Assembly (NCBI RefSeq): GCF_004010195.1
Contig: NC_057718.1
Coordinates: 80,607,241-80,663,081, forward strand
DNA length: 55,841 bases
Source: Chiloscyllium plagiosum
Lineage: Eukaryota
Direction: 5' to 3'
Positions within the stretch are counted from its first letter, which is position 1. The number at the start of each line of letters is the position of its first letter. The translations under genes and the position numbers were made by a program. Positions 1 through 55,841 of the stretch are shown piece by piece. The notes beneath the pieces are model-generated. The model saw nothing but the letters and a program-made list of their open reading frames with translations, made no database searches and was not told where the DNA came from.

Positions 1-128
1 TTCCTGAAGAAGGGCTTATGCCCGAAACGTCGATTCTCCTGTTCCCTGGATGCTGCCTGACCTGCTGCGCTTTTCCAGCAACACATTTCCAGCTCTGATC
101 TCCAGCATCTGCAGACCTCACTTTCTCC
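1..128 (+). mobile_element. Short PLE 3' fragment with minimal hammerhead core (family A)
   Basis: CTGAAGA(4-10) A GGGC-ttat-GCCC GAAA(24-27) C GTC(29-31), then the family body and 3' tail ...ctgcagacctcactttctcc. Cut by the window start. Confidence 0.8.
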
Positions 129-196
129 ACTGAAAAGCACAGCAGGTCAGGCAGCATCCGAGGAGCAGGAGAATCAACATTTCGGGCATAAGCCCT
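129..196 (-). mobile_element. Diverged family A fragment
   Basis: Reverse complement of gggcttatgcccgaaatgttgattctcctgctcctcggatgctgcctgacctgctgtgcttttc. Confidence 0.7.
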
Positions 197-387
197 TGGA
201 ATGCCATGCTTTTAGGAATTATCATGCATGTCTCTGTTTGGCTTGTCTTGGGATGGATGTGTTGTCCTAGTTGAAGTGGACAAACAGACGGAAAACTAGC
301 CACCAGGATATATGAACATCAACTAGCCACAAAACAACGTGACCCATTCTCTCCAGTATCCTTACATATGGATGAGGATGGACATCA

Positions 388-897
388 GATGTTGTGAAAC
401 TTGAAAGGGTTCAGAAAAGATTTACAAGGATGTTGCCAGGGTTGGAGGATTTGAACTATAGAGAGAAGTTGAATAGGCTAGGGTGGTTTTTCCTGGAGCA
501 TCGGAGGCTGAGGGGTGACCTTATACAGGCTTATTAAATTATATGGGGCATGTATAGGATAAATAGACAAAGTCTTTTCCCTGGTGTGGGGACCTCCTGA
601 AACTAGAGGACATAAGTTTAGGGTGAGAGGGGAAAGATATAAAAGAGACCTAAGAGGTGACGTCTTCACTCAGAGGGTGGTACTTGTATGGAATGAGCTG
701 CTACAGGAAGTGGTGGAGTCTGGTCCAATTGCAATATTTAAAAGGCATCTGGATGGGTGTATATATAGGAAGGGATTGGAGGGATAGGGACCAGGTGCTA
801 GCAGGTGGGACTAGATTGGGTTGGGATATCTAGTCGACATGGACGAGTTGGACCGAAGGATCTGTTTCTGTGCTGTACATCTCTATGACTCTATGAC
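388..897 (+). mobile_element. CR1 (HER1-like) LINE 3' end
   Basis: KLERVQKRFTRMLPG...TRGHKF...FTQRVVLVWNEL C-terminus and (ctatga)n tail. Confidence 0.85.
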
Positions 898-1030
898 TGG
901 GACAACACATCCATCCCAGGACAAGCCAAACAGAGACATGCATGAGAATTCCTAGAAACTTGGCGTTCCAACTGGAACTCAACAAATACATTGATTTGGA
1001 TCCCATTTACCACCCCCTGGGAAAAAGAAC

Positions 1031-1095
1031 AGGAAATGACACCACCATAGGAAATGCCATCACCACAGGAAATGACATCACCAACCCAAGGAAAC
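1031..1095 (+). repeat. About 18-bp tandem repeat x3 (aggaaatgacaccaccat-like) inside the PLE
   Basis: aggaaatgacaccaccat / aggaaatgccatcaccac / aggaaatgacatcaccaa. Confidence 0.8.
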
Positions 1096-1150
1096 TCAAT
1101 CATATAAATAGAAAGCGGGATGCACCACCAGTATTTCATTCGGAGGCTCC

Positions 1151-1188
1151 CTGAAGATGTTACCTAGTATGGTGACGAAACATCTGAA
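1151..1188 (+). ncRNA. Degenerate hammerhead ribozyme motif in the PLE 3' UTR
   Basis: CTGAAGA t GTTACC-tagtat-GGTGAC GAAA C ATC. Stem II pairs, but the GTC triplet appears changed to ATC, consistent with CpG decay. Confidence 0.65.
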
Positions 1189-1264
1189 AACGAATCATTC
1201 AGCTCAGAGAGCAAACCTACATCCAGAACCCCAACCCTAGTTACAAACCTTCTTAAAACTCGCT

Positions 1265-2090
1265 GGAGTACTGTATACAGTTTTGGTCTCCTTGAGAAAC
1301 GATGTATTGGCATTGGAGGGGTGCAGTGAAGGTTCACAAGGTTGATTCCAAACTTGAGAGGATTAGCTTATGAGGAGTGGTTGAGCAGACTGGAACTATA
1401 CTCATTGGAATTTAGCAGAGTGAGGGGGCAATAGATTAGATAGAAGCAGGGAGGTTGTTTTCAATAGCGAGTGAAAGTAGAACTATGGGCGACATGGTGG
1501 CACAGTGGTTAGCACTGCTGCCTCACAGCGCCAGAGACCCGCGTTCAATTCCCGCCTCAGGCGACTGACTGTGTGGAGTTTGCACGTTCTCCCCGTGTCT
1601 GCGCCGGTTTCCTCCCACAGTCCAAAAATGTGCAGGTTAGGTGAATTGGCCATGCTAAATTGCCCATAGTGTTAGGTGAAGGAGTAAATGTAGGGGAATG
1701 GGTCTGGGTGAGGTTGGTCTTCGGAGGGTAGTTGTGGACTTGTTGAGCTGAAGGGCCTGTTTCCACACTGTAAGTAATTTAAACTGGGGGCACATCCTCA
1801 AAATAAGGGGGAGCAGGTTCAGGATCGAGTTGAGGTGGAATTTCTTCACCAAAAGCCTGTGAGCTTGTGGAATTCTTTGCCCTCTGAAGCAGCTGAGGTA
1901 ATTTCATTGAATGTTTTTAAGGCAAAGATAGATATTGAACAGTGAAGGAATTAAGGGGTATGGTGAGTGGACAGGTAAGTGGAGCTGAGTCCATGAAAAT
2001 ATCAGCCAAGATCTTATTGAATGGTGGAACAGACTCAGTGGACCAGATGGCCTATTGGTGCTGCTATTTCTTATATTCTGATGTTCTCTG
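1265..2090 (+). mobile_element. CR1 LINE 3' end interrupted by a SINE
   Basis: ctggagtactgtatacagttttggtctcc (LEYCIQFWSP) and a CR1-type 3' UTR. Confidence 0.75.
1487..1780 (+). mobile_element. tRNA-derived SINE (HE1-like)
   Basis: A box tggcacagtgg, B box gttcaattcc, CR1-like tail gaagggcctgtttccacactgta. Confidence 0.85.
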
Positions 2091-3200
2091 CTTCTTCAAA
2101 ACACCTTTCAAACTGGAAATCTCTTATCATATTGAAGGACGTGTGCAACCGACACAGGGAAATATGATCACCTGAAAGTTTCCCTTCAAGCCACACACCT
2201 TCCTGATTTGGAGCTATATTGCTGATCTTTCGTTGTTACTGGGTAAAAATCCTAAAACTTGTTTCCTGATTGCACTATAGGAGTACCTACACCCCCAACG
2301 ACTTATATCTAGCCTTTAAGGATCCTTCTCAAAGTTTGTGTAATACCCTTTTGTGTCCCTACCCCCTGAACTGGGAGGCCTGGGTTCAAGTCCCATTCTG
2401 TTCCAGAGTTATTTAATAACATCTGTAAACAGGCTAATTAGAAAAATAGGTCAATGTTTGTGTTGTTAGCTCTGCAAAGTCCAGGAATATTTTTTTCTCT
2501 GGCTCAGTCTTGGCAGTAACTGTGGAGCAAATGAATCAAGGAGGTAGGTTTGTTTAGCTTGGAGGGCCTGAGGAAAGCGTGCTTAATCTCCTTGGTTCAG
2601 GTCGTGCTATAAAAGCATAAATTTAACTTTTTTCCATCCTCTAATCTGCTAAGTTTCCCAAAGTACCCTCCTGTACTTAAAAACATCCTTTCTATATTTC
2701 AACTGAGTCACCTCTGATTCTTTCAAACTCTAGATGATACAGGCTTAGCCTGTCTCACCTTTCCTCATAAGGCAATCCACTCATTCAAGTCCTAGTCAAT
2801 AAGTCTTCTCTGAACAGGTTTCAAAGCATTAACATCCTTTTGTAGGTACAGGGAACAATACTGTACACAGTACTCCAGTTGAGTCTCAATAATGCCCAGT
2901 ATAACTAAAGCATAACCTCCCTACTCTTGCATTCAACTCCCATCACAATAAACCATAACATTCTATTAACTTTCCTGATTACTTGCTACACCTGCACACT
3001 AACCTTCTGTGATTTGTACACTTGGACAGCAAGATCTCTCCACATCTTGAGCTCTGCAACCTCTCTATTTAGATAAAATGCTTCTTTTCTATTCTTTCTG
3101 GCAAAATGGACAGTTTTCCATTTTTCCACATTGTATTCCATTTGTAATTTTGTTCATTTACTTAACCTAACTATAGCCCTTTGTGGGCTTCTTATTGCAG

Positions 3201-3549
3201 AATCATATAAACCCTACAATGTGGAAGCAGGCCATTCATCCCATTAAGTCCACACTTACCGTCTGAAGATTGTCCCACCCTGACCCACTCCCCTATCCTA
3301 TCTTTTTGCATTTCCCATGGCTAATTCATCTACCATGCACATCCAAGGGCACTATGGGCAATTTAACATGGCCAGTTCACCCAACTTGCATATCTTTGCA
3401 CTGTGGGAGGAATCCAGAGCGACTGGAAGAAACCCACGCAGCACGGAGAATGTGTAAACTCCACACTGACAGTTGTCCAATGGTGAAATCAAACACGGGT
3501 CCTGGCACTGTGAGCTAGCAGTGCTAACCACTGAACCACCATGCTTCCC
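3201..3549 (-). mobile_element. tRNA-derived SINE (HE1-like)
   Basis: Reverse complement of the 1487-1780 family. Confidence 0.8.
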
Positions 3550-5085
3550 TTATGTCCTGTTCAAAACTCACTTTCCTGAACTATATTTGTGTCAATAAAT
3601 TTAACTACCATGTCTTTGGCCCCTTCATCCAAATCATTTATATGAATTGTAAAGTGTTGAGGTCCTGGCAGCAACTCCTCTAGGACATCAGTCATGATAC
3701 ACAGCCATCGTGCAAAACACCTATTTTTCCCATTCTCTGCTTCGAATGAACCAGCCAATCACGTTACACCCAACACCATGAGCTTTTATATTCCACAATA
3801 ACCTATGAAGTGACACCTTATCAAGTGTCTCCTGGAAATCTCCGTGCAAGTCATCCACTCGTTCCCCTTTATCAATATCACAAGTTACTACTTCAAATAT
3901 TTTCTAGAAAGACCTTCCATCTAGATCTAGGATAAAATCCATCAGGTCCCAGGAGTCATCAACTCACAGTTTGAATAATTTACTCAGTACTACTTCCCTG
4001 ATAATTGTAATTTCATGCATTTTTCAGTCCTTTTCAATACCTGATTAACAGCTATCTCCAGGATGCTTCCTATTTCCTCTCCAGTGAAGACCAATATAAG
4101 CAATCTGTTCAATTCATCTGCCATCTCTTTATCCATTACTAATTCCCCAGACTTATTTTCTATAGGACCAACACTTACTTTGTTAACTGTTTTTCTTAAC
4201 ATCTGAAGGAACTTTTCCTGTCTATGAATGTATATTTAGCTAAATTTGTCTCACACTCTAATTTTCTGTCATCAATATTTTAGTATTTCTTTGGATTTTT
4301 AAAAAAAATTCTGTTCAATCTTCTAATCTGCCATCTATCTTTGTACATTTATACATCTTTTCTTTGAGGTTAATAACATTTTTGACTTTTTTTAGTTAGC
4401 CATAGATGACGGGATCATGCCATAGATTTTTTTTATTTGTTGGAATCAATATATTTTGTGTTTTCTGGAATATCCCCTTATTTGCCTATCCCATAACCTA
4501 AACAGCCAGTTAACTTCGACTAGCTCTGCTTTTATGCTCTCATAATGGCCATTGTTTATATTCAAAATGGTGGTCTTAGATCCACACTTCTCTCCCTTAA
4601 ACTGTATGCAAACTTCAACCATCATATGGTCACTGCCACCAAGGGATGCATTTATTATGAGGTCAGTAATTGGTCCGATCTTAATGCTCAAACCAGCTTC
4701 GTAAAGCCTGCTGTCTGGTTGGTACTACCCAAGCTAGTCTCAGAAATTTTCCCAAAATATTCAATTAATTCCTCACCTATACTATTTTTATCCAGTCTGA
4801 TTTTTCCAGTCTGTATATAGATTAAAATCCCCCATGATAATTGCTGTTTCGTTATTTCTTCCCTGATATCTGATCCTACATGGGTACTGTTAGGTGACTG
4901 TACAAAATTCTCTTTTGCCTTTATCATTCCTCACCCTTACCCAGACCGCTTCTATATCTTGGTTTCTGAATGTGGTCATCTCTCTTGATTGTATTAATAC
5001 CTTTAATTAACAGAGCTACTCCTCCACTTATTCCTAACTTTTTGTCCTTCCCTAATATCGCATGCCTTCCAAAATTTAGGTCCTA

Positions 5086-5550
5086 ATTTGATTTGATTTG
5101 ATTTGTTTATTGTCACGTGTACCTAAGTACAGTGAAAAACTTTGTTTACAGGCAGATCATAGCAAGCAAGCATATTCAGATCATCGGGTGGGACAAAAAC
5201 TTAGACAGAGGCATACAGGTTACATCACATCGGGCATACATTAGGCAAGATCAACATTAGCAAGATCAGAATTATTTGAAGTTAGAGAGTTCATTAATCA
5301 GTATAATAAAGACCAGGAAGAAGCTGTTACTGAAGTTCAAGCTTCTGTATCTTCTGCTTGACTTAAGATGTTGTAAGAGAGCATTACCAGGGTGGCATAT
5401 GTCTTTGATGTAGGCAGCCTTCCTCCGGCAACGAGCTATGTAAATGGAGTCCATGGATGGAAGGCTGGCTTCTGTGATGGTCTGGGCTGTGCATACAACC
5501 TTCTGCAGTTTCTTCCAGTCCTCGGCAGAGCAGTTGCCATATCATGCCAT
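5086..5550 (-). mobile_element. Rex1/Babar-like LINE 3' end
   Basis: IKDICHPGNALLQHLKSSRRYRSL C-terminal motif and (aaatc)n tail. Related pieces at 38180-38532 and 50480-50590. Confidence 0.6.
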
Positions 5551-5829
5551 TAATCAAGGTTATCTTGAAGCCACACCTCAGTAATGACCACTAGATCATA
5601 CTTATTTGTCTCAATTTGTACTACGAGTTCATCTGTTTTGTTTTGAATGCACTGTACCATCAAATGCAATGCCTTAAGTGTTGTTTTGTTATTTTTTAAT
5701 TCTAGTCTTACCTGCTGATTTGTCCCATAACCTGTATTATCTGTCCTTTCCTGTCGTTGTCTGTTTATTATTATTCCTTCCTTTATTGCCTTTTCCTCAC
5801 TTTTTGTTGCACCTCAACTTCCCAAATTT

Positions 5830-5949
5830 AAGGAGGGCCTGTGCCCGAAACGTCGAATCTCCTGTTCCCTGGATGCTGCCTGACCTGCTGTGCTGTTCCA
5901 GCAATAAAGTTTCAACTTTGATCTCCAGCATCTGCAGACCTCACTTTCT
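5830..5949 (+). mobile_element. Family A PLE/hammerhead insert, single arm
   Basis: gggc-ctgt-gcccgaaacgtcgaatc...tail. TSD cttcccaaattt at 5818-5829 and 5950-5961. 5'-truncated inside the core. Confidence 0.85.
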
Positions 5950-6619
5950 CTTCCCAAATTTGGGCCCTTGCCCCCACTATTTCACTTAAAACCCACATTA
6001 TCTCCCTGGTTATGTGGTTTGAAAGAGCATCATTCCAAATATGATTCAGGTGTAGACAATTCCCACAGTACAGATCCCACCTTCCCTAGTATTCTTGCCA
6101 GTAGCTTATGAACTGGAACCTACGCCAGTCTTTCAGCTATGCATTCATCTCTTTAACCTTGCTTATCCTTTTCAAATTTTCGCATGGGTCAGGTAATAAT
6201 CTAGAGATTGTTATCTTGATAGAGTTATTTGGTAGAGTGTATGTTTATTTTTTGCAGTTAGCTACGAAGTCATCTTCATACAATGCTGCAGAGTTCCTTA
6301 ATAGAACTTAGGTTTATGACCTATTTGAGCATCAAAGCAGGTGGAGACTGTGACACCCCAAGGTAGATGATAGCTTTTTCCTCTTTAATAATGGCCTTTC
6401 TCCAAGAACCAGCCATTAACAGACCCTATCAATAGCACAGTTAATGATGATAGCCCTCAATTTCTTCATGTTAGGACTCTGCTGCTAACCTTTGTGCTAA
6501 CCTCTCATTTGGCTGCTTGTCACTGCATGAATGCTGTCACAGAACCACACTTTGCTGAGTCACGAATTTCATCAACTCCCCCACTGATGTGCCAACCATT
6601 CTCCAAGTCCAGGGCTTAA

Positions 6620-9290
6620 GTGTGGAAGTATATAAGATCATGAGAGGCATGGTTAGGGTGAATGCACCGAATCTTTTCCCCAAAGGAATTGAGGACATCA
6701 GTTTAAGGTTAGAGGGGAAAGAATGAAAGGGACCTTGAGGGACAACTTTTTTACACAGAAGGTAGTAATCAGACAGAATGAGCTGCCAGCGGAAGTGGTA
6801 GGGGAGGGTACATTAACAATATTTAAAAGGCATTTGGACAAATACACGCATAGGAAAGGTTTATGGGCCAAGAGCAGGGAACTGGGTTTCGCATGGATGG
6901 ACATTTTGTCGGCATGGACCAGTTTGGGCTGAAGGGTCTGAAGATGAAAAGGGTATGTGAGAAAGGCACTATTGCAATAATCAATATGCAGGTGGACTGG
7001 GAAAATCTGGTTAGTAGCGAATCCCAACAGGCAGCTCTGGATTTGGTGATGGGCAATGAGGCAGACTTGATTTGGAAATTTAAGGTGAAGGAATCCCTAG
7101 GAGTAATAGAATTCACCCTGCAATTTTAGAGGGAGAAGCTGGAATCAGATGTCAGGTGTTACAATTGAATAATGATAAATACAAATACAAGAGGGAGCAC
7201 CTGGCCAGAGTTAAATTCAAAGGGGAGCCTAGCAGGGAAGATTATTGAGTAGTAATGGCAGAGGTAATTTGGGAGGCACAGTAGAAATTTAATCTGAGGA
7301 AGAAGAAACATATTAAGGAGGGGACAAGGCAACTACTGCTGACAAGAGAAGTCAGGAACAGCATAAAAGCAAAAGAAAAAGCATACAATGTGTGAATATT
7401 AGTGGGAATCCAGAAGATGAGAAGCCTTTACAAACCAGTAGAAGATAACTAAAAATGTAATAAACAAGGGAGAAGATGAAGTATGAGAGACAGTGAGCCA
7501 GTAATATAGATAGCAAGAGTTTTTTTTAAGATGTCTAGAGGTTAAGAGAGAGGTAAGAGTGGACATTGGACTGCTGGAACATGAGGCTGGGAAGGTAGTA
7601 ATGGGGAACAAAGAAATGATGGTGGCACTGAAAACTGATACAGTTTTCACAGTGGAAGATATTAGCAACGTACCAGAACTTCAAGAGTCAGGGGACAAAG
7701 ATAAGTGTAGTGATCACCATGATGGAGAAGATCTGCGAAGCTGAAAGATCTGAAGGTGGATAAATCACCTAGGATAGATAGACAATACACCAGAGGAGAT
7801 TGTTGAGGCATTGGTGGTAATCTTTCAGGAATCACTGGACTTAAAGTCCCGGAGAACTGAAAAATGGCTATTGTAATACCATGATTAAGAAGGGAGAGAG
7901 GCAAAAGACAGGAAACTATAGGCCGTTTTGCCTGACCTCAGTCATTGGTAAGATTTTAGAGTCCATCATTAAGGATGAGTTTGAGAGGTACTTGGAAGTA
8001 CATTATAAAATTGGGTTTAGTAAACACAGCTTCATCAAGGGAAGTCATGCCTGACAAATCTCTTAGCATTCTTTGAAGAGGCAATGAGTAAGTTAGACAA
8101 AGGAAAACCAGTGGATGTAATCTATTTGGACATCCTGAAGGCTTTTGACAAGGTACCGCACAGGAGGCTGCTAAATAGATAACAGCCCATGATGTTAAGA
8201 CCAAAGTACTGACATGAATAGAGAATTGGCTGACTAGCAGAACTCAGAATATACATAAAATAGAATTTCGGAATGGTAGCCGGTGACTTAGTGGAGTTCC
8301 ATGTTGGGACCACAACTGTTCACATTATACATTAGTGATCTGAACGAAGGAACTGAGGGCAATTTTGCTCAGTTTGCAGACCACACAAAGAAAGGTTGTG
8401 TGGTAGGTAGTGTTGATGTAACAAAGAAATTGCAGGAGGATTTAGACAGGTAAGAGGAGTGGGCAAAGAAGTGCCAGATGGAATACAATCAATATAATAC
8501 AATGCAAGTGTGATATTGTGCACTTTCATCGGAAGAATAGAGTTCTAGACTAAGGCAAAAGCTTAGGAAATCTGAAGCACAAAGGGACTTGGGAGACTTA
8601 GTTCAAGATTCACTTAAGGTTAACATGCCAGTACAGTTGGTAGTTAGGAAAGCAAATGCAATGTTTGCATTCATTTCAAGAGGGCTGGAATACAACAGAA
8701 ATGTACAGCTAAGGCTGCATAAGGCTCTGGTCAGGCTGCATTTGGAATATTTATAGCAGTTTTGTGCCCTGTATTTAAGGAAGGATGTGCTGGCCTTGGA
8801 GGGAGTCCATAGAATGATTTAGGGAACGTAGGCTTGTCATACGAGGTGCAGTTGAAAATTCTGAATCTGTGCTTGATGGTGTTTAGAAAGATAAAGGGGG
8901 GGATCTCATTGAAACTTACAAAATACTGAGAGGCCTAGATAGAGTGGATGTGGAGAATATATTTCCATCAGTAGGATTGTCTAGGACCTGAGGGCACAGC
9001 TTCAGATTGAAGAGATGGCCCTTTAGAACTAATATGTGGAGCAATTTCCTCAACCAGAGAGTGGTTAATCTTTGGAACTCATTACCGCAGAGGGCTGTGG
9101 AGGCCAAGTCATTGAGTGTATTTAAGATAAAGATAGTTTTTTTTTAATTGGTAAGGGGATCAAGGGTTATGGGGAGATGGCAGGAGAATGGATTTGAGAA
9201 ATATATATGCCATGATCAAACAGCAGGGCAGACTCAATGGGCTGAATGGCCTAATTCTGCTTCTCTATATTATGATCTTATGGTCTCCTG
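6620..9290 (+). mobile_element. Two adjacent CR1 remnants (3' end at 6620-6945, long ORF2 remnant at 6945-9290)
   Basis: FFTQKVV..NELP; LDLVMGNE; aaggcttttgacaaggtaccgcac (KAFDKVPH); FADHTK. Confidence 0.8.
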
Positions 9291-10656
9291 TTGTTTAGTC
9301 TTTTGGAGCATTCAGACATTAAGTAAATGAAATATATTGTTTTGTATGTTTGTGTTTTGTGGTGTGCATCATTAGCTCGGCATCATTTCATGATAGCAAG
9401 GACTTGGTGACTTGAGGGTTGAATACTAGTATACATTTGCTATATGTCAGTCCGGTAACCAGTTAATTGGTGTACGAATGCTATTGTGACAAGGGTTGCT
9501 GCTATGCAACAGTGATAAGGCACCAAAATTCCTTGAGGAACTTACTTGTAATGGGATGTTGACAGGCTCAGACTAGCCAATGAATTGATCAGTGGTTTCC
9601 CTCCTTTGTTAAGGGGTACTGTGAAGAGATAAGCTTGAGAGAAACCTCCCCTCAGCTGCACTGTTGTTCTTGACTACAGCACAATGCTTGGACCTCCTGT
9701 GATTGCATTTTTCATATTGCAGCTTCTGACAGGAGAGAGCTTTGTTACATTCCAGCAGTCCTTTGTTGTGTGCTTGGCGCAGATTCCAGCAATCCTTTAT
9801 TTCTGTGGGACTTCAAACTATTGGCCTATTATGATGTCAGCAATAACGATGAATATTCACAATGTGAAGTTCAGCCAGTTTCCAGGAAGACTTGTCAATT
9901 TCACTAACCATTAATCTCCTGCAAACCAAAGGTGGCAGTAGAGGCAAATGCTTTGGCCTATGCCGAGACTGAACCTGTTATGTGTTTGTTTCAAGCTGCC
10001 ATGTTCAACCTGCCAACTTCAGTCTGACCCCACCCCAGAGGAAAATTCCATTGTCCTGCTACTGCCAGAATGAAGCCAAGATTGCAATGTTAGAAAATTC
10101 CCAACCATTATTCCTCTATCCATGATGAAAATTAAGGCACTTCTCTTTGGTTTTGGTTATTTGGTTGCTACATGCTACATGTCATATCAGACATAGTGGA
10201 AGATCACATGAAATGTAAGTATTACCAGTTCTAAGCAGGCAAGATTGAATCTTACATTTCAAATTTGCACTATCCTGGGGTTTAACTTTGCTGGCTTTGG
10301 GTGATATGGGAATTTGACTTTGACTCCAACTTTGGACAATAATGTTGAACGAGCAATATTGATTCTAATTTTGAAACAACATAGTAGACATCCAGGGAGC
10401 AGTATTTTTAGGAAGGAGAAAGGTATTGGTAAAAACAATAGTAAGATGGACCAAGCAGAAAATTGTCTTCTGTCATGCAAAATAAATAAATCAGCTTTTA
10501 GTTCACTTCCGCAATTCCATTGGCAAACCTTACTCAGTCCTTGCATCTTCAACATCTTTATTAAATTTCTCATTGTTTGTAAATGTATAAATTGGTGAAA
10601 CAGAATTCAGATAACTATAAAGATTATAAAGATACATTTTCTTATTGCTTTTCAAG

Positions 10657-10791
10657 GTCGTTGGTCCTTCATCTGCAGGATCTTTTCGCGAGAGACCCAG
10701 CGGACCTACAGCATTTCGCAAGTGTTATAAACGAGGCGATTTCCCTATTGCCTTAGAGCATGGTTCACATGGAAATCGAATAGCCTGGAAG
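10657..10791 (+). CDS. PACRG: PACRG (Parkin co-regulated gene) internal coding exon, 135 bp, phase 0/0
   Basis: Translates to [45 protein letters not shown], matching the conserved PACRG segment [45 protein letters not shown]. Acceptor is ttttcttattgcttttcaAG (ends 10656) and donor is GTgagt (10792). No other PACRG exon was recognised in the window. Confidence 0.93.
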
Positions 10792-12703
10792 GTGAGTTGG
10801 AGTACAGTCATGGCAGACACTGCAAGACTGAAAGTAACGTTGCCTATTGCCAAACAAGTTTACTTCACAAATTAATCAGATAGAGTCATTTCGCAGTAAA
10901 TAGCAGCAAGAAAAAGGTCTCCTGAGTCAGTTGCCCACCTTTGCTAACAATTAAATTATATCCAACGAAGGAGATGTGAGTCAGCTTTCCTTTGAGACTA
11001 TTCTCTCCCAGCCAATCCATCTCCATTTTTATGAGGACCTGGCAACCCAAGCTATTTAAAACAGTCTATCAAGTAATGGAACTAGCTAAATGCATCAAGC
11101 AAGCAAGCATTTATCTCTCAAGCTTCATCTGTTCCTGCAGAATGTTTCCAAATGAAAGGTTTAATTACTTAAATGGATAAGGCATGCAATCTTGACCTAT
11201 GTGATGTGGAGCAGAATACTAATGAAGGTCAATCCTTATTCTATTGCTGCTTTCAATAGCTGCAGCACATGTTAGCTGTATGCAGTTATGCATCTTCAAA
11301 TGGCCTAATCTTACCCATTTCTCTGGCAAAAAAGGAAGTAACTTCAAATAAAATGCAATATTTAATGAATACTCTGAAACTAGTATACAAAGCATAACGT
11401 AACAGGATAGTCATGTGTGAAAATTATGAAACAGTTTAAAGTGCTATATCTTACTGTGAACCAGACAGATTGAAATACACGTTATTTCCATTGTGGAATT
11501 CATTAGTTTTTATTGCACAATCTTAGATTTAGCTCAATGTTAATTTTGTTTTGGCAATGTTTACAATTGCATAATATTTTAAAATATTTATATGGGCATT
11601 TGTTAACAAAGTGGTATTGTTTCTTCTTGATTCCATAAAGTTCAAAAGCATCTATAAAGTTGGTAGAATGTTTAAAATACAATACTGATGCAATACTTGA
11701 AGTGATTTATTTTGATGACTTTGTTACTGGATACTGTTATAAAGCAGAGGTTGACCCTCCTCTAAGAACTAAAACTGAAACACCTGTAGTCTGTAAAAAG
11801 AGCGCGAAAAATGGTGTAACCTGCTTTTCAACAACTTCTAGTGATTGAATAAAATACCTACCTTAAGAAAAAAAGCCCATAATTAGGAAAAGATGGCTTC
11901 ATTCTTTTTTCTTTTAAACCCTTAACTCCATTATATTACTAGATCCATAGTTCATTAATCTTGAGTTACACATTTTAGACTAATTCTACTTGTATAGAAC
12001 ATTGAACATGACTGTTTCTATCTTATATGAGCATTTTTTTTAAAACTCGTGATAAAGCATCCTCAATAATATTTTCATGACCTGCAACATATACAATCTG
12101 TAAATTAAATCCTTGAAACATGAGACTCAAACAAATTAATCTGGTGTTCTTGTCCTTAGTCTTTCCAGAAATGTCAAAGGATTGTAACAGGTATACACAA
12201 TAGTCTCTGATGCATTGTTTGCAATGTAAACATTAACATGTTGTAAAGCCATTACCAAACTCCATAACTTTTTTCAATCATTGAACATTTTTCCGGCGGA
12301 TATTGAGTTTTTTTGAAAAATAACTGATTCGCCTTTCAATTCCATAATAATCTTCCTGTAGCAACATAGCTCCAACACCTGCATCACCTGCATTGATGGC
12401 AACTTTGAAGGGTTTCAAAACATTTGGCATGGCTAAAACTAATGCAGTAGTTAACTCTGCTTTTAAATTCTTAAATACCTCCTGGCGTTGTTCTGTCCAC
12501 TGAAATTTTGTTTTTTTTTAACAAATCTTGGTACAAATTTTCTGTAGAATTCACTCAATCCTAAAAATCGTAGATGGTCTTTGTCTTCATGTTCCTTGGT
12601 GTCATCTGTTATTTTCGATGTTGTGCCCTAAAATATCACTTCCACCTTCACAAGTTCTGTTTTTGACAATGTTATGACCGATCTTGCCCTCCATAGACTT
12701 TTC

Positions 12704-12916
12704 GAGGAGAAAGTGAGGACTGCAGATGCTGGAGATCAGAGCTGAAAATGTGTTGCTGGAAAAGCGCAGCAGGTCAGGCAGCATCCAAGGAACAGGAGAA
12801 TCGACGTTCCTGGAGCATTGCTTCCTGAAGAAGGGCTTATGCCCGAAACGTTGATTCTCCTGTTCCTTGGATGCTGCCTGACCTGCTGCGCTTTTCCAGC
12901 AACACATTTTCAGCTC
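12704..12916. mobile_element. Family A fold-back insert (tail on minus arm)
   Basis: Inverted arms. TSD ctccatagact at 12689-12699 and 12914-12924. Plus-strand core CTGAAGA at 12825. Confidence 0.88.
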
Positions 12917-14478
12917 CATAGACTCTTACAGAGCTCTGTTAAATGCTCCATGTGATCTTTCCACAAATGGCAAAAGATCAATAAGTCATCTTTGTAGATG
13001 GCAAATTAGTCAATCCTGCAACAACTCTGTTCATAGGCCATTGAAAAGCGGCTGGCACGTTTTTCATTCCAAAGGGCATCACTTTAAATTGATATAGCCC
13101 ATTTGGGGTTACAAAAGCAGAAACATCTTTCACTCTTTGTTACTCTTTGCCAGTAATCACAAAGTAAATCCAACTTTGTGATGTAAGTGACTTGTCCTAC
13201 TTTTTTCACAAAATCCTCCAGTGGGTATATGAGTCAGATTTAGTCATAGTGTTGAACTTCCAATAGTTTACACAGAATTGTTGAGTACCAGCAGGTTTGG
13301 AAGCTAACATGCTAGGCGAACTCCACTCACTTTGATCCATCTCTGTGATGTCCTCCTGGAGCATTGCTTCCTCTTCCTTCTGAACCTGCACTGCTTTGAG
13401 AGGATTATGCCTGTAGGTGTGTTGTTTTATTGGAACAGCATTCCCTACGTCAACCTCCTACTAGGGCAATAGTCTTCCCTATTCTATTTCTTCATGGATC
13501 CTCATCACACTGTAACAAGTCTTTCAAATCAGTTCTCTGTTCCATGGACAGATAACTTACTACCCTACCCCATCCCTTGAGGACTTCCTCATTATTCAAT
13601 TTATTTGGAGGCACATCAAACTCCAAATCATCGGGATTTGATTCCTCACTTTGAGTGGCAGTAACAAATACCTGTTTCTCTGGATCCCTTTCCCTGTCTT
13701 AGTAATATTTTAGCATGTTCAAATGACATACCCAAAATATGTTTTCCTATCTGGCATCTTTACCAGATAATTCACCTGACCTAACTTCTTCTCGATCTGA
13801 CAGGGACCACTAAACCTTGCTTTCGAGGGATTTCCTACCCTGGTAACGGCACCAATACTTTATCCCCATGGGCGAACGTATAAATTTTAGATTTTTTATC
13901 TGCTCCTTGCTTCATTAAGTGCTGTGCACCTTCAAATGTTGTAAAACTAATTCACCTACTCTCTTCAATCTTTCTCTCACCTCCGATACATAATCCAACT
14001 GTGAAATTCTGACTTCGGACCTATCAACTTTTCTTAATTAATTTCAAAGGCCCTCTGAATATCAATTTGAATGAGGTAAACTGAGTCAATTAATTGGAGC
14101 ATCTCTAATTGCAAATCATATATATGGGATACCTTTATCCCATTCATTTGGGTAATCCTGACTTTAAGCCCTCAACATGGTCTTTAGGGTCTGATGCTAC
14201 CTTTCCAATGCTCCCTGGGATTCAGGACTGTATACACTTGATGCAAAGTGTTTGATTCTAAACTGTCCATGACCACCTTAAATAATTTGACAATAAAATT
14301 GGACCCCTGGTCTGACTGAATCCCACTGGGTAATCCATAACTCTTAAAGAAAGCAAGCAACTTTTTGTCAACCATTTTTGCCTTTACATTCTGTAATAGA
14401 ATTGCCTAAGAAAACCCAGTAGACACATCCATTACAGTTAGCAAATACTGGTTCCTACGTTTGGTTTTCGGGAGAGGA

Positions 14479-14688
14479 GATGGAAATGTGTTGCTGGAAA
14501 AGCGCAGCAGGTCAGGCAGCATCTAGGGAACAGGAGAATCGACGTTTCGGGCATTAGCCCTTCTTCAGGAAGGGCTAATGCCCGAAACGTCGATTCTCCT
14601 GTTCCCTACATGGTGCCTGACCTGCTGCGCTTTTCCAGCAACACATTTCCATCTCTGATCTCCAGCATCTGCAGACCTCACTTTCTCC
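14479..14688. mobile_element. Family A fold-back insert (tail on plus arm)
   Basis: Inverted arms meet at cccttcttcaggaagggc. TSD tttcgggagagga at 14466-14478 and 14689-14701. Confidence 0.9.
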
Positions 14689-14841
14689 TTTCGGGAGAGG
14701 ACCTGCATAATCAATTATAACCCATATAAAAGGTTCTTCAAATGTGGGAATTGGCATCAAGGGTGTTGATGTGATCACCTCCTATGGCTTTCCCACCATC
14801 TGACACATATGACAGGTACGGCAAAATTCAATCTTTACGTA

Positions 14842-16153
14842 CAGAGGAACCTCAGTTATCCAAATATCAATTATCTGAATTTCATATTATCCGAACAAGA
14901 TCTCAAAGTCCCACAAAAACATTACCTCAAAGAGATAAGTGAATTCGGATTACCTGTACTGAAAAACATGTGAAAATTCTGGGAAAATGCTGGTAGGTAT
15001 AGGGAAAGCTGGATGACGAAAGAAATTGGAGATTTGGTTAAGAAAAAGAAGGAAGCGTATGTCAGGTATAGACAGAATAGATCGAGTGAATCCTTAGAAG
15101 AGTATAAAGGCAATAGGAGTATACCTGAGAGATAAATCAGGAAGGAAAAAAGGAGACATGAGATAGCTTTGGCAATTAGAGTTAATGAGAATCCAAAGGA
15201 ATTTTACAAATAGATTAGGGACAAAAGGGTAACTAGGGAGAAAATAGGGCCCCTCAAAGATCAGCAAGGCAGCCTTTGTGTGGAGCTGCAGGAGATGGGG
15301 AAGATACTGAACAAGTATTTTACATCAGTATTTACTGTGGAAAAGGACATGGAACATATGGAATGTAGGGAAATGGATGGTGACATCTTGAAAAATGTCC
15401 ATATTACAGAGGAGGAAGTGCTGGATGTCTTGAAATGCATAAAGGTGGATAAATCCCCAGGACCTGATCAGGTGTACCCGAGAACCATGTGGGAAGCTAG
15501 GAAAGTGATTGCTGGGGCTATTGCTGAGATATTTGTATCATCGTTAGTCACAGGTGAGATGCCAGAAGACTGGAGGTTGGCTAACGTGGTGCCACTTTTT
15601 AAGAAAGGTGGTAAGGACAAGCCAGGGAACTATAGACCAGTGAGTATCACTCTAAAAACAGAGAAACACAAGCACCTCAAGCAACAGAGGCTGGAGTTTT
15701 TTTTACGTAATGGGTAGTTACACAGCCCTTTGCAAAATTAAGTGCTTTATTCCTGTCACTTCACCGAGCCATTCCTGAAAAATATGGCAGAGAAAATAAA
15801 CATATGTGCGAGGCAGTGCTTCTGTCTTTCTATCACAAAACTGAGTTCAGCAGAAATGCTCTTGTGATTGTAGAAGCTGTTCAGGACCTTGCTTGATGCT
15901 GGGATTTCATATATTTATGTGCTGGTAAGGGTTTAGTCCTTCTCAGTTTAACCTGCAAATTGCAGAATGCAAAGATTAATTTGTTTAAATAGCAGATTTA
16001 TCAAAATTATAGGTTTAAACAAACTCTCCAGTAAAACGCAGCGTTAGATCAGTATGGTTTCCCTTGTTTAATGTCACATCAATTATCCAAATAATCAGTT
16101 AACCGAACTAAATATTGCTTGCCCGTCTTGTTCAGATAATCGAGGTTCCTCTG
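14842..16153. mobile_element. Tigger/pogo-like non-autonomous DNA transposon containing a CR1 fragment
   Basis: TIRs cagaggaacctcagttatcc ... gataatcgaggttcctctg, flanked by TA on both sides. Inserted into the Gypsy integrase. Confidence 0.8.
14990..15645 (+). mobile_element. CR1 ORF2 internal fragment
   Basis: KSPGPDQVYPR...PEDWRLANVVPLFKKGGKDKPGNYRPVS. Close to the copy at 47210-48396. Confidence 0.85.
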
Positions 16154-18487
16154 TAATCTAGGCCAATAAAACTGCTTCTGTATCTTATCCTGAGTCTTCT
16201 CACTCCTAGATGTTCTCCTATAGGTAATTCATATGCTACCCGCAATATTTCCTGTCTGTATTCTACCAGCAACGCCATTTGGTATACTTCCATTCATTTC
16301 TCATCGGCACTAACCTGCCAAGGTCTCCATTTCCACCTTAAGATTTTATCTTCAAGGTAAAACCATTCTGGAATATTCATTGATTCCTCTTCCGAGTAGG
16401 CTGTATGATATAAATCCTTTATCGTCTCATTTTCTGTTGTAACTGTCAATCTGTCAGAATAAACTCCTCAACCTGATCGTCTACCTGCTTAGGTTTTTCC
16501 TTTACCATCTCATCAAACAGGATGTCAGCTAATTGGATCTCAACTCCTTCATCTTTCTTTTTTATTCTTTCTTCTTGTTTTAATTTATGGCTGTGTGATC
16601 TTGTCACCGCACAGTTCAGAAAAATACCAGGGTATTTTTCTTTTAAATCCTCAGTTTCCTGATTTTCCTTTGGCTTTTCCACTACAATGGGCATCACTCA
16701 TACCTGTGATCTAGCTATATTACTTCCAAGAATAAACTGGATTCCTGGGATAGCCAAGTTTTCCATCACTCCCACTATCAGTTCCCCAGTCTTGATTGAA
16801 CTTTCTAGCCTTGACTTACACAGGGGAACATTGAATCCTCTCTCTATTTAATCCACAGATTACCACTCTCTCAGGCAATATTTCAAAAGGAGTGCAAATA
16901 TTTTCATCTCTTACTATTAGAGACAGACTAGCTCCCGTATCTTTCAATATTTCAAACTCTTTACCTCCTCCACCCTGCATAAATCTTACCCAAACTGGTG
17001 AAGTCTTTGAAAAGATTGAGCACGGTCTTTCTGTCCAACCCATGATTCGGCTCTGCAATCTTCTGCAGTTCCTCAACTTCTCTTGGGATTTCCTTCACTG
17101 TCTTGACTAATCCCACTGGTTTAGCCTCTTTCATCACATCCTTTTTCCCAATGCCTTTCTTAAACCACCAACAGTGTGACTTTGTGTGTCTCACCTTTAT
17201 TGCAGTGACAACAACTGAGGTCTTTCACCCCTTTTCCATCCTTTTGAGTTTATTTTTTCACCTGTGGTAAACTGTTCCCAGTGTGATCTACTACTTATTT
17301 TTCATTAAAGGATCTCCCTCTTTCCCAATTTCTATCTCTCACGGAATGAAATTGCTGTCGGAATCTAGATTTTGATTTATGCACTATGCATAATCATCTG
17401 CCATCTCTGCAGCTATTTTCACTGTTTTAACTTTCTGTTCCTCAACATGAGCTCTTATCATTTCTGGAATGAGTTTTTAAACTCCTCCAGCAGACTAATA
17501 TCAGTAAGAGCCTCAGAGGTCTTTTCTATCTTTAATACTCTCATCCATCTATTGAACTTGCTCTGTTTCATTCATTCAACTTGATATAAGTCTGACCTGG
17601 TTCCTTTCTTACATTTCTGAACCATTGTCTATATGCTTGTGGTACCAGTAGCCTTTTTTACTTCTGTGACAGTGGGCTGCAACACTTCATTAGCTCTACC
17701 AACCTACCAACTGTGTTTGGATCAAGAAAACCCACATAGTCTCTGGCCACGTCATTTGTTTAGCCACTTTCTCAAATGAGATGGAAAACGCTTCCACATC
17801 CTTCTCATCAAATTTAGACAATGTTTGAATATTTTTAAACAGATTCCCACCAGGCCTATGGCTACAATGGGTTTACTCATCGTCACTATCCTCCTCACTA
17901 AACCTACCTTCTACCTTCATCTCCATTCTTTTAAGCCAACCTGCTTGTCTAATTGCCAACTTCTGAAGTTCAAACTCTCTCTCCCTTTCTTCTCTTTTTC
18001 CCTTTCTTTTACTCGTGCCTTCTTCTCCTTTTCCTTTTCCTCTGCTTTTAATCGTAATTCAAACCATTTCAGTTTCCTTTTACTATCTAACTCCAATTGT
18101 CTCATTTGCAATTTTTTTGTTCTAATCCCACTGAGCTTGACTATTTCTGTGTTATATCTAAGTGCTTGGCTAACTCTGTTACAATTTCAACTTTCTTATT
18201 ATCCCAAGTTAAACCCAATTTTAGTGGGTTTGCTAATTCTACAAATGTTACCTTTTTCTGTCTTTCTAAACTTTCTTGGCACACTTGGGAAGCACCTTTA
18301 ACCCCCAGAACCTCTTTTGCAATGTTAAGAGCCATTTCCCCACTTTTGATTTAACTAACAACAAGCAACGAAATTAAATAGATTTTCCATTTCTCACTTA
18401 AGTTTCATTTAAAGACCTCGGACACTAGTCCTCAAGTTTAAATCTTCTGGGATCTTTTGTATCCTTAACCTGTTCAAATCTGTCCAA

Positions 18488-18507
18488 ATCCTGGACCCAT
18501 GCCCCCA
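18488..18507 (-). promoter_or_regulatory. Degenerate tRNA-Pro primer-binding site
   Basis: Minus strand TGGGGGCATGGGTCCAGGAT versus canonical TGGGGGCTCGTCCGGGAT, located immediately inside the LTR. Confidence 0.7.
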
Positions 18508-18510
18508 ATC

Positions 18511-19403
18511 TATTATAAAGCAAAGGTTGACTCCCTCTAAGAACTGAAATGGAAACACCCAAAGAGGAGCACCTTGCCAGATTATAACCTGTAAATAGAG
18601 TGTGAATAGTTGTGTAACCTGACTTTAAACAACTTCTAGTGGTTAAATAAAATAAATCCCTGATACTCACTTCAAAATCAACAAGTAACAATTTATTTAT
18701 CTAACTCTAACAGTGAATAAATTAACTAAACTATTAACAAACCGAATAAATTCCTTATAATTACAGGGTACTAACCAATCCCAAAAAAACCAAGATTCCA
18801 TTGTATACTGTTCCAATAAATACAAATCCCTTTCATACAACAGAAAAACAGAATTTAGTCTCTTGAATTTATAACCAGGTCACATATCTTCTGGAATGTT
18901 CTGTGCTTTCTCTGTGTTCTTCTGTTAGGAATGCCTTTTCCTTTAATTTTTCTGTCAGGAATACCTATGTTGTTTAAATTGTCTTTTCTCTAATACATAG
19001 ATGACTGTGAGAGGCAATTTATTTTGAGAGAGACAAGAGGGCTGTTAGCTCTGGTGGATGGCAGTTAGCGTTCTGGCTGCCCCCTTCCAACTGTCCCCTT
19101 CTTTTACACCTGTGATGACATATCAATATTTCTTACAATAGGATTGGTCCTATGTTGTCAAAACCATCCAATTTAAATGTAATAGATTTTTTGATATCTA
19201 AGTGCCTATTTAAAATTAATTGGCTAAATTCAAAAACCTGTTGTCTTGGTAAAACTGCTGCTTGGCCTGCTAACTGTACAGCCTTTTGATACAAATGTTT
19301 CAGTTTGGGCTCTGTGTCCTTGCAAATTTAAGGTGCTGCTCACAAACATCTATTTTAAGCACTAAGCACAGAAAAAAAAACTTTATTTTCAGAGCACCAC
19401 ACA
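18511..19403 (-). repeat. 5' LTR of the Gmr1-type element
   Basis: 18511-18655 aligns with the residual 3' LTR at 11735-11861. The right boundary is inferred from ...accacaCA. Confidence 0.7.
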
Positions 19404-20111
19404 ATGCTTTTCCCATTTTACAATTTTACAAACATCAAATTCTAGCTTTCTGCCTGCAATCAACAATTCCTCTACCTAGCTTCACAACAATATGGAGGTC
19501 AATACAAATATCTGGAATGTCAGTTAGTCGCATATATTTTATACATATAGAATGATGGCTTTATTTTCTAGTTGTAGTGCAGGCCCAGCATATTGGGGAT
19601 TAAGGTGGTTGCTTAGTCATGGAAGGACAGCACATCTCTGAAAGAAAATTTTATGGGATTTCCTTAGAGATTTTTATGTGATCCCTGAAAAATAAATAAA
19701 ATGTTCATACATATTGCAGGTAAGTAAGTAAATGCATTTAATCCTTTTGTACTCACATGGCTAAAAAATAGCAATACTCGGGACAAACTCTAGACTGTTA
19801 TTGTCCCTGATAAGTGGATAAGCTTTTATAAGGGATGTCTTGTGGTGCAATGGTAATGTCCCCGTCTTTGAATCACAACTCTAGATTCAAGTCCATGATG
19901 AGCACAAAAGATATGGACAAGCAGTCTGATTATCCACCTGAAAATCCTTTCATAATCCTGATGGTATGACTATGAGAATCTCCTGGTTTGCCAGAATGAT
20001 ATGGTCATTGCAAAACATCAGTTTCTCATGTTTAAAACAGCTCTATGCTCAAGTTCTTACCACAGGCTACTCCCTCATAAGTGTGTGAAAATCTTTCTAA
20101 TTCTGCCTTGA

Positions 20112-20245
20112 GTTGAAAAAAGGAAGAAGGGCTTATGCCCGAAACGTCGATTCTCCTACTCCTCGGATGCTGCCTGGCCTGCTGTATTTTTCCAGCACCA
20201 CATTTTTCAACTCTGGTCTCCAGCATCTGCAGTCCTCACTTTCTC
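20112..20245 (+). mobile_element. Family A insert with a vestigial inverted arm (gagttgaaaaa)
   Basis: TSD ctaattctgccttga / ctacttctgccttga. The inverted stub is the reverse complement of tttttcaactc, just before the tail. Confidence 0.82.
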
Positions 20246-21423
20246 CTACTTCTGCCTTGAATCAATTCAATTACACAGACTGCCACTTCTTGGTGGAAAA
20301 GAATTCCATTGGCTGACAGCCATCTGAGAGAAATAATTTCCCCTAATCGCTGTTTTAGTGGGAGTTCTCTTGTTCTAAAACTGTCTCTTGGTTCTGATTT
20401 CTAATATTAATACAATTCTTCTAGAACCTGTCAAAACTGCAGGGATCATTTTACCTCCTGACTCTCTTTAATTTCTGAGATAAATAAACATAAATAAAAG
20501 ATATTATCACAGAAGGTAAAGATTTGTTCTGCATCATTCCCTTGTGCACATTTCCATTTATTGATTTTCTCGTCAGTGATACCTGTATCTGGTTGTCTTA
20601 TATTTAACAGTTTTAGTTGCAGTAGACTGGCTCGTACATAGTAGAGATGGAGTTAGATAATCCTGTAACAGCCTCTGGGAGAAGATCTGAGCAAAGTACA
20701 AGTTCCATCTAGCCTTAATTCAAATCCAGGGGTATTAGCATTAATTGAATGGGAGCCTGTGCTCTTTTTTGCTCAGTTATTAAGCCTCAGCTGATTGGAT
20801 ATGACTGTGACAGAATCTTTTAATATAAGTCCATGAACTATGTTGGTTGAAGAGCTTCAAAAAAATTGCCAAGACATATGTTGAATTTGTTTCTTAGTCA
20901 ATGGCACGTGGACAACTGTGATTCGTTGTCAGAGGAAGGAGGCCTTTGAAATTATAGCCAGTTAATTCTGCCAGATCAAGTCCTGACATGCAGTACTTTT
21001 GCTTTATTTAGGTGAATGCAGTACTGTAGGGCAGAGCGGTGACCTTGTCAAGAAATCACAGGATGATATCCCATGTAATTGTATGAAAAGGAACAGATTC
21101 AAAAAAGTATAACCCTTCTAAGAATCAGATGACATGCTGTAAATCATCAAAGAAACTGGGTGTTTCAGGCCCAATTGTAACTTTGAAGTTTAGAACTTTT
21201 CTTCTTTGTATTCAAGAAAATTGATGCACAAAATCTCCACTGATAAATCAGGGCATCTTGTCTTGTTAGAGTCCATTGCACCTTGCAGAATTACTGTACC
21301 GGTCATCTAACGTTTGTTTACTTGGAACCATTTTCCTACATGAGGTGCCTCCATGGTCAATGGCTATATTTACCTTGAACCCTTCATCCATGCAAGCATT
21401 GGTCTTATAATATCAGCTTGTTG

Positions 21424-21635
21424 ATGGAAATGTGTTGCTGGAAAAGCGCAGCAGGTCAGGCAGCATCTAGGGAACAGGAGAATCGACGTTTCGGGCATTA
21501 GCCCTTCTTCCTGAAGAAGGGCTAATGCCCGAAACGTCGATTCTCCTGTTCCCTAGATGCTGCCTGACCTGCTGCGCTTTTCCAGCAACACATTTCCATC
21601 TCTGATCTCCAGCATCTGCAGACCTCACTTTCTCC
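21424..21635. mobile_element. Family A fold-back insert with apparently perfect arms
   Basis: TSD ataatatcagcttgttg at 21407-21423 and 21636-21652. Intact plus core at 21511-21538. Confidence 0.92.
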
Positions 21636-21791
21636 ATAATATCAGCTTGTTGTCAGCTAACAGTGAAAGTTGCAGGGAGAACTATGGAATCAACTTTCTC
21701 AGAAAGTACAGCTGTTGTTTGGTAATATATTTCTAAATTTGAAGTATTTAGGATACCAAAAATTCTATTGCTTATGGTGATATTTTAGCAT

Positions 21792-21939
21792 TTTAATTTT
21801 TTTATAAATGTATTCACAAATCTTATTTCCAATAGCAGAGGAACAGAGGGGTAGGCTGAAAAATTTTTTTTCAGTCTACCCCTCTGTTCCTCTGCTATTG
21901 GAAATAAGATTTGTGAACACATTTACAAAAAAAATTAAA
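21792..21939. repeat. Near-perfect palindrome with arms of about 72 bp
   Basis: ttcacaaatcttatttccaatagcagaggaacagaggggtaggctgaaaaa / tttttcagtctacccctctgttcctctgctattggaaataagatttgtgaa. Confidence 0.9.
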
Positions 21940-23253
21940 TTTTTTAAAAATGATTTATGATTTTAAAGGTTACATTTTCTGACCACTCATTCCAAATTTC
22001 AAAAGCAAAACATTATGGCTGCTGGAAACCTAAAATTAAAACCGGAAGTGCTGGGAATATTGAGAAGGTCAAGCAGCAAATGTGCAGACCGAAATAGTGT
22101 TAATGAGTAGAATTTTAGCCTTTCTGAAGTGGTAATAATGATAGCAACTGACATAACTTCATCATTCGAGACTCCAAAGATCAGATTCTCAATGTGAAGA
22201 AAGGTTCTCCAGATTAAGTTCCCTGGCCTTGGGTGATGAATGGAGTGGAAAGAGACTTATTTTGTATATCTACATCTCATTATTAACATAGCTGGCAGTA
22301 TTAACATCACACTTAGAAATTTTCTTTGTATTAAAGAAAATTAATGCACAAAATTTCCACTGATAAAACAGAGCATTTTGTCTTGTCTTGTCAGAGTCCA
22401 TTGCATCTTGCAGAATTACTGTACCAGTCATCTATCGTTTGTTTCCATGGAACCACTTTCCTACATGAGGTGCTTCCATGGTCAATGGCCACATTTATCT
22501 TGAACCCTTCATGCATGCAAGCATTGGTCTTACAACATCAGCTTGTGTCAGCCCAACTCAGCCACCAGTTCATTCCAAGATTTTGGAACTGACTGATAGT
22601 TAGGACTTATAAGCTCGTGCCAGCTAATTCTGCACGAGGAACATCTGGCATTCTGTACAACTATGCAAAGGTTTAGTGCTGATATCGAACCACGCATATT
22701 TGGGTCTTAGTCTGCTTTTTACAAAGTCTATAGTGCTTAATATAGATAGTTTATTTGAAGATTTTAGTAGAAAATGAAGTGTTCCTGTAGAGGCAGGTAA
22801 CTTCAGCATCCTAGCCTGCTTTGTAATGCACAACACCTTTAGAGCTGCTATAGAGTTGGGAATCCTTTGTGATATAACCTACATTTTAGCATGTAAGGTG
22901 TTGAGTGCTGCTTTAGAAGCAGGCAACCTTTGTGGTATCACCTGCTGTCTGCAGAAGGAGGTGGTCTGTTTATAATAGCACTTAAGTGCAAATGTCTTAA
23001 TCAGATAGGATATGGAAATGTTGCTGTGTGACATGGTGTGAGTTCAACATCAGAGCTTCAATATGTACCCACAGCTTAGAGAGCAAACATATAGTATTGA
23101 CCTGAAGAAAATGTATGTAAGTCAAAGTGAATAAGCATTTAGTGGTGTAAGGATGGATTTCAGTCAGTCAGGGGAATACTTCCAAAGTCAGCTATGGGCT
23201 AGTCTGATTTCAGTTTGGCTGTTTGGCCATGGTCAGTCAGATGATTGGTCTTT

Positions 23254-23474
23254 GAGGAGAAAGTGAGGTCTGCAGATGCTCAAGATCAAAGTTGAAACTT
23301 TATTGCTGGAACAGCACAGCAGGTCAGGCAGCATCCAGGGAACAGGAGATTCGACGTTTCGGGCACAGGCCCTTCTTCAGGATTCCTGAAGAAGGGCCTG
23401 TGCCCGAAACGTCGAATCTCCTGTTCCCTGGATGCTGCCTGACCTGCTGTGCTGTTCCAGCAATAAAGTTTCAA
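23254..23474. mobile_element. Family A fold-back insert with complete hammerhead cores on both strands
   Basis: TSD cagatgattggtcttt at 23238-23253 and 23475-23490. Centre ttcttcaggattcctgaagaa. Confidence 0.92.
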
Positions 23475-23899
23475 CAGATGATTGGTCTTTTGCAAGTGCT
23501 GGGAATCCATGCCCGGGGTCGTGGTCAGTCTTTGAGACAAGCATAGGTAGCCTGGGGACTTCATGTGGTATGGTCTTGAGAGATCAGACAAGGGGATGTG
23601 ACATAGTCAGTCAGGGCTGTCCTGCCAAGTCTGTCCAGGGAATTTGGACCATAATGAATCATGGGTATTTGGTCACTAACAGTCAAGAGACTTCTCAGGG
23701 CATTTCTTAAAGTCTTAGGGAAAACAGGCTGATCATGTCTGAGGATAGATTTCATTCATTGTACTGGGATGCTGAGGAAATTGTGACAATTGCAGATAGT
23801 ACGGTGATACCTCATTGTTTATAGGAAGATACTGGAAGCTCTCAAAATAGGAGTGGCTATTCTGCTTCTAGATGGGGAGGATGAAGGGCCAAGAGAGCA

Positions 23900-24870
23900 T
23901 TGGAACCTCCCGAGGTGTCAGCTCTAGTGTTAAAATAGAAAATTAATAGTGAGGTAAAGTATTCAACTAAAATGGATGGATATTGAAGCATCATCAGGGC
24001 CACACAAAAGAAAATGTGAAAATCAGAGTGAATTTGGTGGATTCCAGATAAAGCTTGCAAGTCACTCACATAAACACAAGGTTCAAACTATTCCTTAGCA
24101 GATCCAAAGTCTGCACAGTAAATTCACAATGGCAGACACTACGTTCAAAATGTGAGGAGTAGGTCATTATTTCTTCTATGAAGTGGTGCTTCTTGAGGCC
24201 TTGAAAGAGGGTCAAACAGCTAGAGCATTAGGATTCTCAACCATTGCTGGAATTCCCAAAATGCAGAGTGCTATTGATTTCACCCATTTGGTTTCAGAGT
24301 GCACTATCACCAACCAGTTGCTTATGTTAACAGGAAAATATTCAGTCCCGTAACGTTCAACTAATTTGTGGCAATCAAAGCCACTTTTGGAGGTCTGCAC
24401 CAAATAACCTAGGATCTCACAAGTGCCTGTCTCTTTCAAGATCCTCAGCCCATACAGGGATTATTGCTGGGAGACAAAGGGTACCTCTCCAAAACTACTT
24501 CTGACATGTTTAGGAAATGGACAGAAGGACGAAGAATAAAGGCACAATGTTGATCACATTTCCACTAGGGCCATCATGGAACAAACCATAAGTGTCCTGA
24601 AGATGAGATTTCAATGCCTGGACCTCTAATGTGGGACTTTTCAGTACAGCCTAGAAAGGAGTTTCTGCATCATTGTGTAAGCAATGCTCTTCATAACTGA
24701 AACTGACAATGGAGGAAAGTATTGGATTTGCATGAAATTGGGGAGCAAGAACATGAAGATAAGGCTGAGGATCAGGAGACTGACCCAAAGGCCAGGAACG
24801 AGAGGAGGACAAAACAATGTTTCAGAGGCCAGAGAGATCCTTTTTGCCACACACTTTCAGGAGAACTGAA
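23900..24870 (+). mobile_element. PIF/Harbinger transposase remnant
   Basis: IAGIPKMQSAIDFTHL (24243-24290), LLLGDKGY (24461-24484) and TRAIMEQTISVLKMRFQCLD (24564-24623) are HARBI1-type DDE motifs, in broken frames. Confidence 0.8.
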
Positions 24871-25534
24871 CTGGATTCAGACTTCTTTTCATCGAGTATC
24901 TAATTTGCTCATTGGGCAGGCATCCCCTGATTAGTGTAATGGTCATGTCTAATATGTTGTTCTTCACTTATTATCTTGCAAGACTAAATGTTACATCATT
25001 CACATGAATGTGTGAATTAAATGTTCACTTGACCCAATGTTAAAGTAGCTAAGCATAACCTGCTCTACATCTCCATTATGAAACAAGTTGCAATATGACA
25101 ATGCACTTACATCACATGACACTAAAATTATGCAGATTTGAATGCCTGTATGAAGATATGACATATGAATTGTGTACTTGAAGACTTCGTGAGAGCTACC
25201 AGGTTGACCTAAATCCTGAGAAAGTTCATTTTAACCCTTCCTTCATTTGTATTCATTCAGTGCTTCAGAATGCACAGAGAGTATATTGTCTTGATATGTT
25301 TGAACATCTTCCATAATAGTGTTTAACCCTGTGAGAGAGAGCACTCTCTGCATCCTTTCTGCACAGATCACTGATGTGAGGGATGGTGGAAATGTAAACT
25401 GTCCAATGAACATCTCCCAACCTTAACTATTTCTATGGCCCCTTGAAATTCTCATCACTAGGAATGACATCTCCCTAATGAAATGTGTGGAATCATCAGT
25501 GATTCTGTATTGTCATTCATAATGAGCTGTTAGT

Positions 25535-25866
25535 TTTTTTTAATTCATTCCTGGGGTGTGGGTTTCACTGGCGAGACCATAATTTAGTTACCATTCCTCA
25601 TTGCACAATGAGACAATCTAGAATCAACAACTTTGCCATGGACCTAGAGTCAAATGTAGACATTTGACCAGGCAAGATCCCTGAAAGATACAAGTGAACT
25701 ACGTGGGTTTTTATTACAATGATAGCGATTACAAGATCATCACGAAACCAGGATTTTTTAAATCCCAGATTTTTAAATTTAAGTTTCACCATCTGCCTCA
25801 GTTGGTTTGAACCAAGACCCCAGAACATTAGCCTGAGGTTTGGGGCTACTGACTCAGTGATCATAA
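25535..25866 (-). mobile_element. tRNA-derived SINE of a second family
   Basis: Minus head with B box ggttcaaacc. Body and tail resemble the two ends of the LINE at 41398-44718. Confidence 0.6.
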
Positions 25867-25869
25867 GAC

Positions 25870-26560
25870 TATGAGACTATAAGAAATAGAAACAGAAATA
25901 GGCTGTTCGACCCCTCAAGCCTATTCTCACGTCCACTTTCTAGTCTTTTCCCTGTAATCCTTGATTTCCCCACTAATCATGAATCTACCTATCTCAGCCT
26001 TAGATGTACACAATGATTCTGCCCTATAGCTCTCTGTGTCAAGGAGTCCCAATGACACTCAATCCTCTGAGAGAAGAAATTCTTCCTCGTGTTAGTCTTA
26101 AATTGGTGCCTCAAACGATAATCCCTTCAGACTGTGGGTCATCCTGGTGAACCTTCTCTGAACTGCCTCCAATGCAAAGGTATCTTTCCTTACGTAAGGG
26201 GATCAAAACTGCTCACAATACCCCAGATGTGGTCTCACTAGCACCTTGTACAGTTACAGTAAGATTTCTGTACTCTCATACTCCAACCCTTTTGAAATAA
26301 GGGCCCACATTCCATTAGCCTTCCTGATCACCTGCTGCAGCAGTCTGCTAGCTTTCTATGTTTTATGCACAAGTACCCCCAAGTCATTTACTGTACTTTT
26401 TCTCCATTTAAATAATACTCTTTTCTCTTAGTCTCCTATCCAAAGTTCTACTCCATTTGCCAACTTTTTGCCCACTTAACTTATCAATATCTCTGTTACC
26501 TGTTTTTAGTCTCCTCGCACTTTACCTTTCCACCTACTTCTGTTTGTTGTGACATTACCT
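25870..26560 (-). mobile_element. CR1 3' remnant
   Basis: Reverse complement of ctggggtattgtgagcagttttgatcccc and a CR1 3' UTR. Confidence 0.7.
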
Positions 26561-26664
26561 TGTCAAGTGTTGAAGCACATTTGCAGGCTCTGGTATACCA
26601 CCTGCTCATTTCCTTTAGCCTCAGTGCTTTCCATATTAGCATGCAATGTCTTACTGCAGCTTTA

Positions 26665-28125
26665 AAGTCAAGGATGTTGCGGGAAGTCAGGGAAGAAATT
26701 ATGGGGCTCTTATCAGAAATATTTGTATCATTTATAACCACGGGTGAGGTGCCACATTCCTGGAGGGTGGCTAATGTTGTGCCTTTATTTAAGAAAGGCT
26801 ATAAGTGGAAGCCTGGAAACACTAAACATCAGTGGTGGGTAAATTATTGGAGGTGATTCTGAAAGATAGCATTTGCATGCATTTGGAGAGGCAAGGACAG
26901 GTTAGGGATAGTCAGCATAGTTTCATGCAAGGGATTTCGTGTCTCACAGACTTCATTTGAGTTTTTTGAGGGTGTAACCAAAAAGATTGATGAGGGTAGA
27001 ATGGTAGACATTGTTTACATGGACTTCAGTAAAGCCTTTGACAAGGTGCTGCATGATAGACTAATTAGTAAAGTTAGATCACATGGAATTCAGGGAGAGT
27101 TTGCCAATTGGATACCAAATTGGCTTTATACTCAAAGACAGAGGATAGTAGGGTTGGTTTTTGGATTCAAGACCTATGACCAATGTGTCCTGGAGGGATC
27201 GGTGCTGGCTCCACTTTTGTTTGTCATTTCAAGAAACGATTTGGATGAGAATATAAGATTAATGGTTTTTAAGTTTGCAGACTTGGTGGATGGACAGTGA
27301 AGAAGGTCATCTCAGGTTACAAAGAGATCTTGATCAACTGGGTCAATGCACTGAGGAGTGGCAGATGGAGTTTAATTTGGATAAATGCAAGGTATTTCAT
27401 TTGGTAAAACCAAAAAGGGCAAGGCTTGTACAATTAATGGTGGGACCCTGGGTAGTGTTGTTGAACAGAGAGACCTAAGGGTTCAGGTTCATATTTCTTT
27501 GCAAGTTGTATCACGGGTAGATGGTGATTAACAAGGCATTTAGCACACTTGCCTTCATTGCTCAGACCATTGAGTATCGGAGTTGGGATGTTATGTTGGG
27601 GTTGTACAGGATGTTGGTAAGGCCACTTTTGGAGCAAAGTGGTCGACCTGCTTTAGGAAGGATATTACTAAACTGGAGAGGGTTCAAAAAGATTTACCAG
27701 GATGTTGCCAAGAATGGAAGGCATGAGTTATTAAAAAATAGTTTGAATAGACGAGGACCTTTTTCACTGGAGGTTGAGGGGTGACCTTGTAGAGGTTTAT
27801 AAAATCACGAGGGGCATAGATAAGGTGAATGGCAAGGGTCTTTTCCCTGGGGTGGGGGAGTTCAAAACTAGGGGGATTATTTTAATGGTGAGAGGAGAAA
27901 AACTTAATAAGGACATGAGGGGCAACTTTTTTATATAGAGTGGTTTGTGTTTGGAATGAAGGAAGTGGTGAATGCAGGTACATTTCCAACATTTAAAAGA
28001 TATTTGGATAAGTACATGCAGGGATATGGGTCAAACACAGGCACATTGGACTAGTTTGTTGGGAACATTGTTGGTGCAGACTAGTTAGGCTGAAGAATCT
28101 GATTCCATGCTGTTAGACTCTAAGA
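26665..28125 (+). mobile_element. CR1 RT to 3' end
   Basis: [30 protein letters not shown]. Confidence 0.85.
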
Positions 28126-30019
28126 ATCTAAGTTGCAAAGGTTCCTGATGTATGAGCCTCTCTGCAGTCAAAGACTCAGTTGCATGTTAGAGATGAGCAA
28201 TTACTTGATAGTTGCAATGTTGTACTTTCTTGAGATATATGAAGAGGCTTCTAACCTCGCATGGGTGTGACTTAACAAGCTGTAAATTGAAAATAATACT
28301 TCAGCAGACATTGTAACAGTACAAGTGAGAATATGTTGACAAAAGTGACGGTTTATTTACAATGATATAGTACCCATGCCCCCTATGCACCCTCAGTACA
28401 TTTTTCTCTTTCTTTCTCTCCCAGTTTGTTTAGATGCATGCACATCATTTGCAGCTGAGGTGGAAGGAACTTGCTCTGTACCTTGTCTTGTTGCTTAGGA
28501 AGACCTGGGCAATCATCTCCTGTTGCCTTTCAACTTACATCACCCAGACATGTTGCTTTGAAAGAACTAGGCAGTTGTCCTCTAGTGCCCTTCAGCCTTG
28601 AGCACTTAAATCTGCTGAGAGTCTCATGCCCAGAGGGAAGCTCACCATCCTCAGCTTTTACTGTTAGTTTTGGCAGAAGGCAGCAGGGGGACAAGTCAGC
28701 TCTGGACAGTTCTGAGAGAAGTTTCTGGGGTACCTATGTGTACTCCTCCTCCCTATAGGGCCTGCTAGCATCACATTATCACCTTGAGAGGAAGGGGCAT
28801 CTGGAATGAGGTTGAAGTGCCTCATTTCCCATCTCCTCCCCTCCATGTTGACATTGATACTGAACACACATGGCTAGAGTGACACAGTGCAGGTTTGAAC
28901 ACATATCCAATAGACACCAAGCACCAAGCACTCTGATAGAACTGGGTCTCCAAGGCAGCAGCCACCCTATCCATGGAAAAAGCCAGGTGCTCACATGTAA
29001 TGAGGGTATTCAAGGACTCCTCCACCTTTTGTTCCAGCCTACCAAGTGTCTCTGGCACACATACCTGATGTACCTATTCCTGTGCCTGTCTCTGCAGGTT
29101 GACGAATGATTTATGGCCAAGAACAGGAACATGTCTTTTGCCTGGGGTTAAGCAGGTGACTAGTCTTGGGTGATTCTCTGATTGTTGCTTGTTTATGATT
29201 AAACAGTGTTTGAGCATTTGCTCATGTGTCTTTTATTTAGTGAATGATTATTTATGAATGACTTCTAGGTCCCAATATACATTTCTCCAAGATCATTGCT
29301 GGAATAGGCTTGGCCCCATGCAATGGAACAAATCAAATACAAAGGCTGGAGATATGTTATCAGAATTGTTATATGACGTAAGAGCTTCTCCAACACTATC
29401 CATAGCTTCAAAATGCTACATGCATACAAAGTGCATTTTTCCACAGCAACTTACACATACAACCCATGAATGGACCAGCATAGGCAAAGTGTAATTGGGT
29501 CCAGAGTTTACCCAGCCATTCCCATGATTATGGGAGGGCTACTGGTGGTAATTTCTGTCCTTGTTGGCACTCTAGGCCTTGCCCCACCAATGCAGCTATG
29601 TCAGAATCCAACCCTGGCCACCAGATATAACTTCTCACCAACATCTTCATTTTGGAACCCACTGAAATACCCTAGTGGGATTCAGCCACTATCTGGTGGT
29701 GACCTTTGCTCAGGGAAATCCCTCTTGCTCCCAAAATAATATGCCATCTCCTATGGTGATCTGATCTTGCCAGATCCAGAAAGCTTTCAATTCTGGTTGT
29801 GTTGGCCCTTTTGTTTATCACCACCAGCTGTTTTAGTTTTGCAAAGATGGGATTTTTTTTGTGTCCAGAGTCTGATATTGTCAGTGGTAACTGGAAGGGT
29901 GTCCAAAAAGTTTAAAACCAGAACAGAATCTTCCAGTGGCAGCTCAAAGCATCTGCATTTGCCACTTAGCCTCCCGAACGGTTTTCCAATTTGTAATTGT
30001 ATGTACTCCGAGTAAGACC

Positions 30020-31870
30020 CTTCCACTGAATTGACCTGAAGCAATGGGCTATCAGTCTATCCTCTTTAAGTAGCCCTTGCAGGGGGCTTGTAGTCCATTA
30101 CTGATACAAATTTATGTCCATAAAGGTATTGTTGGAACTTTCTCACACTAAAGTTGACCGTCAAACTTTCCTTCTCTGTCTGGATGTACCTCCGTTTGGC
30201 ATCAGCCAAAGTTGGGAAGTTATGTTTTGGCTGTACAGGACATTGGTTAGTCCACTTTTGGTATACTGGATGCAATTCTGTTCTCACTGCTACAGGAAGG
30301 ATGTTGTGAAACTTGAAAGGGTTCAGAAAAGATTTACAAGGATGTTGCCAGAGTTAGAGTGTTTGAGCTATAGGGAGAGGTTAAATAGGCTGGGTCTGTT
30401 TTCCCTGGAGTGTCGAAGGCTTTATAGAAATTTATAAAATCATGAAGGGCGCAGATAGGGTAAATAGACAAGGTCTTTTCCCTGGAGCGGGCATGTCCAA
30501 AACTAGAGGGCATATGTTTAAAGTGAGGAGAAAAGATTTTAAATGGACCTAAATGCAACATTTTCATGCAGAGGGTGTACATGTGTGGAATGAGCTGCCA
30601 GAGTAAGTGGTGGAGACTGGTACAGTTACAACATTTAAAAGGCATCAGGATGGGCATATGAATAGGACAAATTTAGAGGCATATGGGCCAAATATGGCAA
30701 ATGGGACTAGATTTATTTAGGAAATCTGGTTGGCAGGGTCATGTTCAGCTGAAGGGTCTGTTTCTGTGCTGTGCATCTCCATGACTCTAATGTATTAATG
30801 CCAGGATGGAGGCCAGGTTATGTATGAATTTTCCATAATAATTCACAAAACCAAGAAGAGATCTAAGCTCCAACAATGGGAGCCGGGCACCTTTGATCCC
30901 CATCAATTTATCTTCCAGCGGATGTAACCCAGTCTTGTTGACCCTGTAGCCAGTAGGTCACTTGAGGTCCCTGCGGGACACATTATTCCCTCCTAAGAGA
31001 AATGTTTAAGCACTATGTCCAAGTTTTCTAAATACTTTTTAATTGGTCTTCCCAGCTGTGAAAAGCAGTTCACCATTTGTTTGAAATCCCCACAAAGGCC
31101 TGACATATTGGACTTCACAATCAATACAACCAGTACTACCCGTTCTGCAAACTGTACTTGTTAATGATTCCTTTGTTTTCCAGCCTCCTGATTTCTGCCT
31201 CTACCTATGAACGTAAGGCAAATGATACTGGGCAGGCCTTGTAAAATCATGGAATTGCTTCTTCATCAGCATGTAAAGTGGCATTGGCCCCTTTGATAGG
31301 CAGCCATCTTCAAATTGAAAAATGTTGAACCAGTCAAGTTGAATTTTTCTCAACCAATTTCACTCCATCAAGCTTGGGCCCAAGCTTTTTACTACATTTA
31401 CTGAATCAGCTGCTTCTCATAAGAAACCAGAACCAAAGTCATACACTTAAGAGCTGTAAGAGCTCCCCGGTATAGGCTCTCAGCCTGGTTGATGTCTTGT
31501 GCAAACTAACAGTTGGAGTCCAGAGCAAATTTGATAGACTGGTTTCATATTCACTGATACAGCTGTGCTAGTATTGACCTCCATTACAACTGGGTGACCA
31601 TTCAACCAGATGTTAATTTTGATTGGTTCTGATTTGGATGTAGCTAAGCAGTTTAGTTGTTCCAAACCAGCTGTAGGTAGACTTTGCACAGTGTGCACTC
31701 TCATGGATACAGGAGTGAGCTCTGGAGTGAGCAGATCCCTGAAACTCCTATTTATATCTGTCAGCCAGGACTTCCTGATTGGATCAGATTAGCAACCCCA
31801 ATCAAGGAACCCACGTTCTATGAGATCATTCCGGCTAATCTCGTTCCAATCACTACATATATAAAGTAGA
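30020..31870 (-). mobile_element. Ty3/Gypsy remnant (PR-RT-RH) interrupted by a CR1 3' end at about 30200-30790
   Basis: PIKINIWLNGHPVVMEVNTSTAVSV (protease) and RYIQTEKESLTVNFSVRKFQQYLYGHKF (RNase H). Confidence 0.75.
30200..30790 (+). mobile_element. CR1 3' end
   Basis: LYRTLVSPLLVY..KDVVKLERVQKRFTRMLP. Confidence 0.85.
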
Positions 31871-32539
31871 TGCAGTCAGGAACTCGCCAATGTAGAATTT
31901 TGATGCAATGACAATCAAAGAATAGCAATAGTTTTCCAAATCAAGTTGCTGTGTGATTTCAAGAGCAGCATAAAGACAGTGACATTCCCTATGGAGTTGT
32001 TGAATTTCTTCTTTTACTAGGTGGCTGAGCTACACATTTGGAAAATATTGTTGAAGACACTTTGGCAAGTTTCTCCAGTGCATCTTGTAGAGAGTACACA
32101 CAACTGCCAACAACCCATCTTCCTTGTGTAAGGTATTGCTTCGTCGGTGGAGAGCTTTCCCCAATTTTTGTTGACTTAAATTTTCTAAGGAGCGTTAAAG
32201 TCACACTTGATGCATTCTTGATGTTAACAGCAGTTACTCTTACCTAAACCTGAGGCATTTGATCCTTTTCCATGTTTTGTTCAAACCCGTTATAAAATGT
32301 GAAATTAAGTGATCTTTGCAGATTTCAAACTGAGTTTCAGTAAGCAGTTTATTGATTGCCACTTGATAACATTGTCAATAAATGTTTAAATTGGTTTGGA
32401 TTTGTCTTGTTTTCTGTGTATAGGTTACGCTGGTCAATATTGCACTTCGTTGGGTAGTTGCCAATGTTGTAATTGTTTTGAAAAAGCTTGACTAGTGGCA
32501 TGGCTCATTCTGGAGCAAGTGGTCAATATACATGATTGA

Positions 32540-34150
32540 GAAGCTAAAACAGATCATTTGCGCCAGTCTTTACAGTGGAAGATATTTCAAACATCCCATT
32601 AATACTAAACGGTATGGGAGAGTAAGTAAGTGTCATCACCATCACAAAAGAACTGGCATTAGACAGAGTGATAGGGCTGAAGACAAGTAAGAGCTCTGGT
32701 CCTGATGGTTTACAGCCTATGATCCGAAACGAGGTAGCTAGAGCGAGTGGCTGCATTGGTTGTAATTTTCCAAGCATAATTTATTTCTGGATAGGTGCTA
32801 GAGGATTGGAAAATTGCTAAGATGATATCCTTATTCAAAAAGGGAGGGAGGCAAAGAATAAATAACTGTAGACTGATTAGCCTAACATTGGTTCTTGGAA
32901 AAGTATTGGAATTAATTATTAACAAGGTAATAGCAGAATATTTGAAAAATCATAAACTAGTCAAGCAGAGTCAGCATGGATTCATGAAATGGAAATCAAT
33001 TCTCACTAATTTATTAGAGTGTTTCAAGGAAGTCTCAAATGAATTGATAGAGGGGAAGCAGTAGATGCGCTGTATTTGGACTTTTAGAAAGCATTCAGCA
33101 AGCTCCCTTACAAAAGGTTAAGCCTTAAAATAAAAGCACATTGTGTTGGTGGGAGTGTATTGGCATGGATAAGGAATTGGCTCGTGGGCAGGAAACAGTG
33201 AGTAGGCTAAGGGATTCTTGATTAAGTTGTTGAACTGTGATCAGTGCTGTTCCAAGGGATCAATGCTGGACCATAACTGTTTACAATATATATTAATGAC
33301 TTGGAGGAAGGAAGTGATGGACTGAAGCCAAATTTTCAGACTACACAAAATGGGTGGAAAGGCATGTTGTGGGAGTTTACAAACAGCTTACAGAGAGATA
33401 TTGATATGCAAAGTAAGTGGGTAAAAAATTGTCAAATGGAGTATAATACAGTATAGGAAAATGCAAAGTTGTTCATTTTGGAAGAAAGTACAAAAGAACA
33501 GAGTATTAGTTAAATGGAGAAAATCTGCAGAAAACTGCAAGATAAATTTGGAGTATAAGAGTAGGAAATATTACTGCAAATCTACAAGATGCTGGTGAGA
33601 CCACATCAGTAGTACTGTGATCAGTTTGGTTCCCTTATTTCTGGAAAGATATCTTTTCTTTGGAGGCAGTTCTGAGAAAGTTTACTAGGATGATTCCTGT
33701 ATGGAAAGGCTGTATTATGAGCATAAGCTAAATGGGTTGGGACTCCATTCTTTGAAATTATGAAGAATCTCAAATAAACATATAGGATTTTTAGGGGACC
33801 TGACTGGGTAAATGCTGAGAGGATGTTTCCCCTCAAACAAGAGTCTAGGATCAGAGGGTATAGTCTCAGAATAAAGGAGTGCCAATTTAAGACTAAGATG
33901 AGGAGGAATTTCTTCCCTCAAAGGGTTGTAAGTCTTTGAAACTCCTTATCAAGTGAGCTGTGGAGGAGGGCCCTTGTGCATATTTAAGGCTGAGTTAGAT
34001 TCTTGATTAGTAGATGAATCAAGGGATATAAGTAATGGGCAGGACAGTGCATGTGAGGAATACCTGATCAACTATAATACTATTGAATGGCGGAATATGC
34101 TCAAGGGGCTGAACATTTTACTCCTGTTCTTATCTCTTATAGTCTTGTTA
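32540..34150 (+). mobile_element. CR1 RT to 3' end
   Basis: EDWKIAKMISLFKKGG..SQHGFMK..LTNLLE. Confidence 0.8.
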
Positions 34151-34194
34151 TGGTCTTAAAACAGCTGCAATGTAGTTAGGTCCTATTGTATTTT

Positions 34195-34880
34195 TAAAAG
34201 TTCATTCATGGGAAGTGAGCATTGCTAGATAGGCCAGCATTTATTGCCCATCCCTATTTGTCCTTGAGGAGGTAGTGTTGGGCTGCTTTTTTAACTCACT
34301 GAGGTCCATTTGCTCATGCAGACACACAATGCCATTAGTTTCAGATTTTTGGCCCAGCAACACTGAAGGAATAATGATATAAGCCAGGATGGTGTGTGGC
34401 TTAGAGTGGAATATACAGATGCTGTTATTCCTTTCTATCTGCTGCCCTTGTTCTTATATTTGGTAGCGGTCATGAGTTTGGAAGATTCTGTCTGAGGAGC
34501 TTTTGTGAATTTCTGTTGTGCATCATGTAGATTGCTGTTACACTGTTGTTACTGAGAGTGGAGAGAATGGACGTTTATGGATGTGATGCCAATCACACCC
34601 AGCTTGAATGGTGTCAAGCTTCTTGAGTTGTTGTCCATTAAGTGAGGGGGGTAACCCATTATGCCCTTGACATGTGTCTTTTAATCACTGGACCGACATT
34701 GAAGACTTAGGAGGTGAGTTGTCACTGTGAAATTCTTAGCCTCTGATCTGCAGTATCCAGTGTACTCAGCCAATTTTTGATGTCACGTGGATTAAATCAA
34801 ATTGGCTAAAGACTGACACCTGTGATGCTGGAAACCTCGAAAGGAGCCAAAAATGAATCATCCACTCAGCCTTTCTGGCA
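34195..34880 (-). mobile_element. Degenerate copy of the 41398-44718 LINE family
   Basis: Reverse complement of its 3' end (ctcaaggacaaatagggatgggcaataaatgctggcc). Confidence 0.65.
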
Positions 34881-36829
34881 GAATTATAAAGTATGTGTTA
34901 ATGTTTGCATATCCAAGATGAGACCCAAAAATGCTGGATACAATGATTACTGGAAGTAATTTTTTTTAAGGTTGGTTGAATGGCTTGCAGGTGGTAAGGT
35001 GCATAGTATCAAATTAGCATAAAATTGCACAATTATAAAATTCCTCCAATAGAATTAACTAATATACTTTATCTACAGAGCCAAAATAGTTATGCAAAGA
35101 CTCTGTATAGGTTTCCTGTCAAGGTAATCCATTTCTCAGGCAAGACAGTCTATTTTCATAGTCATTGAATTGAACTATAATTTAATGGTAAAAATTCCAA
35201 GGTAAGTTATTTAAATGGAACGGGAGTTGTTTAAATGTTATAGGTTTACCAGTAAAGACATTGCAAATCTGCCTTTTAAACTCAATGATTCATTATTTTG
35301 ATTTTCCTGTTCATTTGTAATTTGTACTGTGTCATTTCTTGTGACTTTGAGTATAATATGTATACACACACACATGCGCATAATCTATTTTATATCTCAT
35401 AACAAGGGAGTCATTGCGATCCACAGCACAGAAAAGGGTCCTTTTGCCCATCAGGTTTGCACCAGGTTGCACCACAACCTAACCATTCTAATCCCATTTT
35501 CTCGCACTTGGCCCAAAGCCTTGTATGCCTTGACATCACAAGTGCACATCTAAATAATTTTTAAATGTTTTGTGAGTTTCTGCCTCTACCACCCTTGCAG
35601 GCTGTTCTTTCTGTAGCTCTTTGCACATCCCTTCCATCACAAAGATTGTCTGCTTTTATCTCAGTGACATTGCCAGATTTTTTTTTGTTTGGTTCAGTCA
35701 TTTGAACTGGAGGAATGATTATAATAGAGTTCCAGAGGGTCAGTGTTAGGTCACCTGCTTTTCTTGATGTTCATTAATGACCCTGACATGGATGTACAAG
35801 TCTTGAGTTAAAAATATGATGTTGGGAGAAATATGGAATTATTGTAAACAGTGGAGGATAGTATTAAACATCAAAAGGAAATACTGATAGAATGGTGGTA
35901 GGGGAGGGGCATTGAATAGATGACATTTAATGCAAAGTAATATGAAGTCATTCATTTTAGTTGGAAGAATAAGGAGAAGCACTATAACATAAAGGGTAAA
36001 AATCTAAAGGGAATGCAGGACGGACAGAGCTGCCTGGCAGTATTAGCTATCTGTCAAACAGCTGAAAATGGTTCCTTTTAAAAAGTGTTAACTATTGTCA
36101 CAGTTAGCTTTAAAAACACACAGAGTGAAACCTTGGGTAGAGAGGAGACGATGCCTGAGCATGATGTTTACCATATGAGAAATTCACTGCAGAGGAGAAA
36201 AGAAGTATTTTTTCCACACCTTTTCTCAGCCTCCAATAACTGGTGAGTCTTTGTTTGTAAACTGGGAGCGCATTGCTTTCTATTACTTTAATTGTTTTGA
36301 TATCTTGTTGACTAAATGAAGTTGAACAGACATGAAAGGATGATGGTGTGTGACGACTGCAGCATGTTGAAATTAAGAAAATATGGCTTAGGATGCCATT
36401 CAAGTAGGGGAAGTGAAAATTCTGTGACTGGAAACTCCAAAGGTTGTGGTGTTTGCCTGCTGCCCATGTTAAAGATATCTTGTCATGGTGAGAAATGAGA
36501 GGAAGTGGATGCAGTTTTACAGTGTGTAAACAAATGACCTAGATAGAACCAGAAATAATATTCTGCTAAGAGAGTTTGTGAAATTAGGTAAAGCTAAAAT
36601 CAAAAGTAATCATCCTGTATGTAGATTGTCTCATCACATGCCAAATGGCATTGATTAAATTAAGATTATGCAATTACATTTTGGTTCAGTGAGTGGGAAG
36701 ATGATTTTAGATTCCAGGGGTGTTTGCATTAGTACTCAGGGAAAGGGGAGATATTTAGGACTACCATGTACATTTTTTCTCTACTTAAGAAGGGATATAA
36801 TTGCATAAGAAGCAGTCAAGAAAGGATAA

Positions 36830-38175
36830 ACTTAACTGATACTGTATGCTTTATTAACTGCTCCCTTCACCTGTCCTACCACTTTCAATGGTCTATGCGC
36901 ATGTTCACTCATGTCCCTCTGCTCTTGCATCCTCTTTAGAACTGAAACCCCTATTTTATATTGACTTTCAATGTTCTTCCCATTAAAGTGTATCACCTCA
37001 CACTTCGCTGCATTGAACTTTATGTGCCACCTGTCCATCCACTCCACAAAGTTCTTTTGGACTTATATTCTGTCCCCCTCATAGTTCAATTCTTCAAAGT
37101 TTTGTGTCATTTGCAAACTTTGAAATTGTCCTGTGCACACTGTGATTCAGTTCATTAATATATCATGAAAAGCAAGGATCCCAATACTGACCCCTGGGGA
37201 ACTCTACTTACAACCCTTCCTCCAGTCCAAAAAATATCAGTTGATCATTACTTTCTATCTCCTATCACTAATCCTATTTTGTCTCCAAGTTGCTATTGTC
37301 CTTATTATACCATGACCTTTAACTTTCCGCACAAGTCTGTTATGTGGCACTGTACCAAGAGCCTTCTGGAATTTCATGTATACCATGTCAACAATGTCAC
37401 CTTCATAGATCCTTTCTGTTTGTCCTATCTTTTCCATTGGAGAGAATATATCTCGACTAAATATAAACCATCTGTTCTTTGAATGTAGTCCATTGTTTAA
37501 TTACTATTTTTCACACCAAACCCTTTTTTCCAATCAATCCTGCCCAGCACTGTTCTTGTCCTATTTGAGTCAACTATCCACCATCTGATTTTCTTACTCT
37601 GCGTTGTTGCTTCTCATTCTCCACCACTATTCTAAACCTTATGATAGAATGATCACTGTCTCTTAATTGTTTCCTCATTTACTTGATCCACTTGGCCCAC
37701 CTCATTTCCAAGGACCAAATCCTTCCTTTTTGGACTAGATGCATATTGCTGTGGGAAACTCTATTCAACTCAGTCCAGGAACACTTATCTCTCACTGCCC
37801 CTTAACACCACCAGTATCCCAGTCTGCTTGAAGTCACCCACTATAACAATACTCTAATGTTGGCATTTCTCTTGAGTTCCTTGCAGTTTTGTTCCTCAAC
37901 ATCCTTTCCATGTTGGTGGTTATAGATGTCACCGAGCAATGTGTTGCACTCAATGGTTGCACTCTTTTTATTTGATAGTTCTCAGCAAATTAACGCTGTC
38001 CTTGAACCCTCTGAGACATCTTTCTTGAGCACTGCAATGCCTTCCTTAACCAATACTACTACCCCTCATCCTTCTTTCCTTTTCTATCTATCCTGAACAA
38101 CTTAGACCCAGGAATATTTAACAACCAGTTTGGCCCTTCCTTGGGCAAGGTCTTTGATATCACTATAACATGATA
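36830..38175 (-). mobile_element. CR1 remnants
   Basis: WHIKFNAAKCEVIHF and VDMVYMKFQKALGTVPH. Confidence 0.7.
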
Positions 38176-38589
38176 TTTCCACATGGCAATCTATACTTCA
38201 CAAAACTCCATCTACAATTTCTGATGCCTCAGTATTATCAAAGACCCTCTCTCACCCTGGTTATAATTTCTTCCAACCTCATCCATCAGGCAGGAGATAT
38301 AAAATGTAAACAAAGTACCAACAGGTTCAAGATCAGCTTCTTCTCTGCTGCTGTTATACCTCTGAATGGACCTCTCAAATTTCAAATCTAATATTGATTT
38401 TGCTCTTTGTGCACCTTCTTTGTAAGCATAACTTTGTAATCCTTACTCTGTTCAATTACTCTATGATCTTTGTATGTTATGATCTGCCTGTACTGCATGC
38501 AAAACAAAACTTTTCACTGTAATTAGGTGCATGCTGTGACGATGCAGTCACGTTAAAATGGTTATTTTGTTCTTTTTTTTGAAGAGAGG

Positions 38590-39515
38590 TCATAGAATCA
38601 TAGACTATTCAGTCCAACTCGTCCATGTCGACCAGTTATCCCAACCCAATCTAGTCCCACTTGCTAGCACCCGGCCCATATCCCTCCAAAACCTTCCTAT
38701 TCGTATACCTGTCCAGATGCCTTTTAAATGTTGCAATTGCACTAGCCTCCATCACTTCCTCTGGCAGCTCATTCCATACACATACTACCCTCTGCGTGAA
38801 AATGTTGCCCCTTCGGTCTCTTTTATATCATTCCTCTCCCATACTAAACCTATGCCCTCTAGTTCTGGACTCCCCCACCCCTGGAAACAGACTTTGTCTA
38901 TTTGTCCTATCCATGCCCCGCGTAATTTTATAAACCTCTATAAGGTCATCTCTCAGCCTTCGGCACTCCAGGGAAAACAGCCCCAGCCTATTCAACCTCT
39001 CCCTTTAGATCAAATCCTCCAACCCTGGCAACATCCTTCTAAATCTTTCCTGAACCCTTTCAAGTTGCACAATATCCTTCTGATAGGAAGGAGACCAGAA
39101 TTGCATGCAATATTCCAAAAGCGGCCTAACCAATGTCCTGTGTAGCCACAACATGACCTCCCAACTTCTGTACTTAATACCCTGACCAATAAAGGAAAGC
39201 ATACCAAATGCCTTCTTCACTATCCTATCGACCTGCGGCTCTACTTTCATGGACTGTGAACCTGCACTCCAAGACCTTTTTGTTCAGCAACACTCCCTAG
39301 GACCTCACCATTAAGTGTATAAGTCCTGCTAAGATTTGCTTTCCCAAAATGTAGCACTTCGCATTTATCTAAATTAAACTTCATTTGCCACTCCTCAGCT
39401 CATTAGCCCATCTGGTCAAGATCACGCTGTAATCTGAGGTAACCTTCTTCACTGTCCACTACACCTCCAATTTTGGTGTCATCTGCAAACTTACTAACTA
39501 TGCCTCTTATGCTCC
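38590..39515 (-). mobile_element. CR1 3' portion
   Basis: RTLVRPLLEYCMQFWSP..LERVQERFRRMLPG. Confidence 0.85.
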
Positions 39516-39575
39516 AAGTTTTTGCAAGAAGTGTTCTTTCTATTCAAGACAGAAACATATTGCAGGAACAAATTA

Positions 39576-39720
39576 CTGAAAATACTGGAATCTGCATTGA
39601 AAATAACAAATGCTGGAGATCACAGTGGGTCAGACAGCATCCATGGATAGTGAGCAAGCTAACTTTGAGTCTAGGTGACTCTTCATCAGAGCTGAAGTAA
39701 AGTGTGGAGGGGACAGCATT
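39576..39720 (-). mobile_element. PLE 3' fragment of a related family with a decayed hammerhead
   Basis: Minus: agct CTGATGA A GAGTC-accta-GACTC AAA GTT agct..., followed by ggatgctgtctgacc...ctccagc. Confidence 0.6.
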
Positions 39721-40116
39721 TATGCTATACTTTGGAACGGGGTGGGACTGGGAGATGTTGATAGTTCAGATGTGGTAATTTCAAAAATGACTGCAGATGT
39801 TGTAAATGTGAAATAAAAACAGAATCAGGTTGTAAGGGCAGAGGTGCCAAAGAGTTTAGGAAGAGGCTAGTTTAACAATGGAAGGGAAGTGGCCAGTTCT
39901 CCCAATTCAGGTCTTTTCTAGTTTTCTTTAGCTGTAGTAGTCACAAGATCTGAGTCCAGGGTAATTGCAAGTAAAGAACTCCTCTGAACTTCTACTGAAA
40001 TTTCTTTGGATGTTGTTCCCTCCTGCCTGTAAGAATCTGTGTTTGAGTTTACCTTTTTGCCAATGATGTGTTTGTGGAACATTACTGTATTCGAACAGTT
40101 AAGTAGTAATAGTTAC

Positions 40117-40709
40117 TGTATCAGGTCCATTTATTGGGATGGATCCACAAAACGCAGTGTTTTATAAATTCTCAAGGATCAGGCTCGCAGGAAAGTAGTC
40201 TGACACAGACCAGGAGAAAAGAACTGAGAGACGAGTTTGCTAGAATATAAGTATTTTATTCCCCGCAGTGTCGCCTCAACCAGGTCTCGTACTTACAACG
40301 GGTCTGGTTTATACTCACTCTACATGTTACCGGAACTGGGAGCCGTCAGTTCTCGTAGAGCGGTTGCCAACAACCCACGCTCGGCGGTTAAACGTAACCC
40401 GGAGCAGACTCTACCGAACTGGGGACTTTCCCAGCTTATATACTCTTTCGAGATCTAAACATTCATGCGAACAACAGGGCAAGACTCTTTTCGAGTTTCA
40501 GCTGGAACCAATTAAGCTTGCAACATCCTGTTTGACAGTGTCTGTTCCTTATAAACACCATAAGCCACACATTCCATTCCGGCAACATATTCATGCGAAC
40601 AACAGGGCAAGACTAAGCAACACCTTCCATTCCGGTAACATATTCATAATAAGATCCACACATGTATTGGGACATAATTTTAACCCTTTCACCACACGCA
40701 GTCCTTATA
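40117..40709 (-). mobile_element. CpG-rich LTR (3' LTR of an ERV-like element)
   Basis: Minus strand: TATATAA (40436-40442), AATAAA (40255-40260), ends ...gataCA, U3-like direct repeats (attcatgcgaacaacagggcaagact x2). The right boundary is inferred. Confidence 0.7.
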
Positions 40710-41397
40710 TTCACCTGCCTCTAGTTGGGCAAACCACAGTTTGCCAATAGTCTTGACAAATTAGTGCTTCAGACAATCACATCTTTGCAATCCAGCAAAT
40801 GATTATACCAAAAGGCTGTATGTCATCATTGTGGACACGGGATCAAGGTGGCATCTGTTATTAGCCTTATATCTGACCAAGTTTGAATACTTTATTCAAC
40901 TGTTGAATTTTTTTTCAGATTCTGTCTGGCCTTGGCTTGCACTTGGCCAAACGCCTCCCTAAACTGACAGTTGCCCTTCTGTCAGTCAATTGTGTTTCTG
41001 TCAGGCCTCACCCACAATTATAGCATTTCCCTTATGGCAGAGGCTGCTGCCTCAGAACATCCTGCTGCTGATCTTATATAGAGATGGATGGCGCTGATAA
41101 TAACTTCCTTTGTTTCAGTTGTCCTCTCGTCCACATGATCTGGGGTTTGGAGCTTTTACTGGGTGAATTTCCCCCTTAGCTGATTTGGGGTACTCTGACT
41201 CATGAATCTCTTTCTCCCAAGCTTGGGCCATCTTTCTTACCATCCATTTTTCTGTGTGGGTGTTGTCTGTGGGATCAAAATTTTGCAAGCTTTCCTTACT
41301 GCCCCAATGGTAAGACAAGCATTTGGCTCTAATTTGCCCTGTTTGCAGTGTCAACACAAAGGATCTTCTCCTTTCAGAAAGGGAGGGGCCATCCTCA

Positions 41398-44300
41398 CTT
41401 GGTCTGGCCTACATGTGACTCTAGAGCCACAGCAATGTGTTTGACTCTCAACTGCCCTCTGAAATTGCCGAGCAACCACTAAGTTGTATCAATCACTACA
41501 AAGTCACAACAAAGAAATGAAACCGGACAGCCCACCTGGCACCGACCTTGGAACCGGAAAAGACAATGACAAAAGCACGAACAGCCCTGTCAACCATGCA
41601 AAGTCCTTCTTACCAACATCTGGGGACTAGTGCTGAAATTGGGAGACCTGTCTCACAGACATGTCAAGCAACAGCCTAACGTAGTTAATTTATTGGAATC
41701 GTATCTTACAGATAACACCCCAGACACCACCATTACCACCCTTGGATAAGTCCTGTCCCACCGGCAGGACAGACCCAGCAGATGTGGTGACACAGTGGTA
41801 TACAGTCAAGAGGGAATTGCCCTGGGAGTGCTTGATATCGACTCCAGACTCCATGAAGTTTCATGGCTCCAGGTTAAACATGGGCAAGGAAACCTCTTAC
41901 TGGTTACCATGTATCGTCCTCCTTCAGCTGACGAATCAGTACTCCACGTTGAACAAACTTGGAGGAAGCACTTAGGGTGGCAAAGGTGCAAAATGCATCC
42001 TGGGTGGGGGATTTCAAAGTCCACCACCGAGAATGGCTCAGCAGCAGCATTACTAATCAAATTGGTTGGGTCAAAAGGATATAACTGCTAGAGTGGGTCT
42101 GCGGCAGGTGGTGAAGGAACCAGCAAAAGGAAAAAACATACTTGACCTCATCCTTACTAATCTGCTGGCTGCAGAAGCATCTGTCCATGACAGTAAAGGT
42201 GACCACCACACTGTCCTTGTGGAGATGAAGTCCCGCTTTCATGTTGAGAATAGCCACCTTCGCGTTGTGAGGCACGAAATGGGACAGACTTCAAACCAAT
42301 CTAGCAGCTTGACTGGGCATCCATAAGGCACTGTGGGCCATTAACAGCAGCAGAACTGTACTCCAGCGGAATCTGCAATCTCATGGCCTGGCATATCCCC
42401 CATTCAACCATTACCATCAAGCCAGGGGATCAACCCCTGATTCAGTGGAGAGTGCAGAAGGCATGTCAGGAGCAGCATCAAGCATACCTAAAAAGGAGGT
42501 GTCAACCTGGTGAAGCTACCAAACAAGATTACTTGTGTGCCAAATGGCATAAACAACAAGTAATAGACAGAGCTAAGCAATCCCACAACCAACGAATCAG
42601 ATCTAAGCTCTGCGGTCTTTCTACATCTAGTTATGAATGGTGGTGGACTATTAAACAACTCATTGAAGGAGGTTCCACAAATATACCCATCCTCAATGAT
42701 GGAGGAGCCCAGCACATCAGTACAAAAGATAAGGCTGATGCATTCGCGACAATCTTCAGTCAGAAGTGCCAAGTGGATGATCCATGTTAGGCTCCTCCAG
42801 TGGTCTGCAGCATCACAGATACCAGTCTCCAGCCAATTCAATTCACTCCACGGGCAGCACAGTGGCTCAGTAGTGAGCACTGTTGCCTCATAGCGTGAGG
42901 GACTCAGGTTCGATTCCAAACTTGGGCAACTGTCTATGTGGAGTTTGCACATTCTCCCCATGTCTGCGTAGGTTTCCTCCGTGGGCTCCGGTTTCCTTTC
43001 ACAGTCCAAGATGTGTAGGTCAGGTGAATTGGCCATTCTAAATTGCCCATAGTTAGGTGCATTCGTCAGAGGTAAATGGGTCTAGGTCGGTTACTCTTTG
43101 AAGGGTCAGTGTGGACTTGTTGGGTCAAAAGACCTGTTTCTACACTGTAGGGAATCTAATCTAATCTAATATACATGATATCAAGTAAGCTGGCGGCACT
43201 GGATACTGCAAAGGCAATGGGCCCTGATAACATTCCAGCAAAAGTACTGAAGATGTGTGCTCCAGAACCTGCTGCTCTCCTAACCAAGCTCTTCCAGTAC
43301 AGTTACAACATTGGCATTTACCCGACAATGTGGAAAATTGCCCAGGTATGTCTTGTACACAAAAAGTAGGACAAATCTAACCCAGCCAATTACCACCCAA
43401 TCAGAATATTCTCCATCAATGAAGTGATGGAAGGGGTCATCAACAGTGCTATCAAGCAGCACCTGCTCAGCAACAACCTTCTCAGTGAAGCAGAGTTTGG
43501 GTTTCGCCAGGGTCACTCAGCTCCTGACCTCATGACAGCCTTGGTTCAAACATGGACAAAAGAGCTGAATTCCAGGAGGTGAGATGAGAATGACAGCCTT
43601 TGACATCAAGGCCACATTTGACCGAATATGGCATCAAAGAGCGCTGGCAAACTGGAATCAATGGATATCAGGAAGCAAACACTGCTGGTTAGTGTTATAC
43701 CTGGCACAAAAGGAAGATGGTTGCGGTTGTGGAAGGTCAATCAGCTCAGCTGCAGGACTTCTCTGCAGGCGCCCCTCCGGGTCATGTCTTTGGCCCAACA
43801 ATCTTCAGCTGCTTCATCAATGACCTTCCCTCTGTCATAAGGTCAGAGTGGGGATGTTCGCCATGATTGCAGTGTTCAGCAACATTCGCGACTCCTCGGA
43901 TACTGAAGCAGTCCGTGTTCAAATGCAACAAGATCTGGACAATATCTAGGCTTGGGCCGACAAGTAACATGCATGCTACACAAATGTCAGACAATGACCA
44001 TCATCAATAAGAGACACTCTAACTACCGCCCTTTGACATTCAACAGAATTACCATCACTGAATCCCTCACTGTCAACATCCTTGGGGTTACCATTGACCA
44101 GAAACTCAACTGAACTCACCACATAAAAATAGTGGCTACAAGAGCAGGTCAAACTATGGATACTGTGGCGAGTAACTCACCTCCTTACACCCCAAAGTCT
44201 ACCACCATCTACAAGGCGCAAGTCAGGACTATGATGGAATTCTCCCCACTTGTCTGGATGGGTGCAGCTCCAACAACACTCCAGAAGCTTGACACCATCC

Positions 44301-44718
44301 AGGACCCGCATCTACACACATTCAATCCCTCCACCACTAGTGCTCAGTAGCAACAGTGTGTACTGCAGAACTGCAGAAATTCTCCAAACATCCTAGACAG
44401 CACCTTCTAAACCCACTTCCACCTAGGACAAGGGCAGCATGTACTTGGGAACACCAGCAACCTGGCTGGCCAATTTTGATAGCCCATCCCGTACAAGACT
44501 CACCACCCTGACTTAGAAATATACTGCCGTTCCTTCACAGTCGTTAGGTCAGAATCCTGGAATTCCATCCCTACCGGCATTTTAGGTCGACCCACAGCAA
44601 GTGGACTGCAGCTATTCAAGAAAGCAGCTCACCACCACCTTCTCAAGGGCAAATGGGGATGTGCTATCAATGCTGGCCAACCAGTGATGCCCAAGTCCCA
44701 CAAATGAATTTTAAAAAG
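41398..44718 (+). mobile_element. Near full-length APE+RT LINE (CR1/L2 group, clade unresolved)
   Basis: KVLLTNIWGL, ILDLILTN and GDHHTV (APE); KAMGPDNIP and DIKATFDRIWH (RT); A-rich end; TSD tcctca at 41392-41397 and 44719-44724. Confidence 0.85.
42852..43170 (+). mobile_element. tRNA-derived SINE (HE1-like) nested in the LINE
   Basis: tggctcagtagt / ggttcgattcc boxes and (aatct)n tail. Confidence 0.85.
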
Positions 44719-45377
44719 TCCTCAAACTTCACTACTCTGGATTTATCTATAGGCTTGTTCTTCTATTTCCTCTCATTCTATCCCATAATTGCTGTCCTGA
44801 TCTGATTCCATTGTCCAAAATCTGCATTATCATTCCCTTTTGAACAGAAAGTTGTGAGTTTAATTTTCAATCTTCTGCTGGCATTTCAAATAGTCTGCAG
44901 TGTGACCTCCGTTTTCTTTGCCTCCCTGGTACAAGACTCTGAGTGCAACCTGTCTACAGCTTTTTGGGCTGATCACTGCCCATAGGCTGTGCCGCCTGGT
45001 CTGCTCCATTGCACTGGGTCAGAAACTGACCAAAAGGTACCTGGTTCCTCTGCTCCTGCTCTGTTGCTTTGTCTCTTTCTCCAGTTGCTGCTTCACATCC
45101 TGTGGGTCCTTACTTAGCTTTGCCGTCTCCCTGTCAAACTACCTGTGTTAGCTATTCCATGCAGCTGCCTATCGCCACTGACTTTGTTTTTTTAACGCAC
45201 TTCCCTTCAGCTTTCTCACGGTCTTCCAGCATTTCTGTCCTGCGGGTCCCAGACCTAATATTTGCACACTGCAATGTCAATTCACCTGGGACTCTTCTTA
45301 TTTTGGAACTTTCTTTGTACCTCCTCCCACTCTGAGCACTGTGTCATTTCTCTTATTGTTTCCTTTCAATTTACTGC

Positions 45378-45451
45378 TGTCTCTCTCTCTCTCTCTCTCT
45401 CTCTCGCTCTGTTTCTGTCTCTGTCTCTCTGTCTCTCTGTCTCTCTGTCTA

Positions 45452-45483
<32 letters not shown>
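45378..45483. repeat. (CT)n/(CTGT)n microsatellite
   Basis: Visible directly. Confidence 0.95.
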
Positions 45484-46137
45484 ACGCTTTGAGTCCTGAT
45501 CCTATATTAGCTGCTTTTTGGCTTCTCTGCAATTTTGGGTCCCTAACTATCTCTTACCTTGTGGTTCGCTGACCCTACTCTTGCTTCTCTGTACCTTTGT
45601 GGGTGCCTAACCCCATTATCTAGCTTCTTGTCAACTCATGGGTCTTCTGACCCTGTATTCAGCTTCCTTGCCCCTGTTTTCTGCAAGGTCCCTCATCCTG
45701 TCCTAGGGCTGGCTGTTTGTCCTCCTCACATTACAAGCACTTGGTTTATGGCCCAATCACTGATCAGAAATCTTCACTCTCTTTCACCTACTTGAATCCT
45801 GATCATTACACGGGGCAGCTTCCCTGTTAATTCAGGCTCAGGCTGAATATCCAAGAGCTCAAGTTTGGTGAGATTTGTCTTTGGAGTTTATACAAAGACA
45901 CCGAATCAAGGAGCACCCAGTGACACCAATGTTATCAGTGCTTTGGATCCTTCAACCAATTTATGTATTAAAAACACTTTACACAAGCATTCTTGTCAGT
46001 AAGGTAGATAAAGGAACACAGAATTCAGTTTGTGGTTCAATTCAATTCTATCAACAAAATATTCCTTAATAAAAACACTGACAATTTCCCAAATTCCCAC
46101 AATATTTACTCTCCATCCAGCTCGATCCATCTGAGAG

Positions 46138-46236
46138 AAAGTTAAAAATCACACAACACCACCTGTTGGACTATTACCTGATATTGTGTGAGTTTTAATT
46201 TTGTCCACCCCAGTCCAACACCAGCTCCTCCACAAT
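46138..46236. mobile_element. Fold-back insert of an unrelated family (B), probably a PLE 3' end
   Basis: aaagttaaaaatcacacaacacca is inverted relative to tgatattgtgtgagttttaatttt, followed by a 32-nt tail. TSD atctgaga at 46129-46136 and 46237-46244. Confidence 0.7.
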
Positions 46237-46601
46237 ATCTGAGAAAATATGTTACCCACAATGATCCATATGTGTTGGTTGGGCTGATGGAATCTCCTTC
46301 CTCTCCCTGAAGGGCTAGCTCTCTTCCATGAAGGTGGGTCTTGCAGGTCAGGACAAATCTTCTCCGCGCACTCTTCTTGGATTTCCGCGCACTCTTCTGG
46401 CAGAAGTCTTGCTGTGAGTCTTCGCCACATCTCCACTAAGAGGATGGCTCCCAAGGTTAGGATGAATATTTGCCAAATGCAGGCAAATGGGGCTGTATCA
46501 GTTTAGGAAATCTGGTTGGAATGGATAAGTTTGGCCAAAGGGCCTGTTTCTGTGCTTATGCTTCTATGACTATGAACTTAGCTAGTGTTAATTGCTGTCA
46601 A

Positions 46602-46697
46602 GATTAGAGTGGTGCTGGAAAAGCACAGCAGGTCAGGCAGCATCCAAGGAGCAGGAAAATCAACGTTTCAAACAGGAGCCCTTCATCAGGAATAAGA
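46602..46697 (-). mobile_element. Family A tail-less arm only
   Basis: Minus ttcCTGATGAagggctcctgtttGAAAcgttg. TSD agtgttaattgctgtcaa / agtgataattgctgtcaa. Confidence 0.78.
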
Positions 46698-47345
46698 AGT
46701 GATAATTGCTGTCAATTGGCAATTTACCACTGACCAGTGAGAATCTCATCATGCCACTTGTGAGAGGTGAAAAATATTGGTTGAAATAATTTCAACATTG
46801 AGAAACATTTCAACTGACTGCGCCAAATTTCTTGCCTGATTCTGCCACATCACTCAGAACCAGATTTCACCCAACATCTCAAAGGGAAAACAAATATCTA
46901 ATTTCATATATTTCTTCACAGATCAGTACTTTCATGACAGATGCTTGGCCAACTTAACCTCATGCAATGCTAGTATCGATGTTGGGTTAAGAAACAGGAT
47001 GAAAACAAGAGAAAGCACCAACAGAACCAGAGACATGAAGTGTGACAAGCTGCGGCTGTGGAATTGGAATTGGGGGCGTGGGGTGGGGGAAGTTGGGACC
47101 CAGGGTGATAGAGGAAAGAGATTAATCTGATATTGGTACAGTTGAAAGAAAAAGCGAGTCAAATAGTCTGGGCAGGCAGGGACAAAGCAGAGAACAAGGT
47201 AGGATTGAGGGTTTGGTTAAGAAAAAGAAGAAAGCATATGTAAGGTATAGACAGGATAGATTGTGTGAATCTTTAGAAGAGTATAAAGGAATTAGGAGTA
47301 TAATTAAGAGGGAAATCAGGAGGGCAAAAAGGGGACATGAGATAG

Positions 47346-47477
47346 CTTCCTGAAGAAGGGCTTATGCCCAAAACGTCGATTCTCCTGCTCCTTGGATGCT
47401 GCCTGACCTGCTGCACTTTTCCAGCAACACACTTTTCAGCTCTGATCTCCAGCATCTGCAGTCCTCACTTTGTCCTT
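47346..47477 (+). mobile_element. Family A single-arm insert
   Basis: Starts ttcctgaaga, GAAA mutated to AAAA. TSD tgagatag on both sides. Confidence 0.85.
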
Positions 47478-48398
47478 TGAGATAGTTTTGGCAAATAGAA
47501 CTAAGGAGAATCCAAAGGGTTTTACAAATACATTAAGGACAAAAGGGAACTAGGAAGAGAATAGGGCTCCTCAAAGATCAGCAGGGCGGCCTTTGTGTGG
47601 AGCCACAGAAAATGGGGGAGATATTAAATAAGTATTTTGCATCAGTATTTACTGTGGAAAAGGATATAGAAGATATAGACTGTAGGGAAATTGATGGTGA
47701 CACCTTGCAAAATGTACAAATTACAGAGGAGGAAGTGCTGGATGTCTTGAAATAGGTTAAGGTGGATAAATCCCCAGGACCTGATCAGGTGAACCCGAGA
47801 ACTCTGTGGGAAGCTAGAGAAGTGATTGTTAGGCCTCTTGCTGAGATATTTGTATCATCGATAGTCACAGGTGAGGTGCCGGAAGACTGGAGGTTGGCAA
47901 ATGTGGTGCCACTGTTTAAGAAAGGTGGTGAGGACAAGCCACGGAACTATAGACCAGTGAGCCTGACCTCGGTGGTGGGCAAGTTGTTGGAGGGACAGGA
48001 TGTACATGTATTTGGAAAGGCAAGGATTGATGAGGGATAGTCAACATGGCTTTGTGCGTGGGAAATCATGTTTCACAAATGTGACTGAGTTTTTTGAAGA
48101 AATAAAAAAGAGGACTGATGAGAGCAGAGCGGTGGACATGATCTATATGGACTTCAGTAAGGCGTTCGTCAAGGTTCCCCATGGGAGACAGGTTAGCAAG
48201 GTTAGATCTCATGGAATACCAGGAGAACTAGCTATTTGGATACAGAACTGGCTCAAAAGTAGAAGACAGAGGGTGGTGGTGGAGGGTTGCTTTTCAGACT
48301 GGAGGCCTGTGATCAGTGGAGTGCTACAAGGATCAGTGCTGGGACCACTACTTTTCGCCATTTATATAAATGATTTGGATGTGAGCATAAGAGATATA

Positions 48399-48640
48399 CA
48401 GAGGAACCTCGATTATCCGAATGAGATGGCCAGGCACTGTTTTGTTTGGATAACTGATTTTTTGGTTAATTGATTTCCTCTGGGGCTCGGAGTTTTCTGT
48501 GAAGTCTGCTCCCTGCTCAGGAGACTAGGCAGCAGCAGCACACTGCGAGCTAGCCCCACTCTCTGCCTGCCCCCAAAATCCTGTCCTACCCCATCCACTC
48601 CCCCCCCCAAACTCCACCCGCACCCAACACCATCCACCCG
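48399..48640. mobile_element. Tigger-like end, same family as 14842-16153
   Basis: TA followed by cagaggaacctcgattatccgaa. The second TIR is missing. Confidence 0.7.
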
Positions 48641-49261
48641 CTGGTCGCCTCATTATGGGAAGGATGTAGAAGCTTAAGAAAGCGTGCAGAGGAGATTTAT
48701 CAGGTTCCTGCCTGGTGTGGACGGCATTTCTTATAAAGAAAGGTTGAAGGAGCTCGGACTTTTCTCATTGGAGTGAAGAGGGATGAGTGGTGAATTGATA
48801 GAAATGTACAAGAAGTTGAGAGGCATAGATAGAGTGGATAGCCAGAGACTTTTTCCCATGGCGGAAATGTCTATCACAAGGAGGCACAATTTTAAGGTAA
48901 TTGGAGGAAGGTTAGGAGAGATGTCAGAGGTAGGCTCTTTACTCAGAGAGTGGTGGGTGCATGGAATGCACTGCCAGCAGTGGTAGTAGAATCAGATACT
49001 TTAGGGACATTTAAGCGACTCTTCGATAGAAGTATGTATGGAAGTTAGTACTATGAAGCGTATGTAGGTTAGTCTGATCTTAGAGTTGGATAAAAGATCG
49101 GCACAACAATGACAGCTGAAGGGCCTGTACTGTGGTGTATTTTCCTATGTTCTATGTTCTTCACTGCTGTTATTTCTAATTTCAAATCTAATGCTGATCT
49201 TGCTTTTATGCACCCATAATCTTATATGCCTTGCTCTAAACACCCTATGTCTCAACACCCT

Positions 49262-50475
49262 TTTTTAAAAATTCATTTGTGGGATGTGGGTGTTGTTGGC
49301 TGGCCAGCATATAATGCCGGTCCCTAGCTGCCCTTGAGGTGATGGTGAACTGCCTTCTTGCACTGCTGCAGTCCACCTGCTGTGGGTTTACCCACAATGT
49401 CATACGAGAGAGAATTCAAGGATTTTGAACCAATAACAGCGAAGGAACAGCAATATATTTCCAAATCAGGATCATGTGTGGCTTGGAGGAGAACTTGAGT
49501 TGATGGTGCTCCCATTAATCTACTGCCCTTGTTCTTTTAGATGGAAGTGGTCGTGGGTTTGGAAGATGCTGACCAAGGATCGTTGGTGAATTTCTGAAGT
49601 GTATTGTGCAGCTAATACACACTGCTGCTACTGGGTGTTGGTAGTGGAGGAAGTGGATGCAGTGCCAATCAAGCTGGCTGCTTTGTCCTGGATGGTGTCA
49701 AGCATCTTGAGTGTTGTTGGAGCTGCACCCATCCAGGCAAGTGGGTTGTATTCCTTCACACTCCTGACTTGTGCCTTGTAGATGGTGGATAGACATTAGG
49801 TGTCAGGAGGTGAGTTACTTGCTGCAGAATCCCTCGCCTCTGACCTGCTCTTGTAGCCACTGTGTTTATGTGGTGAGTCCAATTGAGTTTCTGGTTAATG
49901 ATAATCCCCACAAGGTTGATTGTCAGAGATTCCGTGATGGTAATTCTGTTGAATGCTGAAGAGCAGTGGTTAGATTTTCTCCGACTCATCATGGTAATAA
50001 CCTGACATTTGTGTCGTGCAAATGTTACTTGCCACTTGTCAGCCCAAGCCTGGATATTGTCCAGATCTTATTGCATTTAAACATGGACTGCTTCAGTGGC
50101 TGAGGAGTCAATGGTGCTGAACATTGTACAATCATTGGTAAACATCCCCACTTCTGACCTTATGATGAAGGGAAGGTCATGAATGAAGCAGCTGAAGATG
50201 GTTTGACCAAGGACACTACCCTGAGGAACACCTGCAAAGATGTCCTGGAGCAGAGATGACTGACCTCTAAAAACCACAACCATCTTCCTATGTGTCAGGT
50301 ATGGCTCCAACCAATGGAGTGTTTGCCCCCTGATACCCAATGATTTCAATTTTACTAGGGTTCCTTGATGCCACACTTGGTCGAATGCAGCCTTAATGTC
50401 AAGGGCTGTCACTCTCACCTCACCTCTGGAATTCAGCTATTTTGTCCATGTTGGGACCAAGGCTGTAATGAGGTC
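49262..50475 (-). mobile_element. 5'-truncated copy of the 41398-44718 LINE
   Basis: DIKAAFDQVWHQG..GVPQGSVLG..MFTNDCT. Confidence 0.85.
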
Positions 50476-50637
50476 CTCAGTTGTATGGTCTGTATGTCCT
50501 TGTATGTTGTGATCTGTCTATACTGCATGCAGAACAAAACTTTTCACTGTACTTGGGTAAATGTGACAACAATACATCAAATCAAATCAAAAGAAATGGC
50601 ATACATTTAAGGACATATAACTCTCAAGAAAGATATA

Positions 50638-50978
50638 CAGGTATGCAGTCCTTTATCCGAAATCCCAAAATCTGCAAAGCTCTGAAATATGAAGTCTTTT
50701 ACATGAAGTTTTTTTTTCTCTGTAACACGGTTTGTTTGGCATACAAACAGTTAGCCCAACTCCACACCCACTCAACCTACGTCACTCAGATGTGACATGG
50801 TGGTGTGGCCTGTACCGGCAGGCATCAATTCTGTCTCAGGGCTCGTAGTACTCACACGTGCATCTGCTGTTCGGTAAGATTTTTTAAATTTCATTGTTAA
50901 ACTGTCACTTATTCTGAAATCGAAAAGTTCTGAAAACCAACTGGCCTTGAAGGTTTCGGATAAAGGATTATGTACCTG
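50638..50978. mobile_element. Tc1/mariner-pogo type MITE
   Basis: TIRs caggtatgcagtcctttatccgaaa / tttcggataaaggattatgtacctg with TA on both flanks. Confidence 0.8.
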
Positions 50979-51104
50979 TACTCCATTTAAGAAAGGAAAA
51001 CTTTCTGTGAAGGATGTATCACCTGTGGCTAATTAAGAAAGTGAAAAGTGAAAAAGAAGATGTATAGTGTTTCAAAGATTAGTTGTTGGTCAGACAAATT
51101 AGAG

Positions 51105-52095
51105 AGTCATAGTCATACAGCATGGAAACAAACCATTTGATCCAACTCGCTGACCAGATATCCCAATTTCACCAAGTCCCATTTGCCAGCATTTGGCCCA
51201 TATCCCTCTAAACCCTTGCTATGCATATACCCATCCAGATGCCTTTTAAATGTACTTGGATCCGCCTCCACTACTTCCTCTATTAGTTTGTTCCATATGT
51301 ACACCACCCTCTGTGTGAAAATGTTACCCCTCAGGTCCTTTTTAAAATCTCTCCCCTCTCACTTTAAACCTATGCCTTCTAGTTTTGGACTTCTCCACCC
51401 TTGGTAAAAGACCAGGGCTATTCACCTAATCCATGCCCATCATGATTTTATAAACCTCTATAAAGGTCATCCCTCAGTCTCCAGGGAAAATAGCCCCAGC
51501 TTATTCAGCCTCTTCCTCTAATTCAAACCTTTGGTTCTAGCAACATCCTTGTAAATCTTTTCTGCACCCTCTCAAGTTTAACAACATCCTTCGTCTAGAA
51601 GGTTGACCAGAATTTGGCAGCATAGTGGCTCAGCACCAGGGATCTCGGTTCAAATCCAGCCTCAGGCAATTGTCTTTGTGGAGTTTGTACATTTTCTCCA
51701 TGTCTGCATGGGTTTCCTCCGGGTGTTCCAGTTTCCTCTACACTCCAAAGGTGTGCAGGCTAGGTGGATTGGCCATGCTAAGTTGCCCATATTATCCGGA
51801 AATGTGTAGGTTAGATGGATTAACCATGGGAAATGTAGGTTTACAGGAATAGGGTAGGGGGAGTGGGTCTGTGTGGAATGCTTTTTGGAGAGTCAGTGGC
51901 CTGCTTCCACCCTGTAGGGATTCTATGATAATTGTATGCAACATTTTAGAAGTGGCCTCACCAATGTCCGTACAACACAGCATGACATCCCTACTCCCAT
52001 ACTCAATGTTCTGACTAATGAAGGCAAGTGTACCAAATGCCTCCTTAACCATGTTCTTTACTTGCGACTCCACTTTCAAGGAACTATGCACCTGC
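51105..52095 (-). mobile_element. CR1 3' portion containing an HE1-like SINE at about 51616-51930 (+)
   Basis: WNKLIEEVVEA..FKRHLD. The SINE has tggctcag / ggttcaaatcc boxes. Confidence 0.8.
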
Positions 52096-52099
52096 ACCG

Positions 52100-52990
52100 T
52101 TGTGTCTCTTTGATTGTAAATATTGGAAAATTTTCAAAATCAGCAAAAGGTTACTAAAAACATCATAAAAATGAGAATTTAGTGTATGGGAGAAAAATAG
52201 TGAGAAATTTTAAAAAAGGACTGTAAAAAATTGTCCAAGTATAAAAAAAAGAAAAAAGAAATAGCAAAAGTCAGCTTTGGTCCCTTTGAAGGTGAGGCTG
52301 AGGAATTGTCAAGGAAACAAAGAAATGCCAAAAACTTTGAACTAGTATTTTGTGTCTCATTTCATAGTAAAGACACAAAAAGCAGTTTAAGAACAATGGA
52401 AAAGCAGGGGTAAAATTGAAGGGGTAATTTGAAATTAGCATGATCATTCAAGAAATGGCACTAGAGAAAGTATTGGGACACGTCCCTGCACCTGATGGTC
52501 AACATGTAGCATCTAAAATGCACTTTGAGTTGTAATTGTCCAAAATTAACTATATTCTTGAAATTGGAAATATTGACGAATCCATCAGAGAAAAGCTTTA
52601 TATTTAATTAAGAATATTAAACGTTGACTGCTTATCTTGATCTTAATAAGCCTCTGTAAACAGGACAGAACAGAAACCAATTTCAGGAAAACTTTTGAAA
52701 ACTGTAAATGTGATACTGTTATTTAAAACAAGTACATCTCTATGACTCTTAGTGATATAGAACCTTGGAAACTATAGGACAGACAGTCTAACATCTGTCG
52801 TGAGGAAATGTTATAATCTATTATTATTAAGAAGGTAGTAGTAAGAGATTTAGAAAATCATAATACAATCAAGCTGCCTCATCATGGTTGTGTGAAAGGA
52901 AAATCATGTACGACAAATCATTTAAGTGCTCTTAACAGGGGGATAAAGGGGAATCAATAGATGTAGTGTCTTTGCAAATATCTTTCCAAA
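52100..52990 (+). mobile_element. Degenerate CR1 remnant
   Basis: ggaaactataggacagacagtctaacatctgtcgtg (GNYR..SLTSVV) and catggttgtgtgaaaggaaaatcatgt (HGCVKGKSC). Confidence 0.65.
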
Positions 52991-53309
52991 TTCAATGATC
53001 CTGGTAGAACTTGAAGTGAGTATCAGTGAGCAGGTTATTGCAAAGGCAAGTGCCATTTGATGGCATTGTTATGAACCCTTTCCTGGCAAAAATTGATGCT
53101 GTGATTGTGATAGCTATGCATGTTGTGGAAGACATCATGGATTGCTATAACATTTTGGAGACCCGATATTTTTTCCAGAAAAATGGTTTGGCTGTATCAA
53201 ACACAATGGTGTGAGAGTCAAGATAAAAATTGCTGGAAATATTAGAGTAAATCCAAAGTTCCCAGCTTGTCATCTGGGGGTTGTGGGTGAGGGATGAAAA
53301 AGTTAACTG

Positions 53310-53422
53310 GATCAGTGGTGCTGGAAGAGCACAGCAATTCAGGCAGCATTCGACGAGCAGCAAAATCGACGTTTTGGGCAAAAGCCCTTCATCAGGATCT
53401 GCAGTCATTGTTTTTTATCACC
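53310..53422. mobile_element. Family A-related insert: inverted tail-less arm plus a tail stub
   Basis: Minus CTGATGAagggc-tttt-gccc. Plus stub atctgcagtcattgtttt. TSD atgaaaaagttaactg at 53294-53309 and 53423-53438. Confidence 0.8.
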
Positions 53423-55345
53423 ATGAAAAAGTTAACTGTCTTACTTCAGCAAGAATATTTGTGATTGAATATTATTGCTTTGATTTTTCTTTCACCAGTT
53501 TTCTTCTTCCTACAATCCTGAAGGTGTCCATTTCTTGCTTGAGTAAAATTCCACAGTATCAGGCAAACATCTAGGCCTTCACTGAGGTGATCACTATTTT
53601 TCCACATATCTTGACAGCCAATTCTGCCAGTCAAAATGACCACAGGGTGTTAGCTAAGTCCCAGTCACATCTTCACTTCGAGCCGCACAATTCAAGACGT
53701 CATTCGGATGATATGTTAAATCAGATCTCATTGGCACTCATGCCACAAGTGTAGCATTGTAATTTCAGGTATAGAGAGTACGGTTTAATACCAGCAGGCA
53801 CCGAAGTTTTTTTTTAAAACATGCAGATTTCTTCTCATCTCAACTTCACATCGGAAAACATAAAGACAGTTTTAGGGATAAAGATCTTTTAACAAGTTTT
53901 CCTGAAATTGGTTTCTGTTCTGCCCTGTTTACAGAGGCTTATTAAGATCAAGATAAGCAGTTAACGTTTAATATTCTTAATTAAATAAAGTCCTTTTCTC
54001 TGCTGCATTCGTCGATATTTACAATTCTAACAAATATATCTTAGTGTCTGCATTATTTACTTATTCTTTTCTGACGTACATTTGGTAAGCATCCATACTT
54101 AAATCCGCCAGTCATTTATCAGAAATATTTTCCATTTAAATTTGCTGAATGACCTCCAAAAGCTGCACGAATTTATTTGTGAATTAATAGTCTGTCTATC
54201 CACAGTAATTTATGTGAGAAATCAGCTCAAGCAGCTTCATTCATTCGGTTGCTTCCGGCTCGGCCACAGAAAAATATTCACCTTCCTTCCATTTGTTCTT
54301 GAATCCAAAGCATACAGCATCTCATCAAGTGTGAAACACAGCTAATTTATAACCACCAAAAAAATGTTAGATTGAAACTAAAACTCGGCTGCTGATAAAG
54401 TAAGAAATTTGTTTGGCACTCAAAGTACAATGAGCCAACGAGAGAAAACGCGTAACCTTTTAAAGCTCAGAAGCTTGCCGAATTGAAGCTTTGAAAGAAA
54501 TACAATGAAAATCAAACTCCTTCTTAAAGTTAAACAAACACCTTCTGTCAACTGGATGACAGAGCGAAAAAAAATTCCTTATCGTTTCTGTTTCACTAGA
54601 AATGGGATTCTCCTGTTACAAAAATGTGCTAGTCAGACATCTCCAAGCTTGTTAAAGTTTCATCTTCAACTGAAAAGAGAAACCTTGTGACCATGTTGCA
54701 GTACTGTCAAAACTGTTCAAACTGGTGCCATAAACTATCCGTTGGTGAATTTTCCAAGTCCAGCTCCAAGGTTGAGCTGCCATTGCAATCCCATTAGGAA
54801 ATAATTAATGTTTTTTAAATGTTTCTGGTATTATTTGTCACTTTGAATGTCTTTAAATAGCATTAACTAAGGAGGAAAACATCATTATTTGGGAGGATGA
54901 CTATAAAATCGATACGTGTTTTGATGCTTTCATTTATTTTGGAGCAATACAGCTGCTCCACTGCTTTGAAACGGAGAGCAGTAGCTGTAAAAAAAACACG
55001 CAGCACGTCATGCTTCCTCACTAGCTGTGTTTTTTGTGACAGGGAGGATCACAAGCTTTGAGGGAAGGTGAGATGTGTCACGGACGTGGAGTTGAGTGAG
55101 ATGGAATAAGACAGATGCATTTATATTTCTTTCTGTTTTCAGATTTGGCTAATCTCAGGACAAAAAAAAGTCTCGCCTTCTAGAGATTTTTAACATTTTT
55201 CTGCGTTTGTGAATTGGCGATTAAAAACTAACAGTTCGCATCCCTCTGCATAATTGATTTCCTCAAACCAAGAAAATACCAACAAACTCTCTTTGTAACA
55301 TACTGTAATGGCACCAAATCCTCCAATGGTAACGTATTAATGATT

Positions 55346-55841
55346 GCTGGAAATGTGTTGCTGGAAAAGCGCAGCAGGTCAGGCAGCATCCAGGGAACAG
55401 GAGAATCGACGTTGCGGGCATAAGCCCTTCTTCAGGAATGAGGAAAGTTTGTCCAGCAGGCTAAGATAAAAGGTAGGGAGGAGGGACTTGGGGGAGGGGC
55501 GTCGGAAATGTGATAGGTGGAAAGAGGTCAAGGTGAGGGTGATAGGCCAGACTGGGGTGGGGGCGGAGAGGTCGGGAAGAAGATTGCAGGTTAGGAAGGC
55601 GGTGCTGAGTTCGATGGATTTGACTGAGACAAGGTGGGGGGAGGGGAAATACCTTGTCTCAGTCAAATCCATCGAACTCAGCACCGCCTTCCTAACCTGC
55701 AATCTTCTTCCCCACCTCTCCGCCCCCACCCCAGTCTGACCTATCACCCTCACCGTGACCTCTTTCCACCTACCACATTTCCGACGCCCCTCCCCCAAGT
55801 CCCTCCTCCCTACCTTTTATCTTACCCTGCTGGACAAACTT
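55346..55841. mobile_element. Long family A fold-back including upstream PLE 3' UTR, cut by the window end
   Basis: Left arm to 55635, 15-nt G-rich spacer, right arm from 55651. The minus core has GAAA changed to GCAA. Confidence 0.88.

What the first reader, a model, noticed from the sequence alone, without database searches (positions are those of the whole stretch)
14545..14595. 5' truncation and arm junctions cluster at the ribozyme's CUGAAGA, upstream of the cleavage site
Seen: arm 5' ends at 5830, 12822, about 14568, 20122, about 21510, about 23383, about 46692, 47346 and about 53398 all fall within a few nt of ttcCTGA(A/T)GA. That is about 25-30 nt upstream of the predicted GUC cut. 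Only the 55346 copy clearly extends further. Inference: either a discrete ~130-nt RNA is mobilised as a SINE or retrozyme-like unit, or the RT stalls or is released at the folded ribozyme.
Basis: partly seen in the sequence, partly recalled or inferred. Interest (0 to 1): 0.7.

Follow-up and report, generated by a model that had tools for sequence, protein, structure and literature searches.

The report
Penelope stubs start at hammerhead's edge
Most copies of this short hammerhead-bearing repeat, likely the end piece of a Penelope-type jumping gene, begin within a few bases of the ribozyme's front edge rather than at its predicted cut site, which likely marks where the copied RNA starts.

Summary
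The window has 12 insertions of a 90-130-base repeat with a minimal hammerhead motif. In 10 of 11 scorable insertions the outermost 5' end lies within -5..+11 of TTCC-CTGAAGA. The predicted cut is at +31, and only the 55643 palindrome extends about 200 bases further. Public reads show a 4.1-fold depth step at the core against about 1.2-fold per equal span upstream (contigs 2.8 and 2.9; a second organism was too noisy), so smooth decay is rejected. Target duplications of 11-18 bp, two fixed 3' ends about 35 bases apart and head-to-head arms match Penelope-like pLTR-plus-tail insertions; no ORF was found to prove membership. A cut-to-cut retrozyme circle is not supported, and no single SINE master is needed, because junctions differ between near-identical copies. 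Best reading (0.45): the reverse transcriptase starts internally, as shown for anole Poseidon, and runs off an RNA 5' end, likely a transcription start at an initiator-like motif. A stall near stem II (0.2) and nuclease trimming (0.12) remain open. The element type is known; I did not find the 5' pile-up in print.

The parts
14466..14478 (.). Left target-site duplication (13 bp) of the focal insertion
   Evidence: Identical to 14689-14701
14479..14571 (-). Short arm, element positions 1-93, no tail; intact hammerhead core at 14568-14562, predicted cut between 14541 and 14540
14569..14688 (+). Long arm, positions 9-128, with the 35-nt tail (14654-14688); lacks the first five core bases; shares a 3-nt microhomology (14569-14571) with the short arm
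14689..14701 (.). Right target-site duplication
1..128 (+). Long arm, positions 1-128, cut by the window edge; 5' end not scorable
130..197 (-). Arm, positions 10-77 (start may be about -1 if five core bases are deleted), tail-to-tail with the copy at 1-128; no convincing target duplication
5830..5949 (+). Solo long arm, positions 7-126, 12-bp target duplication
12703..12913 (.). Head-to-head pair: long arm (-) from +26, short arm (+) from +1 at 12822; 9 bases of the filler between them match the right flank in reverse; 14-bp target duplication
20112..20245 (+). Long arm, positions 6-127, preceded by a 9-10-nt inverted mini-arm (positions 86-94); 15-bp target duplication with one mismatch
21424..21635 (.). 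Head-to-head pair: long arm (+) 1-128 from 21508, short arm (-) 6-92; 17-bp target duplication
23254..23474 (.). Head-to-head pair: long arm (-) from +2, short arm (+) from 0/+1 at 23383; 16-bp target duplication
46602..46697 (-). Solo short arm, about -4 to 91; target duplication of up to 18 bp with one mismatch
47349..47477 (+). Solo long arm, from +3 (+1 counting microhomology) to about 130, inserted in a LINE-type RT remnant; 11-bp target duplication
53310..53422 (-). Short arm, positions 2-89, joined to a 25-nt piece of which 10 nt match the tail in inverted orientation (likely a mini long arm); 16-bp target duplication
55346..55650 (-). Extended short arm, positions -211 to 93: pyrimidine-rich upstream region, initiator-like TCATTCC with its A at 55439 (position 0), hammerhead core 55435-55429 with one core substitution at 55414
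55651..55841 (+). Inverted partner arm starting at -196, 97% identical to the left arm, cut by the window end at about -8

Best explanation
These repeats are likely end pieces of a Penelope-like retrotransposon, and their 5' ends pile up at the front edge of the hammerhead motif, likely because the reverse transcriptase starts inside the RNA about 93 or 128 bases downstream and runs off the RNA's 5' end, which is predicted to be a transcription start at position 0. Shown here: the pile-up, two fixed 3' ends, target duplications and head-to-head joins. Shown by others for the anole relative in vitro: internal initiation at two sites that define the tail, extension of both target strands, products that track the template's 5' end, and no need for ribozyme cleavage. 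Inferred: (1) the priming site in the 5'-proximal repeat of a transcript gives a short run-off cDNA, like a retroviral strong-stop product, that is integrated on its own; (2) priming on both nicked strands gives two such cDNAs that are joined by microhomology or short fillers into the head-to-head form, one arm usually complete and the other trimmed; (3) priming at a downstream repeat of a longer transcript gives the minority of long copies that decay smoothly; (4) the RNA end is a Pol II start at the initiator-like TCATTCC. Step 4 is the weakest.
For: 10 of 11 scorable insertions have their outermost end in -5..+11, and 6 or 7 at -4..+3. The depth step and fit put 70-75% of copies ending at +4 to +8, with about tenfold lower residual than a smooth exponential (SS 0.30-0.36 against 3.3-4.4). 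4 of the 6 opposite-strand joints shown have one side at 55437-55441 (+2 to -2), and the joint 55428/55439 occurs in 12 reads from 11 starts. The 3' ends fall at 89-93 (7 arms) and 126-131 (8 arms); the anole tail, nt 85-119 counted from the last core base, maps to 94-128 (PMC11167929, Fig. S2 legend). In that paper 5' truncation of the template shortened the product, and ribozyme mutants did not change the product size. The template ahead is predicted to be unstructured at -6..+8 (0-0.4 kcal/mol). YYANWYY and BBCABW motifs (recalled consensus forms) place their A at position 0. The Drosophila Penelope start site and internal promoter lie in the pLTR (PMC2377424). In 3 of 7 two-armed insertions each arm holds sequence the other lacks, so neither arm is a plain fold-back copy.
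Against: No transcription start was observed. The initiator motif is weak: 4 matches in 305 bases, about a 5-7% chance of one within two bases of the boundary. In Drosophila the start (371) lies about 120 nt upstream of the intron end (491), which maps to hammerhead helix I, so the start is not at the ribozyme there. The depth fit cannot separate centres from 0 to +12 (SS 0.29-0.56), and the largest predicted barrier at +14..+20 is close. The 55643 palindrome has both arms ending near -200, where no initiator match lies at the end, so equal-length arms can arise elsewhere. Run X13 does not show a dominant step. No PLE ORF was linked to the repeat. The depth profile pools subfamilies; an unphased allele estimate leaves about a 2.8-fold step for reference-like reads.
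Confidence: 0.45

Rival explanations
1. The reverse transcriptase stalls or is released at the ribozyme, either at stem II or an alternative helix with the upstream pyrimidine tract, or at a protein-bound core, and the truncated cDNA is integrated.
For: The highest predicted opening energy on the whole template is 7.5 kcal/mol at +16. A fit centred at +12 is nearly as good as at +8 (0.35 against 0.29). Four ends lie at +6..+10. The Fig. S2C legend of PMC11167929 says the core must unfold for reverse transcription to pass.
Against: Stops are expected on the 3' side of a structure (established RT-stop behaviour), but 6 or 7 of 11 ends lie at -4..+3 and the recurrent joints at +2..-2, past the barrier, in a region predicted to be open. 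Fits at +24 and +32 are poor (1.21, 1.83). The anole enzyme's products tracked the template's 5' end upstream of its hammerhead in vitro.
Confidence: 0.2
2. The template does end at about position 0, but that end is made by 5'-to-3' nuclease trimming up to a folded or protein-protected ribozyme, not by transcription initiation.
For: It explains the same pile-up at the 5' edge of helix I with a few bases of scatter. The anole ribozyme folds only with its protein.
Against: No direct evidence. Helix I is predicted to be weak in most copies (2 pairs, a U-U mismatch, 1 pair).
Confidence: 0.12
3. A discrete 130-nt RNA from one or a few short master copies is mobilised in trans as a SINE-like unit, or as a retrozyme circle.
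For: Short copies are the majority and carry their own target duplications. Two joints (55439 to 55348 and 55439 to 55351) read best as head-to-tail short dimers. Animal retrozymes are proposed to derive from pLTRs (bioRxiv 10.64898/2026.07.22.740005).
Against: No tRNA head or Pol III boxes. No tandem array in the window. No copy is bounded by the cut site. The same boundary recurs across copies 78-100% alike. Near-identical copies (14565 and 21510; 5830 and 23383) have different junctions, so the palindromes are not copied as units. The short arm of the long copy is 97% identical to short copies.
Confidence: 0.1
4. The boundary is a DNA-level hot spot. Either cDNAs anneal at the near-palindrome TTCnnGAA in the core, a cDNA folds back there, or the endonuclease nicks the ATT at positions 0-2.
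For: The junctions at 14569-71 and 21508-10 use the TTC/GAA microhomology. The anole endonuclease prefers ATT. Self-priming was proposed for inverted junctions (PMC3846280).
Against: Solo copies joined to target DNA (5830, 46692, 47346) and copies joined to mini-arms (20122, 53398) end at the same place. 3 of 7 pairs cannot be plain fold-backs (2 can, 2 are undecided). Other palindromic words and ATT sites in the element show no comparable step.
Confidence: 0.08
5. The step is an artefact of subfamilies that share the core but diverge upstream, or of assembly breaks at repeats.
For: About half of the core reads carry non-reference alleles, and the window begins exactly at position 1 of a copy.
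Against: Target duplications bracket the short copies directly in 9 of the 10 insertions tested. A second subfamily (26-32% of reads) still aligns upstream of the step.
Confidence: 0.03

Closest known systems
Penelope/Poseidon PLE insertions with pLTR, optional tail and inverted 5' copy (PMC3846280, PMC8557442, PMC11167929)
   Same: Two 3' ends about 35 nt apart, head-to-head inverted arm without the tail, variable target duplications, a hammerhead with the GAAACGUC stem III also seen in the anole template, and the same distance from core to tail.
   Different: Those texts describe 5' truncation as frequent and variable; here about three quarters of copies stop at one place. No ORF is present in the window.
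Minimal type I hammerheads of metazoan PLEs (Cervera and de la Pena 2014, PMC4209133)
   Same: CUGAnGA core, extra base before stem II, G10.1-C11.1 pair, palindromic minimal stem III, weak helix I; mostly solo, with some pairs on opposite strands.
   Different: Stem II is 4 bp here rather than 7-8 bp as in Schistosoma. The parts I read do not map where the solo copies begin.
Non-LTR retrozymes (PMC7229834; bioRxiv 10.64898/2026.07.22.740005)
   Same: Short, non-coding, type I hammerhead, probably moved by PLE enzymes.
   Different: Retrozymes are head-to-tail tandem repeats giving cut-to-cut linear and circular RNAs. These copies are dispersed, solo or head-to-head, and are not bounded by the cut.
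Retroviral minus-strand strong-stop cDNA and L1 twin priming (recalled; no call)
   Same: Run-off at the RNA 5' end after internal priming; two cDNAs primed from opposite target strands and joined by microhomology.
   Different: No tRNA primer, and the run-off product would be integrated. The arms here duplicate the same sequence, whereas twin-primed L1 segments do not overlap.

Membership tests
Penelope-like element (EN+) | ORF with telomerase-like RT and GIY-YIG endonuclease linked to the repeat | tested here: inconclusive
   No ORF in reach: no Pfam hit on the 145-aa frame, no GIY-YIG-like motif in six frames, no protein hits. The longest copy has only 211 bases upstream of the core.
Penelope-like element (EN+) | Optional 30-40-nt tail at the 3' end | tested here: met
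   Ends at 89-93 (7 arms) and 126-131 (8 arms)
Penelope-like element (EN+) | Inverted 5'-adjacent copy (head-to-head) | tested here: met
   7 of 11 scorable insertions, two of them with mini-arms
Penelope-like element (EN+) | Hammerhead motif in the terminal repeat | tested here: met
   Core and stems by pattern; Rfam found no hammerhead family at E up to 1
Penelope-like element (EN+) | Partial tandem of full-length copies forming pLTRs | not testable with these tools
   No genome held
Minimal type I hammerhead | CUGAnGA, extra base, stem II, GAAA, palindromic stem III, NUH | tested here: met
   Complete in the arms at 4, 21511, 23386, 23380 and 14568; substitutions in others
Minimal type I hammerhead | Self-cleavage (as a dimer or with protein) | not testable with these tools
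   Bench assay needed
Non-LTR retrozyme | Head-to-tail tandem units, each with a hammerhead | tested here: not met
   None among the 7 TRF rows; two possible dimer joints in one run's contigs
Non-LTR retrozyme | Cut-to-cut linear or circular RNA monomer | not testable with these tools
   No small-RNA or circRNA run laid; genomic copies are not bounded by the cut
Classical SINE | Pol III RNA-derived head with A and B boxes | tested here: not met
   No tRNA; no box pattern on the sense strand (patterns recalled)
MITE | Palindrome moved as a unit with fixed ends and fixed-length duplication | tested here: not met
   Asymmetric arms, 11-18-bp duplications, different junctions in near-identical copies

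The most novel reading that the evidence does not exclude
The short copies are integrated strong-stop-like cDNAs made from the 5' end of Penelope transcripts. Because the promoter lies downstream of the start and priming is internal, every 128-base stub is a self-sufficient Pol II-driven non-autonomous master that needs no defined RNA 3' end. The same run-off-and-jump step would also regenerate the terminal repeats of full elements.
Probability: 0.2. Interest if true: 0.7.

Novelty: new variant of a known kind. Interest (0 to 1): 0.42.

Why it matters
How Penelope-like elements finish an insertion and rebuild their terminal repeats is open: PMC2377424 says no obvious mechanism for regeneration is known, and PMC11167929 leaves the later steps unvalidated. 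A sharp 5' boundary about 30 bases before the predicted cut suggests that the integrated template is uncleaved RNA, in agreement with the in vitro result. It also turns the question into a single measurement: is there a capped RNA end at position 0? The elements themselves are of a described kind, and earlier notes of this scan report the same pattern in this genome, so the added value is the base-level junction anatomy and the narrowing of mechanisms.

Tried and rejected
No whole genome was held, so no base-resolved genome-wide histogram could be made; one search shows only the best-supported joints and loose ends (1013 loose ends, and 14 plus 63 joints, not shown). Rfam gave 16 matches, all microRNA-precursor families below their gathering scores, lying on inverted repeats; rejected. 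The core pattern had 0 matches in metagenome and viral contigs. No RNA holder listed. Run X21 showed no place where many molecules begin or end, but a poly(A) single-cell library read at about 2% cannot show a start site or a short unadenylated RNA; its strand ratio (about 1.7 in the core, about 1.0 at 55496-55572) was not interpretable. Protein searches were blank: a 40-aa frame against 1.84 billion representatives and an 89-aa frame against longer proteins (53 candidates, none passing). A 19-codon frame at the far end of the long arm may be an ORF C-terminus (recalled resemblance) but is too short to search, so the link to an ORF stays open. A splice acceptor-like site at -23 does not explain the step (fit at -22, SS 3.51). 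I first read the 24 bases upstream of the 53398 core as element sequence and helix I; one search showed they are more likely an inverted tail piece, so one search counts 9 of 11 rather than 10 of 11. The bacterial promoter scan does not apply to this host. Supplementary Fig. S2 of PMC11167929 is an image; it shows genomic coverage around the anole hammerhead and may already display a similar step.

Full report
WHAT IS IN THE WINDOW. A self-comparison and profile search found 16 strong arms of one short repeat (E 4e-12 or better), a 17th arm at 55651-55841, and two weak hits (39653, E 0.03; 22082, E 2.1) that I left out of all counts. The arms group into 12 insertions. I number positions along the natural copy 21508-21635, with position 1 the first T of TTCC-CTGAAGA. 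The hammerhead core CUGAnGA is 4-10, stem II is 12-23, GAAA is 24-27 and the predicted cut follows 31. The host is a vertebrate-like genome with LINE-type RT remnants. The label 'shark' is my recollection and appears in earlier scan notes; no call of mine established it.

CHECK OF THE OBSERVATION. A target-duplication search on 10 insertions gave 11-18-bp duplications in 9, which fix the ends independently of any alignment. The outermost 5' ends are +10 or about -1 (130-197), +7, +1, +1, +6, +1, 0/+1, about -4, +1/+3, +2 and -211; the copy at 1-128 is cut by the window edge. So 10 of 11 lie in -5..+11. With the earlier count of 9 of 11, the most favourable smooth exponential gave P = 6e-8; the interval was chosen after seeing the data. 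The focal site is a head-to-head pair: a short arm 14479-14571 (-, positions 1-93) and a long arm 14569-14688 (+, 9-128), sharing three bases, inside a 13-bp duplication. Partner arms are not all at the core: one starts at +26 and two are mini-arms of about 10 and 25 bases.

BEYOND THE WINDOW. I laid 4 of 24 listed runs on the long arm 55331-55650 at 85% likeness. In raw reads of X21 (2339 laid) depth is 1066 at 55419-29, 679 at 55430-40 and 259 at 55441-51, then decays by about 1.2-fold per 22 bases. The 4.12-fold drop is the largest of 20 two-bin drops. Contig depth drops 2.77-fold in X4 and 2.94-fold in X7, also their largest. X13, another organism, drops 2.46-fold but has larger drops elsewhere, so I do not count it. 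X4 may be the source of the assembly, and contig depth is not copy number. A simple read model with edge effects fits about ten times better with a point mass (70-75% of copies, centre +4 to +9) than with smooth decay alone. A scan of centres gave SS 1.83 at +32, 1.21 at +24, 0.74 at +18, 0.35 at +12, 0.29 at +8, 0.37 at +4, 0.56 at 0 and 3.51 at -22. Of 15 joints shown, 8 have one side at 55437-55444, including 4 of the 6 opposite-strand joints (at 55437-55441); the joint 55428/55439 has 12 reads from 11 starts. Subfamily pooling inflates the step somewhat. About 46-50% of core reads and about 70% of upstream reads carry reference alleles, which by hand calculation leaves roughly 2.8-fold (unphased).

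WHAT IT IS. The 3' ends are bimodal, 89-93 in 7 arms and 126-131 in 8 arms. This is the optional 30-40-base tail of Penelope-like elements, which also carry inverted 5' copies (PMC8557442, passages; PMC3846280, passages; PMC8969392, passages). The hammerhead matches the minimal type described for these elements (PMC4209133, parts 1-2 of 4). In anole Poseidon (PMC11167929, parts 1-3 of 4) the purified protein nicks and extends both target strands, starts reverse transcription inside the RNA at two sites that bound the tail, gives products that shorten with 5' truncation of the template, and does not need ribozyme cleavage. Its tail, nt 85-119 counted from the last core base, corresponds to 94-128 here; counted from the cut, the offsets differ by 7 bases because its stem II is longer. 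No ORF could be tied to the repeat, so it works like a Poseidon-type end module, and membership rests on architecture.

HOW THE BOUNDARY MOST LIKELY ARISES. Cleavage is ruled out as the source, since no arm starts at +32. A reverse transcriptase moving towards the RNA's 5' end meets helix I, stem III and stem II before it reaches the core. The predicted opening energy ahead of the enzyme peaks at 7.5 kcal/mol at +16 and is 0-0.4 at -6..+8 (one subfamily, no protein or tertiary contacts). Most exact ends and the recurrent joints lie in that open stretch. This fits run-off at a template end, with the ends at +6..+11 explained as trimming during joining. In each two-armed insertion one arm reaches the full extent and the other is equal or shorter. 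In 3 of 7 pairs (12822, 14565, 53398) each arm has sequence the other lacks, which a plain fold-back cannot give; 2 pairs are compatible with fold-back and 2 are undecided. Arms of a pair are 97-100% identical and share subfamily marks, and one filler copies 9 bases of the flank, as in microhomology-mediated repair. An initiator-like motif has its A at position 0, the most recurrent joint position, but there are 4 such motifs in 305 bases, so this is a hint only. In Drosophila Penelope the start site and an internal promoter lie in the pLTR, but about 120 bases upstream of the intron end that abuts the hammerhead (PMC2377424, parts 2-3 of 4; PMC4209133). That supports a pLTR start in general, not this position. 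The 55643 palindrome, with arms ending at -211 and -196, shows that arms can end together elsewhere, as expected if both were copied from an RNA that ended there. I give run-off at a transcription start 0.45, a stall 0.2, trimming to a protected edge 0.12, a separate short master 0.1, a DNA-level hot spot 0.08 and artefact 0.03.

COMPARISON WITH RETROZYMES AND SINES. Animal retrozymes are head-to-tail repeats that give linear and circular monomers (PMC7229834, passages; bioRxiv 10.64898/2026.07.22.740005, parts 1 and 3 and passages; review PMC6765202, passages). The window has no such array, although two joints in X7 contigs read best as short head-to-tail dimers that restart at position 0. 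There is no tRNA head or Pol III box. Near-identical copies have different junctions, so palindromes are rebuilt at each insertion.

NOVELTY. The element type, tail, inverted arms and solo minimal hammerheads are described. Eight library searches turned up no paper that I read describing a pile-up of 5' ends at the front edge of the hammerhead. The library lacks most subscription journals and Repbase entries, and the anole supplementary figure that might show it is an image I could not read. Earlier AI notes on this genome report the same pattern; they are not independent evidence. Verdict: a real, reproducible feature; a new variant of a known kind; mechanism likely but untested; interest 0.42.

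Noticed in passing
window 1151-1185 (+), with an 18-bp tandem repeat at 1029-1083: A second, unrelated hammerhead-like motif with a 6-bp stem II, likely from another Penelope-type family.
   Followed up: no
window 39570-39700 (-): A diverged third hammerhead-like stub, weakly similar to the main family (E 0.03), with a CTGATGA core; its 5' extent could not be fixed.
   Followed up: partly
window 1-197: The window starts exactly at position 1 of a copy, and this copy abuts another tail-to-tail at 128-130, possibly an insertion into an older copy.
   Followed up: partly
window 12808-12821: Filler at a head-to-head junction matches 9 bases of the right flank (about 12942-12950) in reverse, like a templated repair insertion.
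   Followed up: partly
joints on window 55432-55622: Four contig joints connect the core edge (55432-55444) to upstream sequence 109-183 bases away; the two ends shown do not read as sense-strand splice sites. Unexplained.
   Followed up: no
window 55462-55478: A polypyrimidine tract ending in TTAG on the element's sense strand, 23 bases upstream of the core, resembles a splice acceptor; no depth step there.
   Followed up: partly
window 47967-48470 and 26863-27297: LINE-type reverse transcriptase remnants (Pfam RVT_1); the 47349 copy sits inside one of them.
   Followed up: no
window 21790-21940 and 52562-54026: Other inverted repeats unrelated to this family: a 151-base palindrome (91%), and a 140-base pair at 52562-52701 and 53887-54026.
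   Followed up: no
window 14479-14688 and 21424-21635: Two insertions 7 kb apart with arms 98-100% identical but different junctions and target duplications, suggesting recent activity.
   Followed up: partly

What the first reader, a model, noticed from the sequence alone, without database searches (positions are those of the whole stretch)
21407..21652. Recurrent fold-back hammerhead mini-retroelements with a fixed geometry (suggests twin or double priming)
Seen: inserts at 12704, 14479, 21424, 23254 and 55346, plus reduced forms at 20112, 46602 and 53310, are inverted arm pairs (or remnants of them). All whose flanks lie in the window have TSDs of 11-18 bp. One arm carries the full 3' tail (e.g. 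tctgatctccagcatctgcagacctcactttctcc, 35 nt). The other arm always begins 33-37 nt short of that end. Known: Penelope elements have inverted pseudo-LTRs, a short tail on one repeat and hammerheads. Inference: both nicked target strands prime cDNA, one at the RNA 3' end and one at a fixed internal site, and the two cDNAs are then joined. This produces about 210-bp hairpin inserts at high density.
Basis: partly seen in the sequence, partly recalled or inferred. Interest (0 to 1): 0.85.

Follow-up and report, generated by a model that had tools for sequence, protein, structure and literature searches.

The report
Twin-primed Penelope retroelement hairpin insertions
These roughly 210-base DNA hairpins are real, very common stubs of a Penelope-type jumping gene, nearly always with one arm about 35 bases longer than the other; they likely form when both cut DNA strands start copying the element's RNA at two fixed spots, which would explain a long-puzzling structure of this element class.

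Summary
Window 21424-21635 is a head-to-head inverted pair of Penelope-like element (PLE) ends between 17-bp target duplications, and an empty-site paralog lies 1 kb away. In 1.13 Mb sampled across the genome, all 55 inverted pairs are head-to-head. Of 54 scored pairs, 44 pair a tailed arm with an arm about 35 nt shorter; none is long-long or short-short. In a PLE-spread host fragment, 13 of 13 readable copies show the same complementarity. Target sites are two-fold symmetric (GGN, 14-15 bp, NCC). Either arm can be the deeper one, which argues against simple fold-back, and centres are diverse, which argues against a clonal mini-element. Corrections: 'always 33-37 nt' is only the mode. The tail end is not the RNA 3' end, because the element continues into its ORF. 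The roughly 210-bp size arises because copies stop sharply 124-132 nt upstream, at the likely mRNA 5' end. The partner is a Neptune-type RT/GIY-YIG PLE. Inverted repeats, the tail, two RT start sites and extension of both strands are published. The one-long/one-short coupling, the symmetric target and the twin-priming synthesis were not found in nine paper searches.

The parts
21407..21423 (.). left target-site duplication (17 bp)
   Evidence: exact repeat of 21636-21652
21424..21510 (-). short arm: antisense PLE end from -35 to about -122, no tail
21508..21635 (+). long arm: sense PLE end from -127 to 0, subfamily A
21508..21542 (+). minimal type I hammerhead motif (core starts 21511, predicted cut after 21538); first base of helix I is lost at the junction
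   Evidence: sequence; definition in PMC4209133; no Rfam hit
21601..21635 (+). 35-nt tail between the two inferred priming sites
21636..21652 (.). right target-site duplication
22313..22560 (+). paralog of the flank with the target sequence once (about 22532-22547) and no element: empty site
   Evidence: 88% identity to the flank
12704..12916 (.). hairpin, subfamily B, long arm on the left; duplication 12689-12699 / 12914-12924
14477..14689 (.). hairpin, subfamily A, short arm deeper than long arm; duplication 14466-14478 / 14689-14701
23254..23476 (.). hairpin, subfamily C, long arm on the left; duplication 23238-23253 / 23475-23490
55346..55841 (.). long hairpin (arms reach about -339 and -323), short arm on the left, right end lost in an N run
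20112..20247 (+). long arm with about 10 nt of inverted short arm; duplication 20097-20111 / 20246-20260
46602..46697 (-). single short arm running to the -128 boundary; duplication 46584-46601 / 46698-46715
53310..53422 (.). old hairpin: short arm to about -127 plus about 20 nt of tail; duplication 53294-53309 / 53423-53438
5830..5950 (+). single long arm, subfamily C; duplication 5818-5829 / 5950-5961
47347..47476 (+). single long arm starting at -127; duplication about 47338-47348 / 47478-47488
1..128 (+). long arm starting at -127, left side lost in an N run

Best explanation
The hairpins are head-to-head pairs of Penelope-like element ends, one tailed and one about 35 nt shorter, between 13-17-bp target duplications; they likely arise when a dimeric element protein nicks both target strands, each freed 3' end likely primes reverse transcription at one of two fixed RNA sites, and the two cDNAs likely run off the RNA 5' end and are joined. 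Shown by sequence: orientation, one-long/one-short pairing, duplication length, symmetric target motif, inner-end pile-up at -124..-132, diverse microhomology centres, and continuity with a Neptune-type RT/GIY-YIG element. Published for another PLE in vitro: two internal RT start sites that bound the tail, and nicking and extension of both strands. Inferred here: (a) the two nicks are made symmetrically, each about 1 nt 5' of CC, 14-15 bp apart, leaving 3' overhangs; (b) one strand is primed at site L (0 to +2) and the other at site S (about -35) of usually the same transcript, with either target strand taking either site; (c) position -128 is the mRNA 5' end, so priming on the 5' leader gives cDNAs of about 130 and 95 nt; (d) their 3' ends pair through 2-8 nt of self-complementary sequence and are filled in. 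Longer arms come from priming on a downstream repeat of a tandem or read-through RNA. The 210-bp hairpins would be dead-end by-products, not a self-propagating family.
For: Orientation: 55 of 55 inverted pairs among 196 events in 1,134,018 random bases are head-to-head, the only geometry that priming from both target 3' ends can give. Coupling: of 54 scored random pairs, 44 are long+short, 7 long+deeper and 3 cut by an edge or gap, with 0 long+long and 0 short+short, while single arms are 66 long, 46 short, 3 other (independence p about 1e-14). Of 49 same-centre hairpins, 36 are long+short and 1 long+long. In a roughly 3.4-kb host fragment spread by the element, 13 of 13 copies with a readable inverted left arm have the opposite end type to their right end (10 short-left, 3 long-left; 20 loci read). 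Symmetry: with an identical centre the deeper arm is the long one in 16 and the short one in 20 (p=0.62). In random pairs the short arm goes at least 5 nt deeper in 25 of 51, the long in 11. Target: G at -3 and at -2 outside the duplication in 62 of 118 half-sites each (background about 20%, p about 1e-14), replicated in an independent set (38 of 74 and 31 of 74); duplications are 13-16 bp in 53 of 59. Run-off: 9.1 stops per 100 nt at -124..-132 against 0.3-0.7 elsewhere (219 arms). Genome-wide in subfamily A, 6794 exact matches reach -125 but only 2391 reach -131. Segments carrying the ORF start often begin at -126..-129 too (L184, L185, L188, L189, L192). The boundary is an initiator-like TCATTCC about 30 nt downstream of a conserved TTAT(C/T)T in all 8 reference copies. 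156 raw RNA reads leave the reference exactly there. Same template: loop variants agree between arms in most pairs, and a rare sub-variant is on both arms in 6 of 7 hairpins although 49 other variants sit on one arm only (one of the six read by eye). In vitro precedent: PMC11167929.
Against: About 1 in 8 same-centre hairpins (6 of 49) start the second arm much deeper, several with 2-3 nt of microhomology, as in ordinary L1 twin priming or repair. Many insertions with a duplication have one arm only (for example 5830, 46602, 47347); inverted pairs are 55 of 196 events, although 9 of 32 young single arms in the random stretches abut an N gap. On one RNA the long cDNA must displace the short one, and no excess of long arms stalling at site S was seen (4 uncensored of 125). 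In the transduced family 6 of 7 left arms that pass their own template's junction do not follow it, and one left arm is of another subfamily, which points to a second RNA or to assembly error. The transcription start at -128 was not measured: the raw RNA run gave no place where many molecules begin, and the extra-G (cap) test was confounded by microhomology. The anole paper saw no difference in start site between strands but did not test pairing within one product. No intact continuous ORF was recovered because the middles lie in gaps.
Confidence: 0.7

Rival explanations
1. Self-priming or fold-back: one cDNA (or an antisense template, as proposed by Arkhipova et al. 2013) snaps back at its 3' end and copies itself, and the tail difference is set when the endonuclease or repair resolves the second end.
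For: It gives head-to-head repeats with identical arms and palindromic centres, and was proposed in PMC3846280 and, for the tail, in PMC8557442. Centres carry self-complementary microhomology. Some deep-start second arms are the shallow ones (L308, L309, L311, L328).
Against: Snap-back requires the tailed arm to be the deeper one, but the short arm is deeper in 20 of 36 same-centre pairs and in 25 of 51 random pairs. In transduced copies the inverted arm lies up to 3 kb from the 3' end, beyond 5'-truncated host DNA that is not mirrored, and still starts at the opposite site (13 of 13). Both target half-sites carry the same motif.
Confidence: 0.12
2. Dual priming: two RNA molecules, one per subunit of an asymmetric complex, each primed at a different site.
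For: It avoids strand displacement. Six of 7 left arms passing their template's junction follow another sequence, and one is of another subfamily. The single long+long case has arms of different sub-variants (L314). The mechanism is postulated for L1 in PMC2837659.
Against: Two equal RNAs should give long+long and short+short pairs (0 of 44; 1 of 37). Sub-variants are shared by both arms in 6 of 7. L147 carries its own template's junction in the inverted arm. The assembly shows gap-filling errors in repeats.
Confidence: 0.12
3. A non-autonomous palindromic mini-element copied as a unit from a few master hairpins.
For: At least 30 near-identical 212-bp copies at unrelated sites, and 196 loci share one centre.
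Against: The 58 pairs examined show 51 different inner-end combinations. The shared centre occurs in both registers and is the obvious microhomology. Long ends extend to +7..+10 along the element's downstream sequence, which a finished hairpin lacks. The 196 loci compare with 6794 arms of that subfamily.
Confidence: 0.04
4. Assembly artefact: short-read assembly or gap filling creates inverted arms.
For: Both window ends and many young copies abut N gaps, and some repeats show stuttered gap fills.
Against: Exact duplications flank the whole hairpin at unique sites. An empty-site paralog exists. Old hairpins have independently diverged arms. Raw RNA reads contain opposite-strand joints at the boundary (16 reads, 14 starts). 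Contigs of a public run join the unique flanks to both arm ends in the same orientation, though by only 21-24 letters, under the tool's 31-letter bar.
Confidence: 0.02

Closest known systems
Insertion architecture of endonuclease-positive PLEs: inverted 5'-truncated copy plus 30-40-bp tail on one end (PMC8557442; PMC3846280; 34-37-bp repeat in PMC2377424)
   Same: Head-to-head inverted repeat, tail on one arm, target duplication, partial tandems, capture of host DNA, minimal hammerhead in the repeat.
   Different: Those papers call the tail optional and attribute it to endonuclease resolution, and attribute the inversion to self-priming. Here the two ends are shown to be strictly complementary within one insertion, most inserts are only about 200 bp, and duplications are 13-17 bp (8-10 bp in the rotifer examples).
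Poseidon element PAc of Anolis, in vitro (Frangieh et al. 2024, PMC11167929)
   Same: Two internal RT start sites bounding the tail, both strands nicked and extended, predicted dimer, hammerhead cleavage not needed, product length set by the RNA 5' end.
   Different: PAc is Poseidon clade, with the ORF starting inside the hammerhead and an ATT cut preference. This element has the Neptune-type linker, its ATG 38 nt past the tail, and a GGN/NCC symmetric target. The paper's main text does not link the two sites to inverted repeats and proposes ordinary second-strand synthesis.
LINE-1 twin priming and dual priming (as described in PMC2837659)
   Same: The second nicked strand primes an inverted cDNA; duplications bound two inverted pieces; the internal junction is made by microhomology or end joining.
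   Different: In L1 the first primer uses the poly(A) tail, the second anneals at variable internal sites, and the two pieces do not overlap (internal deletion). Here both sites are fixed and internal, 35 nt apart, the pieces overlap almost fully and form a hairpin, and either strand may take either site.
Minimal hammerheads of metazoan PLEs and non-LTR retrozymes (PMC4209133; bioRxiv 10.64898/2026.07.22.740005)
   Same: Same minimal type I motif; solo copies throughout the genome; pairs on opposite strands 100-700 bp apart were noted in Schistosoma.
   Different: Retrozymes are head-to-tail arrays bounded by the cut site. These inserts are head-to-head, start 31 nt upstream of the cut site, and only 3 of 214 arms begin at it.

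Membership tests
Endonuclease-positive Penelope-like element | C-terminal GIY-YIG endonuclease with two cysteines inside the motif (CCHH) | tested here: met
   Pfam GIY-YIG E=6.8e-5 in L049, whose 3' end is 100% identical to the focal arm; the L257 and L258 frames show the two cysteines inside the motif and the downstream histidines
Endonuclease-positive Penelope-like element | RT domain upstream of the endonuclease in one ORF | tested here: inconclusive
   RT-like motifs, endonuclease and repeat are collinear in decayed copies (L102: RVT_1 E=0.0016, below cut-off; L037, L218). Young full-length-sized copies (L248, L250, about 4 kb) have the middle in N gaps
Endonuclease-positive Penelope-like element | pseudo-LTR in partial tandem or inverted arrangement with a 30-40-bp tail | tested here: met
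Neptune clade | CX2-5CxxC linker finger before GIY-YIG (definition in PMC8557442; shared with Nematis) | tested here: met
   C-x4-C-x2-C in L257 and L258
Neptune clade | placement in RT phylogeny | not tested
   no reference PLE proteins available from a tool; Nematis not excluded by a tree
Minimal type I hammerhead of PLEs | CUGANGA / GAAA / UH core, extra base before helix II, G10.1-C11.1 pair, palindromic 15.2-16.2 | tested here: met
   alignment of 24 copies (these were picked by a pattern holding the 5' half of the core); helix II paired in 93% of cells
Minimal type I hammerhead of PLEs | helix I and II supported by covariation | tested here: not met
   0 compensatory pairs, helix I 69% paired; fold z-scores -0.8 and -0.35; no Rfam hammerhead hit
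Minimal type I hammerhead of PLEs | self-cleavage | not testable with these tools
   only 3 of 214 arms start at the predicted cut, so cleaved RNA is at most a minor template
Non-LTR retrozyme | head-to-tail tandem units each with a hammerhead | tested here: not met
   135 of 196 events are single arms and 55 contain head-to-head pairs
L1-type twin priming product | duplication bounding two inverted fragments of one element | tested here: met
L1-type twin priming product | poly(A)-primed first strand, variable internal second site, non-overlapping fragments | tested here: not met
   no poly(A); second site at -33..-40 in the 59 filtered hairpins; arms overlap
Non-autonomous palindromic element copied as a unit | fixed internal junction inherited across copies | tested here: not met
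   51 inner-end combinations in 58 pairs; both registers of the commonest centre

The most novel reading that the evidence does not exclude
Twin priming is the programmed, normal integration mode of endonuclease-positive PLEs. A two-fold symmetric RT-endonuclease dimer bound to one RNA cuts GGN(14-15 bp)NCC with a 3' stagger and loads one RT on each of two sites 35 nt apart, so both junctions are made by reverse transcription and no separate second-strand priming is needed. The tail, the inverted pseudo-LTR and over 100,000 strong-stop-like hairpins in this genome are all footprints of that one reaction.
Probability: 0.5. Interest if true: 0.75.

Novelty: new variant of a known kind. Interest (0 to 1): 0.55.

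Why it matters
How PLEs make their inverted repeats and one-sided tail has been called undefined in print (PMC8557442), and the only in vitro study left the steps after first priming open (PMC11167929). This genome holds many very young, very short insertions that record both junctions at once. They give three sharp predictions for the existing in vitro system: opposite start sites on the two strands of one product, a 14-15-nt 3' stagger at a symmetric motif, and run-off at the RNA 5' end. If true, a telomerase-related retroelement builds both junctions by reverse transcription, unlike LINEs, where twin priming is an accident. It would also explain a large class of short genomic palindromes: about 48 inverted pairs per Mb in the sample, which extrapolates to more than 100,000 in this genome, and to frequent assembly gaps. 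The element family and its architecture are not new.

Tried and rejected
Rfam scan of the window: no hammerhead, only below-threshold microRNA hairpin hits, which are chance matches to palindromes. Cap signature (extra G before the -128 base): genome-wide G 367, A 278, T 80, but most of the 30 G cases read are hairpin junctions, where the G can come from the other arm, and A is inflated by perfect palindromic centres; inconclusive. Hammerhead cleavage as the 5' boundary: rejected, 3 of 214 arms start there. Splice acceptor at -128 (an intron ends at helix I in D. virilis, PMC4209133): rejected, no AG upstream and no shared upstream exon. Stalling of the long cDNA at site S: no excess. Transcription start from RNA: run X21 gave no start peak, X22 laid no reads, and X15 is contigs; no RNA holder was listed by the index. 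No long-read run was among the 24 listed, so the hairpin was not spanned. Intact autonomous ORF: not recovered, the long open frames reported were N runs. The protein atlas did not answer. A text search of the three supplementary files of PMC11167929 found none of four terms; its Figs S1 and S2 were not seen and could show paired ends. Supplements of the 2026 preprint were not opened. Sequence and word look-ups of earlier scan findings returned nothing.

Full report
Coordinates and data. Element positions count the last C of the tail (window 21635) as 0; the A of the CTCATTCC motif is -128, the hammerhead core starts at -124, and the predicted cut follows -97. In some searches inner ends are printed one lower; one search corrects this. 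The window is G000:C9:80607241-80663081 in a 3.56-Gb assembly, and both of its ends abut N runs inside element arms. That the organism is shark-like is my recall and the wording of earlier AI notes, not tested. Three kinds of sample were used: 118 10-kb stretches at round coordinates on large scaffolds (1,134,018 non-N bases), which are unbiased for this element; loci chosen by similarity or pattern, which are not; and 20 of 40 listed copies of a transduced host fragment.

1. Observation. The focal insert is a perfect 88-bp inverted pair with a 35-nt tail on the right arm, between exact 17-bp duplications. A paralog of the flank at 22313-22552 holds the target once and no element, which fixes the boundaries. 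The other listed inserts check out, with duplications of 11-18 bp; 46602 is a single short arm and 55346 is cut by a gap. The top 30 genome hits to the insert are near-identical hairpins at unrelated sites, most with visible duplications. Contigs of public run X1 join the unique flanks to both arm ends in the assembled orientation, but by only 21-24 letters. Raw RNA reads of X21 contain opposite-strand joints at the inner boundary (16 reads, 14 starts). No long read was available.

2. What the arms are. Upstream, arms identical to the focal one run into a GIY-YIG coding region (L049, Pfam E=6.8e-5). That region has the internal cysteine pair and a C-x4-C-x2-C linker, the Neptune/Nematis mark defined in PMC8557442. 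RT-like motifs are collinear with it in decayed copies, but no intact ORF was recovered. Downstream, the tail continues into a conserved sequence with an ATG at +38 and an open frame of over 300 codons that ends in assembly gaps. L248 and L250 hold this start and a 3' repeat about 4 kb apart. So both arm ends are internal RNA positions. Each arm that reaches -124 carries a minimal hammerhead motif as defined in PMC4209133, without covariation support or an Rfam hit.

3. Geometry genome-wide. The random sample has 196 events: 135 single arms, 55 with an inverted pair, 6 direct pairs. All 55 are head-to-head. Of 54 scored pairs (one lay in ORF sequence and was dropped), 44 are long+short, 7 long+deeper, 3 cut by an edge or gap, and none is long+long or short+short, although single arms are 66 long, 46 short and 3 other. 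Of 196 loci sharing the focal centre I read the first 49 listed: 36 long+short, 1 long+long and 12 with an unclassed end. Of those 12, 6 are true deeper starts (-51 to -91) against an intact duplication; the rest are indel breaks, a gap or lack a duplication. In 59 young hairpins with duplications, filtered to short ends of -26..-40, the first base after the duplication is -33..-37 in 51 on the short side and -1..+2 in 44 on the long side. Long ends at +5..+10 follow the element's downstream sequence, so the template extended beyond the tail.

4. A natural experiment. A host fragment of up to about 3.4 kb that ends in an element hairpin has been retrocopied with variable 5' truncation and duplications of 13-17 bp. 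Of 20 copies read, 13 have an inverted element arm at the far left and a readable right end, and all 13 pair opposite end types (10 short-left/long-right, 3 the reverse). Of the other 7, one has its right end in a gap, three have direct-orientation ORF pieces at the left and three have no left arm. The inverted arm lies 2-4 kb from the other end and does not mirror the host DNA, which fold-back cannot produce. Against a one-RNA model, 6 of 7 left arms that pass their own template's junction do not follow it, and one left arm is of another subfamily; template switching, a second RNA or gap-filling error could each explain this.

5. Target. Duplications are 13-16 bp in 53 of 59. G is enriched at -3 and -2 outside the duplication on both sides when read strand-symmetrically: 62 of 118 half-sites each, against about 20% at neighbouring positions. 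An independent set of other subfamilies and transduced copies gives 38 and 31 of 74. Each strand is therefore likely cut about 1 nt 5' of CC, as a symmetric dimer would do; the anole protein is a predicted dimer that cuts and extends both strands (PMC11167929).

6. Why about 210 bp. Inner ends stop at 9.1 per 100 nt in -124..-132 and 2.1 in -110..-123, against 0.3-0.7 elsewhere; the young subset gives the same rates. Genome-wide in subfamily A, 6794 exact matches reach -125 and 2391 reach -131, so about 65% stop within six bases. Segments that include the ORF start often begin at -126..-129 as well, the site is initiator-like with a conserved AT-rich motif about 30 nt upstream, and 156 RNA reads leave the reference at -128. 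I read -128 as the mRNA 5' end; in D. virilis the transcript starts inside the pseudo-LTR (PMC2377424). This is inferred: a structural stop at hammerhead helix I, which begins at the same base, is not excluded, and the cap-G test was inconclusive. Of 52 simple pairs, 32 span 174-231 bp (range 105-444).

7. Centres and template. There are 51 inner-end combinations in 58 pairs, window included. With the commonest centre the deeper arm is long in 16 and short in 20, and in random pairs the short arm is deeper in 25 of 51. Snap-back of the tailed cDNA would always make the long arm deeper, and a master hairpin would give one register. The two arms usually match in subfamily, and a rare sub-variant is on both arms in 6 of 7 hairpins while 49 variants are arm-specific, so the arms share a source rather than being homogenised later.

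8. Mechanism. Shown: geometry, coupling, target symmetry, boundary, ancestry. Published in vitro for a Poseidon element: two internal start sites bounding the tail, both strands extended, product length set by the RNA 5' end, hammerhead cleavage dispensable (PMC11167929). Inferred: staggered symmetric nicks, one primer per site, run-off and microhomology joining. I put this at 0.7, fold-back or self-priming (PMC3846280) at 0.12, two RNAs at 0.12, a clonal mini-element at 0.04 and artefact at 0.02.

9. What is known. The inverted 5' copy and 30-40-bp tail are standard PLE features (PMC8557442, PMC3846280, PMC2377424), solo and opposite-strand minimal hammerheads were noted in PMC4209133, capture of host DNA in PMC3846280, and twin and dual priming are described for L1 (PMC2837659). 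I did not find the one-long/one-short coupling, the symmetric target motif or a twin-priming account of PLE hairpins in nine full-text searches. [quoted passage not shown] Seen: PMC11167929 parts 1-2 of 4 (whole main text) plus passages, with its supplement text searched without hits and its supplementary figures unseen; PMC4209133 parts 1-2 of 4; passages of PMC8557442, PMC3846280, PMC2377424 and PMC2837659; bioRxiv 10.64898/2026.07.22.740005 part 1 of 5 plus passages. Earlier AI notes on this genome already report the 5' pile-up and centres built anew; they are not independent support, and I tested both points here.

10. Verdict. The feature is real and is a member of a known family with a known architecture. 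It carries unusually clean evidence for a programmed form of twin priming that the existing in vitro system can test directly. Novelty: new variant of a known kind. Interest 0.55.

Noticed in passing
L141-L160 and L051-L080 (for example G000:C9:29536700-29546699): A host fragment of up to about 3.4 kb ending in an element hairpin has been retrocopied to at least 39 places, near 100% identical, 5'-truncated, with target duplications. Three recurring variants of the terminal hairpin centre suggest sub-masters; the source locus was not identified.
   Followed up: partly
L184, L188, L189, L101:2129-2711: Partial tandems made of a segment from -128 into the first 170-500 nt past the tail, placed in front of a second copy that also starts near -128: consistent with a template jump after run-off, a possible route to pseudo-LTR tandems.
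   Followed up: partly
window 21790-21940: A second, unrelated AT-rich inverted repeat (74-bp arms, 93% complementary) with no other copy among the loci fetched; spanned by a contig of run X1, so not an assembly artefact.
   Followed up: partly
window 21190-21421 and 22313-22552: Local duplication (88% identical) of about 240 bp, one copy interrupted by the focal insert; the minus strand has a short open frame of about 50 codons in both copies, possibly an exon or a repeat remnant.
   Followed up: no
window 1-197: The only tail-to-tail arrangement seen: a young long arm (1-128) directly followed by an older antisense arm (132-197), probably a nested insertion into an older copy; the left side is in a gap.
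   Followed up: no
L157:7440-7960, L252, L248, L250: The element's ORF has an Ala/Thr-rich stretch followed by an in-frame tandem repeat of about 33 bp after its first about 170 codons; assemblies break there.
   Followed up: no
L049:3200-4400, L246, L254: Stuttered 66-150-bp duplications inside or beside element copies next to N runs look like gap-filling errors; long repeats in this assembly need caution.
   Followed up: partly
window 15159-15714, 26678-27297, 47478-48470: Fragments of an RT-coding LINE (CR1-like by recall); the long arm at 47347-47476 sits in one of them.
   Followed up: no
L291, L308, L309, L311, L328, L329: Six hairpins whose second arm starts at -51 to -91 directly against an intact duplication, several with 2-3 nt of microhomology: a minority route resembling ordinary L1 twin priming.
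   Followed up: partly

What the first reader, a model, noticed from the sequence alone, without database searches (positions are those of the whole stretch)
23381..23418. Ultra-minimal hammerhead ribozyme with a loopless palindromic helix III (probably an obligate dimer)
Seen: gattc-CUGAAGA-A-GGGC(cugu)GCCC-GAAA-C-GUC-gaauc. Helix I can be gauuc/gaauc, and helix III is only the self-complementary ACGU. Across copies the GGGC/GCCC stem is kept while the loop varies (ttat, taat, ctgt, tttt) and position N7 is A or T. Other families use different but still paired stems (GAGTC/GACTC at about 39667-39681; GTTACC/GGTGAC at 1159-1176). Known: this matches the hammerhead core consensus, and minimal PLE hammerheads are reported to work as dimers. 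Inference: cleavage after GUC needs two copies.
Basis: partly seen in the sequence, partly recalled or inferred. Interest (0 to 1): 0.75.

Follow-up and report, generated by a model that had tools for sequence, protein, structure and literature searches.

The report
Penelope retrotransposon minimal hammerhead, palindromic stub
This is a real minimal hammerhead-ribozyme motif of an already described kind, carried by a very abundant Penelope-like jumping gene; this copy is one arm of a short mirror-image insertion whose RNA is predicted to fold shut, so it is likely an inactive leftover rather than a new ribozyme.

Summary
The motif is present as written at 23386-23413 and far exceeds chance. 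It is the loopless minimal hammerhead described for Penelope-like elements (PLEs; PMC4209133). The genome holds 77,181 exact family matches; longer copies of the same subfamily follow a GIY-YIG ORF end by 158 nt. Between families, helix I, stem II and the helix III palindrome (ACGU versus AGCU) co-vary, which fits dimer function; no cleavage was tested. Corrections: this copy is the right arm of a 185-bp head-to-head palindrome with a 16-bp target duplication, predicted to lock the ribozyme in a 91-bp hairpin; the fifth helix I pair comes from the junction; the two other-family copies cited are damaged. In 101 sister copies, 49 begin 28-34 nt upstream of the cleavage site (around AUUC, likely the RNA start), none at it; 31 of 37 inverted pairs are long plus short, none long-long or short-short. 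Templates were therefore likely uncleaved. The scan reported such stubs before in this and other genomes. Known kind, low interest.

The parts
23386..23413 (+). Minimal type I hammerhead core (C3 to C17); predicted cleavage after 23413
   Evidence: sequence
23394..23405 (+). Stem II GGGC/GCCC with 4-nt loop CUGU, preceded by the extra nucleotide A23393
23409..23412 (+). Self-complementary ACGU: helix III possible only between two molecules or two tandem copies
   Evidence: sequence; AGCU in another family
23382..23385 (+). Native 5' strand of helix I (AUUC); inferred RNA start at A23382
23414..23417 (+). 3' strand of helix I (GAAU); C23418 pairs only with the junction-derived G23381
23382..23475 (+). 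Right arm: short pLTR stub ending at the proximal end point (62-63 nt after the cleavage site)
23254..23382 (-). Left arm: inverted pLTR stub with the extra ~35-nt tail (ends about 98-99 nt after the cleavage site)
23353..23380 (-). Second hammerhead core on the opposite strand; helix I only 2 bp
23238..23253 (+). Left target-site duplication, 16 bp (outermost bases ambiguous with the element)
23475..23490 (+). Right target-site duplication

Best explanation
The motif is the minimal hammerhead in the terminal repeat (pLTR) of an endonuclease-bearing Penelope-like retrotransposon, and this copy is one arm of a head-to-head stub insertion that is predicted to be inactive as a ribozyme. Shown: the core, its family, its link to a GIY-YIG ORF, the palindrome, the target duplication and the end distributions. 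Inferred: the element RNA likely starts at the A of AUUC, four bases before the core; the element protein would nick both target strands about 15 bp apart and reverse-transcribe uncleaved RNA from two internal sites (about 63 and 98 nt past the cleavage site), each cDNA running off the RNA 5' end after 95-130 nt; the two cDNAs would be joined head to head through 1-4 nt of microhomology, giving one long arm, one short arm and a target duplication. In the autonomous element the ribozyme would cleave after GUC only weakly, as a dimer through ACGU and likely with help from the element protein. Confidence by step: PLE min-HHR identity 0.97; this copy inactive 0.9; RNA start at AUUC 0.7; two-ended priming 0.6.
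For: 77,181 exact family matches, control 0; 11,888 of this subfamily. A ctgt-subfamily copy lies 158 nt after an ORF end that matches Pfam GIY-YIG PF01541 above cut-off; the tttt subfamily too, with a CX4CX2C linker, which PMC8557442 assigns to Neptune/Nematis and not Penelope/Poseidon. Covariation between families in helix I (C-G, A-U, U-A at pair 1), stem II and helix III (G-C in 94 of 100 listed GGAGC copies, hand count). Palindrome folds to a 91-bp hairpin, -194 kcal/mol. Of 101 copies anchored downstream of the cleavage site: 0 begin 0-1 nt from it, 2 at 2 nt, 29 at 4-27 nt, 49 at 28-34 nt, 21 further up; solo copies 19 of 42 at 28-34. 3' ends are bimodal at about 63 and 98 nt; 37 inverted loci: 31 long+short, 6 with one irregular end, 0 long+long, 0 short+short; duplications found for 67 of 101 rows, mode 14-15 bp. 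Base before AUUC, after dropping 36 overlap junctions and 13 G's that a partner arm or native context could template: G 25, A 15, T 11 (hand count of 100 listed rows; P = 1.8e-4 against 25%), as copying a cap would give. A second family has TATAAA 32 nt before the place where 6 of 11 printed copies begin. PMC11167929: anole PLE protein nicks and extends both strands, starts at two internal sites that define the tail, and uses unprocessed RNA.
Against: No cleavage, promoter or RNA-end assay. One poly(A) single-cell run (about 2% read) shows no pile-up of starts or ends at AUUC or at the cleavage site; such a library is poorly suited to see either. The upstream box in this subfamily is only TTTTAT, not a consensus TATA. 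In the first 16 copies starting exactly at AUUC only 3 had G in front (read by eye). The G excess rests on a hand count with my own exclusions. The sample is from the first 25 Mb of one contig and from near-consensus copies. The reverse transcriptase domain was not examined, so the clade rests on the endonuclease side only. In the anole element the hammerhead overlaps the ORF start; here the first conserved-looking ATG is 162 nt after C3, so the analogy is not exact.
Confidence: 0.8

Rival explanations
1. The palindrome arises by fold-back self-priming of a single cDNA or antisense template rather than by two separate primings; the hammerhead identity is unchanged.
For: PMC3846280 proposes self-priming on an antisense template for head-to-head PLE palindromes (passages). 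The two arms are 92 of 92 identical, and one locus carries the same N7 variant in both arms (L145).
Against: Both arms end at discrete PLE end points, one long and one short in 31 of 31 classifiable loci. Junctions vary, with deletions on either arm and filler bases. Arm identity is also expected for young copies of one source.
Confidence: 0.2
2. The pile-up at AUUC is a reverse-transcription stall or template-jump hot spot in front of the hammerhead fold on a longer RNA, not the RNA start.
For: The break lies exactly at the 5' strand of helix I; microhomology with target duplications blurs the end by a few bases; 21 of 101 copies read through it.
Against: The enzyme has already passed the stable stem II when it stops; G excess before AUUC; TATAAA at -32 from the pile-up in another family; read-through copies are expected from the downstream pLTR of tandem transcripts.
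Confidence: 0.2
3. One reading: a working obligate-dimer ribozyme that cleaves host or element RNA here.
For: Core intact; isolated 38-mer folds helices I and II as its minimum-energy structure, -10.0 kcal/mol; this copy has the best helix I in the window.
Against: A transcript crossing the locus is predicted to form the long hairpin; the partner core is antisense; the native upstream sequence is absent; no RNA reads on the unique flanks in the one run laid (shallow); double-hammerhead dimer -18.9 versus -20.0 for two monomers and -24.1 for a competing dimer (the model ignores core contacts).
Confidence: 0.06
4. The palindromic unit is itself a non-autonomous mobile element (retrozyme- or MITE-like) that is copied as a unit.
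For: The exact central junction of this copy recurs 1,442 times.
Against: Many different junctions exist and a few microhomologies explain the common ones; no tandem monomers; no copies starting at the cleavage site; arm ends coincide with the ends of solo copies.
Confidence: 0.05

Closest known systems
Minimal hammerheads (min-HHR) of metazoan Penelope-like elements (Cervera and de la Pena 2014, PMC4209133)
   Same: Type I core, no loop 3, palindromic 15.2-16.2, extra nucleotide between 9 and 10.1, G10.1-C11.1 pair, 4-bp helix I, location in the pLTR, mostly truncated single copies, opposite-strand pairs close together.
   Different: Stem II is 4 bp rather than 7-8 bp as in Schistosoma; copy number (77,181 exact matches) is well above the 4,000-9,000 given there for coelacanth and Xenopus; cartilaginous fishes are not named in the parts I read (supplements not seen).
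Poseidon of Anolis carolinensis, PAc (Frangieh et al. 2024, PMC11167929)
   Same: Hammerhead about 60-100 nt before two internal reverse-transcription start points that define an optional tail; uncleaved RNA as template; no ends at the cleavage site.
   Different: There the ORF starts at stem II and the start points are inside the ORF; here the likely ATG is 162 nt after C3. This family has the CX2-5CxxC linker that Penelope/Poseidon lack.
Inverted-pLTR insertions with one-sided tail and target duplication (Adineta Pen2a, PMC3846280; general scheme, PMC8557442 Fig. 2 legend)
   Same: Head-to-head inverted pLTR, 30-40-bp tail at one end only, one target duplication around the unit.
   Different: Here the unit is reduced to the two stubs with no ORF between, in thousands of copies; duplications are 14-15 bp rather than 8-10 bp.
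Diminished-stem-III hammerheads of Lunse, Weinberg and Breaker (RNA Biol 14:1499)
   Same: PLE-associated, dimer-cleaving, as cited in PMC6765202 (passages).
   Different: Paper not held; whether it lists this family is unknown.

Membership tests
PLE minimal hammerhead (min-HHR) | Core CUGANGA...GAAA...UH with G10.1-C11.1 and an extra base after A9 | tested here: met
PLE minimal hammerhead (min-HHR) | Palindromic 15.2-16.2, no loop 3 | tested here: met
   ACGU here (59 of 63 ctgt copies C-G); AGCU in another family
PLE minimal hammerhead (min-HHR) | Helix I of 4-5 bp | tested here: met
   4 native bp in the ctgt subfamily; interrupted by U.U in ttat and tttt
PLE minimal hammerhead (min-HHR) | Located in the pLTR of a PLE | tested here: met
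   158 nt after a GIY-YIG ORF end in L129 and L037; partial tandems in L115
PLE minimal hammerhead (min-HHR) | Self-cleavage as a dimer | not testable with these tools
   Only folding energies and papers
Rfam hammerhead families | Covariance-model match | tested here: not met
   0 matches at gathering threshold in the window; no hammerhead model at E <= 10 on L037:1400-1700
Endonuclease-bearing PLE | C-terminal GIY-YIG endonuclease ending just before the pLTR | tested here: met
   PF01541 24.3 and 24.8 bits, cut-off 22.6
Endonuclease-bearing PLE | Telomerase-like reverse transcriptase in the same ORF | not testable with these tools
   Not readable in the loci held
Endonuclease-bearing PLE | Inverted 5'-truncated pLTR, one-sided 30-40-bp tail, target duplication | tested here: met
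Neptune/Nematis clades | CX2-5CxxC linker before the endonuclease | tested here: met
   CX4CX2C in the tttt subfamily copy L091; not seen directly for ctgt; definition from PMC8557442
Neptune/Nematis clades | Placement in a reverse-transcriptase tree | not tested
   No RT sequence examined
Retrozyme (non-autonomous hammerhead retroelement) | Tandem monomers bounded by cleavage sites, no ORF link | tested here: not met
   0 of 101 copies begin at the cleavage site; family is linked to an ORF

The most novel reading that the evidence does not exclude
In this PLE family the hammerhead sits at the very 5' end of a capped RNA and upstream of both reverse-transcription start points, so cleavage would decap the message and cut the priming leader from the upstream ORF. 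It would then act as a dimer- and protein-gated brake on the element, not as a processing step of its replication, and the stubs would record a protein dimer priming both target strands from two different sites of uncleaved RNA.
Probability: 0.25. Interest if true: 0.55.

Novelty: new member of a known kind. Interest (0 to 1): 0.2.

Why it matters
The ribozyme itself is a published type, so the finding adds a high-copy member only. What has some value is the footprint: tens of thousands of young stubs show that the copied RNA was not cut at the hammerhead, that copies pile up just upstream of the core, and that inverted units pair one long and one short end. These counts bear on two questions that the papers read leave open, the role of PLE hammerheads (PMC8557442) and the origin of inverted pLTRs (PMC3846280), and they agree with the in vitro results for the anole element.

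Tried and rejected
Rfam scans: no hammerhead match. DNA search of the genome with the 92-bp arm returned nothing because common words are skipped; patterns were used instead. Open frames of 700-2,242 aa listed looked like read-through tandem ORFs but were unreadable stretches, not real frames: rejected. MAFFT alignment of 13 family representatives misaligned stem II, so pairs were counted by anchoring; stem II pairs within each family there are fixed by my patterns and carry no weight. The ttat example folded had a damaged GAAA and was replaced by L012. In one search I entered 0 ends for the 35-60 nt bin by mistake; one search shows up to 4 of 16, so that row is not used. Sequencing runs: no RNA holder listed on record; the one raw RNA run gave reads on both strands, almost all from other copies, with no start or end pile-up: inconclusive. 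Literature: 'Penelope + shark + hammerhead ribozyme' gave 1 paper, in which shark refers to the shape; 'Penelope-like elements + cartilaginous + Neptune' gave 1 listing, not read; 'Penelope + pLTR + twin priming' gave 0. Lunse et al. is not held. Look-up of earlier findings by sequence gave nothing.

Full report
Observation. The sequence at 23381-23418 is as reported. A loopless hammerhead descriptor (CUGANGA, optional extra base, stem II of 3 bp or more, GAAA, N-N' pair, UH) finds 7 hits in the window, all of one repeat family, against 0.05 per window in 100 Markov shuffles; only this copy has a helix I of 4 bp or more. Rfam does not recognise it, which is unsurprising for a motif without helix III.

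Local anatomy. The motif is the right arm of a perfect inverted repeat, 92 of 92 pairs, 23291-23475, centred on 23383. The left arm carries a second core on the minus strand (23353-23380) and runs about 35 nt further, to about 23254. A 16-bp duplication flanks the unit (23238-23253, 23475-23490), so it is one insertion. Three more such palindromes lie in the window near 12701-12916, 14477-14689 and 21422-21635. In copies with native upstream DNA the core is preceded by ...ctgctcattc. Thus g23381 belongs to the partner arm and native helix I is 4 bp; in the ttat and tttt subfamilies the third pair is U.U (19 of 27 and 28 of 30 copies). A transcript across the locus is predicted to form a 91-bp hairpin with helix II pairing near 1e-19.

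Family. The genome is 3.56 Gb. A 30-nt family pattern has 77,181 exact matches, control 0; this subfamily 11,888; a loose core pattern 397,355 against 32,189 for the control. Walking upstream in longer copies leads through a pyrimidine-rich 158-nt spacer into an ORF end that matches Pfam GIY-YIG (L129, 24.3 bits, cut-off 22.6). The tttt subfamily does the same and shows a CX4CX2C linker, a mark of Neptune/Nematis in PMC8557442 (passages). The reverse transcriptase was not examined. That the host is a shark is recalled and echoed by earlier scan notes; I did not test it.

Is the fold under selection? Within a family constancy is descent. Between families the pairs change together: helix I pair 1 is C-G (GGGC, GGAGC families), A-U (GUUAC, GUCRC) or U-A (GAGUC); pair 2 is U-A, A-U or C-G; stem II pair 2 is G-C, U-A or A-U; the 15.2-16.2 pair is C-G, or G-C in the GGAGC family (14 of 14 held; 94 of 100 listed, hand count), so helix III stays a palindrome (ACGU or AGCU). 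Those families have 453, 168 and 8,050 matches to their patterns. These are the features of the min-HHR of PMC4209133 (parts 1-2 of 4 of the text read; supplements not seen): no monomer activity, low activity of dimers and trimers. In the nearest-neighbour model the double-hammerhead dimer of the 38-mer scores -18.9 kcal/mol, two monomers -20.0 and a competing dimer -24.1; the model omits core contacts, but it fits weak or assisted cleavage. PMC11167929 (parts 1-2 of 4 read) found that the anole PLE hammerhead cleaves only with the element protein and is not needed for insertion in vitro.

What the copies record. I anchored on 31 nt downstream of the cleavage site (14,413 matches), fetched the loci of the first listed copies (plus L011 and L033-L062) and recovered 101 copies under the same rule (one search had 107 before the rule was applied). 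5' ends: none 0-1 nt from the cleavage site, 2 at 2 nt, 29 at 4-27 nt (24 of them in inverted junctions), 49 at 28-34 nt, 21 beyond. So the templates were uncut, and copies stop around the A of AUUC. 3' ends cluster near 63 and 98 nt, the PLE tail pattern. Of 37 loci with an inverted partner, 31 are long+short, 6 have one irregular end, none is long+long or short+short; solo copies are 23 long, 17 short, 2 other. Duplications were found for 67 of 101 rows, mostly 14-15 bp. For a start site at AUUC: the context TCATTCC fits the initiator consensus (recalled); a T-rich box lies at -32 to -27; another family has TATAAA 32 nt before the place where 6 of 11 printed copies begin; and G is over-represented before AUUC, 25 of 51 after dropping 36 overlap junctions and 13 possibly templated G's from 100 listed rows (hand count; P = 1.8e-4). 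Against: only 3 of 16 in the smaller set, and one shallowly read RNA run shows no end pile-up. D. virilis Penelope has an internal promoter (PMC2377424, passages), so a start inside the pLTR has precedent.

Mechanism. Shown: motif, family, ORF link, palindrome, duplication, end statistics. Inferred: the protein nicks both strands, primes at two internal sites of uncleaved RNA, both cDNAs run off the RNA 5' end, and they join by microhomology. The exact junction here recurs 1,442 times among many others. PMC3846280 (passages) offers self-priming instead; the strict long+short pairing and junction variety favour two primings but do not exclude it. Cleavage, if it happens in the autonomous RNA, would remove the first 32 nt and separate the priming leader from an upstream ORF, so it is not how these copies were made.

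Novelty. The ribozyme type, its dimer rationale, the inverted pLTR and the one-sided tail are all in print. My searches found no paper on this family in cartilaginous fishes or on twin priming in PLEs, but the library is partial and Lunse et al. was not available. The scan holds 125 earlier notes with these words in at least 16 genomes; the 8 shown reach the same reading; they are unchecked and not independent support. My reading of the identity, the locked copy and the start site was recorded before that look-up; the test for an extra G was prompted by their mention of a capped RNA. Verdict: real, known kind, this copy likely inactive; interest 0.2.

Noticed in passing
window 12701-12916, 14477-14689, 21422-21635: Three more head-to-head stubs of the same family (ttat and taat subfamilies), each with one long and one short arm and a flanking duplication.
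   Followed up: partly
window 55346-55841: Longer minus-strand copy with native 3' region, followed by a ~400-bp inverted self-match that reaches the window end; its core has GCAA in place of GAAA.
   Followed up: partly
window 1103-1184: Copy of a second PLE hammerhead family (8,050 pattern matches) with a clear TATAAATA box about 47 nt before the core.
   Followed up: partly
window 21790-21940: A 151-bp inverted repeat (91% identity) with AT-rich ends, unrelated to the hammerhead family; looks like a MITE or other foldback element.
   Followed up: no
window 23281-23282: Two adjacent substitutions from the family sequence in the unpaired tail of the left arm, while both paired arms match the reference copy L037 exactly.
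   Followed up: no
window 15214-15717, 42305-42790, 47967-48473: Stop-free frames that read like fragments of LINE (CR1/L2-type) ORF2; label from recall, not tested.
   Followed up: no
L115:1087-1631 (minus strand): Three hammerhead copies in direct tandem, 224 and 320 nt apart, the kind of arrangement in which a cis dimer could form; inserted in a short-period minisatellite.
   Followed up: partly
G000, GGAGC-stem family (L148-L159): PLE hammerhead family with AGCU helix III, CUA cleavage triplet and TATAAA 32 nt before the common 5' end.
   Followed up: partly
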